Position numbers and translations under genes: made by a program. From a virus (lineage: Duplodnaviria; Caudoviricetes), in the IMG/VR virus record IMGVR_UViG_3300006929_000021, positions 1 to 52,863 of that record: 52,863 nucleotides of DNA. The stretch is one strand, 5' to 3'. The stretch's first letter is position 1. Each line of letters opens with the position of its first letter. Below, one piece after another: positions 1-52,863 of the stretch. The notes beneath the pieces were generated by a model, which was not told where the DNA came from, did not search any database, and worked only from the letters and a program-made list of their open reading frames with translations.

Positions 1-35
1 AAAAAGAAAAGGGGTGAGGATAAACCCCACCCCTT
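1..35 (-). terminator. Rho-independent terminator after major capsid gene
   Basis: AAGGGGTGAGG-ataaa-CCCCACCCCTT hairpin (9-35) preceded by an A-rich run on + (U-tract on -), just downstream of the capsid stop codon. Confidence 0.75.
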
Positions 36-43
36 CACTCATA

Positions 44-949
44 CTATGCTCCCGTTGTTCCCCAGATCCCTAATGGATCGGAGACACCGAAGCTGTACCG
101 CTCACGAGCCTTGTAGCGAACATTTCCAGTGTCAAAGTCACCGTCCATGCTTGTTTCCAAAGCTACACGATTAAAGTGCTTCATTCCGTTAGGAACGTCT
201 GTCAGCAAGAACCATGCGTCAGTATCGGTTAGATAATGATTTACAACGGTTCCGCCAGGTACAACACCCATTGAACGCACAGCGTTAATGTCGTTGTCAG
301 CAGTTCCAGGACGAAGATCAGACTGCATCACCCGTGCCGCAACGAATTGCAGATCAGGTGGGATTACAAGTGTCTGAGGACGAGCAGCGATCATTAGACC
401 ACGCTCATCTGTCCACTTGCCAATCTGAATTACCGCAGCCTCAAGAGAAGTCTCATTGAGGTCAGCATGGGTACTGGGCATATTAGCGTTTGTTCCACCA
501 CTAACTAGTGGGTGAGACGCACTAAACAAGTATACCCCATCGCCAGACTGATAAGTATCAAAGCCAGTGTTAAGCGGAACTACTGCTTTCACTTGCTTAG
601 TATGGGCCATGGCACGAGCCAAAGCCTTAGTGTAACGAGCCGACAGGGAGTCATAAAGATTATCTTCCATAGCTTCTTCTGTAATAGCGAAGCCCATGGC
701 GATAGTCTCATGGTTGTAGCGAGCCGTGAAGCTCTCCTGTGCAGCGTCGTAAGAAATTGCTGATCCCTCATCTTTAACGGGAGCAGCGTCGAAGCCCGAA
801 AGCTTTACTTCTTCCTCAAAGGACCTATCTGAACTTTCAGTCTCATAGAGTGCAGCATGCTCGTCATCATAACGTGCATACTCCATTCCAAAGAGGGCGT
901 TAAGTCCAGGCAATAGTTCTTTGAGCAGTTGTGCTCTTGATATAGCCAT
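44..949 (-). CDS. major capsid protein (Mu gpT-like family)
   Basis: 301 aa; N-terminus MAISRAQLLKELLPGLNALFG and C-terminus YKARERYSFGxSDP are typical of this aquatic phage capsid family; last gene of the head operon. Confidence 0.85.
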   Translation of the reverse strand: MAISRAQLLKELLPGLNALFGMEYARYDDEHAALYETESSDRSFEEEVKLSGFDAAPVKDEGSAISYDAAQESFTARYNHETIAMGFAITEEAMEDNLYDSLSARYTKALARAMAHTKQVKAVVPLNTGFDTYQSGDGVYLFSASHPLVSGGTNANMPSTHADLNETSLEAAVIQIGKWTDERGLMIAARPQTLVIPPDLQFVAARVMQSDLRPGTADNDINAVRSMGVVPGGTVVNHYLTDTDAWFLLTDVPNGMKHFNRVALETSMDGDFDTGNVRYKARERYSFGVSDPLGIWGTTGA

Positions 950-959
950 TTATTTTACC

Positions 960-1583
960 TTATACCCCAGTTGCAGTCATATACTGATGAGGACACTCAT
1001 TAGTATCTTTAGCCGCATTAAATTTAACTATGACATCAGGGTAAGCATCACTGACTGTCGTTCCTACTGGAGCCTTACTATCAGGTCCATCAACAAAATC
1101 CAGGATACGAAGAGGCAACGTATCGGTTGTAGCCGTACTGCTTCGATCCAATGTGTTTTTAGATTTACCAATAGAAGTAGAACCAGCTGTTTGAACTACG
1201 GCTGCATTTAGACCACGATCTGTATTATACAAACCAGTGCCGTCGTCTCCTTGCATCTGAAATACGACCATAGGATCGTCGAGTACATAAGCCATTGCAT
1301 CTGTTGCTGCATTTGATGCAGGCCACTGTGTACTAAACGTCTTTTGCCCGCTTGTTGGGTCCGTATAGGAGCATCCCATAAAAATACCACAAGTAGTTAA
1401 GGTAGCAGTACCAGTATCTTTTGCAATCGTACCGTCTGCTGCAACCTTAACGAAATCGCCATTAAAAATAGCGGTTCCATATGTGGTAATTATTGGTAAA
1501 TGACGCACCGAACCCGTATACGATCCTGATGCACTCAATGTACCAATTGGTCTAGCTCCATACGGTGTTGCTGAAGAAGCCAT
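960..1583 (-). CDS. putative capsid-associated/decoration protein
   Basis: 207 aa, Thr/Gly/Ala-rich (PYGARPIG, IFNGDFV); lies immediately upstream of the capsid gene. Confidence 0.55.
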   Translation of the reverse strand: MASSATPYGARPIGTLSASGSYTGSVRHLPIITTYGTAIFNGDFVKVAADGTIAKDTGTATLTTCGIFMGCSYTDPTSGQKTFSTQWPASNAATDAMAYVLDDPMVVFQMQGDDGTGLYNTDRGLNAAVVQTAGSTSIGKSKNTLDRSSTATTDTLPLRILDFVDGPDSKAPVGTTVSDAYPDVIVKFNAAKDTNECPHQYMTATGV

Positions 1584-1621
1584 AAGTTTATTGCCTTTCT
1601 TTAATTTTCATAATTTCGACG

Positions 1622-2089
1622 TTAGCGGTTACCGCCAAACGCCACACGAGTCTTTCTATCAGGTGCGAGAACTGGCATCCGAGGATCGTTCTCACGCATA
1701 TAACTGTTGTCAACGGCTTGCATCTGTGAATCAGCGTGCTTCTTAAAATACTCACGCCTTTCCTGTACCACCTCTTCGGGTGCCTTGCAGAGTAGCAGTC
1801 CACCGACCTCAATGTTTCCCTTTTCACCCCACTCAGATTTATGATCACTCATAATCTGGAGTTCGGGATGATCTTCAGCACGAACTGGTTCCCAACCTTC
1901 CCTAAGTCTCTTGGAAACATTGGTATTGTCCGCACTTCCAACCATTGATGTTCTTATCCACCTAAATACCCAGCCATCTTGTGGGGTGGGATCTGGTAGA
2001 GTTGATGCAGGTTCCCATGATTTACTACGAGTCTCACTTTTACGAGTCTCTAGTTCTCTGGGTTTCCTGGCAGCACGCTTTTTAGCCAT
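1622..2089 (-). CDS. conserved head-module hypothetical protein
   Basis: 155 aa; LPDP..GWVFRWIR..REGWEPV..GGLLLCK motifs; translationally coupled to the scaffold gene. Confidence 0.7.
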   Translation of the reverse strand: MAKKRAARKPRELETRKSETRSKSWEPASTLPDPTPQDGWVFRWIRTSMVGSADNTNVSKRLREGWEPVRAEDHPELQIMSDHKSEWGEKGNIEVGGLLLCKAPEEVVQERREYFKKHADSQMQAVDNSYMRENDPRMPVLAPDRKTRVAFGGNR

Positions 2090-3078
2090 TAGACCATCTC
2101 CTTCATCAGTTGTGTCGCATATTGTTGTGGTGTTAAGCCCAGGCGTTTAGCGAGTCTTACCTGTGTTTGTGTCAATTGTACTTTTCTCTGAATCGCTCCA
2201 CCACTATTTCTAGAAGCGGGAGCAACTACAGGATTTGCTCTTTTACGAGTAGATGCAGCTTCGACACTAACTTGAGTGTCTCCACCGAAATGCGACGGAA
2301 AAACTTCTCCCATACGTTTATCAATTAATTGATAGTACTCATCAGTGTCTGGGTCAATACCTTCATTTACAAGTCGCTCATGTACACCATAAGCAAAGCT
2401 TGTCATTTCTGTATCTGTGCCAAACCACTCATTAGCTCCCTGCCACTCTACTGCTTTAGGGTCAGGCTCTATAGCAGGTGCTGGATCATAAGGTTGCTCG
2501 CTTTCTTGTTGCCCCTGCTGGGCCATTACATCTTGTTTCCACTTTTCTATAATTTTTCTAGACACCGAAGGTGCATATGCTTGAGCAAGCTGTGCATTAG
2601 TCAAGTTCTTCTGTGCTTCAGCTATAGCATCCGCATCACCTGACCCATGTGCCTTCTTAAAGTTTTCTTCAGCAAGTAAAAGCTGGTTATCTGCACGATT
2701 TTTTGCCTGTTGCGTCAATGCAGACTGAGAATCCTGAACTAACTTCACTAATCTTTGGTTTTCTACCTGAAGTTGCTGTGTATAGTTGACAGCTTCGTTA
2801 GATAACCTTTCCGAAGACTCTTTTGCCCTACGTTCTTCGTGAAATTGTTTTTTTAGCTTGTTAATACGTTTTTGAACCTTTGTTCCGTAGTCAGCAAGCT
2901 CATCTTCGTCCCCTGCAGCAGGTGCAAACCTCTGATCCTCTTCTGGTCGGTCATCAACCACCTCAATATCGACTTCTGCAGCTTCAGACTCAGCCGATTC
3001 GGGTTCTGGTGGATCAATTGTCGTTCTTACACCTAAAAACCTGTCTTCATTGCTTGATCTTCCCGTTTCTTCACTCAT
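2089..3078 (-). CDS. putative capsid scaffolding protein
   Basis: 329 aa; acidic N-terminus, long coiled coil, C-terminal LAKRLGLTPQQYA helix; lies between portal and capsid. Confidence 0.7.
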   Translation of the reverse strand: MSEETGRSSNEDRFLGVRTTIDPPEPESAESEAAEVDIEVVDDRPEEDQRFAPAAGDEDELADYGTKVQKRINKLKKQFHEERRAKESSERLSNEAVNYTQQLQVENQRLVKLVQDSQSALTQQAKNRADNQLLLAEENFKKAHGSGDADAIAEAQKNLTNAQLAQAYAPSVSRKIIEKWKQDVMAQQGQQESEQPYDPAPAIEPDPKAVEWQGANEWFGTDTEMTSFAYGVHERLVNEGIDPDTDEYYQLIDKRMGEVFPSHFGGDTQVSVEAASTRKRANPVVAPASRNSGGAIQRKVQLTQTQVRLAKRLGLTPQQYATQLMKEMV

Positions 3079-3079
3079 A

Positions 3080-3478
3080 TTAAGCCCTTTCTATGCCTCT
3101 GGGGTCTTCTACGACCGCCTCTACAGTGTCATCATTGATTAAACGAAATTCTTTACCATGAATTTTAATTCTAGTGCCACTGAAAGCCCTAAATATCACC
3201 CAATCACCGTCTTTGCAGTAAGGACCAGTGGGAAATCTACTAAAATCAGAGTAAGCATCAGTTCCAACCTTCAACACAAACCCTACAACGGTAGAAATTG
3301 ACTCTTCATGCTGGGATGTGTGTGATTTTATGATGCCACCCTCTGTTGTTTCGTCTATCTCAGGAAGTGCAATCAATAATTTGTAACCTGAAGGCTCAGG
3401 TAGCTGTGATGCAGTCCGAAGAAACTCTTTCTCTTCGGCAAGTGTGGTATCTTCTACTTCTTGTGCGAGTGTAGTCAT
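3080..3478 (-). CDS. groES: GroES-like co-chaperonin
   Basis: PSGYKLLI...TTEGGII mobile loop, VLKVG, GDWVIF..FSGTRIKIHGKEFRLINDDTVEAVV match the Cpn10 pattern. Confidence 0.85.
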   Translation of the reverse strand: MTTLAQEVEDTTLAEEKEFLRTASQLPEPSGYKLLIALPEIDETTEGGIIKSHTSQHEESISTVVGFVLKVGTDAYSDFSRFPTGPYCKDGDWVIFRAFSGTRIKIHGKEFRLINDDTVEAVVEDPRGIERA

Positions 3479-3522
3479 GTGACCTCTCGTTAAATTGTGG
3501 CATCCTTACGGAAGTTGCTCTT

Positions 3523-3702
3523 CTAATTAGAAGGTTTTCTTTTTTTACTAACTTTTTCATTTTTAGGGATTGCCCAAAGCCGTCCCTCTTCATCAAACTC
3601 AAAATGAAATGGTACTTCTTCTGGGTCAACCCACTCGTCTGCCTCTTCGTCAGAAATTATACCAAAATACTGAGCAAGTCGAATCGAAGTTTTCCACTTC
3701 AA
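3523..3702 (-). CDS. small hypothetical protein (59 aa, TTG start; not in ORF track)
   Basis: Hand-translated MKWKTSIRLAQYFG...KKRKPSN*; GAGGGA upstream; fills the gap in the operon. Confidence 0.35.
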   Translation of the reverse strand: MKWKTSIRLAQYFGIISDEEADEWVDPEEVPFHFEFDEEGRLWAIPKNEKVSKKRKPSN

Positions 3703-3704
3703 GG

Positions 3705-3893
3705 TTACATATCCCTCAACTTATCCTCTAAATCAATAATTTCTCGCTCTGCATACGCCAAACCCTCTATAACTCCGCACATTTTACGGTATTCCTCCAT
3801 GTCTGACGCTGAGCCTACTGCCAAATGATCAGCAATTTCGTTCATTTGGCTTCTAATTCTCTTTTTAAGTAAAGATAAAACATCATCACCCAC
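3705..3893 (-). CDS. conserved small protein downstream of portal
   Basis: 62 aa, EEYRKMCGVIEGL motif; overlaps the portal stop codon. Confidence 0.7.
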   Translation of the reverse strand: MGDDVLSLLKKRIRSQMNEIADHLAVGSASDMEEYRKMCGVIEGLAYAEREIIDLEDKLRDM

Positions 3894-6393
3894 CTTTAGG
3901 CTCCTTTCCTTTTTCTTTTTCTGCTAATTCAGCCATAAATTTGTCTGTATCAACACCAAATTTAAATCCTTCAGCCTCTTGTTCGGCTTCAAACTTTTCT
4001 AAATCGGCTGCAAGCTTCTGTGTTTCCAAATTAACCTTGGCGGCCAACTCTTTTTCATCCATATCTATGCCTGCCACTGCTTTTTCCCGATCAAGATCAA
4101 GCTTAGCAGTATCTAATTGTTGTTTTGCTTGGTCAACTTGCTGTTTCCTTTGAACATCCATCTCACGAATATCAAGCTCACGCTCTCTTTGTTTCACAAT
4201 TGGATCTTCTTGCTGTGCTGCCATCTGCTCAGCCTGTGCTTGCTGCTGTTTCTTGCCCATCATTTGATCAGCAGCGTCGGCAATCATAACACTAAGTTGT
4301 TTTTCTATGTTCGGAGGTAGCGGTTCTCCAACTGGTGGAAGTGGTGCTCCAAGTTCTTCTTCTATCTGCCTACGGAATACAAATGCCAAGTGTTCACGAA
4401 CATGTGCATCCAACGCACCGCTTACTGCACCACCCGAAGGACTGTTCTGAACCTCCTGTGCAAGTTGCGGATCATTCTTAAGTGCCATATGAACTCGCAT
4501 ATGTGCTTCGTGATCCTGATATTCATACGCTTTAACAGGAGCAAGTGTAAGCATGTCTTGATTTTCTGTTACAGGATCTTTAGGTGGCACTTCTTCTTGG
4601 TTCGGAACCACCTTGTCAGCATTAGGTATACCTATTAGATCCATCATTTGACGATGAAGCAATGGCATATCATAAAGATTCGGAGCCTGTGCAGCCAATT
4701 GCAGTGCAGCCTGATATTGCATAATTCTTTGAGCCATGGTTGATGCATTAGGATCAGACACTGGCACAACATCTATGCGATCATCAAAGTCCTCAAGCTT
4801 AATTGCTTCACCCTCATCTGTTTCGTAGGGATAAGCGGGATCTGTATAGTCAGCAATTATTTCTGATAGTATTTTATATTCTTGCTTTAGGCTTGCATGT
4901 ATTCTCGCCTGAATAGCAGACTGCACCTTCATAGCTCTTTCCATGATTGCAAGAGTAGTTCCCACGGGAGCCTCTTGATTCATGTCTGCTACTTTAAGGT
5001 CGGCCATTGACGCAAAGCGTCTGCCTTCTTCGACGATATTACCCAGTAACTGATAAAGGACCGAACTAGGTTCCTTATAAGGAAGGAAGGTGATGTTGTC
5101 ACGAATCGCCCCGCCTGGGACATCAACGTCTCTAAACTCTCCTGGCATGATAGGCGTGTCATCGCCTTTGATTCTAAGTCCACGAGTTTTCAAACCTCCA
5201 GGTAGATTGGATAGTGTGCCCGCATCAACCAACTGTCTAAGTAAGCTGGTCGCAGATTTGGCTAATCCTCCAATCATGTGGATTAAGCCAAGGTTGTAGA
5301 ATCCGATTCCTGGAACGTAGCCGTAATGTACAAAGTGTTGTTTTTTCACTCTGTGCGGATCTTCTTCAGACCAATTCCTATAAATAGAAAGAACGGTGTC
5401 GCTGCCTTTATCAATCGTAATTACATATGGCAACGCAACCCCGTCTTCGTCCTCATATCCAGGTAAGTCTATATCGGCATGCATTTCAAGAAGTTGGTGT
5501 CGCTCATCATTTTCGTAAGACGGACGCACGCCTCCAATTTCATTGTATTTATCTGTAATAGAATTGTCTTCTATATTGGAGGGCGTTAGTTCTACATCCC
5601 GATAAAATCCACTAACCTGTAACTTTCTAATCTGATTAGTGCTACGATTCATTACGTGTGTATATCGTTCTGCATGTTGTAACTCTCCCTCATTGTACGC
5701 AACTACAAAGTCCTCAGCAGGAACGAACATAGAAGTAGGTCTGCCCAACGAAGGGTCGAAATAAATCTTACGAAATGCAGAACCAGCAAGAGGCAAACTA
5801 AAAAGTAGTTTTTCTGTTTCTGAGCGATACTCAGTCATTACCTCAATAAGTTGGTAATTTAAATATTCCTGAACACGCTTTGCTTGCTTTTCTCTTTCAG
5901 GAGTAAACTTGCCCCAAATATGAGTTTTGACTGGACCCTGTGCTGGCATAATCTCTTGAATAGTCTGGGCTTGAAATCGCACTACTGCCTCAGAAAGCAT
6001 TGGATGAAATACGCCACATGCTCCAGCCCATGGGGTTGTACGCTCTTCAATCTCCAAGCCTAACTGATCTAGCCCTTGTTCATAGCTTTGTTCCCAGTCA
6101 CCCCTGCTGGATTTATCGGATTCAAATTTTCCAACAAGTTCTGAACCAAGGCTTTGTAGTTCGCCTTCGTCTATAAAGTCAGCAAGATTGGAATCAAACG
6201 AATCCTCTTGCATCATCATATCAGCCATTGGATCAAAGTCGACCATCATGCCGCCATCATCCATTTCGACTAACAGTGATTCACCATCAGCCTCTTCTTC
6301 AGCAAGCGTCACTTCTTGGGCAATCTCTTCAGGACTTACACCAAGTTGTTCAAGCTCACTAATAATAGGTTCAATTGCTTTGTCTATCGCCAC
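3886..6393 (-). CDS. portal protein
   Basis: 835 aa following terL; PWAGACGVFHPMLSEAVVRFQA, LPLAGSAFRKIY and LRQLVDAGTLSNLP motifs; C-terminal coiled-coil barrel as in P22-like portals. Confidence 0.85.
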   Translation of the reverse strand: MAIDKAIEPIISELEQLGVSPEEIAQEVTLAEEEADGESLLVEMDDGGMMVDFDPMADMMMQEDSFDSNLADFIDEGELQSLGSELVGKFESDKSSRGDWEQSYEQGLDQLGLEIEERTTPWAGACGVFHPMLSEAVVRFQAQTIQEIMPAQGPVKTHIWGKFTPEREKQAKRVQEYLNYQLIEVMTEYRSETEKLLFSLPLAGSAFRKIYFDPSLGRPTSMFVPAEDFVVAYNEGELQHAERYTHVMNRSTNQIRKLQVSGFYRDVELTPSNIEDNSITDKYNEIGGVRPSYENDERHQLLEMHADIDLPGYEDEDGVALPYVITIDKGSDTVLSIYRNWSEEDPHRVKKQHFVHYGYVPGIGFYNLGLIHMIGGLAKSATSLLRQLVDAGTLSNLPGGLKTRGLRIKGDDTPIMPGEFRDVDVPGGAIRDNITFLPYKEPSSVLYQLLGNIVEEGRRFASMADLKVADMNQEAPVGTTLAIMERAMKVQSAIQARIHASLKQEYKILSEIIADYTDPAYPYETDEGEAIKLEDFDDRIDVVPVSDPNASTMAQRIMQYQAALQLAAQAPNLYDMPLLHRQMMDLIGIPNADKVVPNQEEVPPKDPVTENQDMLTLAPVKAYEYQDHEAHMRVHMALKNDPQLAQEVQNSPSGGAVSGALDAHVREHLAFVFRRQIEEELGAPLPPVGEPLPPNIEKQLSVMIADAADQMMGKKQQQAQAEQMAAQQEDPIVKQRERELDIREMDVQRKQQVDQAKQQLDTAKLDLDREKAVAGIDMDEKELAAKVNLETQKLAADLEKFEAEQEAEGFKFGVDTDKFMAELAEKEKGKEPKGG

Positions 6394-6457
6394 AGGCTAT
6401 TCCTCTGCATTATTGTATGACATACACAATGAGAAAATATAACTCCAGAGTCAACCA

Positions 6458-7948
6458 TTAATAATAATCTGCTTTTCTATTTAAAAGAAACTCTTCTTCC
6501 TCTTCATCGCTTGCTATCCTTATAAATCCTCCTTGACGAAACCTTAAAAGAGCTTGCGTAGAAGAGTCAACCAAGTCGTCGTGATCACCAGTCGGAAAGG
6601 CAGCAAACTCCTCAACTACCAATTCTGCCCATCTTGTTTTTGGTGCCCACACATGCCCAGAGGAGAATAAATCTGAAATCGCATTTACTCTAGCAATTTT
6701 ATCTTTACCCCTGCTGGGTACATACTCACCCACAGGTATACCCATGCGACGCAATTCAAATATCAATGGAGTCCCTGCAGCTTTAGCTTCTACAATAAAC
6801 GCATCAGGTTCGTACTCTTTATACATTTCATAAGCACGTGCCTTAAGATCAGGAAATTCTAATCTCTCCTGAAATGCATCTAAAAGAATAATACTTGATA
6901 TATTATCTTCATCTGTAAAAACCCCCCAGGTGGTACACGCACTATAGTCAGCAGTTTCCTTTGCAAGAAATGCAGTATCCCAAGATTGAATAATAAAATC
7001 ACAAGGGGGTGGCCGTTTCTGTGTCCACTCTTTCCACCACTCCCTTTTTATAATTGCACCTTCTTCTGACGAAGGATCTTGCTGATACTGGGCACTCCAC
7101 TTACCAATAGGTAGTTCTGCCTTCAGTGCTTCTAATTGGTCGAGTGGCCAAAAGCCAGGCCACAAAGATTTGCCACTAGGAAGTATGGCAGGAAATTCTA
7201 TAACCTCCCACTCATCACCACCCCTTTGGATAGATGACTTCATAATACTTCCCGTTAAATCTTTTTTTGACCAACGGGTCATTACCAAACATATCGCACC
7301 GCCAGGCTGTAGTCTTTGGCGAGGACCAGAGGTATACCACTCATATGTTTTGTCATATACCGAAGGATCGTTTAATGCAGCTTCCTGTTCAGAATGCGGG
7401 TCATCAACAATTAAGATATCTGCACCCTTACCTGTTACGGCACCACCTACACCAATAGCGAAATATTCTCCTTGCTTATTTGTACTCCATCTTCCCGCAG
7501 CCTTAGAGTCTGTACTAAGTGCAACATCTTTAAATATTTTTTGATAATCCTCTGAGCCAACAAGGTTACGAACCTTACGACCAAAGCCTACAGCAAGCTC
7601 CGCAGTATGTGCAGTCTGAATTACTTTTTTATCAGGAAACCTTCCAAGGTACCATGCTGGAAAAAGATGAGATGCAAACTCTGACTTTGTATGACGAGGA
7701 GGCATATTTACAATTAGCCTCTTCAGGGACCCGTCTGCAATTCTATTAAACGCATCTGCCATGACCTTGTGATGGTCACCTTCAATAAAGGCGGGCCAAA
7801 CTTCTTTTACAAAAGCAAGAAAGTCTGTGTGTGCAATGGTTCTTGTTCTGGCATCTGACAGTTCATCTAATAAAATAAGAACTTCTTTTCGGGTATCAGG
7901 TGCCAGTGTATCCAGCCGTTTGGTTATTGTGGCTAAATCTAGACTCAT
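6458..7948 (-). CDS. terL: terminase large subunit
   Basis: Walker A NMPPRHTKS, Walker B ILIVDDPH, coupling motif VMTRW, RNase H-like nuclease motifs SWDTA and HDDLVDS. Confidence 0.95.
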   Translation of the reverse strand: MSLDLATITKRLDTLAPDTRKEVLILLDELSDARTRTIAHTDFLAFVKEVWPAFIEGDHHKVMADAFNRIADGSLKRLIVNMPPRHTKSEFASHLFPAWYLGRFPDKKVIQTAHTAELAVGFGRKVRNLVGSEDYQKIFKDVALSTDSKAAGRWSTNKQGEYFAIGVGGAVTGKGADILIVDDPHSEQEAALNDPSVYDKTYEWYTSGPRQRLQPGGAICLVMTRWSKKDLTGSIMKSSIQRGGDEWEVIEFPAILPSGKSLWPGFWPLDQLEALKAELPIGKWSAQYQQDPSSEEGAIIKREWWKEWTQKRPPPCDFIIQSWDTAFLAKETADYSACTTWGVFTDEDNISSIILLDAFQERLEFPDLKARAYEMYKEYEPDAFIVEAKAAGTPLIFELRRMGIPVGEYVPSRGKDKIARVNAISDLFSSGHVWAPKTRWAELVVEEFAAFPTGDHDDLVDSSTQALLRFRQGGFIRIASDEEEEEFLLNRKADYY

Positions 7949-8175
7949 TAATCTATAACAGTTTGAAAATGATAAAAAATTATTTCAGCCTCTTTTCTTA
8001 GTTTTTCGGCAAGTTCTGTTTTGTTCTTCTTTGCTGCACGCTGAGACTCCATAAGCAGTTGACCATATCTGTGTAATTTATCAGAGGGTTTAGCCACGCC
8101 TGATTTTCCTCTCATTACGTGAGCGATTGCTTCCTTGTCTTTTTGCCTTCGTTTCTCTGAGATAGCTTTCGACAT
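7948..8175 (-). CDS. hypothetical protein
   Basis: 75 aa, basic; GGAGG RBS; stop overlaps the terL start. Confidence 0.55.
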   Translation of the reverse strand: MSKAISEKRRQKDKEAIAHVMRGKSGVAKPSDKLHRYGQLLMESQRAAKKNKTELAEKLRKEAEIIFYHFQTVID

Positions 8176-8494
8176 CCTTTACCTCCTCCGTTGCTAAGTC
8201 AACAACATACTGTGCAAGTTTATACCACTTATGACTATTACGATTATAACCTAATCCTTGAAGGTAGTTTTCCAAAATCTCATCAGCACTCTTTCCTATA
8301 TACTTTGCCTTGCCACTACTTTGTCTGGAAAAATATTTAGGAAAGTTTTCAATTAATGTTTCGGCTGTGTAGCCACGAGCTATGTAACCACTCCGATCAC
8401 GCATAGCAGCAATCTGGTAAGCTTCCACGGCCTCCGCAAGAACATAAAGAAGATCTTCTAACACTATTGGTTCAAAAACTTTTTCAGCCATCAA
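8090..8494 (-). CDS. hypothetical protein
   Basis: 134 aa ORF in the operon upstream of terL; overlaps both neighbours. Confidence 0.55.
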   Translation of the reverse strand: MMAEKVFEPIVLEDLLYVLAEAVEAYQIAAMRDRSGYIARGYTAETLIENFPKYFSRQSSGKAKYIGKSADEILENYLQGLGYNRNSHKWYKLAQYVVDLATEEVKDVESYLRETKAKRQGSNRSRNERKIRRG

Positions 8495-8711
8495 TTACAA
8501 GATCTTCTCGTTTACATTCAATCCATACGTGGGCACCACATGATAATGACTTTCCAGGAGAGTACACAAGTTTACTGGGTCCATTAATCTGAATTGAATC
8601 GGTGTATGTATTGTCCTTGTATGTTTTAATAGAAAACACAGGACGGGAGTCACTAGGGTTTTTTTTGTTGTATTTGATGTTGTGCTGATTTACATGTATT
8701 CGAGCCTTCAC
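8484..8711 (-). CDS. conserved phage hypothetical protein
   Basis: 75 aa; IHVNQHNI...GPS..VYSP..LSCGA.VWIE pattern that I recognise from aquatic phages; GGGAG RBS. Confidence 0.7.
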   Translation of the reverse strand: MKARIHVNQHNIKYNKKNPSDSRPVFSIKTYKDNTYTDSIQINGPSKLVYSPGKSLSCGAHVWIECKREDLVIDG

Positions 8712-8721
8712 AAAACACTCC

Positions 8722-8840
8722 CCTTAGTTAATATTATCTATTATTACCTATATAGATAATCTATACTAGGTAACTTAGACTTAAATATCTAGACTTATAA
8801 CCTAACCTAATGTTATTCTAGATAACTAAGTTAGTTATTA
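8722..8840. other. AT-rich non-coding tract with short palindromes
   Basis: Repeated CTAG/TTAG/CTAA words; ATTATCTAT..ATAGATAAT and TAACTAA-G-TTAGTTA inverted repeats. Confidence 0.5.
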
Positions 8841-9069
8841 TGGTGCCTGAGAAATGGTGTGAGAGAGAGAAGAGAGAGGTGTAAACATTAAATTTTTGCT
8901 GTAGGATGTGCAAAACAGTGTTTTATGGTATCGCCTCTCCCTACTCCTCAGCGGGGGGGACCACCCTACTGGGGTCACCAGCGAACCCAAAAAGCCCCCA
9001 AAAGCAAAAGCATGGAGCTACCCCTCCACCCCCAAAAAGCCCTCCCTCGCCCTGTTTTTTTTTCAACCC

Positions 9070-9512
9070 CCTTTCTTGCCCGATCATTCACCGACCAGTC
9101 CACTAGCACGACAACACACCTCCAACTCACCGTAGAGACAGGCGATACCATTTCTATCTATCTGTGATTTGACACCTTACTCAGCGTTAGAACACCCAAT
9201 GTTTAGCCCTTCGCCTGACTGAGCCATCCTTGATTTTAACGATGAAAAAAGATAGAAAATCTAGCCATTTTGTCTAGGCGGTGTAGCATACCTAGACAAA
9301 ATACCTAGACTGAAGCCCTAAAGGGTTTTCTATTTTGTTTCATAGTGAAAATCAAGAATAGTCAGCCGAAGGACCAAACATCGGGTGTTCTAGCGGGAGC
9401 AAGGTATAAAAATCCCAGATGGCTAGAAATAGCCTCTCCTCCTCCCCTACGACGAGTCGAAGATGTGTTGCCCCGCCAGCGGACCGTTCGGCAAATGATC
9501 GACCAAGAAAGG
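9070..9512 (-). repeat. ~440-nt imperfect inverted repeat (rod-like hairpin, G-U biased on minus strand); candidate ncRNA
   Basis: 9071-9135 aligns ungapped to the reverse complement of 9447-9511 (49/65 identical; 13 of 16 mismatches are G-U on the minus strand); pairing continues inward to a perfect 12-bp stem at 9267-9278/9291-9302. Confidence 0.9.
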
Positions 9513-9561
9513 CAGCAGCCCCCTTTTTTTTGTATATAAGTTAATAGCTTGAATACTCCGA

Positions 9562-9590
9562 TTAAGGGATTGCAATCCTTATACTATAAT
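9562..9590 (+). promoter_or_regulatory. putative sigma70 early promoter with palindrome in spacer
   Basis: TTAAGG-17 nt-TATAAT; the palindrome GGATTGCAATCC overlaps the spacer. Confidence 0.5.
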
Positions 9591-9596
9591 CCCCGT

Positions 9597-9930
9597 GATG
9601 GGATGATGATCTCTCCTGCTAGTTCCGAGGGGTGAGGCTCACCATCTACCACGAGTGGAAAGGTCTGCCTACTAATAGAGAGGAGATCAACCCTTCAGCC
9701 TCGTGGCAGGAGCGAACGCTAGTTCACGGTTCGCCTGTAAGCACGAGCATGGCCTATCCGTGAGGACGGACGTTGGGTTGGTCTCTATTAGATCTTGGTC
9801 GACAGCAGGTTACCAATCGCCTAACAAGTTTTGTTGTACCGTGTGGTGGTCACGTTAAAACCCACCCAGGCGATCAGACCACAAGGGTCTGGCCTGTTAC
9901 CTTTGCGGGGACGAAAGGTCCCCGAAGGAG
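9597..9930 (+). ncRNA. putative structured 5' leader / ncRNA
   Basis: Several nested stems read by eye (9672-9693/9775-9791; CTCGTG..CACGAG; TCCGT-GAGG-ACGGA; ATCGCCT/AGGCGAT; CAGACC/GGTCTG; CGGGGAC-GAAAG-GTCCCCG next to the RBS). Confidence 0.55.
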
Positions 9931-9938
9931 TAGTAACC

Positions 9939-10973
9939 ATGGCTAATACAGCCAAAGTAGGGTCCATCAGTTTCGACAATTACGTTAAAACTGTGGGAAG
10001 AAGCGTTGGACAGGCCGCTGCGGTCGAGGCTAAAACCGAGACACAGGCGGGCCACGATAAGGATAAGACTGTTCTTGCTGCCTTGAAAGGGGCGAGATCG
10101 CTTTCGGCTAAGATAGCGAAAGATCCAGATCGGAAAAACGCAGGAATCAACAGAGCACTCTGTGATTTCTACGATATCCAACGTAACACTGCTAGGGAAA
10201 CTAGGTACGCTGACTACGATGAGGAGTTGAGGCTTCACAACCTCAGCATTCCTGAAGTAGTCGAGGAGTTTGTATCTGGCAACACCAACGTTCTTAGGGG
10301 TGAGCAAGTTTTCAACTTGGCTAACACAACTAAGAAGGTTGCATCGGAAGCTAGGTCTAATGCTCAGTCAGCTGTTGATAGTGACGAGAGTCCAGTGATC
10401 CACTTCCATGAAGATGCGAAGCAGCAGACCCTTACAACCTATACTAGATACACGCCAGCACCATTGGCGAGTAAGAAGGAGTATGGGGCCTCTGGGAGAA
10501 ACCGTGTAAACACATACGTCGACCTGTATACGATGTGTGGATTCTTTCTTGATCCTAAGAGAGACACGGATGAGGTTGATTTCCTACTGGAACAGCTTAA
10601 TCCTGCTCTGACTTCTAAGAAGTCGAACAAGATGTTGCCTGTATCAGACCGTATGCAGGTTCTTATGAACCGTATGCGTGAAGTCAAGATCACGAAGAGT
10701 ACTATGCCGATAGCCACAGTCCTTGACGGTGAAGGTCATCGACACGTGCAGAATGCATACGAGAATCTTTCAGATTCTCAGCTGAAAGCATTGGGATTAT
10801 CCGCAAAGGTAGAGGAGGTTCCTTTGAACCAACTCCATTCGGACTTCTTGCAGGAGAAGAAGGAGAAGGCTCAAAGGGTGAAGCTTCTAACTCGTAATAT
10901 CAAGGTACTTGATATTGAATGCGGGTTAGAGGAACTACACATAGTCAAAGCTAACAGATACGCAAAGGATTAA
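9939..10973 (+). CDS. hypothetical early protein (344 aa)
   Basis: Long ORF; the ATG at 9939 has an AAGGAG RBS and is preferred over the TTG at 9831; no recognisable motif. Confidence 0.8.
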   Translation: MANTAKVGSISFDNYVKTVGRSVGQAAAVEAKTETQAGHDKDKTVLAALKGARSLSAKIAKDPDRKNAGINRALCDFYDIQRNTARETRYADYDEELRLHNLSIPEVVEEFVSGNTNVLRGEQVFNLANTTKKVASEARSNAQSAVDSDESPVIHFHEDAKQQTLTTYTRYTPAPLASKKEYGASGRNRVNTYVDLYTMCGFFLDPKRDTDEVDFLLEQLNPALTSKKSNKMLPVSDRMQVLMNRMREVKITKSTMPIATVLDGEGHRHVQNAYENLSDSQLKALGLSAKVEEVPLNQLHSDFLQEKKEKAQRVKLLTRNIKVLDIECGLEELHIVKANRYAKD

Positions 10974-11012
10974 GTCATCCTGGGTTAGCGTAGACTAAAG
11001 TTCCCTTCAACC

Positions 11013-11044
11013 GAGGGAGTGGGGACTCACCGCCCTGCTCCCTC
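11013..11044 (+). other. strong intergenic hairpin
   Basis: GAGGGAGTGGGG-8 nt-CCCTGCTCCCTC just before an AAGGAG RBS; no U-tract. Confidence 0.6.
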
Positions 11045-11059
11045 ACAAAGGAGTTAGTT

Positions 11060-11266
11060 ATGGCTACTGCAAATATAGTCAAAGAGTGTCCTTGGTGTGA
11101 AACGTCACATGTTGTTTGTGGCATTCCCATGAAGGAGTTTATCGACTACAAAACTCGCCCAGAAGCACTCATACAGGATGTTCTTCCTAGTCTAAGTGCG
11201 GATGCTCGTGAGGTAGTTAAGACGGGTATATGTCCCCCGTGTTGGGAGGATCACTTCAATGCATGA
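11060..11266 (+). CDS. small zinc-finger protein
   Basis: CPWC and CPPCW motifs; LIQDVLPSLSADARE..KTGIC pattern; AAGGAG RBS. Confidence 0.75.
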   Translation: MATANIVKECPWCETSHVVCGIPMKEFIDYKTRPEALIQDVLPSLSADAREVVKTGICPPCWEDHFNA

Positions 11267-11429
11267 TTTGAAGCCCTCCCAAAAGGTAACCAAATTGTTT
11301 CTGGCCCATGGCCTCGTTATCAAACGCTTTGAGAGACAAGTGGTTGTCTACAGTATAAAATCTGAAAGCACTAACCTTCAGGTTTTCAAAACCGTTCAGG
11401 AAGCGAGGACTTCCTGCGGTATCCTTTAG
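11259..11429 (+). CDS. small hypothetical protein (56 aa, not in ORF track)
   Basis: Hand-translated MHDLKPSQK...TSCGIL*; GGGAGG RBS 9 nt upstream. Confidence 0.4.
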   Translation: MHDLKPSQKVTKLFLAHGLVIKRFERQVVVYSIKSESTNLQVFKTVQEARTSCGIL

Positions 11430-11491
11430 TACACTTTACATGCATCACCTGCTCGTCTCTACAACGAGTAGGTGCTGCCAAGGAGATTGGT

Positions 11492-11716
11492 ATGAGACCG
11501 AGACGTAAGAAACATCTAGAAGTAAGCAGGACACTCTTCACGGTATACAAAATGATCGTGTCCCTGGAGCCGATGCCCGAAGACGATCCGAGGCATCCAA
11601 ACGGCCATGCAATGCGGAGATTTAAAGTTGCAGAAGCGTTTGTCAAGCTTGCCTTAGACGTCAGGCGAGAAGAGATCATTAACGATCATAAGGCAATTGT
11701 CAGGGAGGGAACATAA
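11492..11716 (+). CDS. hypothetical protein
   Basis: 74 aa; AAGGAG RBS. Confidence 0.65.
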   Translation: MRPRRKKHLEVSRTLFTVYKMIVSLEPMPEDDPRHPNGHAMRRFKVAEAFVKLALDVRREEIINDHKAIVREGT

Positions 11717-11717
11717 A

Positions 11718-11999
11718 ATGAGACTATCAAAAAAGCAACAGATAGTATTCATCAAAGGTGTTACCCGTGCATTAGTAGAACAGTATACTAGCCTTGATAA
11801 TCCTGGGTTTTGTTACACCTGTGGAAAGGAAAGAGATGGCTGTGAACCAGATGCCATCAAGTATGAATGTCCAAGCTGTGGTGCATCTGCGGTATATGGA
11901 CTTATGTACGCAGCAGAACATCCAGTTATGCGTACAGAGGATGGTAAAAGACATCTCAATAAGGCGATAGACCTTTATGAGAAAGAAAGAAACAGATAG
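11718..11999 (+). CDS. zinc-ribbon protein
   Basis: GFCYTCG..GCEPDA..YECPSCG..VYG; ATG at 11718 with GGAGG RBS. Confidence 0.75.
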   Translation: MRLSKKQQIVFIKGVTRALVEQYTSLDNPGFCYTCGKERDGCEPDAIKYECPSCGASAVYGLMYAAEHPVMRTEDGKRHLNKAIDLYEKERNR

Positions 12000-12011
12000 G
12001 GTAACCTGACC

Positions 12012-12044
12012 GAGGTGCGTGGGTTCAACTCCCACCACCTCACA
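12012..12044 (+). ncRNA. tRNA/tmRNA-like acceptor + T-arm minihelix
   Basis: GAGGTG-C-GTGGG-TTCAACT-CCCAC-CACCTC-ACA: 6-bp stem stacked on a 5-bp T-stem with a 7-nt TTCAACT loop; no D or anticodon arm. Confidence 0.5.
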
Positions 12045-12157
12045 TACACGGTAACCTGCTGAACTGTACTAACCTAGAGTTCCTTTGGCACTTTAGGCAT
12101 CCTAAGACTAAGGGCCTCACGCATTAGTGATCGGGGGGGAGGAGTCTGATACTGTTG

Positions 12158-12235
12158 CCCCACCCCACACCCCCCACACCCCGCCACCCACCCCGCCCAA
12201 CCACCCACCCCACCCCACCCCAAAGCCCCGCCCCC
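12158..12235 (-). repeat. C-run tract (G-quadruplex potential on minus strand)
   Basis: More than 10 runs of 3-6 C separated mostly by short (1-5 nt) linkers. Confidence 0.7.
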
Positions 12236-12383
12236 TGGTTCGGTCGCCCGACAAGGGGAAAAATTTTCCCCCACTAGTGTATCTCTGTAGCTAGTATCTA
12301 TTTAGCTAGGGTACGGGTACGATCGGGTCGAGGGGTTGACAAAATACCACCCTAGAAACTGGTTCGGTCGTCTGGTTCGGTCG
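12235..12383 (+). repeat. three copies of CTGGTTCGGTCG
   Basis: Exact 12-mers at 12235, 12359 and 12372. Confidence 0.8.
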
Positions 12384-12462
12384 TCACCATGAGGTTCAGC
12401 TACAGGGGGAAAAATTTTCTCCCCTATTAAAACCCAGTTTAGCACTTAAACCTAATGGTAAG

Positions 12463-12936
12463 TTACGCCTCTGCTCCGAATAAGATACCCAGCTTCTCAA
12501 GCAACTCCTTCTCTACATCTTCGGGTGACCTATGCTCAAACGTGACATGGGTACTCTCGTCGAACAACCCACCCGTTTTACCTAGTAGCTCAAGTGCCCT
12601 CACTCTGGTCGCTGCTGGGTTCCTATCATTGATGGCCTCATCCTGCAACTTCTGCATAATCCAGTCGTTGCTTAGCTTTTGATGGGCCTTGTGTGCAGAC
12701 CTAGTCTGTACCTTCAGCGATTCAATTGCCTCTTTCACCTTCGGATTCTTTGCGAGTGCAGATGCTTCATTGTTCACGACGTTGTCGCTCATCTTCGCAG
12801 TGTTGTACGCCTTACGATAGGCCTCACTAAAGCTATCGCCTTCAGCTACAAAGCCTGCAAAAGCAGACTGTTTCGGGGTCATGGTATCGCCATTAGACAT
12901 AATAGATAGGGTACCATGACGAATTTCGTATGTCAA
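12463..12936 (-). CDS. terminase small subunit-like protein
   Basis: MTPKQSAFA..SEAYRKAY..ASALAKNPKV HTH-like N-terminus and RVRALELLGK motif; the start may be ATG 12900 or 12882. Confidence 0.75.
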   Translation of the reverse strand: MTYEIRHGTLSIMSNGDTMTPKQSAFAGFVAEGDSFSEAYRKAYNTAKMSDNVVNNEASALAKNPKVKEAIESLKVQTRSAHKAHQKLSNDWIMQKLQDEAINDRNPAATRVRALELLGKTGGLFDESTHVTFEHRSPEDVEKELLEKLGILFGAEA

Positions 12937-13102
12937 GGGAGAAAAATTTTCCCCTACGGCTGAACCTTAAGGGTAGCGTTCAGCACTTACATATAAAAGA
13001 GAAATTGGTTAAATTTATATATTGAGAAAAACACATTGGTCCCATACCAAGAGGGGGAAAAATTTTCCCCCAAGAGGGAACCTAGCTGAGAGGAGATAGC
13101 CA

Positions 13103-13381
13103 ATGGCTACCGAAAGCAGGGAAAAGGTTAAGAGGTATATCAAAACTATGGGCTACTTACGGAAGGTTCACTCCGTATACTACTGGAAAGCCTATTACGA
13201 AGCCACTAGTCTAGCCCAAGCATACAATATGCTCAGACAGTTGGACCCAAGAGTAACCAAGCCATTCATACCCAACAAGGCTACTCAAGCGAAGTTTATT
13301 GAGACCACCAGTGCCTACACACTAAATCGTACTCGCCCCAACCGAATAGTTAAGGGGAAGAAGGGGTACTGGTATGCCTAA
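13103..13381 (+). CDS. hypothetical protein
   Basis: 92 aa; GAGGAG RBS. Confidence 0.7.
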   Translation: MATESREKVKRYIKTMGYLRKVHSVYYWKAYYEATSLAQAYNMLRQLDPRVTKPFIPNKATQAKFIETTSAYTLNRTRPNRIVKGKKGYWYA

Positions 13382-13559
13382 ACCAACGAGCAAGCGAGGA
13401 TGGAGACAGGTGCTAACGTTGCGTTATTTCAAGGTTGATGCACGTGACTGGCAAGACATTCCCAGGAAGCCATTTGTAGATGTAGAGTTACAAGAGGTGG
13501 GTTGGGAAGCAGTGGAGTACAGAAGGAAGTTTGGTTGGAGGACAATGGAGGGACACTAG
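13374..13559 (+). CDS. hypothetical protein
   Basis: 61 aa; overlaps the upstream stop; AGGGG RBS. Confidence 0.55.
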   Translation: MPKPTSKRGWRQVLTLRYFKVDARDWQDIPRKPFVDVELQEVGWEAVEYRRKFGWRTMEGH

Positions 13560-13606
13560 TCAGGGGGAAAAATTTTCCCCCAAGTTTTATTTTAACGGAG
13601 GTAGTT

Positions 13607-13822
13607 ATGAGAGTAATCAGGAAGGTAAGGGGTCGGGTTGTATCTGATCACACGTACCACAACATGATTGTAAATGCACCACGATTCGTGGATGCGAAAC
13701 CACCACCATCACACACTGAGCGTAAGCGTATAGCTGAAGCTAAGAAACAGCCCAAGCAAAAGCTAACCCAGCAAGACAAAAATAAATTGCAAGCATGGAC
13801 ACAGCAGAGGAGGTCTGTATGA
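13607..13822 (+). CDS. hypothetical protein
   Basis: ATG at 13607 with GGAGGT RBS (shorter than the track ORF starting at 13502). Confidence 0.65.
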   Translation: MRVIRKVRGRVVSDHTYHNMIVNAPRFVDAKPPPSHTERKRIAEAKKQPKQKLTQQDKNKLQAWTQQRRSV

Positions 13823-14082
13823 GTTACAAACCAGCAGATGGTTACCCAGTTAACAGGCCATATATCGCAGATGGTTTGCATTATTCCACGCTAGGAAAAG
13901 AAGTCAAGTTCTATTCCAAAGACAACTATGGAACGACGCATTACTATCCAGCGAATGAGCTTGGTCACTTGATCATGTTCATAGCAAACACCAGGACCTT
14001 ATCACCCGACTTGATAAGAAGGCTGAAAGAATCGTATGCAATAGAGTTCACCGAAGTACTAAACCCCAACAGAGAGAGGTGA
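13819..14082 (+). CDS. hypothetical protein
   Basis: ATG at 13819 with AGGAGG RBS; ATGA overlap with the upstream gene. Confidence 0.7.
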   Translation: MSYKPADGYPVNRPYIADGLHYSTLGKEVKFYSKDNYGTTHYYPANELGHLIMFIANTRTLSPDLIRRLKESYAIEFTEVLNPNRER

Positions 14083-14415
14083 GTGATGAAACAGTTTAGG
14101 GAGAGGTTTGATCGTGAGATCAATGACAGGTTAGAAGATTACAGGCCAAGCGAAATCATTATGCACAGTGATAAAGATCCATTTATCAGAAACCTGAACG
14201 AGTTGATAGAGTTGCTTCTAGTCTTGGTTAAAGAGCATCCAGAAGCAGGGAATGTGGGGGTGCAGGTATTGGAAGAGTGGGAAGCTTGCGATGAGTGTAG
14301 TGACCAGCAGTTAGCTAACCACTGTGTGGATTTCAAAACACAGATTATATACAACCCAACTGGTAGCCATGGGCATGAGCGAAGTGGTTGCGTAATCATT
14401 AGAGGAGGTGAGTGA
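14083..14415 (+). CDS. hypothetical protein
   Basis: 110 aa; GAGGT RBS; contains CDEC. Confidence 0.65.
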   Translation: MMKQFRERFDREINDRLEDYRPSEIIMHSDKDPFIRNLNELIELLLVLVKEHPEAGNVGVQVLEEWEACDECSDQQLANHCVDFKTQIIYNPTGSHGHERSGCVIIRGGE

Positions 14416-14681
14416 TGAAACTGTCAGTAGAGGTGAGCTTTAACTACAAGATTAAGGTGCCAAGTGAGTGGCGTAATGAGTGGCCTTGCTCCAGGCTTGC
14501 AGGTAAAGAGATCAACGTGACATTAAATAATCTTGGAGAGGTGGAAGACTGGTTCATTGCTGATGGACCCTTCTATCCATCCATTGGAGTCGATGTAGAG
14601 GGTGCAGAGTTGGATGCAGTGTTGGAGAAATTTTCCCCCGAAGATGTAAAGAGACAGGTGAATCTTACTACAGAAGCGTGA
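14412..14681 (+). CDS. hypothetical protein
   Basis: 89 aa; GGAGGT RBS; coupled to the upstream gene. Confidence 0.65.
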   Translation: MMKLSVEVSFNYKIKVPSEWRNEWPCSRLAGKEINVTLNNLGEVEDWFIADGPFYPSIGVDVEGAELDAVLEKFSPEDVKRQVNLTTEA

Positions 14682-14753
14682 ATAAGAATTTTAATTAAAT
14701 ATATTTTTATTGCTTTTCAGGCAGGAAAAATTCTTTTACCGAGAGGAGGAAGT

Positions 14754-15041
14754 ATGAGTGTGCCAAAGCAGTATCACTACGAAATGAAATTAAGTCACAG
14801 TGTATTAATTGAAGTGAAGCCAAATGAAGAGATTGCAGAGTTGTACTTTGATGCCGTTGACTTAAAGAAAACGATTGATGGCTACGATGCCGATGACTAC
14901 CCCGATGACATGAGGCTACGTGACACACCAAAATGTGGGGAAAACTTGAAGAATGCAATGACAACAGCAGGTGATTTGATTGATAACATTTTGCACATAG
15001 TTACAAGACTAGACGACCGATGCCCAAAGGAGGGAGCATGA
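14754..15041 (+). CDS. hypothetical protein
   Basis: 95 aa; AGGAGG RBS. Confidence 0.7.
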   Translation: MSVPKQYHYEMKLSHSVLIEVKPNEEIAELYFDAVDLKKTIDGYDADDYPDDMRLRDTPKCGENLKNAMTTAGDLIDNILHIVTRLDDRCPKEGA

Positions 15042-15139
15042 ATAAGAATTTTAATTAAATATATTTTTATCCTAGCAGCCAGCCGCAGGAAGTGCAAATT
15101 CTGGGGAAAAATTTTCCCCCTAAAAAAGAGAGGTAAATT

Positions 15140-15631
15140 ATGGGTTATGATTTATACAAAGTAAAGAATGGAGAGGTAGTCGATGTTGATTGGAGTAACA
15201 TAAAAAGAGGAGAATACTTTAGGGAAAGTGTTTGGGGTTGGAAGCCCTTGTGGCAATTCATATGTCTGTGTGTAGGGTCAGGAATACTCACAGAAGAGGA
15301 TCAACAACAGGGTTGGTATAATAGTTGCCACTATATCGACGGAGCGAAGGCTCTCAAATTAGCAGATGTTCTTAGGGAAATAATAAAGGATGGATCACAC
15401 ATTGATTACGTCAGTAAAAGAAACGAAAGGCTAGATGATTTGCCACTTGAGGACTGCGATCTGTGCAATGCGACAGGCTTTAGGTATGATGAACACGTGA
15501 ATGGTGAGTGCAATGGGTGTCATGGCGAGGGAAAGAAGAAATCATTTGAAACCTACTACAGATTAGATGTTGAATCTATAGAACAATTCGAAGATTTCTG
15601 CCGACATAGTGGGGGTTTTGAGATTCATTAA
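15140..15631 (+). CDS. conserved phage protein with DnaJ-type Zn-finger insert
   Basis: MGYDLY..YFRESVWGWKPLW..CDLCNATG..CNGCHGEG..SGGFEI. Confidence 0.75.
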   Translation: MGYDLYKVKNGEVVDVDWSNIKRGEYFRESVWGWKPLWQFICLCVGSGILTEEDQQQGWYNSCHYIDGAKALKLADVLREIIKDGSHIDYVSKRNERLDDLPLEDCDLCNATGFRYDEHVNGECNGCHGEGKKKSFETYYRLDVESIEQFEDFCRHSGGFEIH

Positions 15632-15697
15632 ACTTTTAATTAAATATATTTTTAACCACGAGCAGGATAGAACTTATCACGAGGGAGTTATAAACAA

Positions 15698-15916
15698 ATG
15701 CATTGGAACGACAGAAAAAAATACGTCTCAGAAAAACTAAAGGAAACAGTCTGGCATCTTACCAACATACGACACGACCTAGATGGGTCACGTAAAAAAT
15801 GTGAGTGCTGTGACGATATGAAATGGAGGAATGAGCGAGAAGGTAGGTTGAAGATGGAGTTAGGTGGATTGATCAAGAAGGCACAAAGGTTGGAGAGTAG
15901 AATAGATAAGATGTAA
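15698..15916 (+). CDS. hypothetical protein
   Basis: 72 aa with CECC; GGGAG RBS. Confidence 0.65.
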   Translation: MHWNDRKKYVSEKLKETVWHLTNIRHDLDGSRKKCECCDDMKWRNEREGRLKMELGGLIKKAQRLESRIDKM

Positions 15917-16082
15917 TAAGCTATAATATATAGGTCAACAATTAACAGATCCTTGGGAAAGGTGGATCAGGAGTGTACAAAAAATAAAAAATTAATTAAA
16001 TTTAAGTATAAGTTTTAGGAGGAGGAACCAAGTAGTTTTTTTTCAAGGGGAAAAATTTTCCCCCTAAAGAGAGGAGGTCAAC

Positions 16083-17249
16083 ATGGCCAAAAGTAACAGG
16101 GAACACGAAGGGTTCCAGATTACAGTCAGCTTATCCGAAGCTGAACCGATGATTCAACAATGCTTTGATCTAGGTCTGCCTGTTGTACTAGCAGGGCCAC
16201 CTGCTATGGGCAAGACTGACCTAATGAGAAGGATGCTCACTAAGGTTCTGCCTGAGTCTAGGGGTATTGATCCATCAAGCATTGTACATACTAGAGGTGG
16301 TGCTAGGCCCAAGAAAGGTCAAGCGTGCTACATTGAGTTTAATGGGAACAACATGGACCCAGAAGACTGGGTGTATCCAGCTTTTATGGATGGTGGGTTG
16401 GCACACCAAGTGACAACTAGCTTACCATGTTCGGATAAGACATGGCTACCACCTAAAGATCTAGGTCTCATCCTTGTAGGTCTTGAAGAGATAGGTAAAA
16501 AGCCAGAGAACATGAAATACTACTCGCAATTAAAAAATGAGAGAGCATTAGGTTCTAATTACGAGGTGCCTACCCAAACGTATTTCATGTCTACGACCAA
16601 CAACTCTGATGATAACACAGGGTCATTTCATATGACATCTGATTTCATCAGTAGGGTAGTGATACTGCAAATAAGAAATAGTGCAGAGGATTTTCTCAAC
16701 TACCACAGAGGTGAGCTACATCCACTGATTGTGTCGTGCATAAAATTTAGTCCCGATAAATTTCTTTTTACCCAGAAAGATGCCGACATAGGTAAGCCGT
16801 TCGCAGGGCCACGTACCATTTGGAGATTAAACAATATGCTGAACAGCGGATTGGATCTAGACTTCAAGCCTAACGAGGCGTTGATCTATGGAATGGTGGG
16901 GACAGGTGCGACATCACAATTGTACACGATGTACAGATGTTTCATTAATCTCAGCAACCTAGATAAGTGGATCGAAGATCCGCAAGATCACATGGATGAG
17001 ATCAGAGAGTTGGTTGGATTCAACACAGCAGGGCTGAAAACTCAGTACGCAATGGTTGCTATGCTGATGAAGAAAGTTGAGAAAGATCCAACTGTAGTAA
17101 ACAAAGTGTTCCCATTCTTGGAACTCTTTGACAACGAGGAGTTGGAGGTAACCTTTGGCCACATGGCAAGCGTTGCAAATCCAGACACAACTAAGGAGCC
17201 AGAGTACGTGAAGCACGTGGCTAAGCACGCCAACAACTTCTATTTCTAA
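16083..17249 (+). CDS. MoxR/CbbQ-like AAA+ ATPase
   Basis: Walker A GPPAMGKT, Walker B variant LVGLEEI, sensor-1 TTN, Arg finger FISRV, sensor-2 GPRT. Confidence 0.85.
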   Translation: MAKSNREHEGFQITVSLSEAEPMIQQCFDLGLPVVLAGPPAMGKTDLMRRMLTKVLPESRGIDPSSIVHTRGGARPKKGQACYIEFNGNNMDPEDWVYPAFMDGGLAHQVTTSLPCSDKTWLPPKDLGLILVGLEEIGKKPENMKYYSQLKNERALGSNYEVPTQTYFMSTTNNSDDNTGSFHMTSDFISRVVILQIRNSAEDFLNYHRGELHPLIVSCIKFSPDKFLFTQKDADIGKPFAGPRTIWRLNNMLNSGLDLDFKPNEALIYGMVGTGATSQLYTMYRCFINLSNLDKWIEDPQDHMDEIRELVGFNTAGLKTQYAMVAMLMKKVEKDPTVVNKVFPFLELFDNEELEVTFGHMASVANPDTTKEPEYVKHVAKHANNFYF

Positions 17250-17283
17250 CCAAGGGGAAAAATTTTCCCCCTAAAAAAGAGAG

Positions 17284-18534
17284 GTGAGTATGACTGTAAT
17301 TGGACACCCACAAAGTGGTGACCACCAGAGTGACATTAGGGTCATTAAGAATGTGATAAAAGAAAAGTCAAAAATATTTTCTTTTGCCCCAGGTAGCTGG
17401 CAACTGCTTGGGCCACTCCCAATCAGGGGAACTAGGGAGTGCGAAACCTTTGCGACCGATGGCAGAGAAATCATAGTCAATCCAGATTATGCAATCACTC
17501 TGAATTATCTAGAGATACGTGGAACACTACTGCATGAAGAGGAACACGTTAGCAAACGACATCACCTAAGGAGAGGTGATCGACTACCTCTCGCATGGAA
17601 TTATGCTTGCGACTACCAGATTAATGGCGAGCTAGTTAGGGGTAGTGGATATGGAACACTATACACATTGCCCGAAGGCTTTCTGTACGATGATCTGTAT
17701 TCCAACTGCAATTGGTCAGTCGAAAAGATCTACAACGACATGATCCAAAAGGGTTGGAAGGAACCACCAGACAGTGAGGATGGTGGTGGAGTCGGTGAGG
17801 TGTTGGACTCACCAAATGCCGATGATCCCGATGCGAACAGACAGGAGCAAGAGGAGATCATGGAGCGTGTGCGTGATGCAGAACTGTTAGAGAAAGCAGT
17901 TAGTCGGGGAGGGCAAGGTAGACTAAGAGATAATGTGAATGATGAGTCGGACAGGGGTACTGCATCCCCAGAAATCATTCGCCAGTTTTTACGAAAGACT
18001 TTTACTCAGACTCGTAGCTTTAGGAGACCGAATAAAAGATTCTTAAGTAAAAATATATTGTTGCCGTCACGTGCAAAGGTGGTGAAGGATCTGTACGTTG
18101 CGATTGATTCGTCTGCTTCTGTTGGTATGACTGAGTTTGAGCAGTATAGAAAAAATCTGATTCGGTGGGCAAATGAGCTTAAGCTACAGAAGATTCATAT
18201 TGCATATATTGATAGCCGAATACACAAAAACCCTGACACCAATGAGCCATGGTGGACCATTGATCTGACGAGTGGCAGGGGGGCCAATGCTATGGAGCTA
18301 GATGTCCATGGCGGTGGTGGCACATCCTTTGATCCCATCTTCAAACACATAAGAGATAAGGATGAGGGCCATAAGATAGGTGCATTGGTCTATTTCACTG
18401 ATGGGTATGGATATGTAGAGGACATAACCAGTGTGCCATATCCTGTGTTGTGGATTACGTCAGCCGTTTCACCCAACTTCATCAATGAAGATGGAGATTA
18501 TTGGGAAGGTTTTGGAGCCGTAGTAGAAATATAA
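17284..18534 (+). CDS. zincin metallopeptidase + vWA domain protein (DUF2201-like)
   Basis: ATDG..LLHEEEH..WNYACDYQIN peptidase motifs; MIDAS DSSAS, GGGTSF, FTDG. Confidence 0.85.
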   Translation: MSMTVIGHPQSGDHQSDIRVIKNVIKEKSKIFSFAPGSWQLLGPLPIRGTRECETFATDGREIIVNPDYAITLNYLEIRGTLLHEEEHVSKRHHLRRGDRLPLAWNYACDYQINGELVRGSGYGTLYTLPEGFLYDDLYSNCNWSVEKIYNDMIQKGWKEPPDSEDGGGVGEVLDSPNADDPDANRQEQEEIMERVRDAELLEKAVSRGGQGRLRDNVNDESDRGTASPEIIRQFLRKTFTQTRSFRRPNKRFLSKNILLPSRAKVVKDLYVAIDSSASVGMTEFEQYRKNLIRWANELKLQKIHIAYIDSRIHKNPDTNEPWWTIDLTSGRGANAMELDVHGGGGTSFDPIFKHIRDKDEGHKIGALVYFTDGYGYVEDITSVPYPVLWITSAVSPNFINEDGDYWEGFGAVVEI

Positions 18535-18556
18535 ATTTTAACTGGAGGATAATTTT

Positions 18557-19576
18557 ATGTCGCAAGACACGAAGAAGTTTTTCGAGAGTTGGGTTATCAC
18601 AGGGCTAGAAGTAGAAAAGTGGGGGACAGTGAAGCAACACAAACAACTCGCCTATGAGGGAGCGAAGGCTGTTGGAGTTGCTACCTATAGAGCGAAAGGT
18701 GCTGTTGCTATCCTTGATGAGGGGATTACACGTGCAATTGATAAGCCCATAAGGATAGCTCGTAAGGAGTTGAAGGAGATGACAGTGCCGTGGTCATCTT
18801 CTATGAACGACAGTAATGGCGGAAGGATTAGTGGTAATGAATACCTATTATCTCCAGATGATGTAGATGAATATCGTAAGATGATGGAGGCACATAAGCA
18901 CGACTGGGATGTCGTGCTTCAAGATAGGTTGTTTGGTCAATGGGACTTTCTATTGGCCGAAGCTGAAGATGTGCTAGGTAAAGACTTCTTCATGGCGTGT
19001 GATTTTCCAGATCTACCCACACTCAGAGAACAATACTCATGGCACGTGAAGTTCGACATACTCACAGACGTAGCCGACATCACGAAAGATGTCAGACTCT
19101 CTGCTCCGAAATCTGTGATTGAACACGCAGTAGGTGCCATGGAACAACAGCAAGCTAGTAAGTTTTCTAATGCTGTCTGGCATCTGGCCAATAGCGTGAG
19201 AGAAGAAGCAGATAAAATTATATATGGCAAGAAGGGTAAGGGAGGCATAGATGGCTACGTCTACAACCCAGAAAATAACAAGGTTGGTAACACCTTGCCC
19301 AGAGGTCCAGGTTGGGAAAGCTTAGCCAACACAGCCGAAAGATTAGATAAGTGGACCAGCACTTTGGACAATGAAAACCTCACTGAAGCATCTAGTATGA
19401 TTAAGGAATTGGTTGCGGATATTGAGGAGTTAGGCGATGGTGATTTGACCGAAGCTAGAAGTGCCTTGTCTGGTGAGGATAGCACCAAGCGAGATGAAGT
19501 ACGAGAGAGACTATCCAATATCAAGAATGTAGCAGGGGAGTCGATGGGCAAAAAACTAGATGACTTCCTAAGTTAA
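18557..19576 (+). CDS. DUF3150-like protein
   Basis: 339 aa, helical; N-terminal hydrophobic strand followed by W; usual partner position after AAA/vWA genes. Confidence 0.5.
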   Translation: MSQDTKKFFESWVITGLEVEKWGTVKQHKQLAYEGAKAVGVATYRAKGAVAILDEGITRAIDKPIRIARKELKEMTVPWSSSMNDSNGGRISGNEYLLSPDDVDEYRKMMEAHKHDWDVVLQDRLFGQWDFLLAEAEDVLGKDFFMACDFPDLPTLREQYSWHVKFDILTDVADITKDVRLSAPKSVIEHAVGAMEQQQASKFSNAVWHLANSVREEADKIIYGKKGKGGIDGYVYNPENNKVGNTLPRGPGWESLANTAERLDKWTSTLDNENLTEASSMIKELVADIEELGDGDLTEARSALSGEDSTKRDEVRERLSNIKNVAGESMGKKLDDFLS

Positions 19577-19598
19577 ATTTCAAATGGAGTAAAATATT

Positions 19599-19892
19599 AT
19601 GGATGAAGAAAGCATACTAAATCAACTGACAGACATGGACCCACAAAGCGTTAAGGCAAGATCGAAACGTTTGATTGACGAAAGAAATCTTCTGATCAAA
19701 GAATGTTTTGTCGAAGCGAAGAGACACTGTATGAGTGCTAGTACAATGCTTATTGCAATAGAAGATTCTCTATTACAGAATGGTGCGATGGATGCACGAA
19801 AGCAAATAGTTGCTAAATTAACTACACTAAGTGGTGCGTTTGATAATGCATTCAAATCTTTAGATGTAAGGAGCGAAGGGACTGATGAATAA
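19599..19892 (+). CDS. hypothetical protein
   Basis: 97 aa; GGAG RBS. Confidence 0.65.
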   Translation: MDEESILNQLTDMDPQSVKARSKRLIDERNLLIKECFVEAKRHCMSASTMLIAIEDSLLQNGAMDARKQIVAKLTTLSGAFDNAFKSLDVRSEGTDE

Positions 19893-20235
19893 CATACGAG
19901 AAGTTCTTAGACATATAACTCCCATTGAAAAGAGAGAGCCTTTTGAAGATGGAGTCAGAACGAGCAAAGCCAGAAGACTTATCCGTAATCACCTTAAGAA
20001 AGCAAAGAAGTTTGGCCACACGCCATCATTAATTTGCCGATCAGGTTACATGGAATTATACGGATGTCTTAATCAGGAATGTGGAGACACGCTCGACTGT
20101 TGGGACTCGCCTGAGATTTGTAATGGTGCGTTATCCAGACGGCAATGCGTGAATCCCGTAGCAGGCAGCAGGCTTAAAAATATATTTAAGTTTTATTCTT
20201 ACCTGCTACGATGGTTCCAAAGGAGGTTTCGTTAA
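19885..20235 (+). CDS. hypothetical Cys-rich protein
   Basis: 116 aa; overlaps the upstream stop. Confidence 0.6.
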   Translation: MNNIREVLRHITPIEKREPFEDGVRTSKARRLIRNHLKKAKKFGHTPSLICRSGYMELYGCLNQECGDTLDCWDSPEICNGALSRRQCVNPVAGSRLKNIFKFYSYLLRWFQRRFR

Positions 20236-20523
20236 ATGAAATTATCAAGAAAATCTATAGACCTGGGCATGGCCAAGCTAGATCTCTATGCTCAAATGAT
20301 GTACTTGCTTGGTGATGTTCTAAACCTATTCCGCAAGATGACACTATCATTTGAAACCGAAGGAGACTCTGCCAAGATAACAGAGGAGATGTACAACGAG
20401 GTGTCGGAAAATATACTACCTCAGATAGCGGACATCTTTGAAAAAGAAGAGGTCCTTGCAAGGAGGATGGATCAAGAAGCGATGGGGATTTTGCAGAATC
20501 AAGAAGAGGAGACATTTCATTAA
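20236..20523 (+). CDS. hypothetical protein
   Basis: 95 aa; AGGAGG RBS. Confidence 0.7.
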   Translation: MKLSRKSIDLGMAKLDLYAQMMYLLGDVLNLFRKMTLSFETEGDSAKITEEMYNEVSENILPQIADIFEKEEVLARRMDQEAMGILQNQEEETFH

Positions 20524-20535
20524 AGAGGAGGAGTT

Positions 20536-20772
20536 ATGGTAGATAGGAGCAGGGTAGACGACTTAATAGAAAAGGCAGGGCTACCCGAAATAGTTAGGTC
20601 AGGAATCAGCTTGCATTTTAATGATGTTGACGGACCAGTTTTTATTGAAAGTGTTTGGCTAGAAGATGACACTGTGGATCTTATCTGGCGTGATGCTGAC
20701 AAAGCAATAGAACTGTTGTTGGATGGAGATGAAGCACGTAAGGGGGAGAAAGATAATGTTAATAGCAGATAA
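20536..20772 (+). CDS. hypothetical protein
   Basis: 78 aa; AGGAGG RBS. Confidence 0.7.
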   Translation: MVDRSRVDDLIEKAGLPEIVRSGISLHFNDVDGPVFIESVWLEDDTVDLIWRDADKAIELLLDGDEARKGEKDNVNSR

Positions 20773-22159
20773 ATTTTTAACGAATGGTATGGCGGTGTTT
20801 AATGGTATGCCTCCAGTGGTTGTTGACATAGAGGATTCTATGTGGTCAATCAGTCAAGACGAAAAGGATCTCCAGTTTAACACAGGTGGAGAGAGGAGTC
20901 TCAAAGATGCTGTGGCCCACAATATTGGTAACCTGATTCTCGACAAGGTGAGTACCTATGGCCCGATCAATGCCAATAATTTAATGCCTCAATACTGGTC
21001 GAATATAAAGCCCCCATTCAACACTCTTTCAACAGTCCATGCATCTCGCAAAATCTCTGACTTTCCGCCCTTACTTTCACCATTCCCATGGACATGGATT
21101 GAAGCTGAAGTTCCTATCAATGTGCTAAAAGCATGGTTTGGTGTGAATTACAACAAGCGTCAAAGGATACGATGGGCCATGCTATACCAGACAACTCCCC
21201 TAAAAGATGGTGTGCTTGAGATTAGTCGTGACGAACCATGGATGTCTGATGCACCATTTAGGCACTGGCAGAATATTGCGAGCTTGGTGGAGGGTGTCGA
21301 AACAGATGCGAGCTACTTGGCTACAGCAATCATCTTTGTTGACCTTGGTAAAGTGATGAAAAAAATAGTCGGTCCTATCTCTGCGATGCAATTTTTACTA
21401 GACAAGAATGGTTCCTACATGACCGAAGAAACAAATTGGTTTGCAACGTTGGTAGAGGAGGCAATGCAAGATCAATACAATGCGAGTGTGGATGGCAGTG
21501 TAGATGGTAATCCAATACACAACATGGACCGAAGTCTTCTTGAAGCTCGAATGGAGTGTGACCAGATGGCTTCATCTGTGATTAACTATGACTCATGGGG
21601 AAACATTACGGCTGAAGATGCTAGAATCCCGAACATTGAAGAGGCTATGATGGAAACAATGGTGTCGGCACCCTATAACAGGTTTATGCACAGTAACAAA
21701 ATTTTTGGTTTTCAATATACGGACTCGTCAGTAGACGTCATGGCTGAGCCTGAGATGACGACACACATTACGACAGACAACATCGTTATCGAAGGAATGA
21801 AGTCTTTGCTTTGGTCGATAGGTTTCTTGAATTGCAGTAACGTGGGAACTGTACGTGTTAAAAATAATCCTAAGAAAGAAAGAAAGTTTAAGAAACAAAA
21901 CAATAGGTTGCCTCTTCAGTATCGGATGATCACAGTTTCGCCTCACTTGAGTCAAGTGAATGAGCATTCAGATGAAGTAGTAAATCAACGAGATCTACCA
22001 CTTCACGTGGTCAGGGGTCACTTCAGAAAGTACACAAAAGATAAGCCATTGTTTGGCCGACTTCATGGTACCTTCTGGATACCCGCCCATGCGAAGGGGT
22101 CGAAGGATCATGGCCAAATCGTCCATGAATACGAAGTCAACAAAGAGGAGGAGTTATGA
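20756..22159 (+). CDS. hypothetical protein with C-terminal HxVRGHxR...W...H motif
   Basis: LHVVRGHFRKY..LFG..FWIPAHAKG; ATG at 20756 with GGGGGAG RBS. Confidence 0.8.
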   Translation: MLIADKFLTNGMAVFNGMPPVVVDIEDSMWSISQDEKDLQFNTGGERSLKDAVAHNIGNLILDKVSTYGPINANNLMPQYWSNIKPPFNTLSTVHASRKISDFPPLLSPFPWTWIEAEVPINVLKAWFGVNYNKRQRIRWAMLYQTTPLKDGVLEISRDEPWMSDAPFRHWQNIASLVEGVETDASYLATAIIFVDLGKVMKKIVGPISAMQFLLDKNGSYMTEETNWFATLVEEAMQDQYNASVDGSVDGNPIHNMDRSLLEARMECDQMASSVINYDSWGNITAEDARIPNIEEAMMETMVSAPYNRFMHSNKIFGFQYTDSSVDVMAEPEMTTHITTDNIVIEGMKSLLWSIGFLNCSNVGTVRVKNNPKKERKFKKQNNRLPLQYRMITVSPHLSQVNEHSDEVVNQRDLPLHVVRGHFRKYTKDKPLFGRLHGTFWIPAHAKGSKDHGQIVHEYEVNKEEEL

Positions 22160-22326
22160 GATTGTACGAGAGAGTAGCACAAGAGATAGTTAAAGATATT
22201 AGTGGGAGATACGAGGAGTACGACAATATAGAACCACTAGAACTTTTTCTTAAAAATCTGCAAGAGATGGACAACCCAGAAGTGACAGAACAATTACAGG
22301 CAATGTTGCCAGAGGAGGAAGTATGA
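22156..22326 (+). CDS. small acidic protein (56 aa, not in ORF track)
   Basis: Hand-translated MRLYERVAQE...EEEV*; AGGAGG RBS; ATGA overlap. Confidence 0.65.
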   Translation: MRLYERVAQEIVKDISGRYEEYDNIEPLELFLKNLQEMDNPEVTEQLQAMLPEEEV

Positions 22327-22327
22327 T

Positions 22328-22516
22328 ATGTCATTTGCCGACAAAGTAGTAGAAGAATTGGTTAACCAGATTAGAGAATGGGAGGATGAGACAGGACTAA
22401 GCGAGCTAATACACAGACTAGTAGAGATAGGAGATGAAGAAGGAGTAGCCCACGACATCATAGAGGCATTGGAGGCTTGCCTTGATGATGAGGACAACCA
22501 TGAGGAGGAGTTATGA
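22328..22516 (+). CDS. small, highly acidic protein
   Basis: 62 aa, very D/E-rich; GAGGA RBS. Confidence 0.7.
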   Translation: MSFADKVVEELVNQIREWEDETGLSELIHRLVEIGDEEGVAHDIIEALEACLDDEDNHEEEL

Positions 22517-22680
22517 AGTGTGTAATATGTGGTTACGAAATACGAGGGTTTGGCAACAACGCATTGCCAGTGAAGGTTGGACAATGTTGTGGCACGTGCA
22601 ACGATACCGTTGTCATACCGAAGAGGTTGGCAAATGTGTTTGGTGCATCTAGGCCCCAAAAAAAACCCCTTGACCAGTGA
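22513..22680 (+). CDS. small zinc-finger protein (55 aa, not in ORF track)
   Basis: Hand-translated MKCVICG..FGNNALPV..QCCGTCND.VVIP.R; AGGAGG RBS; ATGA overlap. Confidence 0.75.
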   Translation: MKCVICGYEIRGFGNNALPVKVGQCCGTCNDTVVIPKRLANVFGASRPQKKPLDQ

Positions 22681-22738
22681 GTACGGAGATACTCAGTGAC
22701 CAAGGGAGAAGGATGGAGGAGGTTCCTTCTGTTTTTTT
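22658..22738. terminator. putative back-to-back terminators
   Basis: A-run + CCCTTG..TGAGTA/TACTCA..CAAGGG hairpin (minus strand); AGAAGGA/TCCTTCT + T7 (plus strand). Confidence 0.5.
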
Positions 22739-22880
22739 ACTAACCAAAATTCTACGAGAGAGGAGTATCGTAGATGGTTCAACTTATTATGAAATTTTGT
22801 GCCAGTCAACAGCACGCAGGCAGCAGGTTTTAAAATATATTTAAGTTTTATTTTTTCCACATCGTTACGGGGGGTGAACA

Positions 22881-23459
22881 ATGAAAATAAAGGATGACTG
22901 GATGGATGTAGCAATAGCAGATGAGAGACAAACTTCACTGTGGAGTGACGAGTCCGCAGAACTTGAGCCTGAGGAGGCCAACGGAGTGCCTGACCTTGAC
23001 CACCTGAGAGAGTTGTCCAGGGAACCTATATCAAAATGCAAGCACTGTGGTGGACGCAGTAAGGTGTACGGATACAAGCTAGGCTCCTACACTAGAGTTC
23101 TGTGTTGGCTTTCCTATATGGAGAGACAACACGGGCCAGGAGACTACTACCATGTACCTTCTTCGGGAGCAATTAATGGTGGAGGCGACTATGCTAAGCT
23201 GAGATTTTGGAACCTGATTGAAGCTATGCCAAACTCTGATAGCAACAAAAGATCATCGGGCATGTGGAGGCTCACGCACCTTGGTCGAGAATTTGTATTT
23301 GGTAGGACAACGGTTAGTTCAATATGCTACTACCGACACCCAGAGGGTGGCGTATTAGGATTTGAGCCTGAACAAATAAGTATCGTTGAAGCACTTGGCA
23401 AACATTTTAGCTATCCATCACTAATGAATGGATACACCACAACAAAAGCCAGGAGGTAG
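22881..23459 (+). CDS. conserved phage protein (CxxC + probable winged helix)
   Basis: CKHCG; GGDYAKLRFWNLIE..SGMWRLTHLGREFV. Confidence 0.7.
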   Translation: MKIKDDWMDVAIADERQTSLWSDESAELEPEEANGVPDLDHLRELSREPISKCKHCGGRSKVYGYKLGSYTRVLCWLSYMERQHGPGDYYHVPSSGAINGGGDYAKLRFWNLIEAMPNSDSNKRSSGMWRLTHLGREFVFGRTTVSSICYYRHPEGGVLGFEPEQISIVEALGKHFSYPSLMNGYTTTKARR

Positions 23460-23528
23460 GATGGAACTATTTCTTGTTTATATGTTTCTCGCATGTCTCA
23501 TATTAATTATTAGTGGAAGGGGGTAAAA

Positions 23529-24032
23529 ATGCATGATGAAAAGTATTGGCTCTTGGGTAATCCAAAAAATACAGCAACCAAAATCGCACTTAGCGTACAT
23601 GGTAGGCAAAAGGACAAGAGAGGTGAGCCGTATATGGGACACATTGAGGATGTTGAGTTTCGTGTTAGACAACTAGGCCCAACGTTCTCAGTGGTGGCGA
23701 TACTGCACGACTCAATAGAAGATGCCAAATCTAAAAGGGTTCGTAAGAAAATACGGAATGAGATTCGTGGTGTGTTTGGTGATCTTATTTATGATGCTGT
23801 CATGGCAATTAGCAAGCGTCCCGATGAGGACTACCATACAGATTACTTGGTCAGAGTGGCAAGCAATCCCATCGCCTTACAGGTCAAGCTTGCAGACATC
23901 AAAGCCAACTTACAACACCTACCCATGATGGAAGATTCTGCAACTAGAGAAAGACTTAGACAAAAATACCACATAGCCATGAGAGCTTTGGGAAATAAAA
24001 TGTTAGAGCAGCAGCTGGCCGCAGTTAGTTAA
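23529..24032 (+). CDS. HD-domain hydrolase, RelA/SpoT small alarmone hydrolase-like
   Basis: H..Q.DK.GEPY..H...V...AILHDSIED...VKLADI..N. Confidence 0.85.
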   Translation: MHDEKYWLLGNPKNTATKIALSVHGRQKDKRGEPYMGHIEDVEFRVRQLGPTFSVVAILHDSIEDAKSKRVRKKIRNEIRGVFGDLIYDAVMAISKRPDEDYHTDYLVRVASNPIALQVKLADIKANLQHLPMMEDSATRERLRQKYHIAMRALGNKMLEQQLAAVS

Positions 24033-24069
24033 AAATATTTTTCAGTTTTATTTTAACCGAGGAGGTTCG

Positions 24070-24306
24070 ATGTACCGACTACAGTATATAGATAGTCTAG
24101 GAATGTCATGTTGCGAATGGTTTGAGAGCGAGGATGAGGCCATGGCGGTGGTGGCCAGAGACAACCCAACACACTGGAAGATCAGGTTCGTTGAATTTCC
24201 TTTCACACTCACAAGACATTCCGTGGGACCAGTGAATGAGGATTCGGAAGTTAGGCATATACTGCAATGGCTCAACAGATGGGCCGATAGCTTCCGTGGA
24301 TTCTAA
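24070..24306 (+). CDS. hypothetical protein
   Basis: 78 aa; AGGAGG RBS; converges on the primase-helicase gene. Confidence 0.65.
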   Translation: MYRLQYIDSLGMSCCEWFESEDEAMAVVARDNPTHWKIRFVEFPFTLTRHSVGPVNEDSEVRHILQWLNRWADSFRGF

Positions 24307-26054
24307 AAATCCCAGTCATAGTCATCGTGTGCAGGGCCAAAGTCATGCCAACGCCCACTGCCCTTGTCGTAGTGTAATGGGCATGATCCATTTTTTCCTA
24401 CCCAATTCCAACGTGCCTTCCACACGTGAGCTTCGGGTGGCTCTTCATCTTGTGGATGTCTCCATACCGTAAGACCTATATCAGCCTTACTGAACCAAGT
24501 GTGTGAGCCAGAGATGTCTAGCCCTGTCACCACTATCTTTTTGCCTGACCTACGTTCAGAGGAAAGCTTAGCAGGGTGGGCGATGAAGAACACGTGAGCG
24601 TCGTGATTTTTTGCCCACTGCTGTACCTTAGTAAGCATTTGACTAATTGCATCGGTCTCTTTGCCACCACCCATGTCGATATAGTTGTATGGATCTATCA
24701 CAAGAATCCTACTTCCATATCTCAACACGCACTCACTCGCCTTACGTAAAATGCTATCAATATCTGAAGCACCACCACTTCGATTGTCCATGAATACAAA
24801 GTTGTCTTGCATCACTTCTCTAGTAAACTCTACCTCTTCTTGGGTCATACGATTGATATCTTTTTCTAGGAAGAATGGGCGGTCAATAACCTTTTGGCTC
24901 AACTGAGCGTAGTGGTAATCAGCAGGTTTTTCAAAGCTACAAAAAACTGTTTTATAATTATTGCTTTTTGCCAGGTTGACACAAAGTTGGTCAATAAGAT
25001 CCGACTTACCCGATGCGGGAAACCCAGTGACAATTGTCATCATGCCCAAGGGAACTTGCATGTATTCGTCTAGCGATTGTAGCCCAGTGGACGCACCTTT
25101 TATTTGCCCCTGCTCATACAGATTCATTACCGAATCAAAGATGTCGTTCACTGTATGCACACCAATGATAGGCATGACAGTAGCCTGGTCTAGCTGATTC
25201 TGTAGATACCTTTTCCCTTCTTTTTCTAACGCATCAGAGGCATCCTTGTAATCTCCTAGATTTACTATCCAAGTCTTTGAGCTACCAATCCTCCTGATGA
25301 TCTCCTTCTCTAAGGCATTCCCTGGTCCGTCACTATCTGTGTTAATAAATATCTTACTGGCTGACGCAAGCTGCCGTTCTGCTCGCCAGATATATCTAAA
25401 CTTGTTGTCATCTTTCGGGTCAATCTTTCCATTCGATACAGTGGCGGGTGCCCCATTCGGAATGGATAGCACGGTGAGGTTGTCAGGTAGATCGCATGAC
25501 ATCCACGCACACGCATCTATCTCTCCCTCACAAATGAGTACGTCATTACCCTCTCTGTACTGATCAAGATTAAAAAAATCTTCGCAAGTATTTTCTTGTG
25601 AAAAGTATTTGGAATCATCCGCACTGCGAAACTTTACTGCGTTGACAACACCACCATCCCTGTACGGAAACCCTATGGCGGGCACAACCTTACCATTAAA
25701 TCTACGCTCAGTTAAAATTGTATGGCTTTCGATTATCTCTTCTGCAATCTTCCTGTTTTTTAGGTAATCAAAAGCAACCTCATTGTGTGCATTGCTATCG
25801 ACTTGTATTGGTTTTGGTCTAGCCATTTTTTTCTCCGTTGAAAAATCAATAATTCTCCTCTCATGTACCCAACCACCCTCTGTGCCACAATGGTGACAGC
25901 GATACTGCACTCCCTTGCCGTCTACCTTCATGGATAGGGGTGTGTCTCGCCTATGTTTGGTTCGACTGTCCTGACACTCAGGACATCTCCGCTTATACTG
26001 ACCTATCCCTAGATTAGAACCTAACTGTAGTATCTCAGGAGCTATACTTTTCAA
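24303..26054 (-). CDS. T7 gp4/Twinkle-like primase-helicase
   Basis: Zn ribbon CPEC..CHHC; TOPRIM ICEGEID, TDSD and KDASD; SF4 helicase Walker A GFPASGKS, SFE, Walker B LVIDPYN, IAHP, KAR. Confidence 0.93.
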   Translation of the reverse strand: MKSIAPEILQLGSNLGIGQYKRRCPECQDSRTKHRRDTPLSMKVDGKGVQYRCHHCGTEGGWVHERRIIDFSTEKKMARPKPIQVDSNAHNEVAFDYLKNRKIAEEIIESHTILTERRFNGKVVPAIGFPYRDGGVVNAVKFRSADDSKYFSQENTCEDFFNLDQYREGNDVLICEGEIDACAWMSCDLPDNLTVLSIPNGAPATVSNGKIDPKDDNKFRYIWRAERQLASASKIFINTDSDGPGNALEKEIIRRIGSSKTWIVNLGDYKDASDALEKEGKRYLQNQLDQATVMPIIGVHTVNDIFDSVMNLYEQGQIKGASTGLQSLDEYMQVPLGMMTIVTGFPASGKSDLIDQLCVNLAKSNNYKTVFCSFEKPADYHYAQLSQKVIDRPFFLEKDINRMTQEEVEFTREVMQDNFVFMDNRSGGASDIDSILRKASECVLRYGSRILVIDPYNYIDMGGGKETDAISQMLTKVQQWAKNHDAHVFFIAHPAKLSSERRSGKKIVVTGLDISGSHTWFSKADIGLTVWRHPQDEEPPEAHVWKARWNWVGKNGSCPLHYDKGSGRWHDFGPAHDDYDWDF

Positions 26055-26525
26055 TTAACTATTCTCCTCCTTATCTAACTCCAAGTTACTTAATAAAGTT
26101 TTAATTACATTCTCTTTATTATCTATACTAGATATTACTATATGTGTACGTGGATTCTCCTTGTCCAACCCCCACTCCACATACTTAAACTTCACCTGTC
26201 TATCATTCTCGTAGACCGATCCCTCCATCAGGTCCAAGATTAACGACTCGTCCAAGTCAGGTCTTCGAGTCTTGTAAAATATCTTCATCGCTACAGCCAA
26301 GTCCTGTTTCTTGCCGTATAAATCCTTGCGGACTGGGCACTGCAACTGGAAGAATTTACTGTAAGACAGTGCCTTCTTTGACTTGATAAACATAGCTCTG
26401 CCACGAACCGTAACTAACCTACGAGAGTTAGCTTTTGACGCAGGTTCACCCTGTATCATAATGTAACACGGATCGTCGTCAATGCTCTTGCGTTTCATAT
26501 CTCGTAGGGTTATCATTCCTCTCAC
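26055..26525 (-). CDS. rusA: RusA-like Holliday junction resolvase
   Basis: GEPASKANSRR, RRPDLD..LILD, YENDRQV, DKENPR; exact start uncertain. Confidence 0.85.
   Translation of the reverse strand: MRGMITLRDMKRKSIDDDPCYIMIQGEPASKANSRRLVTVRGRAMFIKSKKALSYSKFFQLQCPVRKDLYGKKQDLAVAMKIFYKTRRPDLDESLILDLMEGSVYENDRQVKFKYVEWGLDKENPRTHIVISSIDNKENVIKTLLSNLELDKEENS
26488..26516 (+). promoter_or_regulatory. sigma70-like promoter for recombination operon
   Basis: TTGCGT-17 nt-TATCAT. Confidence 0.55.
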
Positions 26526-26538
26526 TGCTAGGCCATAC

Positions 26539-26567
26539 AGGATAACGGTCTAGAGAGTTTTTCGCAA
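26539..26567 (-). promoter_or_regulatory. sigma70-like promoter for rusA/primase-helicase
   Basis: TTGCGA-17 nt-TATCCT on the minus strand. Confidence 0.5.
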
Positions 26568-26583
26568 GAAACAGAGGAGAATC

Positions 26584-26844
26584 ATGGATAGAGAAAAAAG
26601 ATTCAGGGTCTATGAAAATGTCGGACCTCCTCCATCAAGCGGAGGTAGGAAGACACGATGGGGAGATTTGCCACTAGATACCATTGGTGTTAATGGGCTG
26701 ATTGAAATGCCCATGGAGCCAAGTGAGGTGCAGTCGCAAATACATGCAATCAGGAGTTACGCATGGAGGATGGCAAAGAAGTTGGACAAGAAGTTTAGTG
26801 TGAGAAAGACTGACTATGGAATCGGAATCTGGAGGACGCAGTAA
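26584..26844 (+). CDS. small putative DNA-binding protein (paralog 1)
   Basis: 86 aa; ENVGPP..RWGDLPL..KKFSVRK..GIGIWR; GAGGAG RBS. Confidence 0.7.
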   Translation: MDREKRFRVYENVGPPPSSGGRKTRWGDLPLDTIGVNGLIEMPMEPSEVQSQIHAIRSYAWRMAKKLDKKFSVRKTDYGIGIWRTQ

Positions 26845-27077
26845 TGGAGATTAGAAAGGGAGTACCATTGCCAGACAAGCAGAGCAGTAGATATGCAGAT
26901 CTTCGTAGGTTGTTTACCGACATGGATGTGCTGGATTCTTTTGTTTTCCCTGATGATGGTTTAGGGAGCGAAAGGTACGTCAGGTCTGCTGCATTTCGTT
27001 ATGGCAAACAGTTAGAAAGAAAGTATTCTGTCAGAAGGATTGATGATGTGACTCTAGGGGTATGGAGGACTGAATGA
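26844..27077 (+). CDS. small putative DNA-binding protein (paralog 2)
   Basis: 77 aa; IRKGVPLP..RY..MDVLDSF..RKYSVRR..LGVWR; similar to the upstream ORF. Confidence 0.7.
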   Translation: MEIRKGVPLPDKQSSRYADLRRLFTDMDVLDSFVFPDDGLGSERYVRSAAFRYGKQLERKYSVRRIDDVTLGVWRTE

Positions 27078-27898
27078 AACTTACCAATCAGTATGGGGCA
27101 CCCGATGCTTTTGTGAGAGCATTAGAGGATGATCAATACACCAAGGGTGAGGCTGACATCAGTGTGACAGGGCTGATACAGCCACCACAAATATCTAGGT
27201 TACGTGCTGAGCATGAGGACAAGCTATCATCAGATGTTCGTGACAGGATATGGATGCTCCTGGGAACCTCAGTTCACAACACCCTGGAAAAATATGGGGA
27301 AGGTAAGGTTGAACAAAGGTTGTTTGCTGAGTGTGATGGCACAACTATTTCGGGGGCAATCGACCTCGAAAGGGATGGCCATGTCACTGACTATAAAGTT
27401 ACGTCAGTGTTCACTGTGCAAAAAGCTCTGAAGCCTGACTGGGAGGCCCAGTTGAATATGTATGCATGGCTGTTAGAGAAAAATGGCACAGAACCTCAAA
27501 GCCTTACTATCGTGGCAATCTGTCGTGACTGGATGGCTAGTCGTGCGGGAAAGAATGGCTATCCAGATAGTATGATTGTGTCTATACCAGTACCCCTTTG
27601 GCCGATGGCTAGGAGGGAGAGGTACATCAGTAGTAGGGTAGCTGTGCATACTGCTGAAGAGGTGTCCCCCTGCACGAATGAGGAACGTTGGGCTAGGGGT
27701 GCCTACAGTGTCGTGGGTGGCAAGGGAAGGCCAAAGTCTTGCGACACATTAGAGGAAGCATCTGAGTACATCAATTCACGTAAGTCTGGAAAGTATTCTA
27801 TAGTGAATGGCGATGCACGTTATATCAGGTGTGAGAGTTGGTGTGATGTATCGGAGTTTTGTTCACAATGGCAAGCAGGGGAGAAGTCAAATGGCTAA
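27074..27898 (+). CDS. PD-(D/E)XK exonuclease (RecE/Cas4-like)
   Basis: LGTSVH, EQRL, GAID, DYKVT, QLNMY motifs; C-terminal RCESWCDVSEFC. Confidence 0.85.
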   Translation: MKLTNQYGAPDAFVRALEDDQYTKGEADISVTGLIQPPQISRLRAEHEDKLSSDVRDRIWMLLGTSVHNTLEKYGEGKVEQRLFAECDGTTISGAIDLERDGHVTDYKVTSVFTVQKALKPDWEAQLNMYAWLLEKNGTEPQSLTIVAICRDWMASRAGKNGYPDSMIVSIPVPLWPMARRERYISSRVAVHTAEEVSPCTNEERWARGAYSVVGGKGRPKSCDTLEEASEYINSRKSGKYSIVNGDARYIRCESWCDVSEFCSQWQAGEKSNG

Positions 27899-28574
27899 AC
27901 CAACAGCCAAGCAAATATGGGACACGCTTTCAAAGGTGGATGTCAGTAAGCACACTGAGGATCGTGGAGGGCTGACTTATTTGAGTTGGGCATGGGCATG
28001 GGGAGTAATGATGGATCACTACCCTGACCTAACCATCAAGTGGCACGGACAGTTAGATGAAAATGGCATCATGTATGACATCAACATTTATCCAGGTGGC
28101 AGTGCGATGGTCACCTGTAGTGTCACCATTGGTGATGTGAAGCGTGAGATGTGGTTGGCCGTCATGGACTATCGGCACAAAGCGATAGCCAACCCTGACG
28201 CAAGGGCTATATCAGACGCTAAGATGCGTTGCCTTACGAAATGTTTTGCTTTATTTGGATTGGGGCATTACATATATGCAGGCGAAGACACGCCTCAGGG
28301 TGGTGATGCACCCGCACCCAAGAAGTCTGCACCTAAAAAGCAACCGAAGCCGAAGACCGTCAAGACAGCAAAGAAAAGTTATATTGACGAGTTGAAGGAC
28401 ACTGCTAACGACCTAGTCAAAAGAGGTTGGGTTCCTGAGGGTGACTGGAAACAAGACATCAAGGATGTGGTTGCAAGTGGGGATGAAGAAAGAGCAGTAG
28501 CGATGATCAAGAGAGTGAAGGAAGCAGCAGAAGTAGCACTTAAACTATTCGATGCGAAAGCAGAGGAGAAATAA
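27891..28574 (+). CDS. Sak3/DUF1071-like single-strand annealing protein
   Basis: LTYLSWAWAW, LAVMDYRHKAI, ISDAKMRCLTKCFALFGLGHYIYAGED; ATG at 27891 with GGGGAG RBS. Confidence 0.85.
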   Translation: MAKPTAKQIWDTLSKVDVSKHTEDRGGLTYLSWAWAWGVMMDHYPDLTIKWHGQLDENGIMYDINIYPGGSAMVTCSVTIGDVKREMWLAVMDYRHKAIANPDARAISDAKMRCLTKCFALFGLGHYIYAGEDTPQGGDAPAPKKSAPKKQPKPKTVKTAKKSYIDELKDTANDLVKRGWVPEGDWKQDIKDVVASGDEERAVAMIKRVKEAAEVALKLFDAKAEEK

Positions 28575-28576
28575 CC

Positions 28577-28873
28577 ATGGCTGATTATGCCAACGAACCA
28601 AAGATTGATTTTGCAGTATTCAAAAACAAGTACGCAAAGACTGACAGACACCCTTCTGAAGTCGGTAAGATTGAATTTACCAGAGAGTTTCTAAAGGCCA
28701 TGACTGAGCGAGCAAAGACTGGCCAGATGCCTGTGTTGCGAGTTGCTATGTGGGAACGTACATCGAAAGCGGGCATGCCGTACAAGAACTTTAGGCTAGA
28801 GCTTGATAGATCTAAGGCTGATGCTCCAGTAGAGGCACCTGTAGAGGAGGAAGATGATGGCCTCGCCTTTTAA
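28577..28873 (+). CDS. putative single-stranded DNA-binding protein
   Basis: FKNK..HP...GKI..VAMWERTSK.G..Y; acidic tail EEEDDGLAF; follows exonuclease and SSAP. Confidence 0.7.
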   Translation: MADYANEPKIDFAVFKNKYAKTDRHPSEVGKIEFTREFLKAMTERAKTGQMPVLRVAMWERTSKAGMPYKNFRLELDRSKADAPVEAPVEEEDDGLAF

Positions 28874-29144
28874 GGCACCCTATGCATCTTTGCCACCTAC
28901 CAAAGTGATAACCTTTAGGTTGGATGAGGAGCTTTATCGTGAGGTGAAGGCTTTGGCAGATAAGGTGGGTGTCAGCATGAACCGACTGCTAACCGATACT
29001 ATGTATGATGTAGTGATTGCGGATGCTAATAATAGAGAGTCCATAAAAACGCCTCGTAAAAGCAAGGGTGGTCCGTCTGGTAGAGACATAGCCTGGAAGA
29101 GGGGAGGACTTTCTCCTGGTGTCAGAGGATTCTGGGAAATGTAA
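28854..29144 (+). CDS. ribbon-helix-helix (HicB/Arc-like) regulator
   Basis: VITFRLDEELYREVKALADKVGVSMNRLL. Confidence 0.75.
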   Translation: MMASPFKAPYASLPPTKVITFRLDEELYREVKALADKVGVSMNRLLTDTMYDVVIADANNRESIKTPRKSKGGPSGRDIAWKRGGLSPGVRGFWEM

Positions 29145-29287
29145 GTCTTGATAACAAGGGAGGTGTCACTGCTTGGTAGGGGTTGGGTGCCCTTGATTAG
29201 GCATGACTTAAATAACCATAATGGGACCGACTAATGGATCTACTAATCCAGTCGGTGGTGGCCTCTCGCTTTTTAAAGGAAAAAACA

Positions 29288-29473
29288 ATGGACTGGAAAG
29301 GTAAAATAAAAACTGCAATTTATTTTTTTATGTTGTTGCTGCGTTCAATTTTCTTCGGAGTGGTGACAGGTGTAAAGTACGGATGGAAAACTGCACTGTA
29401 CTACTGGAGAACAGAACGTATCAAAAGAAGCCGTACCAGACCAAGTGATATGCGAAAAACTGGTGGTATCTAA
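29288..29473 (+). CDS. small membrane protein
   Basis: ATG at 29288 with AAGGA RBS; one hydrophobic segment; coupled to the MTase. Confidence 0.55.
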   Translation: MDWKGKIKTAIYFFMLLLRSIFFGVVTGVKYGWKTALYYWRTERIKRSRTRPSDMRKTGGI

Positions 29474-30387
29474 TGCGGGTTGGTAGCTTATTCACAGGAG
29501 TGGGCGGGTTGGACCTTGGCCTAGAGAAAGCAGGTCACGAAATAGCGTGGCAAGTAGAGTATGATGAGAAGTGCCAGTCTGTCTTGAGAAAACACTGGCC
29601 CAACGTAAAACTTCACAAGGATGTGTGCTATGCAGGAAAATCTATTCTCGACCCCGTCGATCTCATCTGCGGAGGATTCCCCTGTCAAGATCTCAGTGTT
29701 GCGGGCTATCGTCAAGGCCTTTCAGCACCGAGGTCAGGATTGTGGTGGGAGTTTCATAGGATCATTAGTGAGCTTACTCCCCGTTGGGTACTTATCGAAA
29801 ACGTCCCTGGCCTTCTCCTGTCCCACGAAGGGAGGGACTTGGAAACTTTGCTCCACTCAATGGAGAAATTACGCTACGGGTGGAGCTACAGGATTCTTGA
29901 CAGCAGAAATTTTGTCCCCCAAAGACGAAAGAGAGTTTTCATTGTCGGATATCTTGGAGACAGATGTCCACCCGAAGTACTACTTGAGTCCGAAGGCTTG
30001 TCAGGGAATACTGAGGCGAGCAGAGAAGCGAGAGCAAAAGTTACCCCCGACACTAGAGATAGCTTTGAAGAAAGTGATAGAATAATAACGCATCAAAGTA
30101 TCTTTCCCACGATTGGAGCGTCGTCGGCTGGGACTAGTAGGCCTGGTGGTCAGGGAGCAGAAAGACATATGTACATCGGAGATCCGCCACGCAGAATAAC
30201 TCCCCGTGAGGCTGAACGTCTTCAAGGGTTCGATGACGACTGGACTCGTTGGTCAGATAGCGGTGAAGAACTAGCTGATGGCCCAAGGTATAAGATGATG
30301 GGTAATGCAGTTACTGTTGACGTAGCCGAATGGTTGGGTAGGCAATTATCAATTGCGGATAAAAGATCCCAGTGCGACTCCCGCTAA
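29473..30387 (+). CDS. C5-cytosine DNA methyltransferase
   Basis: Motif I SLFTGVGG, IV GGFPCQDLS, VI IENVPG, VIII PQRRKRVFIVG, IX TPREAERLQGF, X GNAV. Confidence 0.95.
   Translation: MRVGSLFTGVGGLDLGLEKAGHEIAWQVEYDEKCQSVLRKHWPNVKLHKDVCYAGKSILDPVDLICGGFPCQDLSVAGYRQGLSAPRSGLWWEFHRIISELTPRWVLIENVPGLLLSHEGRDLETLLHSMEKLRYGWSYRILDSRNFVPQRRKRVFIVGYLGDRCPPEVLLESEGLSGNTEASREARAKVTPDTRDSFEESDRIITHQSIFPTIGASSAGTSRPGGQGAERHMYIGDPPRRITPREAERLQGFDDDWTRWSDSGEELADGPRYKMMGNAVTVDVAEWLGRQLSIADKRSQCDSR
29621..30085 (+). CDS. alternative-frame MTase beta-like polypeptide (M.EcoHK31I beta-like)
   Basis: 154-codon ORF in the +1 frame inside the MTase; SLSDILE..KYYLSPKACQGILRRAEKR..LP; AAGGA lies 8 nt before ATG 29630. 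Confidence 0.7.
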   Translation: MCAMQENLFSTPSISSAEDSPVKISVLRAIVKAFQHRGQDCGGSFIGSLVSLLPVGYLSKTSLAFSCPTKGGTWKLCSTQWRNYATGGATGFLTAEILSPKDEREFSLSDILETDVHPKYYLSPKACQGILRRAEKREQKLPPTLEIALKKVIE

Positions 30388-30987
30388 TACATATGGAACT
30401 GCTCCACCTATCTTAGAAAATACTCCACGGTTGGCAGCGTCCTTCCAGGCATCTGATTCTTTATTCAAAGCTGTGATCTCTAGCCTCAGTGACTCGTTTA
30501 CTCTTTGCTCCATCGACCACAACGAGTCCAAGATCTCCACCCTTCTCCATAAAATCACCTTATCTTCCTCTAATGTGGCAATTTGTACCTGATAAGAGGA
30601 CACCTCTTTTTGGTGATTTAATTCTAAGGTGTCTAGCAAGACTTCTAAGCCATCTTGATTAGCTAGGCTTTCACGGAGTGTACTTAGGTTCTCGTTGAAG
30701 CTTACAGACGATGTGAGAGCGTCATTTTTAGCAGACTCCCTGACTTCAGCGAGCGAGTCGTGAACGTTGTCCAAGCTGTCCCTTAGTACGTCATAATACT
30801 CATAAGATTCTAAGAGTTGGTCCTCAAGTTTTAATCTTTGTGACCTCAACTCTTCAACTTCTTCTTCTGCTAGTTCGGCCCTGACTTTCGCTGCGGCATT
30901 AGAGTTAAAAATAATTCCTGAAAATGATAGCAAGCCAAGAATTATCAAAATCGCTATAAAATTATTCTGCATTAATTTTTTATTCAT
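30349..30987 (-). CDS. membrane-anchored coiled-coil protein (spanin-like)
   Basis: N-terminal TM segment, long coiled coil, C-terminal hydrophobic segment; last gene of the late operon. Confidence 0.55.
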   Translation of the reverse strand: MNKKLMQNNFIAILIILGLLSFSGIIFNSNAAAKVRAELAEEEVEELRSQRLKLEDQLLESYEYYDVLRDSLDNVHDSLAEVRESAKNDALTSSVSFNENLSTLRESLANQDGLEVLLDTLELNHQKEVSSYQVQIATLEEDKVILWRRVEILDSLWSMEQRVNESLRLEITALNKESDAWKDAANRGVFSKIGGAVPYVLAGVALGSFIRN

Positions 30988-31294
30988 TTACGAAATCAGG
31001 ATTTCCGCTGAGAATTGAGGGAACAGTTTCGGCTACTGCTTGATCGCTCTCATCCCTCACAAGCCTGTAACAGTATCTTCTAGATACAACTCCAGTCATC
31101 GTGGTTCGTGGAACCCGACAGATTTCAACCGATCCCTGCGAGATCAATTCCTTTAGTCGGTCTCTGACCTGCTCTGCTGTTATGTCTAAAGCCTTAGATA
31201 GTTCTTTTACCGACATCGCCCCTTCAGGATCTGCTGTACCTCCTAATGCTTTTTGTACCTGTGCTAGTAATTCTTGCTCTGTAATACTACTCAT
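30980..31294 (-). CDS. winged-helix DNA-binding protein
   Basis: MSVKELSKALDITAEQVRDRLKELISQGSV..YRL. Confidence 0.7.
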   Translation of the reverse strand: MSSITEQELLAQVQKALGGTADPEGAMSVKELSKALDITAEQVRDRLKELISQGSVEICRVPRTTMTGVVSRRYCYRLVRDESDQAVAETVPSILSGNPDFVNE

Positions 31295-32133
31295 AATACC
31301 TCCACAATCGTTGGTCTATCTGGTGTAAAAAGTATGCTTTCCATACTATAATCATCGTCATCAATCTCGAAGTAAACAAGACCTATGTCGGCAAGAGATT
31401 CAGCAACCCTATGAACATACTCAGTAGCTAACTGCCACGCAGGTAGTGCTACCGCCCGTGTCTTGACCTTGTGAATCTTTCCACTATCAGCAAATTGATG
31501 GAAGTGAGATCTGATTGCTACATCGGGAGGGTTGTCGTTGTCCATCAGATAGTTAAAGAAGATATCTTGTGCGTACCAACGCATGTATGGTCCCTTCGTG
31601 TGTGCTCTTCTACCCATTCTGCCGTGATGTTTAATATCAAATACGGTAGATCCAATCTTCATGGTTCGTGTATAAGAAGACATTTGCCCAGTGTCAGGGT
31701 CCTCTACTATGGGCCATCCCGTTCCCTTTAGTGCCTTGGCCATCCCTTCTTCAAGCCCACCTGCACGGCCTACATGTGCTGACGTTCCCCTGATGATGTG
31801 TATACTGTCTGGCTTAAGGGCCAACGGAACCCGCAATGTTTCAAGGGCACAGCTTACATGCACACCTTCGTGCCCCGTAGCAATCTGTGTAGTTCTGTGA
31901 TGGTCCCCATCCGTGGCATCTCCGTTACATACAATATGTAACTTAGCATCCCTGTTCTTTCGCTTGATGGATTTAATCCTAGCCCATGCTTCTTCCCAAT
32001 TATTCCAAAGCCATTCTTGTCCCTTGTTGGGCATGTATAGGCCACCATCATCTAGCTCTATACCCTCAGGCGGGCATAGCCCTACCGTGGAGCCACAGTG
32101 CATGTCTCCAAAAAAAACAACCAAGTGTTTCAT
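31291..32133 (-). CDS. calcineurin-like metallophosphoesterase
   Basis: GDMHCG, NGDATDG, GTSAH, HH, SHFH motifs. Confidence 0.85.
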   Translation of the reverse strand: MKHLVVFFGDMHCGSTVGLCPPEGIELDDGGLYMPNKGQEWLWNNWEEAWARIKSIKRKNRDAKLHIVCNGDATDGDHHRTTQIATGHEGVHVSCALETLRVPLALKPDSIHIIRGTSAHVGRAGGLEEGMAKALKGTGWPIVEDPDTGQMSSYTRTMKIGSTVFDIKHHGRMGRRAHTKGPYMRWYAQDIFFNYLMDNDNPPDVAIRSHFHQFADSGKIHKVKTRAVALPAWQLATEYVHRVAESLADIGLVYFEIDDDDYSMESILFTPDRPTIVEVL

Positions 32134-32150
32134 TTTATATGACCTCTCTG

Positions 32151-32318
32151 TTACTCTATAAAAATATCACCACATTCGTCACAGTATCCATCTGCATTTT
32201 TTATAGTATTTCCACAACGCTCGCAGACTTGCCACTTCGATACGAAATCCCACCCACACCACGCACAGTACTTGTTGTTTAGCTCTCTTTCAGCACCACA
32301 ACGTGGACAATCCATCAT
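32151..32318 (-). CDS. double zinc-ribbon protein (55 aa, not in ORF track)
   Basis: Hand-translated MMDCPRCG..YCAWCG..VCERCG..YCDECG..IE*; four CxxCG motifs; ATGA overlap. Confidence 0.8.
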   Translation of the reverse strand: MMDCPRCGAERELNNKYCAWCGWDFVSKWQVCERCGNTIKNADGYCDECGDIFIE

Positions 32319-32605
32319 TGCGTATCACCCCCAAGCTCCAGCCTAACCTTTAGTAGTGCTAGTTCTCTTTCAAGTTGAATAACTTGATCTTGTAACTCTG
32401 AAAGTTGAAGGGTCAGGCTGCCTTGTTGGCCAATATATTTTCCTTGCCTGTCACGAACATCTTGTAGCTCGACCATAGCTTGTGCATCGGCACGTTCCAT
32501 GCCCTCAAACCTAGCTCCTGCAACCCATGTAGCTACAAGTATGCTTATAAAAAATCCTACGCTTAAAGCAGGAAGGGACGTTGCCTTCGAGATACCGTTA
32601 GCCAT
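32315..32605 (-). CDS. membrane protein with coiled coil (lysis-associated?)
   Basis: N-terminal TM helix followed by a heptad-rich tail. Confidence 0.6.
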   Translation of the reverse strand: MANGISKATSLPALSVGFFISILVATWVAGARFEGMERADAQAMVELQDVRDRQGKYIGQQGSLTLQLSELQDQVIQLERELALLKVRLELGGDTQ

Positions 32606-34131
32606 TATCTGATTCCTAAAACATCCAGCATAGGTGTTCCTGGTTCAGGCTTGTCACCAAAAAATTCTTCAAAGTCTAAGTCGGGAGACATCACACCAAG
32701 GTCTGGTGCCATTAAATCTTCGTAGTATGATGTCATAGCATTGCGTTCTGCCTGAGTCATAGGGGGTTCGGGAAGTCCCGCATCTCCCAGTTCTTCAACT
32801 GCCAGCACCTGGTCTACAAGTGGTCCACCCATTTTTCCTAGTAATGCTGCTCCCGCAGCCATCATGGCCTTTGTGTTTATAAGCTTTCCGACTGCCTTTC
32901 CTACCACATTTGGTGTTATCTTACCTCGACCCGCATTGTTTCTAAGATAGTCTAACCAGTCTTTAATCTTTTGTCCTACTGGAACTTCAGTTATGGGTAC
33001 AGTTCTACGATTAAAAATATATTCAGGAGCAGCGTGGCCAGCCGTAACCCTTCCGCCTGAAGTGGCGACTTTCTTTGCCTCTTGTTCTATGGTCCCAACA
33101 AACTGATCCTCAAGCCCTTCTGCTACTACTTTTAGCGTAGCGTCATTAGCACCCTCAAGAGGTTTTTCAATTGTTTGTTTTAAAACCTGCTCTGGAGTCC
33201 AATTTTTCGGGTCAGCCGCAACCATTTTTCCTGGAGTCTCAGTATATGTACCTGTATATGGATCAAAACTCACGGTTGTTTTTTTATTAATTTCTGACAA
33301 TTTCGCAGCATCAAACTCACCCGTTAGGGGATCAAAGGCAGGGCTTACAAACTTTTTTTGAAATTTTCTTAGCCGTGCCCCTCTGGGATTGTCCGTCAGT
33401 TGATCAAGCTCGTTTGCCCTAGCCCGTGTCATCGGTGCAGTTTTTGTTCCGTCTGACAATATATATACTTTTGGTGTTTCTTTACGAGGCATTCCTGGTC
33501 CAGCTGCCGTCCTGTTTACAGGCCCCTTGTCTGTACCAGGCATTCCTGGTCCAGCTGCCGTCCGATTTACAGGCCCCTTGGTGGATCTACCGCCACTCCG
33601 TGCGTCTGATTCATCTACCAAAAACTTGGAGCCTGACTCTGAACCTCTACCCTGTTGCCTAGCTCGTTTGGTTTTCGTTGTCTGACGAGACTGTGCCAAT
33701 CGGTTTGCTTCAATCTCACGTGCATCTGCATATGCTATATTTATATCTTCAGGAAGCAACGTACCCAAAGAACCTTTTGTATTGGTAATATCATCCGAAG
33801 TAATCCCTAATAACTCTGCAACGGTTTTATTTGTTTGGCCTTCTTTGGCTGATGGAAATCCCCGCACTTCTCTATTAAAAATATCTTCATAATCAACATC
33901 TACATTATGTATCTCATGGTCCTGTGCTACTCGTCGCACAAGGCTTTTAACTGAGTCGTGAATTAATGCGTTTCTTTTAGCTTCTTCAAGTAGCCTTGCA
34001 GTTGAGAATCTTGAAGTCAGAACCCCTGGTCGTGCCCCTCCTGTACCTGCTCTTCTTCTTCCCTGCCACTTACGCAACTTTGACTCATCAGGATCTCCAC
34101 CGTTAGCTAACCCCATTATACCTTTATGCAT
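32605..34131 (-). CDS. hypothetical protein, probably virion-associated
   Basis: 508 aa; N-terminal GIMGLANGG motif resembles those of the internal virion proteins; internal 14-aa repeat. Confidence 0.7.
   Translation of the reverse strand: MHKGIMGLANGGDPDESKLRKWQGRRRAGTGGARPGVLTSRFSTARLLEEAKRNALIHDSVKSLVRRVAQDHEIHNVDVDYEDIFNREVRGFPSAKEGQTNKTVAELLGITSDDITNTKGSLGTLLPEDINIAYADAREIEANRLAQSRQTTKTKRARQQGRGSESGSKFLVDESDARSGGRSTKGPVNRTAAGPGMPGTDKGPVNRTAAGPGMPRKETPKVYILSDGTKTAPMTRARANELDQLTDNPRGARLRKFQKKFVSPAFDPLTGEFDAAKLSEINKKTTVSFDPYTGTYTETPGKMVAADPKNWTPEQVLKQTIEKPLEGANDATLKVVAEGLEDQFVGTIEQEAKKVATSGGRVTAGHAAPEYIFNRRTVPITEVPVGQKIKDWLDYLRNNAGRGKITPNVVGKAVGKLINTKAMMAAGAALLGKMGGPLVDQVLAVEELGDAGLPEPPMTQAERNAMTSYYEDLMAPDLGVMSPDLDFEEFFGDKPEPGTPMLDVLGIR
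33487..33580. repeat. 43-bp direct repeat, period 51 nt (KGPVNRTAAGPGMP x2)
   Basis: 33487-33529 vs 33538-33580, two substitutions. Confidence 0.85.
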
Positions 34132-34582
34132 TTTTACCCCATCTTGCAGGTGCTGGCCTGCCTATCATGCCACGGACATCGACATGTGTGAATGTTTTAT
34201 ACCTACCTATACCTAATTGCTCCTTGTAAGGACTGTCTTCTAATAAATCAGCGACCTGTCTTGGAGTCCAATTTACTTTAACAATATCTGCTGCACCCAA
34301 AGTTAAGTGCATACTATTGGGCACCCCACCTATCGCCTCATTGTAGTCCCAACTTCTATACCAACTATTAATTAAAACAGGAGATACACCACCTGCTCTT
34401 CTTACATACTGTAACACATCAATCAATTTGATTGCATTATCAATCAACTCAACACTAGGAGGAGTAAGACTCACTCCATTAGACTCACGGCCTACATCAC
34501 AAATTTCTAATGCAGTAAAATTCTTTATGCCGTTTGCCTTAAGCTGTGCATCACACAGCGTAGCCCACTCACTTCTCGTCAT
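34124..34582 (-). CDS. peptidase M15A endolysin
   Basis: INSWYRS..YN..IGG..SMH..GAAD..GIGRY..FTHVDVRG. Confidence 0.9.
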   Translation of the reverse strand: MTRSEWATLCDAQLKANGIKNFTALEICDVGRESNGVSLTPPSVELIDNAIKLIDVLQYVRRAGGVSPVLINSWYRSWDYNEAIGGVPNSMHLTLGAADIVKVNWTPRQVADLLEDSPYKEQLGIGRYKTFTHVDVRGMIGRPAPARWGKNA

Positions 34583-34883
34583 GTTCCCTAAACCCAGGGC
34601 TATTGTCTAGTATGTCTGGCCGTCTAGGCTCTTTGATAGACTTCGCTATCCCAGAAGCTACGGCCCCTACTTGAGGAGCCAGGTATTGGCTTACACGGGG
34701 ACCACCAGCCCATGCCACTAAACCCACAACCAAGCTACCAAGCAAGGTATAAGCTGCCCCAGGAACCTCCCATACTGTAGAGTCAAGGACTATCAAAGCT
34801 CCTGTAAACATAAGGGATGCACATAGGAACGTGCGAGCAGCACTCAAGTTTTCTTTTTCATCACTAAGCATTTCCCTCAACAT
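34569..34883 (-). CDS. putative holin
   Basis: Two TM helices; immediately upstream of the endolysin. Confidence 0.65.
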   Translation of the reverse strand: MLREMLSDEKENLSAARTFLCASLMFTGALIVLDSTVWEVPGAAYTLLGSLVVGLVAWAGGPRVSQYLAPQVGAVASGIAKSIKEPRRPDILDNSPGFREHDEK

Positions 34884-37800
34884 TATCGTTTCTCCAGTAT
34901 TTTATCGTATGTTTTTTGGGTTTCCTGCATCCGTTTCATTATGAAAGGAAGATTTTTCAACATAGACCTTTCTGCTTTCATTATATTCTGTATACGTATT
35001 CTTTTTTCTGATCGACTTAAGTCTGTTCGTTTCTGCAATCTATCAACCACTTCCCTAACCATTGTCATTTGTCTACTATACGCATTAATAGTGTTTTGGA
35101 ATGTCAGTATCCCTTTATACTGTTCTGAATATTTATAACCCTTTATCCTATCTTCCTTCATAAAGGCGTTAGTTGATGCTGTAGCACTAGCAAGCTCTCT
35201 TTCTACATCAAATAAATCTTGCTTAAATTGACTACCTTTACGTGCATCTTCAAAGAGGTCTCCAAAAACAGGTAGGTTGGCTAGTCCTTCACCCTCAGTA
35301 TATGCTTTGTATAGTTTTCTGGGATTCGTAACGTCTATATCAAAATCAAGAGATGTTCCTACAACAGCTTTTTTATCTATGCCAGGAACCCAGCCCGACC
35401 TTAGCCCCCTATTCGTGAGCTTTGTAACATAACTCCACATTGTACCACCATAATTGTATTCCAGATATGCCACCTTTTGAGGTGATGTCAGTGTCTTTGA
35501 GTTTTTGAGTCCTGGAATCCTGTTAGCAACCTGAGCCATAAGTGTTGCTGTATCGCTAGTGTGTATGTCTCTTTGCAGTACTGGATCTTTCTGCATATCA
35601 AAGTATGAGACAATATCACCACCTTGATATCTATTTTTATTTTGCACCGCATCAATCAAAGGCTGAACTGTTTGAGGAAATAATTGGAAACTTAAACTGT
35701 GTCTTGCCTGTCTCCTTAACTCTGTAGCAGCATCGTCTATATTAAAGTTTTCGTCACCAAGGGTTAGCTCATACAGTAACTGAGGAATTACTTTATAAAA
35801 TAGGCCGACTTCAAACGGTGTTGGAGCCTTAAGCCATGCCTTATCTCCTAACGGAAGCATCCAATTGTCAAATTTTTTATCACGCCCCATATTTTTATAT
35901 TCATCATCATCGTCAAACATGTTCATAATCAGTTCATACAGAAAAGACATTGAAGCCAATTGAAGTCCACGAGCAAAAACCTTACTGAAAGCCGTATCAT
36001 ACCAAGACAGTTTTGCATACTCAGATTCGGTCATCGGCCTACCCTCTTCTACGTTCCACCTTGCTAGGCCAGGAGCATCAAACCCACCAAAAAGAGAATG
36101 ACTCCTCATTGTAACATCAAGACCCTGTAAGCGACCATTCAAAAACGGAATGGTAGCCATCCATGCACTCAGGGCAGGACTTGCACCTCTTCGGCCATAG
36201 TTCATTATCTCTAGTGCCATGTTTTGTGCTAGTGCCTTATCCCCTGTTGTAGCCAAGACCCTATCATATACTGCAAGCCTGGCAGCCGATTCTGTTTGAT
36301 CGCCCAGGGCACCTAACTGCCACCATAAGTACGCAGGGCTAAACATATTCCTCGCCCCTTCGTATTCATGCATACGTTCATATTTTTTAAACTCTCGGTT
36401 CATTGTCTCGCCAAACTTGCCAGGCTCAGATATAAAGTCGATACCTATTGATAGCCCTAGTTCTTGGGCACGAAGTCTGCTATCAGTATCCATAGCATTT
36501 CTTATAGATTCTAATATTATACCAGGATCTCCGCCAAATATAATAAAGGCCTGTAATGCATCTCTAAATACATTCTTCTGCATAAATGAGGGAGTCTTTG
36601 TAACGCTCTCCCTCAAAAACGACGCTGGCCCCATAAGAGCGTCTGCCCCTATATCCGAAACCCAGCCTTCTTGCTGTTCTTTTAATCCAAGAAACTTTTT
36701 TAGCTGACCCTTACGAGGTCCACTCTCATATCTTTGTTCTCTACCCATATTGCCCAAAGCGTCCTTCATATACTTTCTTGGATTATGTCCTGCCAACATT
36801 GCAGACATAGCAAGTTTCGTGTCGTCCAGTCTATAGAAAGCGACTTCGCCCTGCTCCATAACCCTAACAATATTTTTATCTGCCCTAGCACCTAGCTCGC
36901 CTACAGAAACTTTTGTTGCCTCCCCAAGTTCCATTGCTTCTTCTACAGTTCTAACTACACCAGTATTCATAAGTCCATCACGAACCAATGCTTGAATATT
37001 AATATTAATAGACTCAAAAATATCTTCTTTTATAGGCTCTAAGCTTCCATCTAAAGCCTTTTCGACCAGGTTTATTCCCCTTGTCCTTATATATTCTTCA
37101 GACCCAAACTCCAGACTATCCATGACACTTGACGTTTCTCTATAGAACGGCATATAATCTTCCGCAAGATACTCGTCACGTTGTCCAAGAGATATTAATC
37201 CTGTTTGATATGCAAAATTAATCATCTCATTATTGTAAGCTTGGTAGTAATCCCAAAACTTGCGAACATGTCCATTGTCTCCAAAGCTTATGATACGACC
37301 ATTTTTGTCGTATACAATCCCCGCTTCTACCTGCTTAACCGTATCATCCAATCTTTTTTGATCCCACTTTCTTATGTTTGCAGCCTTATAAGGATTTGCT
37401 GCATCATACTTAGCCCTTGCTCGCTCATATCTTTGTTCTAGCTCTGGGGTAAGCTGTGCACCCTCTGGCATCGCCTTAACCAAACCTTCTATTTCATCTA
37501 AAGTTTTCTTCTTGCTTATAATTCTTTTGGCTTCGCCATAAAGAAGTGCTAGTTGCTGATCATCTCCATCCTTGATGTTATACATAATTTGAGACAGCCC
37601 TGGGATGCGTCCATCACCACCATAAGCTTCTTCCAGGGCAGCAGAATAAACTGGGGTGTTAATGAACCGACCACCAAGTGCTGTTGTCCCTGTGTAACGC
37701 AATGGCCCCAACTTCATCAAGCCAGGCAAAAGATTCACGGCACTGTCCGCATTACGCATTGCAACAAGTGCTGATGTTTCAGCGTCTATCATAGCCGTCT

Positions 37801-40800
37801 CTCGCTTTGCCATCAGTCTTTGTGTTTGTTGCTTGGACCATTCTCTACGATCCAAATATTTATAACGAAGATTTTCTAGAACTCCATTGCGAACTATACT
37901 TTCCATCTCCTCAGGGTTACTACCTGCCCCTATCTCTCCACTTAATGGGCCATCCTTTTCTAATACATTTCTCATAGGATCACCCTTAAGCTCTTTTAAG
38001 TCTCCATCTTCAACAGCCTTTTTAACTAATGCTTGTCCAGACTCATTAAGATTGGTCTGTGATGCAAACATACCCCTGTATCTTGCAGGCATTGTATACG
38101 CCTCATTGCCGTCGAGTATTCTCATAAACTCATGGAGAGCCGTCTTAACAGACTCTTTGTTCTCCATGCTAGGCATACCCATTAGTGGAACACTGGAGCC
38201 ATGTGCATTCTTAATTAATTCCGCCTGTTTCTCAACATTGCCTACCAACTCTTTCAGAGTGCCCTCAAACCCTGTTGCCTCTTGTGCGTGGCCTGAGATT
38301 TCTCTTGCAGTATTAAGGATATCATCTGAAATTTTATCAACAACCTTCTGATGCTGTAGCTTTTCTTCAGAAGTTTTTGCTTTATTCAATCGCTCTATAG
38401 CTTCACGAAGATTGGCCTTGTTTTCGGGACTTGCATACTGCGTCAGCCTCATAGATCTAATAGACTCTGGAGCAGCTTTTGCTTGCTCACCTTCATAGCC
38501 CTCACCACGCCTTCCTATATTGCCACCCCGAATATTGTTAAAAATCTTTACTACATCATCAAGGCCTGAGTCTTTAGCAGCACCGATCACGCCTAAAAAA
38601 TATTTATTAACTTTATTTTTAATAGCACCGATTGCACCCGATGCTTTATTTGTTGGAATGTTACCCATAGATAAGTGTGTAAGCATATCAACAACTGCTT
38701 CAGCCTCTATGTCTGCTTGATTTAATCCAGATCCAGCAGTTTCTAAAACTTTTTTCTCAACCCAAGTTATACCTTCATTGTGCATTTCCGCATTGACTTT
38801 TTCAGGCACAATATTATTTCGTATATAATCCCAAAGAATACCCCGTTCTGATGGACTATAATTGTCACGTACATCTAAGGAGTGAAGCCCTGCCTGAAAC
38901 GCTTTTTCTTTAATAATTTCAGAAGCATCTAGTACGCCATCAGGATCAATATTAGCCAAGTTAATTAATATTCTACCGCCAACCGTATCATACATTGCCA
39001 CCCTGGTATCCATCTCAGGCACATTGTTGATACCAACCTCGTCCAACGCTTGGAACACGCCACCAAATTCATCTACAAATTCAACGTCCAATCCTCTTGT
39101 AACATTAAAATCATCTAATATAGTTCGTACTTCGTTTTTAAAAAGATCATACGTCTGTCTTACACGACCCATATAATTACTACGAAGGCCGTGAAGGCCG
39201 TCCTGTAGGCTAACTGGCAGCAATCCTTTCCTAACTAGAGCACGGGCAATAACTCGTCCTTGTTTGCCTTCTAGTAGTGACAAGAATGAATCACGGCTTG
39301 GTTGCATATCTTTTGCGATAGATGCCCCCACACTACCTAAAAGACCTAATCTTTTTAATTCACTTTTGCCTGTCATCTTGCTCAATTCACCAGCAAACTG
39401 TTTAACAAAAGCTTCTTTATTTAAAACGGGTTCATTATTTTCTCTTGCTCTTTCGTTGTATGCTTCTAATAAATCATCAACGGTATCTGTAGTATCTTCA
39501 GATAAAAGTTCACGCTCTAGTGCTATTGTATCTACAAGCCTGTTCCAATCTAAATCTTCACGCCTTTGTCTACTTAATGGAGTAGGCAACGGTTCATTTC
39601 TTGGTGGATTTATTTCGTTAACTAAAACATTACTACCATTTGCAGTTAACACCCCTGTTTCTACAAGACCAGCTATGGCTTCATCAAACGCACTATTGTT
39701 AAATGTAGCACCCCTTCGCCTTATAGCATCACCAAGAGCTTTCTCTATATCTGCTATAGAAACACCAAGGTCTGGATCAAATCCTCTAACAACATCACCT
39801 CCCTCTATATCTGCTCGCCTTATAGCATCACCAATAGCTTCCTCGGTAACAACAGTTTCCTCTATGGCACCTATACCCTGCTGGTTTTGAGCAACAAGCT
39901 TCAAAATAGGCTGATAAAGCCTTTCTACTTCTGGATTCTTATAAAAATTAGGCAAATATACAGGATCAAATGTTTCGACAAAGCCTGCCATTTGTTTATT
40001 ACGATCTACAAAGGCATAGTTAGGTGCTAACTGTACAAGCCTTGAATACATTAGGTATCGTTGGGCTTCACTAGCCTCACTCCAACTACGAGCACCAGTT
40101 AAATCCCGAAGCAATCTCCTAAAAGGAGTGCTATTTACACCTGATGCTGGTCGTCCATCCAGTAAACTTCTCATCAAAACAGGATCACGAAGTTTGATAT
40201 TTTTTATAGCTAATAGTTTTTCTATATCTGATTCAGTTGTACCCCTGCTAGGATTGTAGTTGTCATAAAATTCTTTGATAACTTCTATCTGCCCATCTTC
40301 TCTAATTGGCACCGCAGATTCTCCGACTGAAAAATATCTATCTTGAGTGCCAATCCATGTAGCCACATCAGATTGAGCCTTAAGAGCAAACATTTGATTA
40401 AGAACACCATCAGCCCTTTCTTCACTTGCAAATAACCTAGTAAGACCAATAGCATCCAAGGCAGAAAATTCTTTAGAATGTGTTGGATACTTTGCGGTCA
40501 GTCTTTTGATGGTTCCAGCATCTTCTAGTTCTGCTCTAATTTCTGCAACAGTTTTATCGGGATCAGCGTCCTGTAATCGCTTAGCAGCGTCAGCAACCTT
40601 ATCAGCTAACTCTTGTTTATTCTCGTCTGCCTTGCCTTGAAGCCTTCCAATACGATCAGCCATTCCATTAAGCCAAAAATAAAATCGCTGTGGATTTTGA
40701 AATCCAAGTTTTTCTGCACCTGCTTGAGCAACTGACGGGTCGTTCATAACGGCCTGTCTTAGTGCCTGTATGTTGTTATTAATAGTTTGTAAATAAAGAT

Positions 40801-42724
40801 CTGATCTCTGTTGGGTTAACTGAGAAACTTCAGAAAATACAGTTCTACGTACTTCATTTAATTTTTCTAGGTTTACTGGAGCAATCTTACTCCACTCTTC
40901 ATCTGATACCTTTTGCCCAGTAGACTCTTCAAAGCGTTGTCTTGTAAACGGTATACCTTTCTGGGCCTCCACTTCCTGGTTATTTAGTTCTTCTATCCTA
41001 GCTTCAATTTCTGCTAACGCATTTGCATTTTCACCCAGGTAGGGCAACTTAAAGTTGCCAAGGCTAATCCCTTCCGATGGATCAATTCCACCAAACAAGT
41101 AAGAAGATATAGTAGGTGCTTCATAGTTTGCTGTGTTTGAAGAAGAATAGTTGGCATCTGCCCCTGACGCTCCAAGGTCTGCTATCCTTGAAGGGTCTAC
41201 TCCAACACCTCCATGTACACCAAGGTTTTCAGCATTCTTATATTTACCCGCAAGACCATAATTACCGCCTTCTAGTTCACTAATAAACAACGCTACTTCT
41301 TCAGGACTAGCTGCAGCAGCTGTTGCTCGTTCTATAATATCTGGGAAGCCCATACTCTCGGCTTCTTCTATATCATTAGCCTTGTTTTGATTGTATAAGG
41401 GAACATTTTGTAGGCCACCCTGCGTAGGACTTTCTGCAATTATATCTCTAATTTCAAATAATCTTTGTAAACGAGGTTGCATGATCTGGGTAACAACGCC
41501 TTGGGCATCTACAAACTGTTGCTTGTCCTGACCTGAGGCACCATCTTCGTTGACCTTCAACTCTTCCATCAACTTCTGGGTAGAGTTTCTTGTTTGGCCA
41601 ATTAACCTATCTAAAGTAAACTGATCTACATTACCTTGACGTAGTACACTCTCCATGCCAAATGGAAGTGCAGCATCCTGGCCACCCAAGGATCGTAGAA
41701 TATCATCTGCAAGGCCCTGAGTTACAGTAGTGCCTTCACCTATAATAGATTCTAGATCTGATGTAATAGAGTTGGGATCAATAATTTTGAAGGCTTCACG
41801 TGCTGCAGATTTATTTCTGTATTGACCTTGACGCAACACCTCTTCCATCTGTTGGTCCATTCCATATGGATTAATATATTTAGCATATTTACCAAGAAGT
41901 ATTCTCTGCGTAGCATTTGCTATTCCACCAACAATACCACCAATCTTAGCCTCTTCCATGGACGCACCAATAACATTGTCCATTGCGTCATCATCATATA
42001 TCCATCTGGCAGCCGTAGACTGGGCTGCTTGTGCCATTCCTTCTTGCAACCCTTCAAGGCCTACACTTCCAAGTATCGAAGTAAAAGCCTTTTTTTGAGT
42101 ACCTGCATTTATATCTCGTATCATGTCACCGAAACGACCCCTTCCAGCTAACTGCATAGGAGTCAATTGTTCACTAAGACCTATGCTAGCCCCTATTAAA
42201 TGCATTGTACTTTCTTTCCACCAGGGTACATCTACACCAGTACGCTTTTCGTACTCAGCAATCCTTCGCATGGACTCTGACATATTTAAAGAGATACCAG
42301 TCAGCCTAGATGCAAGAGTGCCCCACGGACCTAGAAAATGTAGCCCACTCATCACTCCGACCTGGCCGAGACCCATACCTACAGCTTGTGATGTAGCGTA
42401 ATTAGGGTCTCTTTCTCGTGCCTTTTTTTCTGCCGCTTCACGAAGTCGTTGCTCTATCGGGAGATCAACTCCAGGTGTAACAACGCCAATAGCACTCTGT
42501 GCAAATGACGATGCTATCTGCGGGATAGCCTCCACGGTAGATGTAACCGCTGCACCAATGCCCCCGAAAGGATTATCCCAGAAGTTTTTTGTATCAACAT
42601 CAGGAGTAGCAGATTGGGGGGTACCATAAATTAAGTCTATGGCATCACGTTGCCTTTGTGCTTTAGCTGGATCTGATGAAAATGTTACGTATCTCCCATC
42701 AGGTAGCCTAATTTGCTGAGGCAT
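34883..42724 (-). CDS. giant internal virion / polyvalent protein with C-terminal LPD38-like region
   Basis: 2613 aa; IPFLNGRLQG, WLKAPTPFEVG and PLIDAVQNKNRYQG motifs resemble LPD38; located after other ejection-protein genes. Confidence 0.7.
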   Translation of the reverse strand: MPQQIRLPDGRYVTFSSDPAKAQRQRDAIDLIYGTPQSATPDVDTKNFWDNPFGGIGAAVTSTVEAIPQIASSFAQSAIGVVTPGVDLPIEQRLREAAEKKARERDPNYATSQAVGMGLGQVGVMSGLHFLGPWGTLASRLTGISLNMSESMRRIAEYEKRTGVDVPWWKESTMHLIGASIGLSEQLTPMQLAGRGRFGDMIRDINAGTQKKAFTSILGSVGLEGLQEGMAQAAQSTAARWIYDDDAMDNVIGASMEEAKIGGIVGGIANATQRILLGKYAKYINPYGMDQQMEEVLRQGQYRNKSAAREAFKIIDPNSITSDLESIIGEGTTVTQGLADDILRSLGGQDAALPFGMESVLRQGNVDQFTLDRLIGQTRNSTQKLMEELKVNEDGASGQDKQQFVDAQGVVTQIMQPRLQRLFEIRDIIAESPTQGGLQNVPLYNQNKANDIEEAESMGFPDIIERATAAAASPEEVALFISELEGGNYGLAGKYKNAENLGVHGGVGVDPSRIADLGASGADANYSSSNTANYEAPTISSYLFGGIDPSEGISLGNFKLPYLGENANALAEIEARIEELNNQEVEAQKGIPFTRQRFEESTGQKVSDEEWSKIAPVNLEKLNEVRRTVFSEVSQLTQQRSDLYLQTINNNIQALRQAVMNDPSVAQAGAEKLGFQNPQRFYFWLNGMADRIGRLQGKADENKQELADKVADAAKRLQDADPDKTVAEIRAELEDAGTIKRLTAKYPTHSKEFSALDAIGLTRLFASEERADGVLNQMFALKAQSDVATWIGTQDRYFSVGESAVPIREDGQIEVIKEFYDNYNPSRGTTESDIEKLLAIKNIKLRDPVLMRSLLDGRPASGVNSTPFRRLLRDLTGARSWSEASEAQRYLMYSRLVQLAPNYAFVDRNKQMAGFVETFDPVYLPNFYKNPEVERLYQPILKLVAQNQQGIGAIEETVVTEEAIGDAIRRADIEGGDVVRGFDPDLGVSIADIEKALGDAIRRRGATFNNSAFDEAIAGLVETGVLTANGSNVLVNEINPPRNEPLPTPLSRQRREDLDWNRLVDTIALERELLSEDTTDTVDDLLEAYNERARENNEPVLNKEAFVKQFAGELSKMTGKSELKRLGLLGSVGASIAKDMQPSRDSFLSLLEGKQGRVIARALVRKGLLPVSLQDGLHGLRSNYMGRVRQTYDLFKNEVRTILDDFNVTRGLDVEFVDEFGGVFQALDEVGINNVPEMDTRVAMYDTVGGRILINLANIDPDGVLDASEIIKEKAFQAGLHSLDVRDNYSPSERGILWDYIRNNIVPEKVNAEMHNEGITWVEKKVLETAGSGLNQADIEAEAVVDMLTHLSMGNIPTNKASGAIGAIKNKVNKYFLGVIGAAKDSGLDDVVKIFNNIRGGNIGRRGEGYEGEQAKAAPESIRSMRLTQYASPENKANLREAIERLNKAKTSEEKLQHQKVVDKISDDILNTAREISGHAQEATGFEGTLKELVGNVEKQAELIKNAHGSSVPLMGMPSMENKESVKTALHEFMRILDGNEAYTMPARYRGMFASQTNLNESGQALVKKAVEDGDLKELKGDPMRNVLEKDGPLSGEIGAGSNPEEMESIVRNGVLENLRYKYLDRREWSKQQTQRLMAKRETAMIDAETSALVAMRNADSAVNLLPGLMKLGPLRYTGTTALGGRFINTPVYSAALEEAYGGDGRIPGLSQIMYNIKDGDDQQLALLYGEAKRIISKKKTLDEIEGLVKAMPEGAQLTPELEQRYERARAKYDAANPYKAANIRKWDQKRLDDTVKQVEAGIVYDKNGRIISFGDNGHVRKFWDYYQAYNNEMINFAYQTGLISLGQRDEYLAEDYMPFYRETSSVMDSLEFGSEEYIRTRGINLVEKALDGSLEPIKEDIFESININIQALVRDGLMNTGVVRTVEEAMELGEATKVSVGELGARADKNIVRVMEQGEVAFYRLDDTKLAMSAMLAGHNPRKYMKDALGNMGREQRYESGPRKGQLKKFLGLKEQQEGWVSDIGADALMGPASFLRESVTKTPSFMQKNVFRDALQAFIIFGGDPGIILESIRNAMDTDSRLRAQELGLSIGIDFISEPGKFGETMNREFKKYERMHEYEGARNMFSPAYLWWQLGALGDQTESAARLAVYDRVLATTGDKALAQNMALEIMNYGRRGASPALSAWMATIPFLNGRLQGLDVTMRSHSLFGGFDAPGLARWNVEEGRPMTESEYAKLSWYDTAFSKVFARGLQLASMSFLYELIMNMFDDDDEYKNMGRDKKFDNWMLPLGDKAWLKAPTPFEVGLFYKVIPQLLYELTLGDENFNIDDAATELRRQARHSLSFQLFPQTVQPLIDAVQNKNRYQGGDIVSYFDMQKDPVLQRDIHTSDTATLMAQVANRIPGLKNSKTLTSPQKVAYLEYNYGGTMWSYVTKLTNRGLRSGWVPGIDKKAVVGTSLDFDIDVTNPRKLYKAYTEGEGLANLPVFGDLFEDARKGSQFKQDLFDVERELASATASTNAFMKEDRIKGYKYSEQYKGILTFQNTINAYSRQMTMVREVVDRLQKRTDLSRSEKRIRIQNIMKAERSMLKNLPFIMKRMQETQKTYDKILEKR

Positions 42725-42743
42725 ATATGCTCCCTAAAATAGT

Positions 42744-45308
42744 TTAATTTCTTTTCAGAAACCTATGTCGCAACTGGGGATCATCCAAACTAGACCGTGG
42801 TATGGATGGTAATCCTGGAACCGTACTAACGATTGGTTTGGACGACGGTAACGTATATGGCCATTCGTTGATAGAGGTTTCCCTCTCACGCTTTCCTACC
42901 CTGGCCATTGCAGCATCCCAAGCGTCAGCTTCTGCCATTCTGCGTGGATAGTTTAGGTCTGCATTATCCCCTGCTAAGTCCCTCATAGCGTCCCCCATAG
43001 CGTCCCAATCGCCTTCTCGTAGTGCAACGGCAATGGGCCTGTTTCCCCTGAAATCCTTATGGTTCACGCCATAGTTCCACACTACGGAAACCAACTGTGC
43101 TTGAGCCGAAGGAGGCAATTGATTCCAGGCTCCCGCTGGCAGTAATCTTATTAATCCTGGAAGCATCTGTTCTCTAAGCTGCCTGTCAGCAGAGGCTAAC
43201 AATTGCTCATCGGTGAAATCCATATCTTCTGTTACAGTCACGGGAGGGCCAGTCGGAGGCCAATATTGCTTCTGTCCTAATCCAATAGCTAACCCAGTAT
43301 TTACCCATTCTCCATCGCTATCCTTACTCCAATCTATGTAAGGCGTAATTTCAAATTTCTCATGCTGCCTTATGGTGTCAGCAAAAGAAGTGAAATCGCC
43401 TGACTCTGCTTGTCCTGGCCCTGACGCTCCTGGCCCTGACGCTCCTGGCAAACTTGTTATACCACCAGTGCCACCCAGACTACCCTGCTCTCCCATCATT
43501 TGCTCAAGTATTCCTCTGAACCACACATTATATTCATCGTACCTATTGTCCTGCTCTTCTGGCACATCACTTAACCCCATAGTTTCCAAGGCCAAAATAT
43601 TTGCCTCCTGCCTCATCTTTTCCAGGTCAGAAGCTGACCATTGTCCTGCAGCCCTTGCTTGTGCTTGTGCAGCTTGGACCCTGCTGAAGGCATCCAGAGC
43701 TTGCCTATAGTTTTGCCCTGATTCCGATACTTGTGCCGCCCAGACTGGAGCCATAACAGCATCACCCGCATGACTTATTGCTGAATCTCTTTCTGCCATA
43801 CCTATATTGGTACTAGCCATCATGTTTTCTAATTCAAGATTTTTTCTACTAACTGTATCTTCGTGTGCCATCATCCGCTCTAGTGTGCCTTCCAATCCCC
43901 CAGTGACACTGCCCCGTCTGTTAGCGTCACTACCAACAAGTGCTTGAGCAAGGCTATCCAATGCTATATTCAGTGTGTCGCTTTTAAGATCTTCAGGAGA
44001 AGTTACAAACCCACCCAAGGTATCAACAAAAGCTTTGGATTGTTTATCGTACTCAAGATCCCCCGCAGTCTTTGTTGTTAAATTTGTTTGTATCTCTCTC
44101 ATGCCTGATTCGTAGGCGTCTAACGCCTCCTGACTTCGTGCATCTATAGGTCCTAGTATATCATCTAATCCTTGTCCTCCGTCACGACCAGTACCAGGAG
44201 TCGCCATCCTTGCTATTTCCGCTTCCGCAGCCTTAAGCCGATGATCATGCATTATTTTATCGACCAACTCCATAGCTCTGGGATTGTTTGCATCTGTAAT
44301 CTCATCATCACCCGCAATCGTGGATAAGCCAGCTATACCCGCAGTGCCTGCTATCCAGGGGAATGCTTCCTTAAGTTTATCTCGCCAAGTCTTGTTTCTG
44401 CTAAAGTTTATCCCACCACTAGCACCACTGCCACGACCAGGCACATGTACCACACCTGTACCAGGTGTGCGTGGAACCAGGGCTGTACTAGGTTTACGTC
44501 TGACCACATCAACTGGATTTCTTACTCTAGCAGGTACACCTCTAACAATTGGAACTAGTTCCCTCCCCCTCCCAACCCCCCTCTCAACAATTTCCCTCAA
44601 TACGCCACCCCTTCCCGTTTCTCCCAGCCATGCACGGTTACCTAGGTAATCTTTAACCCGTTCAGGCGTAGCATATGGATTTTTTAAGCTTTTTGTAACC
44701 ATTTCGGGTAATCTTTTCAGTCTTCCAAGTCCACCACGTCCTATCCAGTCAGGAACTACACCTGTATCTATACCTTCCGCCCATTCATCATAATCAGCTA
44801 ACCAGTCTTCATAATCTTGGCTTTCACGACCAGGCATTCCCGACAGCATTTCATTGATTAAATAGTCTATACCACCCCTTCTAAAAATAGTGGGAGGAGG
44901 ATCTGAATATCCCTGTGCTTCTCCACCATCTTGCAAGCCAATTAGACCACCATAGGAAGCAGTTTGCACAGCACCTTGCATACCCTGGCCTTGCATACCC
45001 TGGCCTGGTACACCCTGACCTTGTTGTGACTTAGCTACAATCTGTGAAAGAATGTCTGGCTGAGGTGTAGGAGGTAATCCTAACTCTCTATTCTTTTCTT
45101 CTTGGGCTTCTATTTGATCTTGAACAGCTTTTTGTTCAGTAAACCTATTTCTTATACCCAATTCTGCACCAGCAGTTAATTGACCTATTAAGTCTGTAGC
45201 AGAGTCATATGGAGCAGGAGGAGGATTACCTTGAGCTACTGCCTGTAAAACAGAAGTCGGAGCGTTAGATGCTAGTTCTGCTCTTTGTGCAAAAGAAAGT
45301 ATAGCCAT
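42744..45308 (-). CDS. internal virion protein with C-terminal GH24 lysozyme-like domain
   Basis: IRQHE...PYID...AIGLG...LVSVVWNYG...RRMAEA. Confidence 0.7.
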   Translation of the reverse strand: MAILSFAQRAELASNAPTSVLQAVAQGNPPPAPYDSATDLIGQLTAGAELGIRNRFTEQKAVQDQIEAQEEKNRELGLPPTPQPDILSQIVAKSQQGQGVPGQGMQGQGMQGAVQTASYGGLIGLQDGGEAQGYSDPPPTIFRRGGIDYLINEMLSGMPGRESQDYEDWLADYDEWAEGIDTGVVPDWIGRGGLGRLKRLPEMVTKSLKNPYATPERVKDYLGNRAWLGETGRGGVLREIVERGVGRGRELVPIVRGVPARVRNPVDVVRRKPSTALVPRTPGTGVVHVPGRGSGASGGINFSRNKTWRDKLKEAFPWIAGTAGIAGLSTIAGDDEITDANNPRAMELVDKIMHDHRLKAAEAEIARMATPGTGRDGGQGLDDILGPIDARSQEALDAYESGMREIQTNLTTKTAGDLEYDKQSKAFVDTLGGFVTSPEDLKSDTLNIALDSLAQALVGSDANRRGSVTGGLEGTLERMMAHEDTVSRKNLELENMMASTNIGMAERDSAISHAGDAVMAPVWAAQVSESGQNYRQALDAFSRVQAAQAQARAAGQWSASDLEKMRQEANILALETMGLSDVPEEQDNRYDEYNVWFRGILEQMMGEQGSLGGTGGITSLPGASGPGASGPGQAESGDFTSFADTIRQHEKFEITPYIDWSKDSDGEWVNTGLAIGLGQKQYWPPTGPPVTVTEDMDFTDEQLLASADRQLREQMLPGLIRLLPAGAWNQLPPSAQAQLVSVVWNYGVNHKDFRGNRPIAVALREGDWDAMGDAMRDLAGDNADLNYPRRMAEADAWDAAMARVGKRERETSINEWPYTLPSSKPIVSTVPGLPSIPRSSLDDPQLRHRFLKRN

Positions 45309-46898
45309 TAGCTTTGTCCCCCATTACCTGTTTTTCCGCCATTCTGCATCTGGTTCCATAACGTTAAGCCCTGCACACCTGCACCCGCAAGTGCATTCCA
45401 AGGGCTTGGCTGACCAGAATACTGTGTGGTCTGTTGAATGTTTTGATATGGAAGTCTACCCATCGCATCAAGTTGCCAGTTAATATTCTGGCGATTCTGA
45501 TTCTGTTGGTTCTGCCAATCTTGATAACCCATATTCATTGACTGTTGCTGTAACCCTCTTTGCTGGGCACCGACGTTCTGCATAGCATTCAGCCTTTGTA
45601 ATTGCTGTGCCTGTTGTTGCTGCCCAAGCTGTGCTTGTCTTGTTCCCAGGCCACCCATTTGAGATCCTAGTGCACCCATCTGCTGTAATGCACCCTGCTG
45701 TGCCCCTAGTGCACCCATCTGTTGACCCATCGCTGACAATTGATTCTGCTGTCCAGCCATCTTAGCAGCCCTGTCAGCTTGGAATGCCTGTTGTGCATTT
45801 GCGAATGCATCTTGTTGTGACTTCCCAATAATATCAGCAGCTTGTTGTGAAGTATCTCTAGCTATCTGTCCAGCTTGAACACCTTCCCTCATTCCACCTA
45901 AATTGCCAGAGGCTGTAGCCTGGGCACCAAGCTCTTCACCCTGCATTTTTTGGAACTCTGCTAATTGTGCTAATTGTGGGTCTGTAACACCTTTGGTGTA
46001 CTGAGACATATAATTACTCATATCAGCACCGCTTTGTTGAGCAGGATCACCCATCGACGCTCCTAGTCCACCAAACTGCCCACTCATTGCACCATAGGCT
46101 GGCATCAACGAACCTATTCCCTGTGCCGCACTACCCATCATCCGCCCCGCTTGACCCATCGTTCCCCCAGCTTGCTGAGTACCTTGTGGCCCACCAGACA
46201 TTCCGTAGTTAACTATACCCTGCTGTGCTATAGCCTCAGGCCCAGTAAATCCAGCAATTCTTTGTCCACCATACTGTTGGTAGGGTCGCTGTCCTTCTTG
46301 TACAACTCTATCAGTTAAATCTGCATACTGTTGTCCAACCGCTGGATTAACCGTAGAAGCAGTAACTGTCGTTTCATCTGCGGCCATATCACCATCTGCA
46401 TATCCAGGAATAGCACCACCCTTGAATGCTCTAGGTAGTACTTCAATAGGATTTTCTTCCCAAAACTTTCGTGCGGACCTTTCCCTAAGACGTTCTTTTA
46501 TTTTCTCACGTAACCAACCAAGACCTCGAAGACCTCGCTTCAAAGGATGTTCTGGCACCTGGATGCCTTTAATACGTTCATATAGACCATGTCCGACTGG
46601 TTCACCGATAGGCGGAAGTTCTTCATTTATTAAATCCTCTATATCGACACCAGTAAGACCTCGTGGCATAGGTACATCTTGTTTGAAATCTCTCATAGGA
46701 TCAAAATCTTTATAGATCAAATCCGACGCACGCAGATTACTTCTGCCTTGTGGGCCTCTTTGCTTTGCTCTTAAGAGTGTTGCAACATCAAGTTCATCAA
46801 AACTCCCTGGGTAAGGATGTATTGGTGATCCATCAGGGTTGTATGCACCCTCAAGATCTGTAAGACCACCTCTTTGGTATCCAGGATAATATTTTTTC

Positions 46899-46906
<8 letters not shown>
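45308..46906 (-). CDS. internal virion (ejection/pilot) protein, Q/G/M-rich
   Basis: PYQQYGGQRIAGF, MSNYMSQYT..V, YQDWQNQQN..LPY patterns; position in the operon. Confidence 0.65.
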
Positions 46907-49446
<2,540 letters not shown>

Positions 49447-49463
<17 letters not shown>

Positions 49464-49779
49464 CGAATAAGGTAAATGCTATTTCATTGGCTGCCGATGA
49501 CCTAACTGTAACTACATCCGTATCACTTAGTGTCATACCAATAATCATAAACCGTGAATCATTGGCAACCATTGCCTTATCGTAGTAAATGTAATTTTCA
49601 TTTGCTACGGTTGCACCCAGTGGACGCACCGCCACCCTAAACGTAGGCGTGTTCCCTGTGAGATTGCAGACGACAAGTGAGCTTACTGTAGTCTGAGTAT
49701 CCTCAGGTACAGTATACAAATCTGCGTTACTTGTATTCGCAGGTGCTACTTGTCCCAGTACCTTTAATGTATCAGCCAT
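49447..49779 (-). CDS. small structural protein
   Basis: 110 aa, beta-rich; KVLGQ..LYTVP..VSSLVVCN..FGVE pattern. Confidence 0.7.
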
Positions 49780-49975
49780 TACTAGCTCCTAGCAATAAGA
49801 ACTGATATTTACGCAACGACAAAGAACTGTCTTTGTCTGATTGTGTTTTAACAGATTGTATGTCACTACTCACATCTTTAAAGTTTTCTTCAACAGTTTT
49901 ACGAGACAGGCTTTCGTTAGTCTCATCGTATTCTGACGGTGCAACATTTAATGCACGGTATGTCTTTAGTGTCAT
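49772..49975 (-). CDS. hypothetical structural protein
   Basis: 67 aa; coupled between tail genes. Confidence 0.65.
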   Translation of the reverse strand: MTLKTYRALNVAPSEYDETNESLSRKTVEENFKDVSSDIQSVKTQSDKDSSLSLRKYQFLLLGASNG

Positions 49976-52362
49976 CTTCTACTGTCCTCCCTGCCATCAA
50001 GCCTAACAAATCCAACACGCCATCCATAACCAGCACCACTACTCTGTACCTTCATTGACATCTGTCTAGCCCTAGCACGTACAAAGGCTTCCGCTGTACT
50101 TGATGTAAAATCTGCTGATGCAACAGACGCCTGTGTGTCCGCAGGGAAATTATGACCATTAAGACTAATGGTAACTTGATCTGCTGAGTCAGCATCTGTA
50201 AAATAAATATCAGGTATAATTCTATGTATTGACCAAGTCTTGTCACCTTCTCCCAAGTCCATGTCACCAGTTTCTATATAGGCAGTCATAGCTGATCCGT
50301 CATCATCATATCCATTTTCATGGCTATAAAGAACATTTTCATAAGAAATTTTTACTGTACCCCCTCCACCAGTATCTGCTGTAGCGGTGTCCGCTATTGT
50401 AATTGTGTAGTTGTCTGCATCCGTTACTGAAACTACATCGTGTTGATTGTTTATAAGTGTTTCAGACAATCCGCCAACGGCTGACGCACCACTAATAATA
50501 ATAGTATCACCAACAGCTAAGCCGTGACCTGTGCTAGAAATAGATACATTGCTTGTAGAGCTTGTGTTAGTGGTTAAAGGATTACCACTAAGGCTTTGGC
50601 TTAATATAGAAGAAGCCAATGGATAGTCCTTGGTATTAGCTTGATTCCACTTGCCACGTACCAAACTGCCCGTGTACCATACGCTATCCTCATAATTATA
50701 TATAACGTATCTATCGTTTTCACCATTACCTGATTCAGATGGATAAAACCACATCACCTCAGAGAAATCAGGGTTAGATCCTGCTACAACTTTATGGCTT
50801 TGGCTTAAGTCAAAGTCTTGAAATACAGTTGTGAGTACGGTACAGTTTAATTTTTTGACACCACCTGTATACATATAAAAGTCTCCCCTATCCATAAAGA
50901 AGACTACACCATTAGCATTGACAGCGGCATTAGGGGAAATCAAAGACATTCCTTTTCCTACTTCTGTGAATGAAAAGTAGAAAGGACTTCCGATATATCT
51001 CATACTTACTAGCCCAGCATCTGTCCAAATTAATATTTCCTGCCTAGTAGCAAGCCCACCTATAATCTCAGATCCTGTAGATAACTCTTGTCCACCTGCA
51101 CTATTAGTAGAAAGTGCTTGCCAAGTACCAACGGTTTCTGAACTTGACCACCTAACATTAAGCGGATTAATAGTTGTTGAGTTGACCCCAGTACATCCCA
51201 ATGCTACTACATGGCGACCAGTTTCAGACATCAATACCTGATAGGCACCGACAGGAGGATAGTAAGTTCCTGCTTTATAAGAAGCATTGACCGACGAACC
51301 ACCTCCAGTTGTGGTACTAGAAGCTGCATCTCCAGTATCAACTGTAAATGTTCTACCAGTAGGTGTACTTGCAATAGTGAACTCTTGATTAATACTGTCA
51401 GCGGCCACACCGCCAACATCAGCCGCTCCTGACAAGGTAACCTTATCTCCAACGGCTGCTCCATGACCACCTCTATCTGTAACCGTTATAACACTAGAAG
51501 TATTAGTAACAGATATAGGATCAGATGTTAGATTTAGCGTTCTTCTAACAACCTCTTCAAGCGGTTTAGCTCTAACAGTAACACCGTCACTTTCATCCCA
51601 GTAATAGATCTTACCCTGTCGAACACATGCAAGCATATCTTCGCCAAAAGTATCCAGGGACCACAGACGTAATTGAGTAGCCTGACTGATGCTGGATGCA
51701 GTACCAAATGTACTAGATCCATACGTGCTTGATCCCCATCCAGCACCATCAACATACATATCTAAACCAGTATTAATCTGGAACGCAGCCGTAGCACTAG
51801 AACCTCCAGCATTTGCTGTTGCATTAGCTTTTGATGCACACACAACTCTAAATTTAGTTGTAGGATTAGCTGGTGCTGCACCACCAGAAGGCGGGGCACC
51901 CAATGCAACAATACGATGTTCCTTGTTTATCTCAGTGGCATCAATACCACTAGAAGTGGCTGCATTCGCAATAGTAACATAATCTCCAACTACCGCACCA
52001 TGTGCAGAAGAAGTAGTAATTGTTATAATTGATGTTCCATCAACTGTAGCTATTGGATTAGATCCTAAGTTTACACTACTACGTAACGGAGTAACATCGT
52101 AATAGCCACCACCTAATGCTACATAGAGTTTTAAATGGCTTCCAATTCCTACATATTTACTTCCGCCATCCGTAACCCAATCATGTACAGATCTAGCTGT
52201 ACCAAGAAATGAGGCAGCTATAAACTTTACCCACCCGCCAAGTTTTTCAGCAAAGCCTTTTCTAAACCTTACCTTGTCTGTGTCATACCAGGTACCCTCT
52301 GCGGAGTACCTAGTACCATCTGTAAAAACTCCTGGCTTGGGAGAAATTTTTATAAAGCTCAT
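49972..52362 (-). CDS. tail tubular/stabilisation (nozzle) protein with three beta-barrel inserts
   Basis: KPG..T.YSAEG.W...KVRFR.G..EKLGGW start; VRWS, EVMWFYPS, RARARQ..WR.G..R.D end; three HG..VGD repeats. Confidence 0.75.
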   Translation of the reverse strand: MSFIKISPKPGVFTDGTRYSAEGTWYDTDKVRFRKGFAEKLGGWVKFIAASFLGTARSVHDWVTDGGSKYVGIGSHLKLYVALGGGYYDVTPLRSSVNLGSNPIATVDGTSIITITTSSAHGAVVGDYVTIANAATSSGIDATEINKEHRIVALGAPPSGGAAPANPTTKFRVVCASKANATANAGGSSATAAFQINTGLDMYVDGAGWGSSTYGSSTFGTASSISQATQLRLWSLDTFGEDMLACVRQGKIYYWDESDGVTVRAKPLEEVVRRTLNLTSDPISVTNTSSVITVTDRGGHGAAVGDKVTLSGAADVGGVAADSINQEFTIASTPTGRTFTVDTGDAASSTTTGGGSSVNASYKAGTYYPPVGAYQVLMSETGRHVVALGCTGVNSTTINPLNVRWSSSETVGTWQALSTNSAGGQELSTGSEIIGGLATRQEILIWTDAGLVSMRYIGSPFYFSFTEVGKGMSLISPNAAVNANGVVFFMDRGDFYMYTGGVKKLNCTVLTTVFQDFDLSQSHKVVAGSNPDFSEVMWFYPSESGNGENDRYVIYNYEDSVWYTGSLVRGKWNQANTKDYPLASSILSQSLSGNPLTTNTSSTSNVSISSTGHGLAVGDTIIISGASAVGGLSETLINNQHDVVSVTDADNYTITIADTATADTGGGGTVKISYENVLYSHENGYDDDGSAMTAYIETGDMDLGEGDKTWSIHRIIPDIYFTDADSADQVTISLNGHNFPADTQASVASADFTSSTAEAFVRARARQMSMKVQSSGAGYGWRVGFVRLDGREDSRR

Positions 52363-52376
52363 ACTATTCTTTTTGT

Positions 52377-52667
52377 TTAGCTTTTTTTCTGGGCATTTAT
52401 ATTCCTAACAGTAAAATGTGGTTTATCGCCATCTAAGTGACCTCCCACAATATTTTCCCCATTAATATTAGCCGCAAGCAATGCAAAGTTTAAATTACTT
52501 TGAGCTTCGTTAGTTGCAGTCAATAAGACTTTAAATAAATCTGCCTGCTCAACAGAAAGGTATACATTTGTAGTCCCCTCTACTGTCTTGCCATTAGTCT
52601 TTTTTGCTTGAGAGCCTTTCTTTGAGATTGGCTGTTTCTGCTTCGACTGATGCGAGACGTTCTCCAT
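52377..52667 (-). CDS. hypothetical protein
   Basis: 96 aa; upstream of the tail gene; overlaps its upstream neighbour by 74 nt. Confidence 0.5.
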   Translation of the reverse strand: MENVSHQSKQKQPISKKGSQAKKTNGKTVEGTTNVYLSVEQADLFKVLLTATNEAQSNLNFALLAANINGENIVGGHLDGDKPHFTVRNINAQKKS

Positions 52668-52824
52668 GTGTATCCACCTTTATTCCGATGCGATTTACAG
52701 TACGCTCTATCTGAGCGAGGGACTGTCTAGTCCCATTTAGTCCAGCTTTAACTCCGCCATAAGCGGCCCCTGCTGCTGCTGGTATAGCGAGCAGAGATAC
52801 TAAATTCATCATTTCACTTTCCAT
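52594..52824 (-). CDS. small TM + coiled-coil protein
   Basis: 76 aa; hydrophobic N-terminus followed by heptads. Confidence 0.6.
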   Translation of the reverse strand: MESEMMNLVSLLAIPAAAGAAYGGVKAGLNGTRQSLAQIERTVNRIGIKVDTHGERLASVEAETANLKERLSSKKD

Positions 52825-52863
52825 TTTTAACTAGTTCGCTTTAGTGGTTCAAGGATTGGACGG

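What the first reader, a model, noticed from the sequence alone, without database searches (positions are those of the whole stretch)
9070..9512. ~440-nt rod-like hairpin with strand-specific G-U wobble bias between terS and terL
Seen: the non-coding interval folds back on itself over almost its whole length. In the outer 65 nt (9071-9135 vs 9447-9511) the alignment is ungapped, with 49 Watson-Crick pairs and 16 mismatches. Thirteen of those mismatches (8 A/G, 5 C/T) become G-U pairs on the minus strand and none on the plus strand, so 62/65 positions pair. Pairing continues at about 9150-9260 vs 9325-9432 and ends in a perfect 12-bp apical stem with a small side hairpin. Inference: a neutrally decaying inverted duplication should not show this one-sided bias, so a single-stranded minus-sense molecule is probably under selection to fold. 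It lies on the terminase-coding strand. Possible roles are a packaging-associated RNA (cf. phi29 pRNA), a long dsRNA decoy or ligand for RNA-sensing defences (cf. the terminase-derived cabRNA that activates staphylococcal CBASS), an RNase III substrate, or an ssDNA hairpin origin/promoter (cf. Frpo). I do not recognise it as a known family.
Basis: partly seen in the sequence, partly recalled or inferred. Interest (0 to 1): 0.88.

Follow-up and report, generated by a model that had tools for sequence, protein, structure and literature searches.

The report
Giant conserved RNA-type hairpin in marine phage
A small group of uncultured marine phages keeps a 450-500-base sequence that folds into one long rod only on the strand of the packaging genes, which points to an undescribed long double-stranded RNA of unknown job sitting between the early and late genes.

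Summary
Window 9066-9516 folds into one rod: minus strand -269.7 kcal/mol (z -19.6), plus strand -192.0. The minus strand has 28 G-U pairs against 3 A.C mismatches.

The rod is not an assembly artefact. It occurs in six other contigs and in independent Logan contigs.

There are three diverged sequence types. All keep the rod and the same strand bias: 35:1 in L085 and 26:7 in L004. Of the 121 inner pairs, 25 changed on both sides; 0 of 500 shuffles reach that.

A terminator-like hairpin follows the rod on the minus strand in both lineages, without sequence homology.

"Between terS and terL" is only loosely right. The rod lies in the divergent gap between the late operon (small ORFs, terL, portal) and a plus-strand early cassette.

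Tests that came back negative:
- No Rfam family matches.
- No reverse transcriptase is in the record.
- There are no extra copies and no genome hits.
- No RNA data are available.

Best reading is a late-strand rod-shaped RNA of about 200 bp, a terminated leader or ncRNA and probable RNase III target. An ssDNA role is not excluded. The scan has noted comparable giant phage hairpins on other DNA.

The parts
9066..9516 (-). Rod-like hairpin with about 193 pairs, 28 of them G-U. The 5' arm runs 9516 to about 9330 and the 3' arm from about 9250 to 9066.
9253..9309 (-). Sequence-conserved apex: 95% identical to the L004 type, while the rod as a whole is about 70% identical. It has a 6-bp stem, a 14-bp stem and a 10-nt loop.
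9312..9329 (-). Small side hairpin that makes a three-way junction below the apex. In the L004 type it is replaced by a longer branch of different sequence at the same place.
9132..9151 (-). Invariant stretch in the 3' arm, containing AUGGUAUCGCC. It is the least well paired part of the rod.
8925..8944 (-). Downstream segment that is 90% complementary (20 nt) to 9132-9151. A 12-nt perfect version is kept in L004. It opens a 35-nt block that is identical in both lineages.
9012..9029 (-). Terminator-like hairpin plus U-rich tail, about 40 nt behind the rod. L004 has a different GC-rich terminator about 10 nt behind its rod.
9055..9063 (.). T9 run (A9 in the RNA sense) flanking the base of the rod. 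It is kept in the L004 type.
9524..9531 (.). T8 run (A8 in the RNA sense) flanking the other end of the rod.
9533..9538 (-). TATATA (TATAAA in L004), 7-10 nt before the rod: a weak candidate -10 box for the minus-strand transcript. No -35 box was found.
   Evidence: the scan lists no sigma-70-type site here
8715..8945 (-). Conserved block upstream of the late operon: AT-rich, with many CTAG-containing palindromes. It is also found in 11 more distant terL relatives that lack the rod.
9939..10973 (+). Divergent neighbour gene, a 344-aa orphan protein. It is found together with the rod in every contig that holds it.

Best explanation
The element is a gene for, or the leader part of, a highly structured RNA read on the late (terminase-coding) strand. 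A transcript that starts in the roughly 70-bp gap between the rod and the plus-strand early promoter folds into one imperfect duplex of about 190-215 bp. The duplex is capped by a sequence-conserved three-way-junction apex. The transcript ends, at least partly, at an intrinsic terminator 10-40 nt behind the rod, just upstream of the conserved control block of the late/packaging operon.

I take it to be a terminated leader or stand-alone ncRNA of the early-to-late switch. The long duplex makes it an obvious target for a double-strand-specific RNA-binding protein, RNase III first of all, and the conserved apex would be the part recognised specifically. The many G-U pairs let the RNA stay paired while the two DNA arms are only 69% alike, which would spare the phage a long DNA palindrome.

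**Shown:** the fold, the strand bias, the covariation, the single copy, and the fixed position.

**Inferred:** that it is transcribed, where the RNA starts and ends, RNase III cleavage, and any regulatory effect.
For: - **Strand asymmetry in all three versions.** Window -269.7 vs -192.0; L085 -306.0 vs -186.3; L004 type -315.6 vs -262.2 kcal/mol.
- **G-U pairs against A.C mismatches.** 28:3, 35:1 and 26:7.
- **Direction of change between lineages.** Transitions at Watson-Crick pairs went 15 to G-U and 1 to A.C (window vs L004), 9:1 (window vs L085) and 25:3 (L085 vs L004).
- **Remaining mismatches are purine-purine on this strand.** 10 of 17 are G.G or A.G.
- **Covariation.** 93.5% of cells are paired. 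25 of 121 pairs changed on both sides, which 0 of 500 shuffles reach; slid controls give 2-6. The rung alignment of the whole rod gives 19 double and 15 single changes among 168 pair-on-pair rungs.
- **Base composition.** The rod strand has a keto (G+U) excess: G 27, U 29, A 24, C 20%. The neighbouring late coding strand is purine-rich: A 31, G 25. Regional skew therefore does not explain the bias.
- **Terminators.** Terminator-like hairpins follow the rod on the minus strand in both lineages, with no sequence homology between them.
- **Plus strand is not a terminator.** On the plus strand 13 unpaired bases separate the stem from the T run.
- **No conserved reading frame.** tblastx finds only the apex, which is nearly identical as DNA.
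- **Co-occurrence.** 5 of 5 metagenome loci that encode the neighbour protein carry the rod.
Against: - No RNA evidence exists.
- No sigma-70-type promoter is found upstream on the minus strand: the scan lists 3 sites in 8400-10000, no more than shuffles give (2.6 +/- 1.6), and none lies at 9517-9600. The host and its promoter type are unknown.
- DNA energy parameters show the same strand asymmetry (-139.9 vs -100.0). Folding alone therefore cannot tell RNA from single-stranded DNA.
- Only three diverged versions (four distinct sequences) exist, so the covariation rests on few independent events. Some replaced arm segments could have changed in one step by intrastrand template switching.
- The window's terminator is modest: 6 pairs, 3 of them G-C.
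- Relatives with 80-88% identical terL manage without the rod.
Confidence: 0.5

Rival explanations
1. A single-stranded DNA hairpin of the minus strand is the functional form. It would be a replication start, priming or loading signal, or a packaging-related site, at the early/late divergence point. G.T wobbles would then be tolerated in DNA.
For: - The same asymmetry appears with DNA parameters: -139.9 vs -100.0 kcal/mol.
- The rod sits at a local minimum of cumulative GC skew, where gene orientation switches.
- It lies next to an AT-rich block full of short palindromes.
- The phage has its own DnaB-like helicase, RusA, a Sak annealing protein and a PD-(D/E)XK nuclease.
Against: - A double-stranded DNA tailed phage has no obvious stage in which 450 bases of one defined strand are free.
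- G.T pairs weaken a DNA hairpin, so their high number (14-18% of pairs) has no evident benefit for a DNA structure. It does fit an RNA that must avoid a DNA palindrome.
- Transcription terminators placed just behind the rod on the same strand are RNA-level signals.
- The GC-skew minimum is explained by gene orientation alone.
Confidence: 0.2
2. A trans-acting long double-stranded RNA made to engage host proteins. It could be a decoy or sponge for RNase III or for an RNA-sensing defence, or a precursor cut into small RNAs. It would not be a cis-acting leader.
For: - The structural evidence is the same as for the best explanation.
- The terminator right behind the rod would give a discrete RNA of about 520-550 nt.
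- The sequence-conserved apex suggests a specific binding partner.
- A phage RNA of similar length is known to be sensed by a bacterial cyclase (abstract of PMC10686824 in the listing).
Against: - There are no expression data and no known bacterial sensor of long perfect dsRNA to point to.
- No target of the apical loop exists elsewhere in the record: 1 match, itself, with up to 3 mismatches.
- The 11-nt match to the start of terS is within chance. The rod has 18 matches of 11 nt to the genome, where shuffles give 11.2 on average and 44 at most.
Confidence: 0.2
3. The rod has no function of its own. It would be a decaying inverted duplication or a selfish palindromic (MITE-like) insert, and its bias would come from strand-asymmetric mutation.
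For: - T runs flank both ends, and short direct repeats (CAACCCCCTTTCTT and CAGCCCCCTTTTTT) lie at the ends. These could be read as a target duplication.
- The terS-terL interval is variable among relatives.
Against: - There is one copy in the record.
- The apex has 0 hits in genomes of 185,579 species and occurs only at the same locus in relatives.
- Pairing is kept through about 30% sequence divergence, with 25 of 121 pairs doubly changed.
- Biases of 28:3 and 35:1 are far beyond the local skews (GC skew -0.07 at 9001-10000).
- The bias is G+U, not the purine excess of the neighbouring coding strand.
Confidence: 0.07

Closest known systems
RNase III processing hairpins between genes of T7-group phages (R0.3, R1.1 and others)
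   Same: Both are intergenic, on the strand of the transcript, and form an imperfect double-stranded RNA stem interrupted by small internal loops. Both are phage-encoded and near control regions. As DNA they are palindromes that can be a liability (passages of PMC11707656).
   Different: The T7 sites are tens of bases long (a 79-nt fragment carries one), whereas this rod is 450-500 nt. There is one copy rather than several per genome. It has a conserved three-way-junction apex. Cleavage is untested.
Lambda late promoter PR' with its short terminated leader ('6S' transcript) ahead of the late genes (recalled knowledge)
   Same: The order is the same: promoter gap, then a structured non-coding leader, then an intrinsic terminator, then the late/packaging genes.
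   Different: The leader here is more than twice as long and forms a single rod. No Q-like antiterminator or qut-like site was identified, and the promoter was not found.
cabRNA of staphylococcal phages (PMC10686824; only the listing's start of the abstract was seen)
   Same: Both are structured phage RNAs associated with the terminase region. The size, recalled as about 400 nt, is of the same order.
   Different: [quoted passage not shown] This element is non-coding, 1.1 kb from terL and 2.9 kb from terS. It belongs to an unrelated phage group, and no link to a cyclase is known.
Long hairpin RNAs and pre-miRNA-like inverted repeats of eukaryotes (recalled knowledge)
   Same: Both have hundreds of base pairs in one fold-back, with G-U pairs and small bulges confined to the transcribed strand.
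   Different: No Dicer/Argonaute-type pathway for such RNAs is known in bacteria, and nothing here shows that small RNAs are produced.
Other giant phage hairpins noted by this scan (e1-5947462, e1-5325122, e1-6040549)
   Same: These are very long imperfect fold-backs in non-coding gaps before gene clusters of uncultured phages, with mismatch patterns that favour one strand.
   Different: There is no sequence relation. Unlike e1-5947462, this one has diverged relatives that allow a covariation test. Unlike e1-6040549, this record holds no reverse transcriptase.

Membership tests
phi29-type packaging RNA (pRNA) | Match to the curated RNA family. That Rfam holds one is recalled. | tested here: not met
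   No Rfam family reaches its gathering score in the window. In 8400-12600 at E up to 5 there are only two weak, unrelated hits.
phi29-type packaging RNA (pRNA) | An RNA of about 120-174 nt that forms a ring on the connector by loop-loop pairing (recalled). | not testable with these tools
   The rod is 450-500 nt. The phage has ordinary terS and terL. Ring formation cannot be computed here.
cabRNA (CBASS-activating phage RNA) | [quoted passage not shown] | tested here: not met
   The element lies in non-coding DNA at 9066-9516. terL ends at 7948 and terS starts at 12463.
cabRNA (CBASS-activating phage RNA) | Binds and activates a CD-NTase. | not testable with these tools
   The host is unknown and no assay is possible.
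T7-type RNase III site | Double-stranded RNA stem of two or more helical turns on the transcribed strand. | tested here: met
   The minus-strand fold has 193 pairs.
T7-type RNase III site | Cleaved by RNase III within a polycistronic transcript. | not testable with these tools
   No RNA runs hold the stretch.
Terminated late leader (lambda PR'-tR' type) | Intrinsic terminator between the leader and the late genes. | tested here: met
   Terminator-like sites lie at 9029 to 9012 (window) and 8036 to 8019 (L004), on the late strand. These are pattern matches only.
Terminated late leader (lambda PR'-tR' type) | Promoter directly upstream, plus an antiterminator protein. | tested here: inconclusive
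   No sigma-70-type site was found at 9517-9600 on the minus strand. Pfam and PHROGs scans of 30 ORFs name no antiterminator. Many ORFs remain unnamed.
Retron msr-msd | A reverse transcriptase gene in the element or genome. | tested here: not met
   PF00078 gives 0 matches at E up to 1 in the 52.8-kb record, which is 89% complete. The neighbouring 344-aa protein has no Pfam or PHROGs family.
MITE or other palindromic mobile repeat | Many dispersed copies. | tested here: not met
   There is one copy in the record. The 26-nt apex has 0 hits in 185,579 species genomes. In IMG/VR it occurs only in a syntenic relative.
Protelomerase target (telRL-type palindrome) | Near-perfect dyad symmetry of the duplex DNA. 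| tested here: not met
   The arms are 69% identical as DNA. 16 of 65 outer positions are mismatched.
Frpo/ssi single-stranded DNA promoter | -35 and -10 boxes formed by the folded single strand, and a single-stranded DNA stage. | tested here: inconclusive
   One promoter-like match lies inside the rod (minus strand, 9276 to 9249, 9 of 12), no more than shuffles give. No ssDNA stage is known for this phage type.

The most novel reading that the evidence does not exclude
The phage deliberately makes a roughly 200-bp double-stranded RNA as an effector. It would be either a ligand or decoy that occupies a host dsRNA-binding nuclease or an RNA-sensing defence, or a precursor diced into small RNAs that act on phage or host messages. 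That would be a long-hairpin-RNA pathway in a bacterium-phage system.
Probability: 0.15. Interest if true: 0.9.

Novelty: new variant of a known kind. Interest (0 to 1): 0.63.

Why it matters
Structured hairpins between phage genes are familiar. A single fold-back of about 200 base pairs, kept by compensatory change and by a strictly one-sided wobble pattern, is far outside the usual size. It implies that a bacterial virus needs a long double-stranded RNA, or less likely a long DNA hairpin, at the switch between early and late genes.

If it is RNA, several questions follow:
- How does such a duplex survive or use RNase III?
- Do hosts sense it?
- Do phages use G-U pairs to hide a palindrome from DNA-level surveillance such as the palindrome-triggered Lamassu system (PMC11707656)?

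The scan has now met several such giant hairpins in unrelated phages. This is the one with relatives good enough for a covariation test, so it is a good entry point for experiments.

Tried and rejected
- **Neighbour protein in viral contigs.** The single protein found nothing. The alignment found only the two L004-type contigs.
- **Neighbour protein in genome contigs.** No relative was found.
- **Loci around the 75-aa protein.** 80 loci were scanned. None has the rod. 3 of 80 (L023, L033, L035) have long hairpins without strand bias, in unrelated large contigs.
- **Loci L183-L264 (terL relatives plus two chance hits).** 82 loci were scanned.
  - Only the two L004-type contigs score like the window (73.4).
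  - Ten others have short or partial hairpins scoring 25-38.
  - Folding showed these are not rods.
- **Sliding 240-nt folds upstream of terL.** The run stopped for time after 48 loci. The most stable window favoured the terL-sense strand in 29 and the other strand in 19, so there is no general rule.
- **Loose palindrome pattern.** It gave 94 mostly chance loci.
- **First inverted-repeat scan with blastn.** It missed even the window's own rod and was dropped.
- **Expression.** No RNA holder is listed among 23 runs. Contigs of 3 of 4 DNA runs laid cover the stretch; X13 gave nothing.
- **Motif AGTCTAGRTATTT.** It is shared by the apex and the late block: 2 exact copies, but 5 matches at up to 2 mismatches against 3.1 expected. 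That is not significant.
- **GGCGATACCAT at the start of terS.**
  - It is striking at first: 3 exact copies against 0.01 expected.
  - However, 11-nt matches between the rod and the genome are common by chance.
  - I therefore do not build on it.
- **Structure of the 344-aa neighbour.**
  - The second was usable, with pLDDT 72.9.
  - Foldseek found nothing at E up to 0.001 in PDB or BFVD.
  - VIA-align gave only generic helical matches, with Z up to 8.4.
  - The ESM Atlas gave no usable hit.
- **Literature.**
  - Three searches gave no description of such an element.
  - I read passages of PMC11707656 only.
  - The other papers were seen only as listings.
  - Supplements were not requested.

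Full report
**What is there.**
- The window is an IMG/VR virus record of 52,863 bases, linear and estimated 89% complete.
- Positions 9066-9516 fold back on themselves almost completely.
- As RNA, the minus strand of 9060-9525 reaches -269.7 kcal/mol. Dinucleotide shuffles give -139.9 +/- 6.6, so z is -19.6. The plus strand reaches -192.0, z -14.8.
- Over the whole rod the minus-strand fold has 193 pairs, 28 of them G-U, and 3 A.C single mismatches. The plus-strand fold has 169 pairs, 6 G-U and 12 A.C.
- The rod ends in a three-way junction: a 3-bp side hairpin, a 6-bp stem and a 14-bp stem with a 10-nt loop.
- My G-U-tolerant scan finds no second such hairpin in the record. The only other self-match is the rod against its own reverse strand, at 69% identity.

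**Where it lies.**
- terL is at 6458-7948(-), the portal gene at 3886-6393(-) and terS at 12463-12936(-).
- Between terS and terL there are 4.5 kb, not one spacer.
  - Three small minus-strand ORFs lie at 7948-8711.
  - A conserved AT-rich block lies at 8715-8945.
  - The rod comes next.
  - Then a roughly 70-bp gap.
  - Then a plus-strand unit that starts with a long leader and a 344-aa orphan gene (ATG at 9939), followed by further small plus-strand ORFs up to about 12000.
- The rod is therefore in the divergent gap between the late/packaging operon and a plus-strand cassette.
- The rest of the record is an ordinary tailed dsDNA phage. It has a DnaB-like helicase, RusA, a PD-(D/E)XK nuclease, a Sak annealing protein and a C5 methylase.
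- Its terL is 55-59% identical to those of pelagiphages HTVC027P and HTVC023P, and 46% to those of some cyanophages.
- The host is unknown.

**It is real DNA, and it is conserved as a structure.**
- The neighbour protein has only a handful of relatives: 4 clusters in 5.8 billion proteins and 6 representatives in 1.8 billion.
- All 5 metagenome loci that encode it carry a rod at the same place. So do two IMG/VR contigs.
- Logan contigs from three further DNA runs span the stretch. A chimeric assembly is therefore excluded.
- There are three sequence types:

| Type | Contigs | Identity to window rod | Note |
|---|---|---|---|
| Window type | window, L086 | 99.8% | |
| L085 type | L085 | 90% | Middle part differs |
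| L004 type | L004, L087, L089, L183 | about 70% over the alignable core | Outer arm segments replaced outright; 507 nt long |

- Every type folds into one rod and always better on the terminase strand:
  - L085: -306.0 vs -186.3.
  - L004 type: -315.6 vs -262.2.
- G-U pairs against A.C mismatches are 35:1 (L085) and 26:7 (L004). Binomial p values are 1e-9 and 1e-3. They are not independent of the window's 5e-6.
- Many G-U pairs are lineage-specific. Where a Watson-Crick pair in one lineage differs by a single transition in another, the outcome is G-U on this strand 15 times and A.C once (window vs L004). The other comparisons give 9:1 and 25:3.

**Covariation.**
- On a plain MAFFT alignment of the inner 311 nt, RNAalifold predicts 121 pairs.
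- 93.5% of cells are paired.
- 25 pairs have changes on both sides. Shuffled partners give 13.5 +/- 2.2, and 0 of 500 shuffles reach 25. Partners slid by 1-3 columns give 2-6.
- A rung-by-rung alignment of whole rods, which is fitted to the structure and so leans towards it, gives for window vs L004 168 pair-on-pair rungs: 134 unchanged, 15 changed on one side and 19 changed on both.
- The well-aligned base of the rod shows single-pair compensations such as G-C to U-A and U-A to C-G. Not all the change is wholesale replacement of arm segments.
- By contrast the 57-nt apex is 95% identical across types.
- An 11-nt stretch of the 3' arm (AUGGUAUCGCC) is invariant although poorly paired.

**RNA or DNA?**
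- Folding cannot decide, because DNA parameters give -139.9 vs -100.0.
- Four points favour RNA.
  1. In both lineages a terminator-like hairpin with a U-rich tail follows the rod on the same strand, 10-40 nt behind it. The two terminators are unrelated in sequence. That is conservation of a transcription signal by position.
  2. On the plus strand the T run is separated from the stem by 13 unpaired bases. The rod is therefore not simply a plus-strand terminator.
  3. G-U pairs make up 14-18% of pairs.
     - In RNA they cost little, and they lower the DNA-level symmetry to 69%.
     - That makes sense if a long DNA palindrome is harmful. Palindromic phage DNA, RNase III sites included, triggers a Lamassu defence in Vibrio (passages of PMC11707656).
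     - In a DNA hairpin the G.T pairs would only weaken the structure.
  4. The strand has a G+U excess, unlike the purine excess of the adjacent coding strand. Regional mutation skew is therefore not the cause.
- Three points count against RNA.
  - No promoter of sigma-70 type is found upstream.
  - There is only a TATATA/TATAAA box 7-10 nt before the rod.
  - There are no RNA data.

**What it is not.**

| Candidate | Result |
|---|---|
| Any Rfam family | No match |
| Retron | No reverse transcriptase in the record |
| Mobile repeat | One copy; apex absent from genomes of 185,579 species |
| Protelomerase-type palindrome | Arms too unlike |
| Protein-coding | No conserved reading frame |
| cabRNA | cabRNA comes from the terminase genes themselves (listing abstract); this element does not |

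**Context in relatives.**
- Phages with 80-88% identical terL lack the rod. They share the late block 8715-8945, which 11 further loci match, including the motif TTGCACATCCTAC.
- In L190 the architecture is parallel: terS, two strong hairpins, an unrelated 322-aa gene on the other strand, a divergent gap, the late block, then terL.
- The gap in L190 is also unusually structured (z -8.9 and -6.8), but as several hairpins.
- The position is thus a structured control region in the wider group. The single giant rod is the version of one small clade.

**Most likely mechanism.**
- A late-strand transcript begins in the gap at about 9520-9540, folds into the rod and largely ends at the terminator.
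- The product is a terminated leader or free ncRNA of roughly 520-550 nt, directly upstream of the late operon's control block.
- A duplex of this length should be bound and cut by RNase III. The conserved apex and the invariant, loosely paired 3'-arm stretch are the candidates for specific contacts.
  - That stretch has a 20-nt, 90% complement at 8925-8944.
  - The complement is kept in L004.
- Whether the RNA acts in cis (read-through, stability or timing of late genes) or in trans (decoy, sponge or small-RNA precursor) is open.
- My odds:

| Reading | Odds |
|---|---|
| RNA under selection | about 0.7 |
| The specific leader/ncRNA reading | about 0.5 |
| ssDNA element | about 0.2 |
| Functionless or selfish repeat | under 0.1 |

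**Novelty and verdict.**
- No paper found in three searches describes such an element.
- It is a new, extreme variant of a known kind: structured intergenic phage hairpins on the transcript strand.
- Earlier notes of this scan record similar giants in unrelated phages. This one has the best comparative support.

Noticed in passing
window 9793-9938 (+): The roughly 145 nt just before the ATG of the 344-aa gene are 91% identical to the L004 type, while the coding sequence is only 74% identical. Several stems show loop or compensating changes. This is a candidate structured 5' leader, and no Rfam family matches it.
   Followed up: partly
window 9677-9795: A 119-nt stretch in the plus-strand leader is present in the window and L085. 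It is absent from the near-identical L086, from a Logan contig of run X6 and from the L004 type. It is an indel polymorphism inside the leader.
   Followed up: partly
window 8925-8935(-), 9141-9151(+), 12881-12891(-): GGCGATACCAT occurs three times exactly (0.01 expected). The third copy covers codons 4-7 of terS, and L087 and L089 have the same three copies. However, 11-nt matches between the rod and the genome are common by chance: 18 seen, 11 expected.
   Followed up: yes
window 8715-8945: The block before the late operon is AT-rich and packed with CTAG-containing short palindromes, and it carries the motif TTGCACATCCTAC. It is conserved in 11 more distant terL relatives that lack the rod. 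It is a likely late promoter or operator region.
   Followed up: partly
L190 3600-3800 and 4860-5330 (same in L189): A relative with 87% identical terL has two near-perfect hairpins of about 25 bp right after terS (-146.9 vs -116.1 kcal/mol, favouring the terL strand). Its divergent gap before the late block is also highly structured (z -8.9).
   Followed up: partly
L252, L253, L257, L260, L262, about 2.1-2.5 kb upstream of terL: Phages with 66-67% identical terL share an outer stem of about 30 bp that encloses about 230 nt of purine-rich, weakly structured sequence. This is a different inverted-repeat-bounded element.
   Followed up: partly
L023 1669-2132; L033 and L035 1028-1486: Unrelated large phage contigs hold hairpins with arms of about 125-130 nt and no strand bias (scores 73 vs 78).
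   Followed up: no
window 9939-10973 (+): The 344-aa neighbour is an orphan: 6 representatives in 1.8 billion proteins and no Pfam or PHROGs family. The model has pLDDT 72.9, with no fold match beyond generic helical bundles.
   Followed up: yes
window 12018-12035 (+): An 18-nt partial match to the 3' end of the tmRNA model (16.6 bits, E 0.0008, far below the gathering score). ARAGORN finds no tRNA or tmRNA in the window.
   Followed up: no
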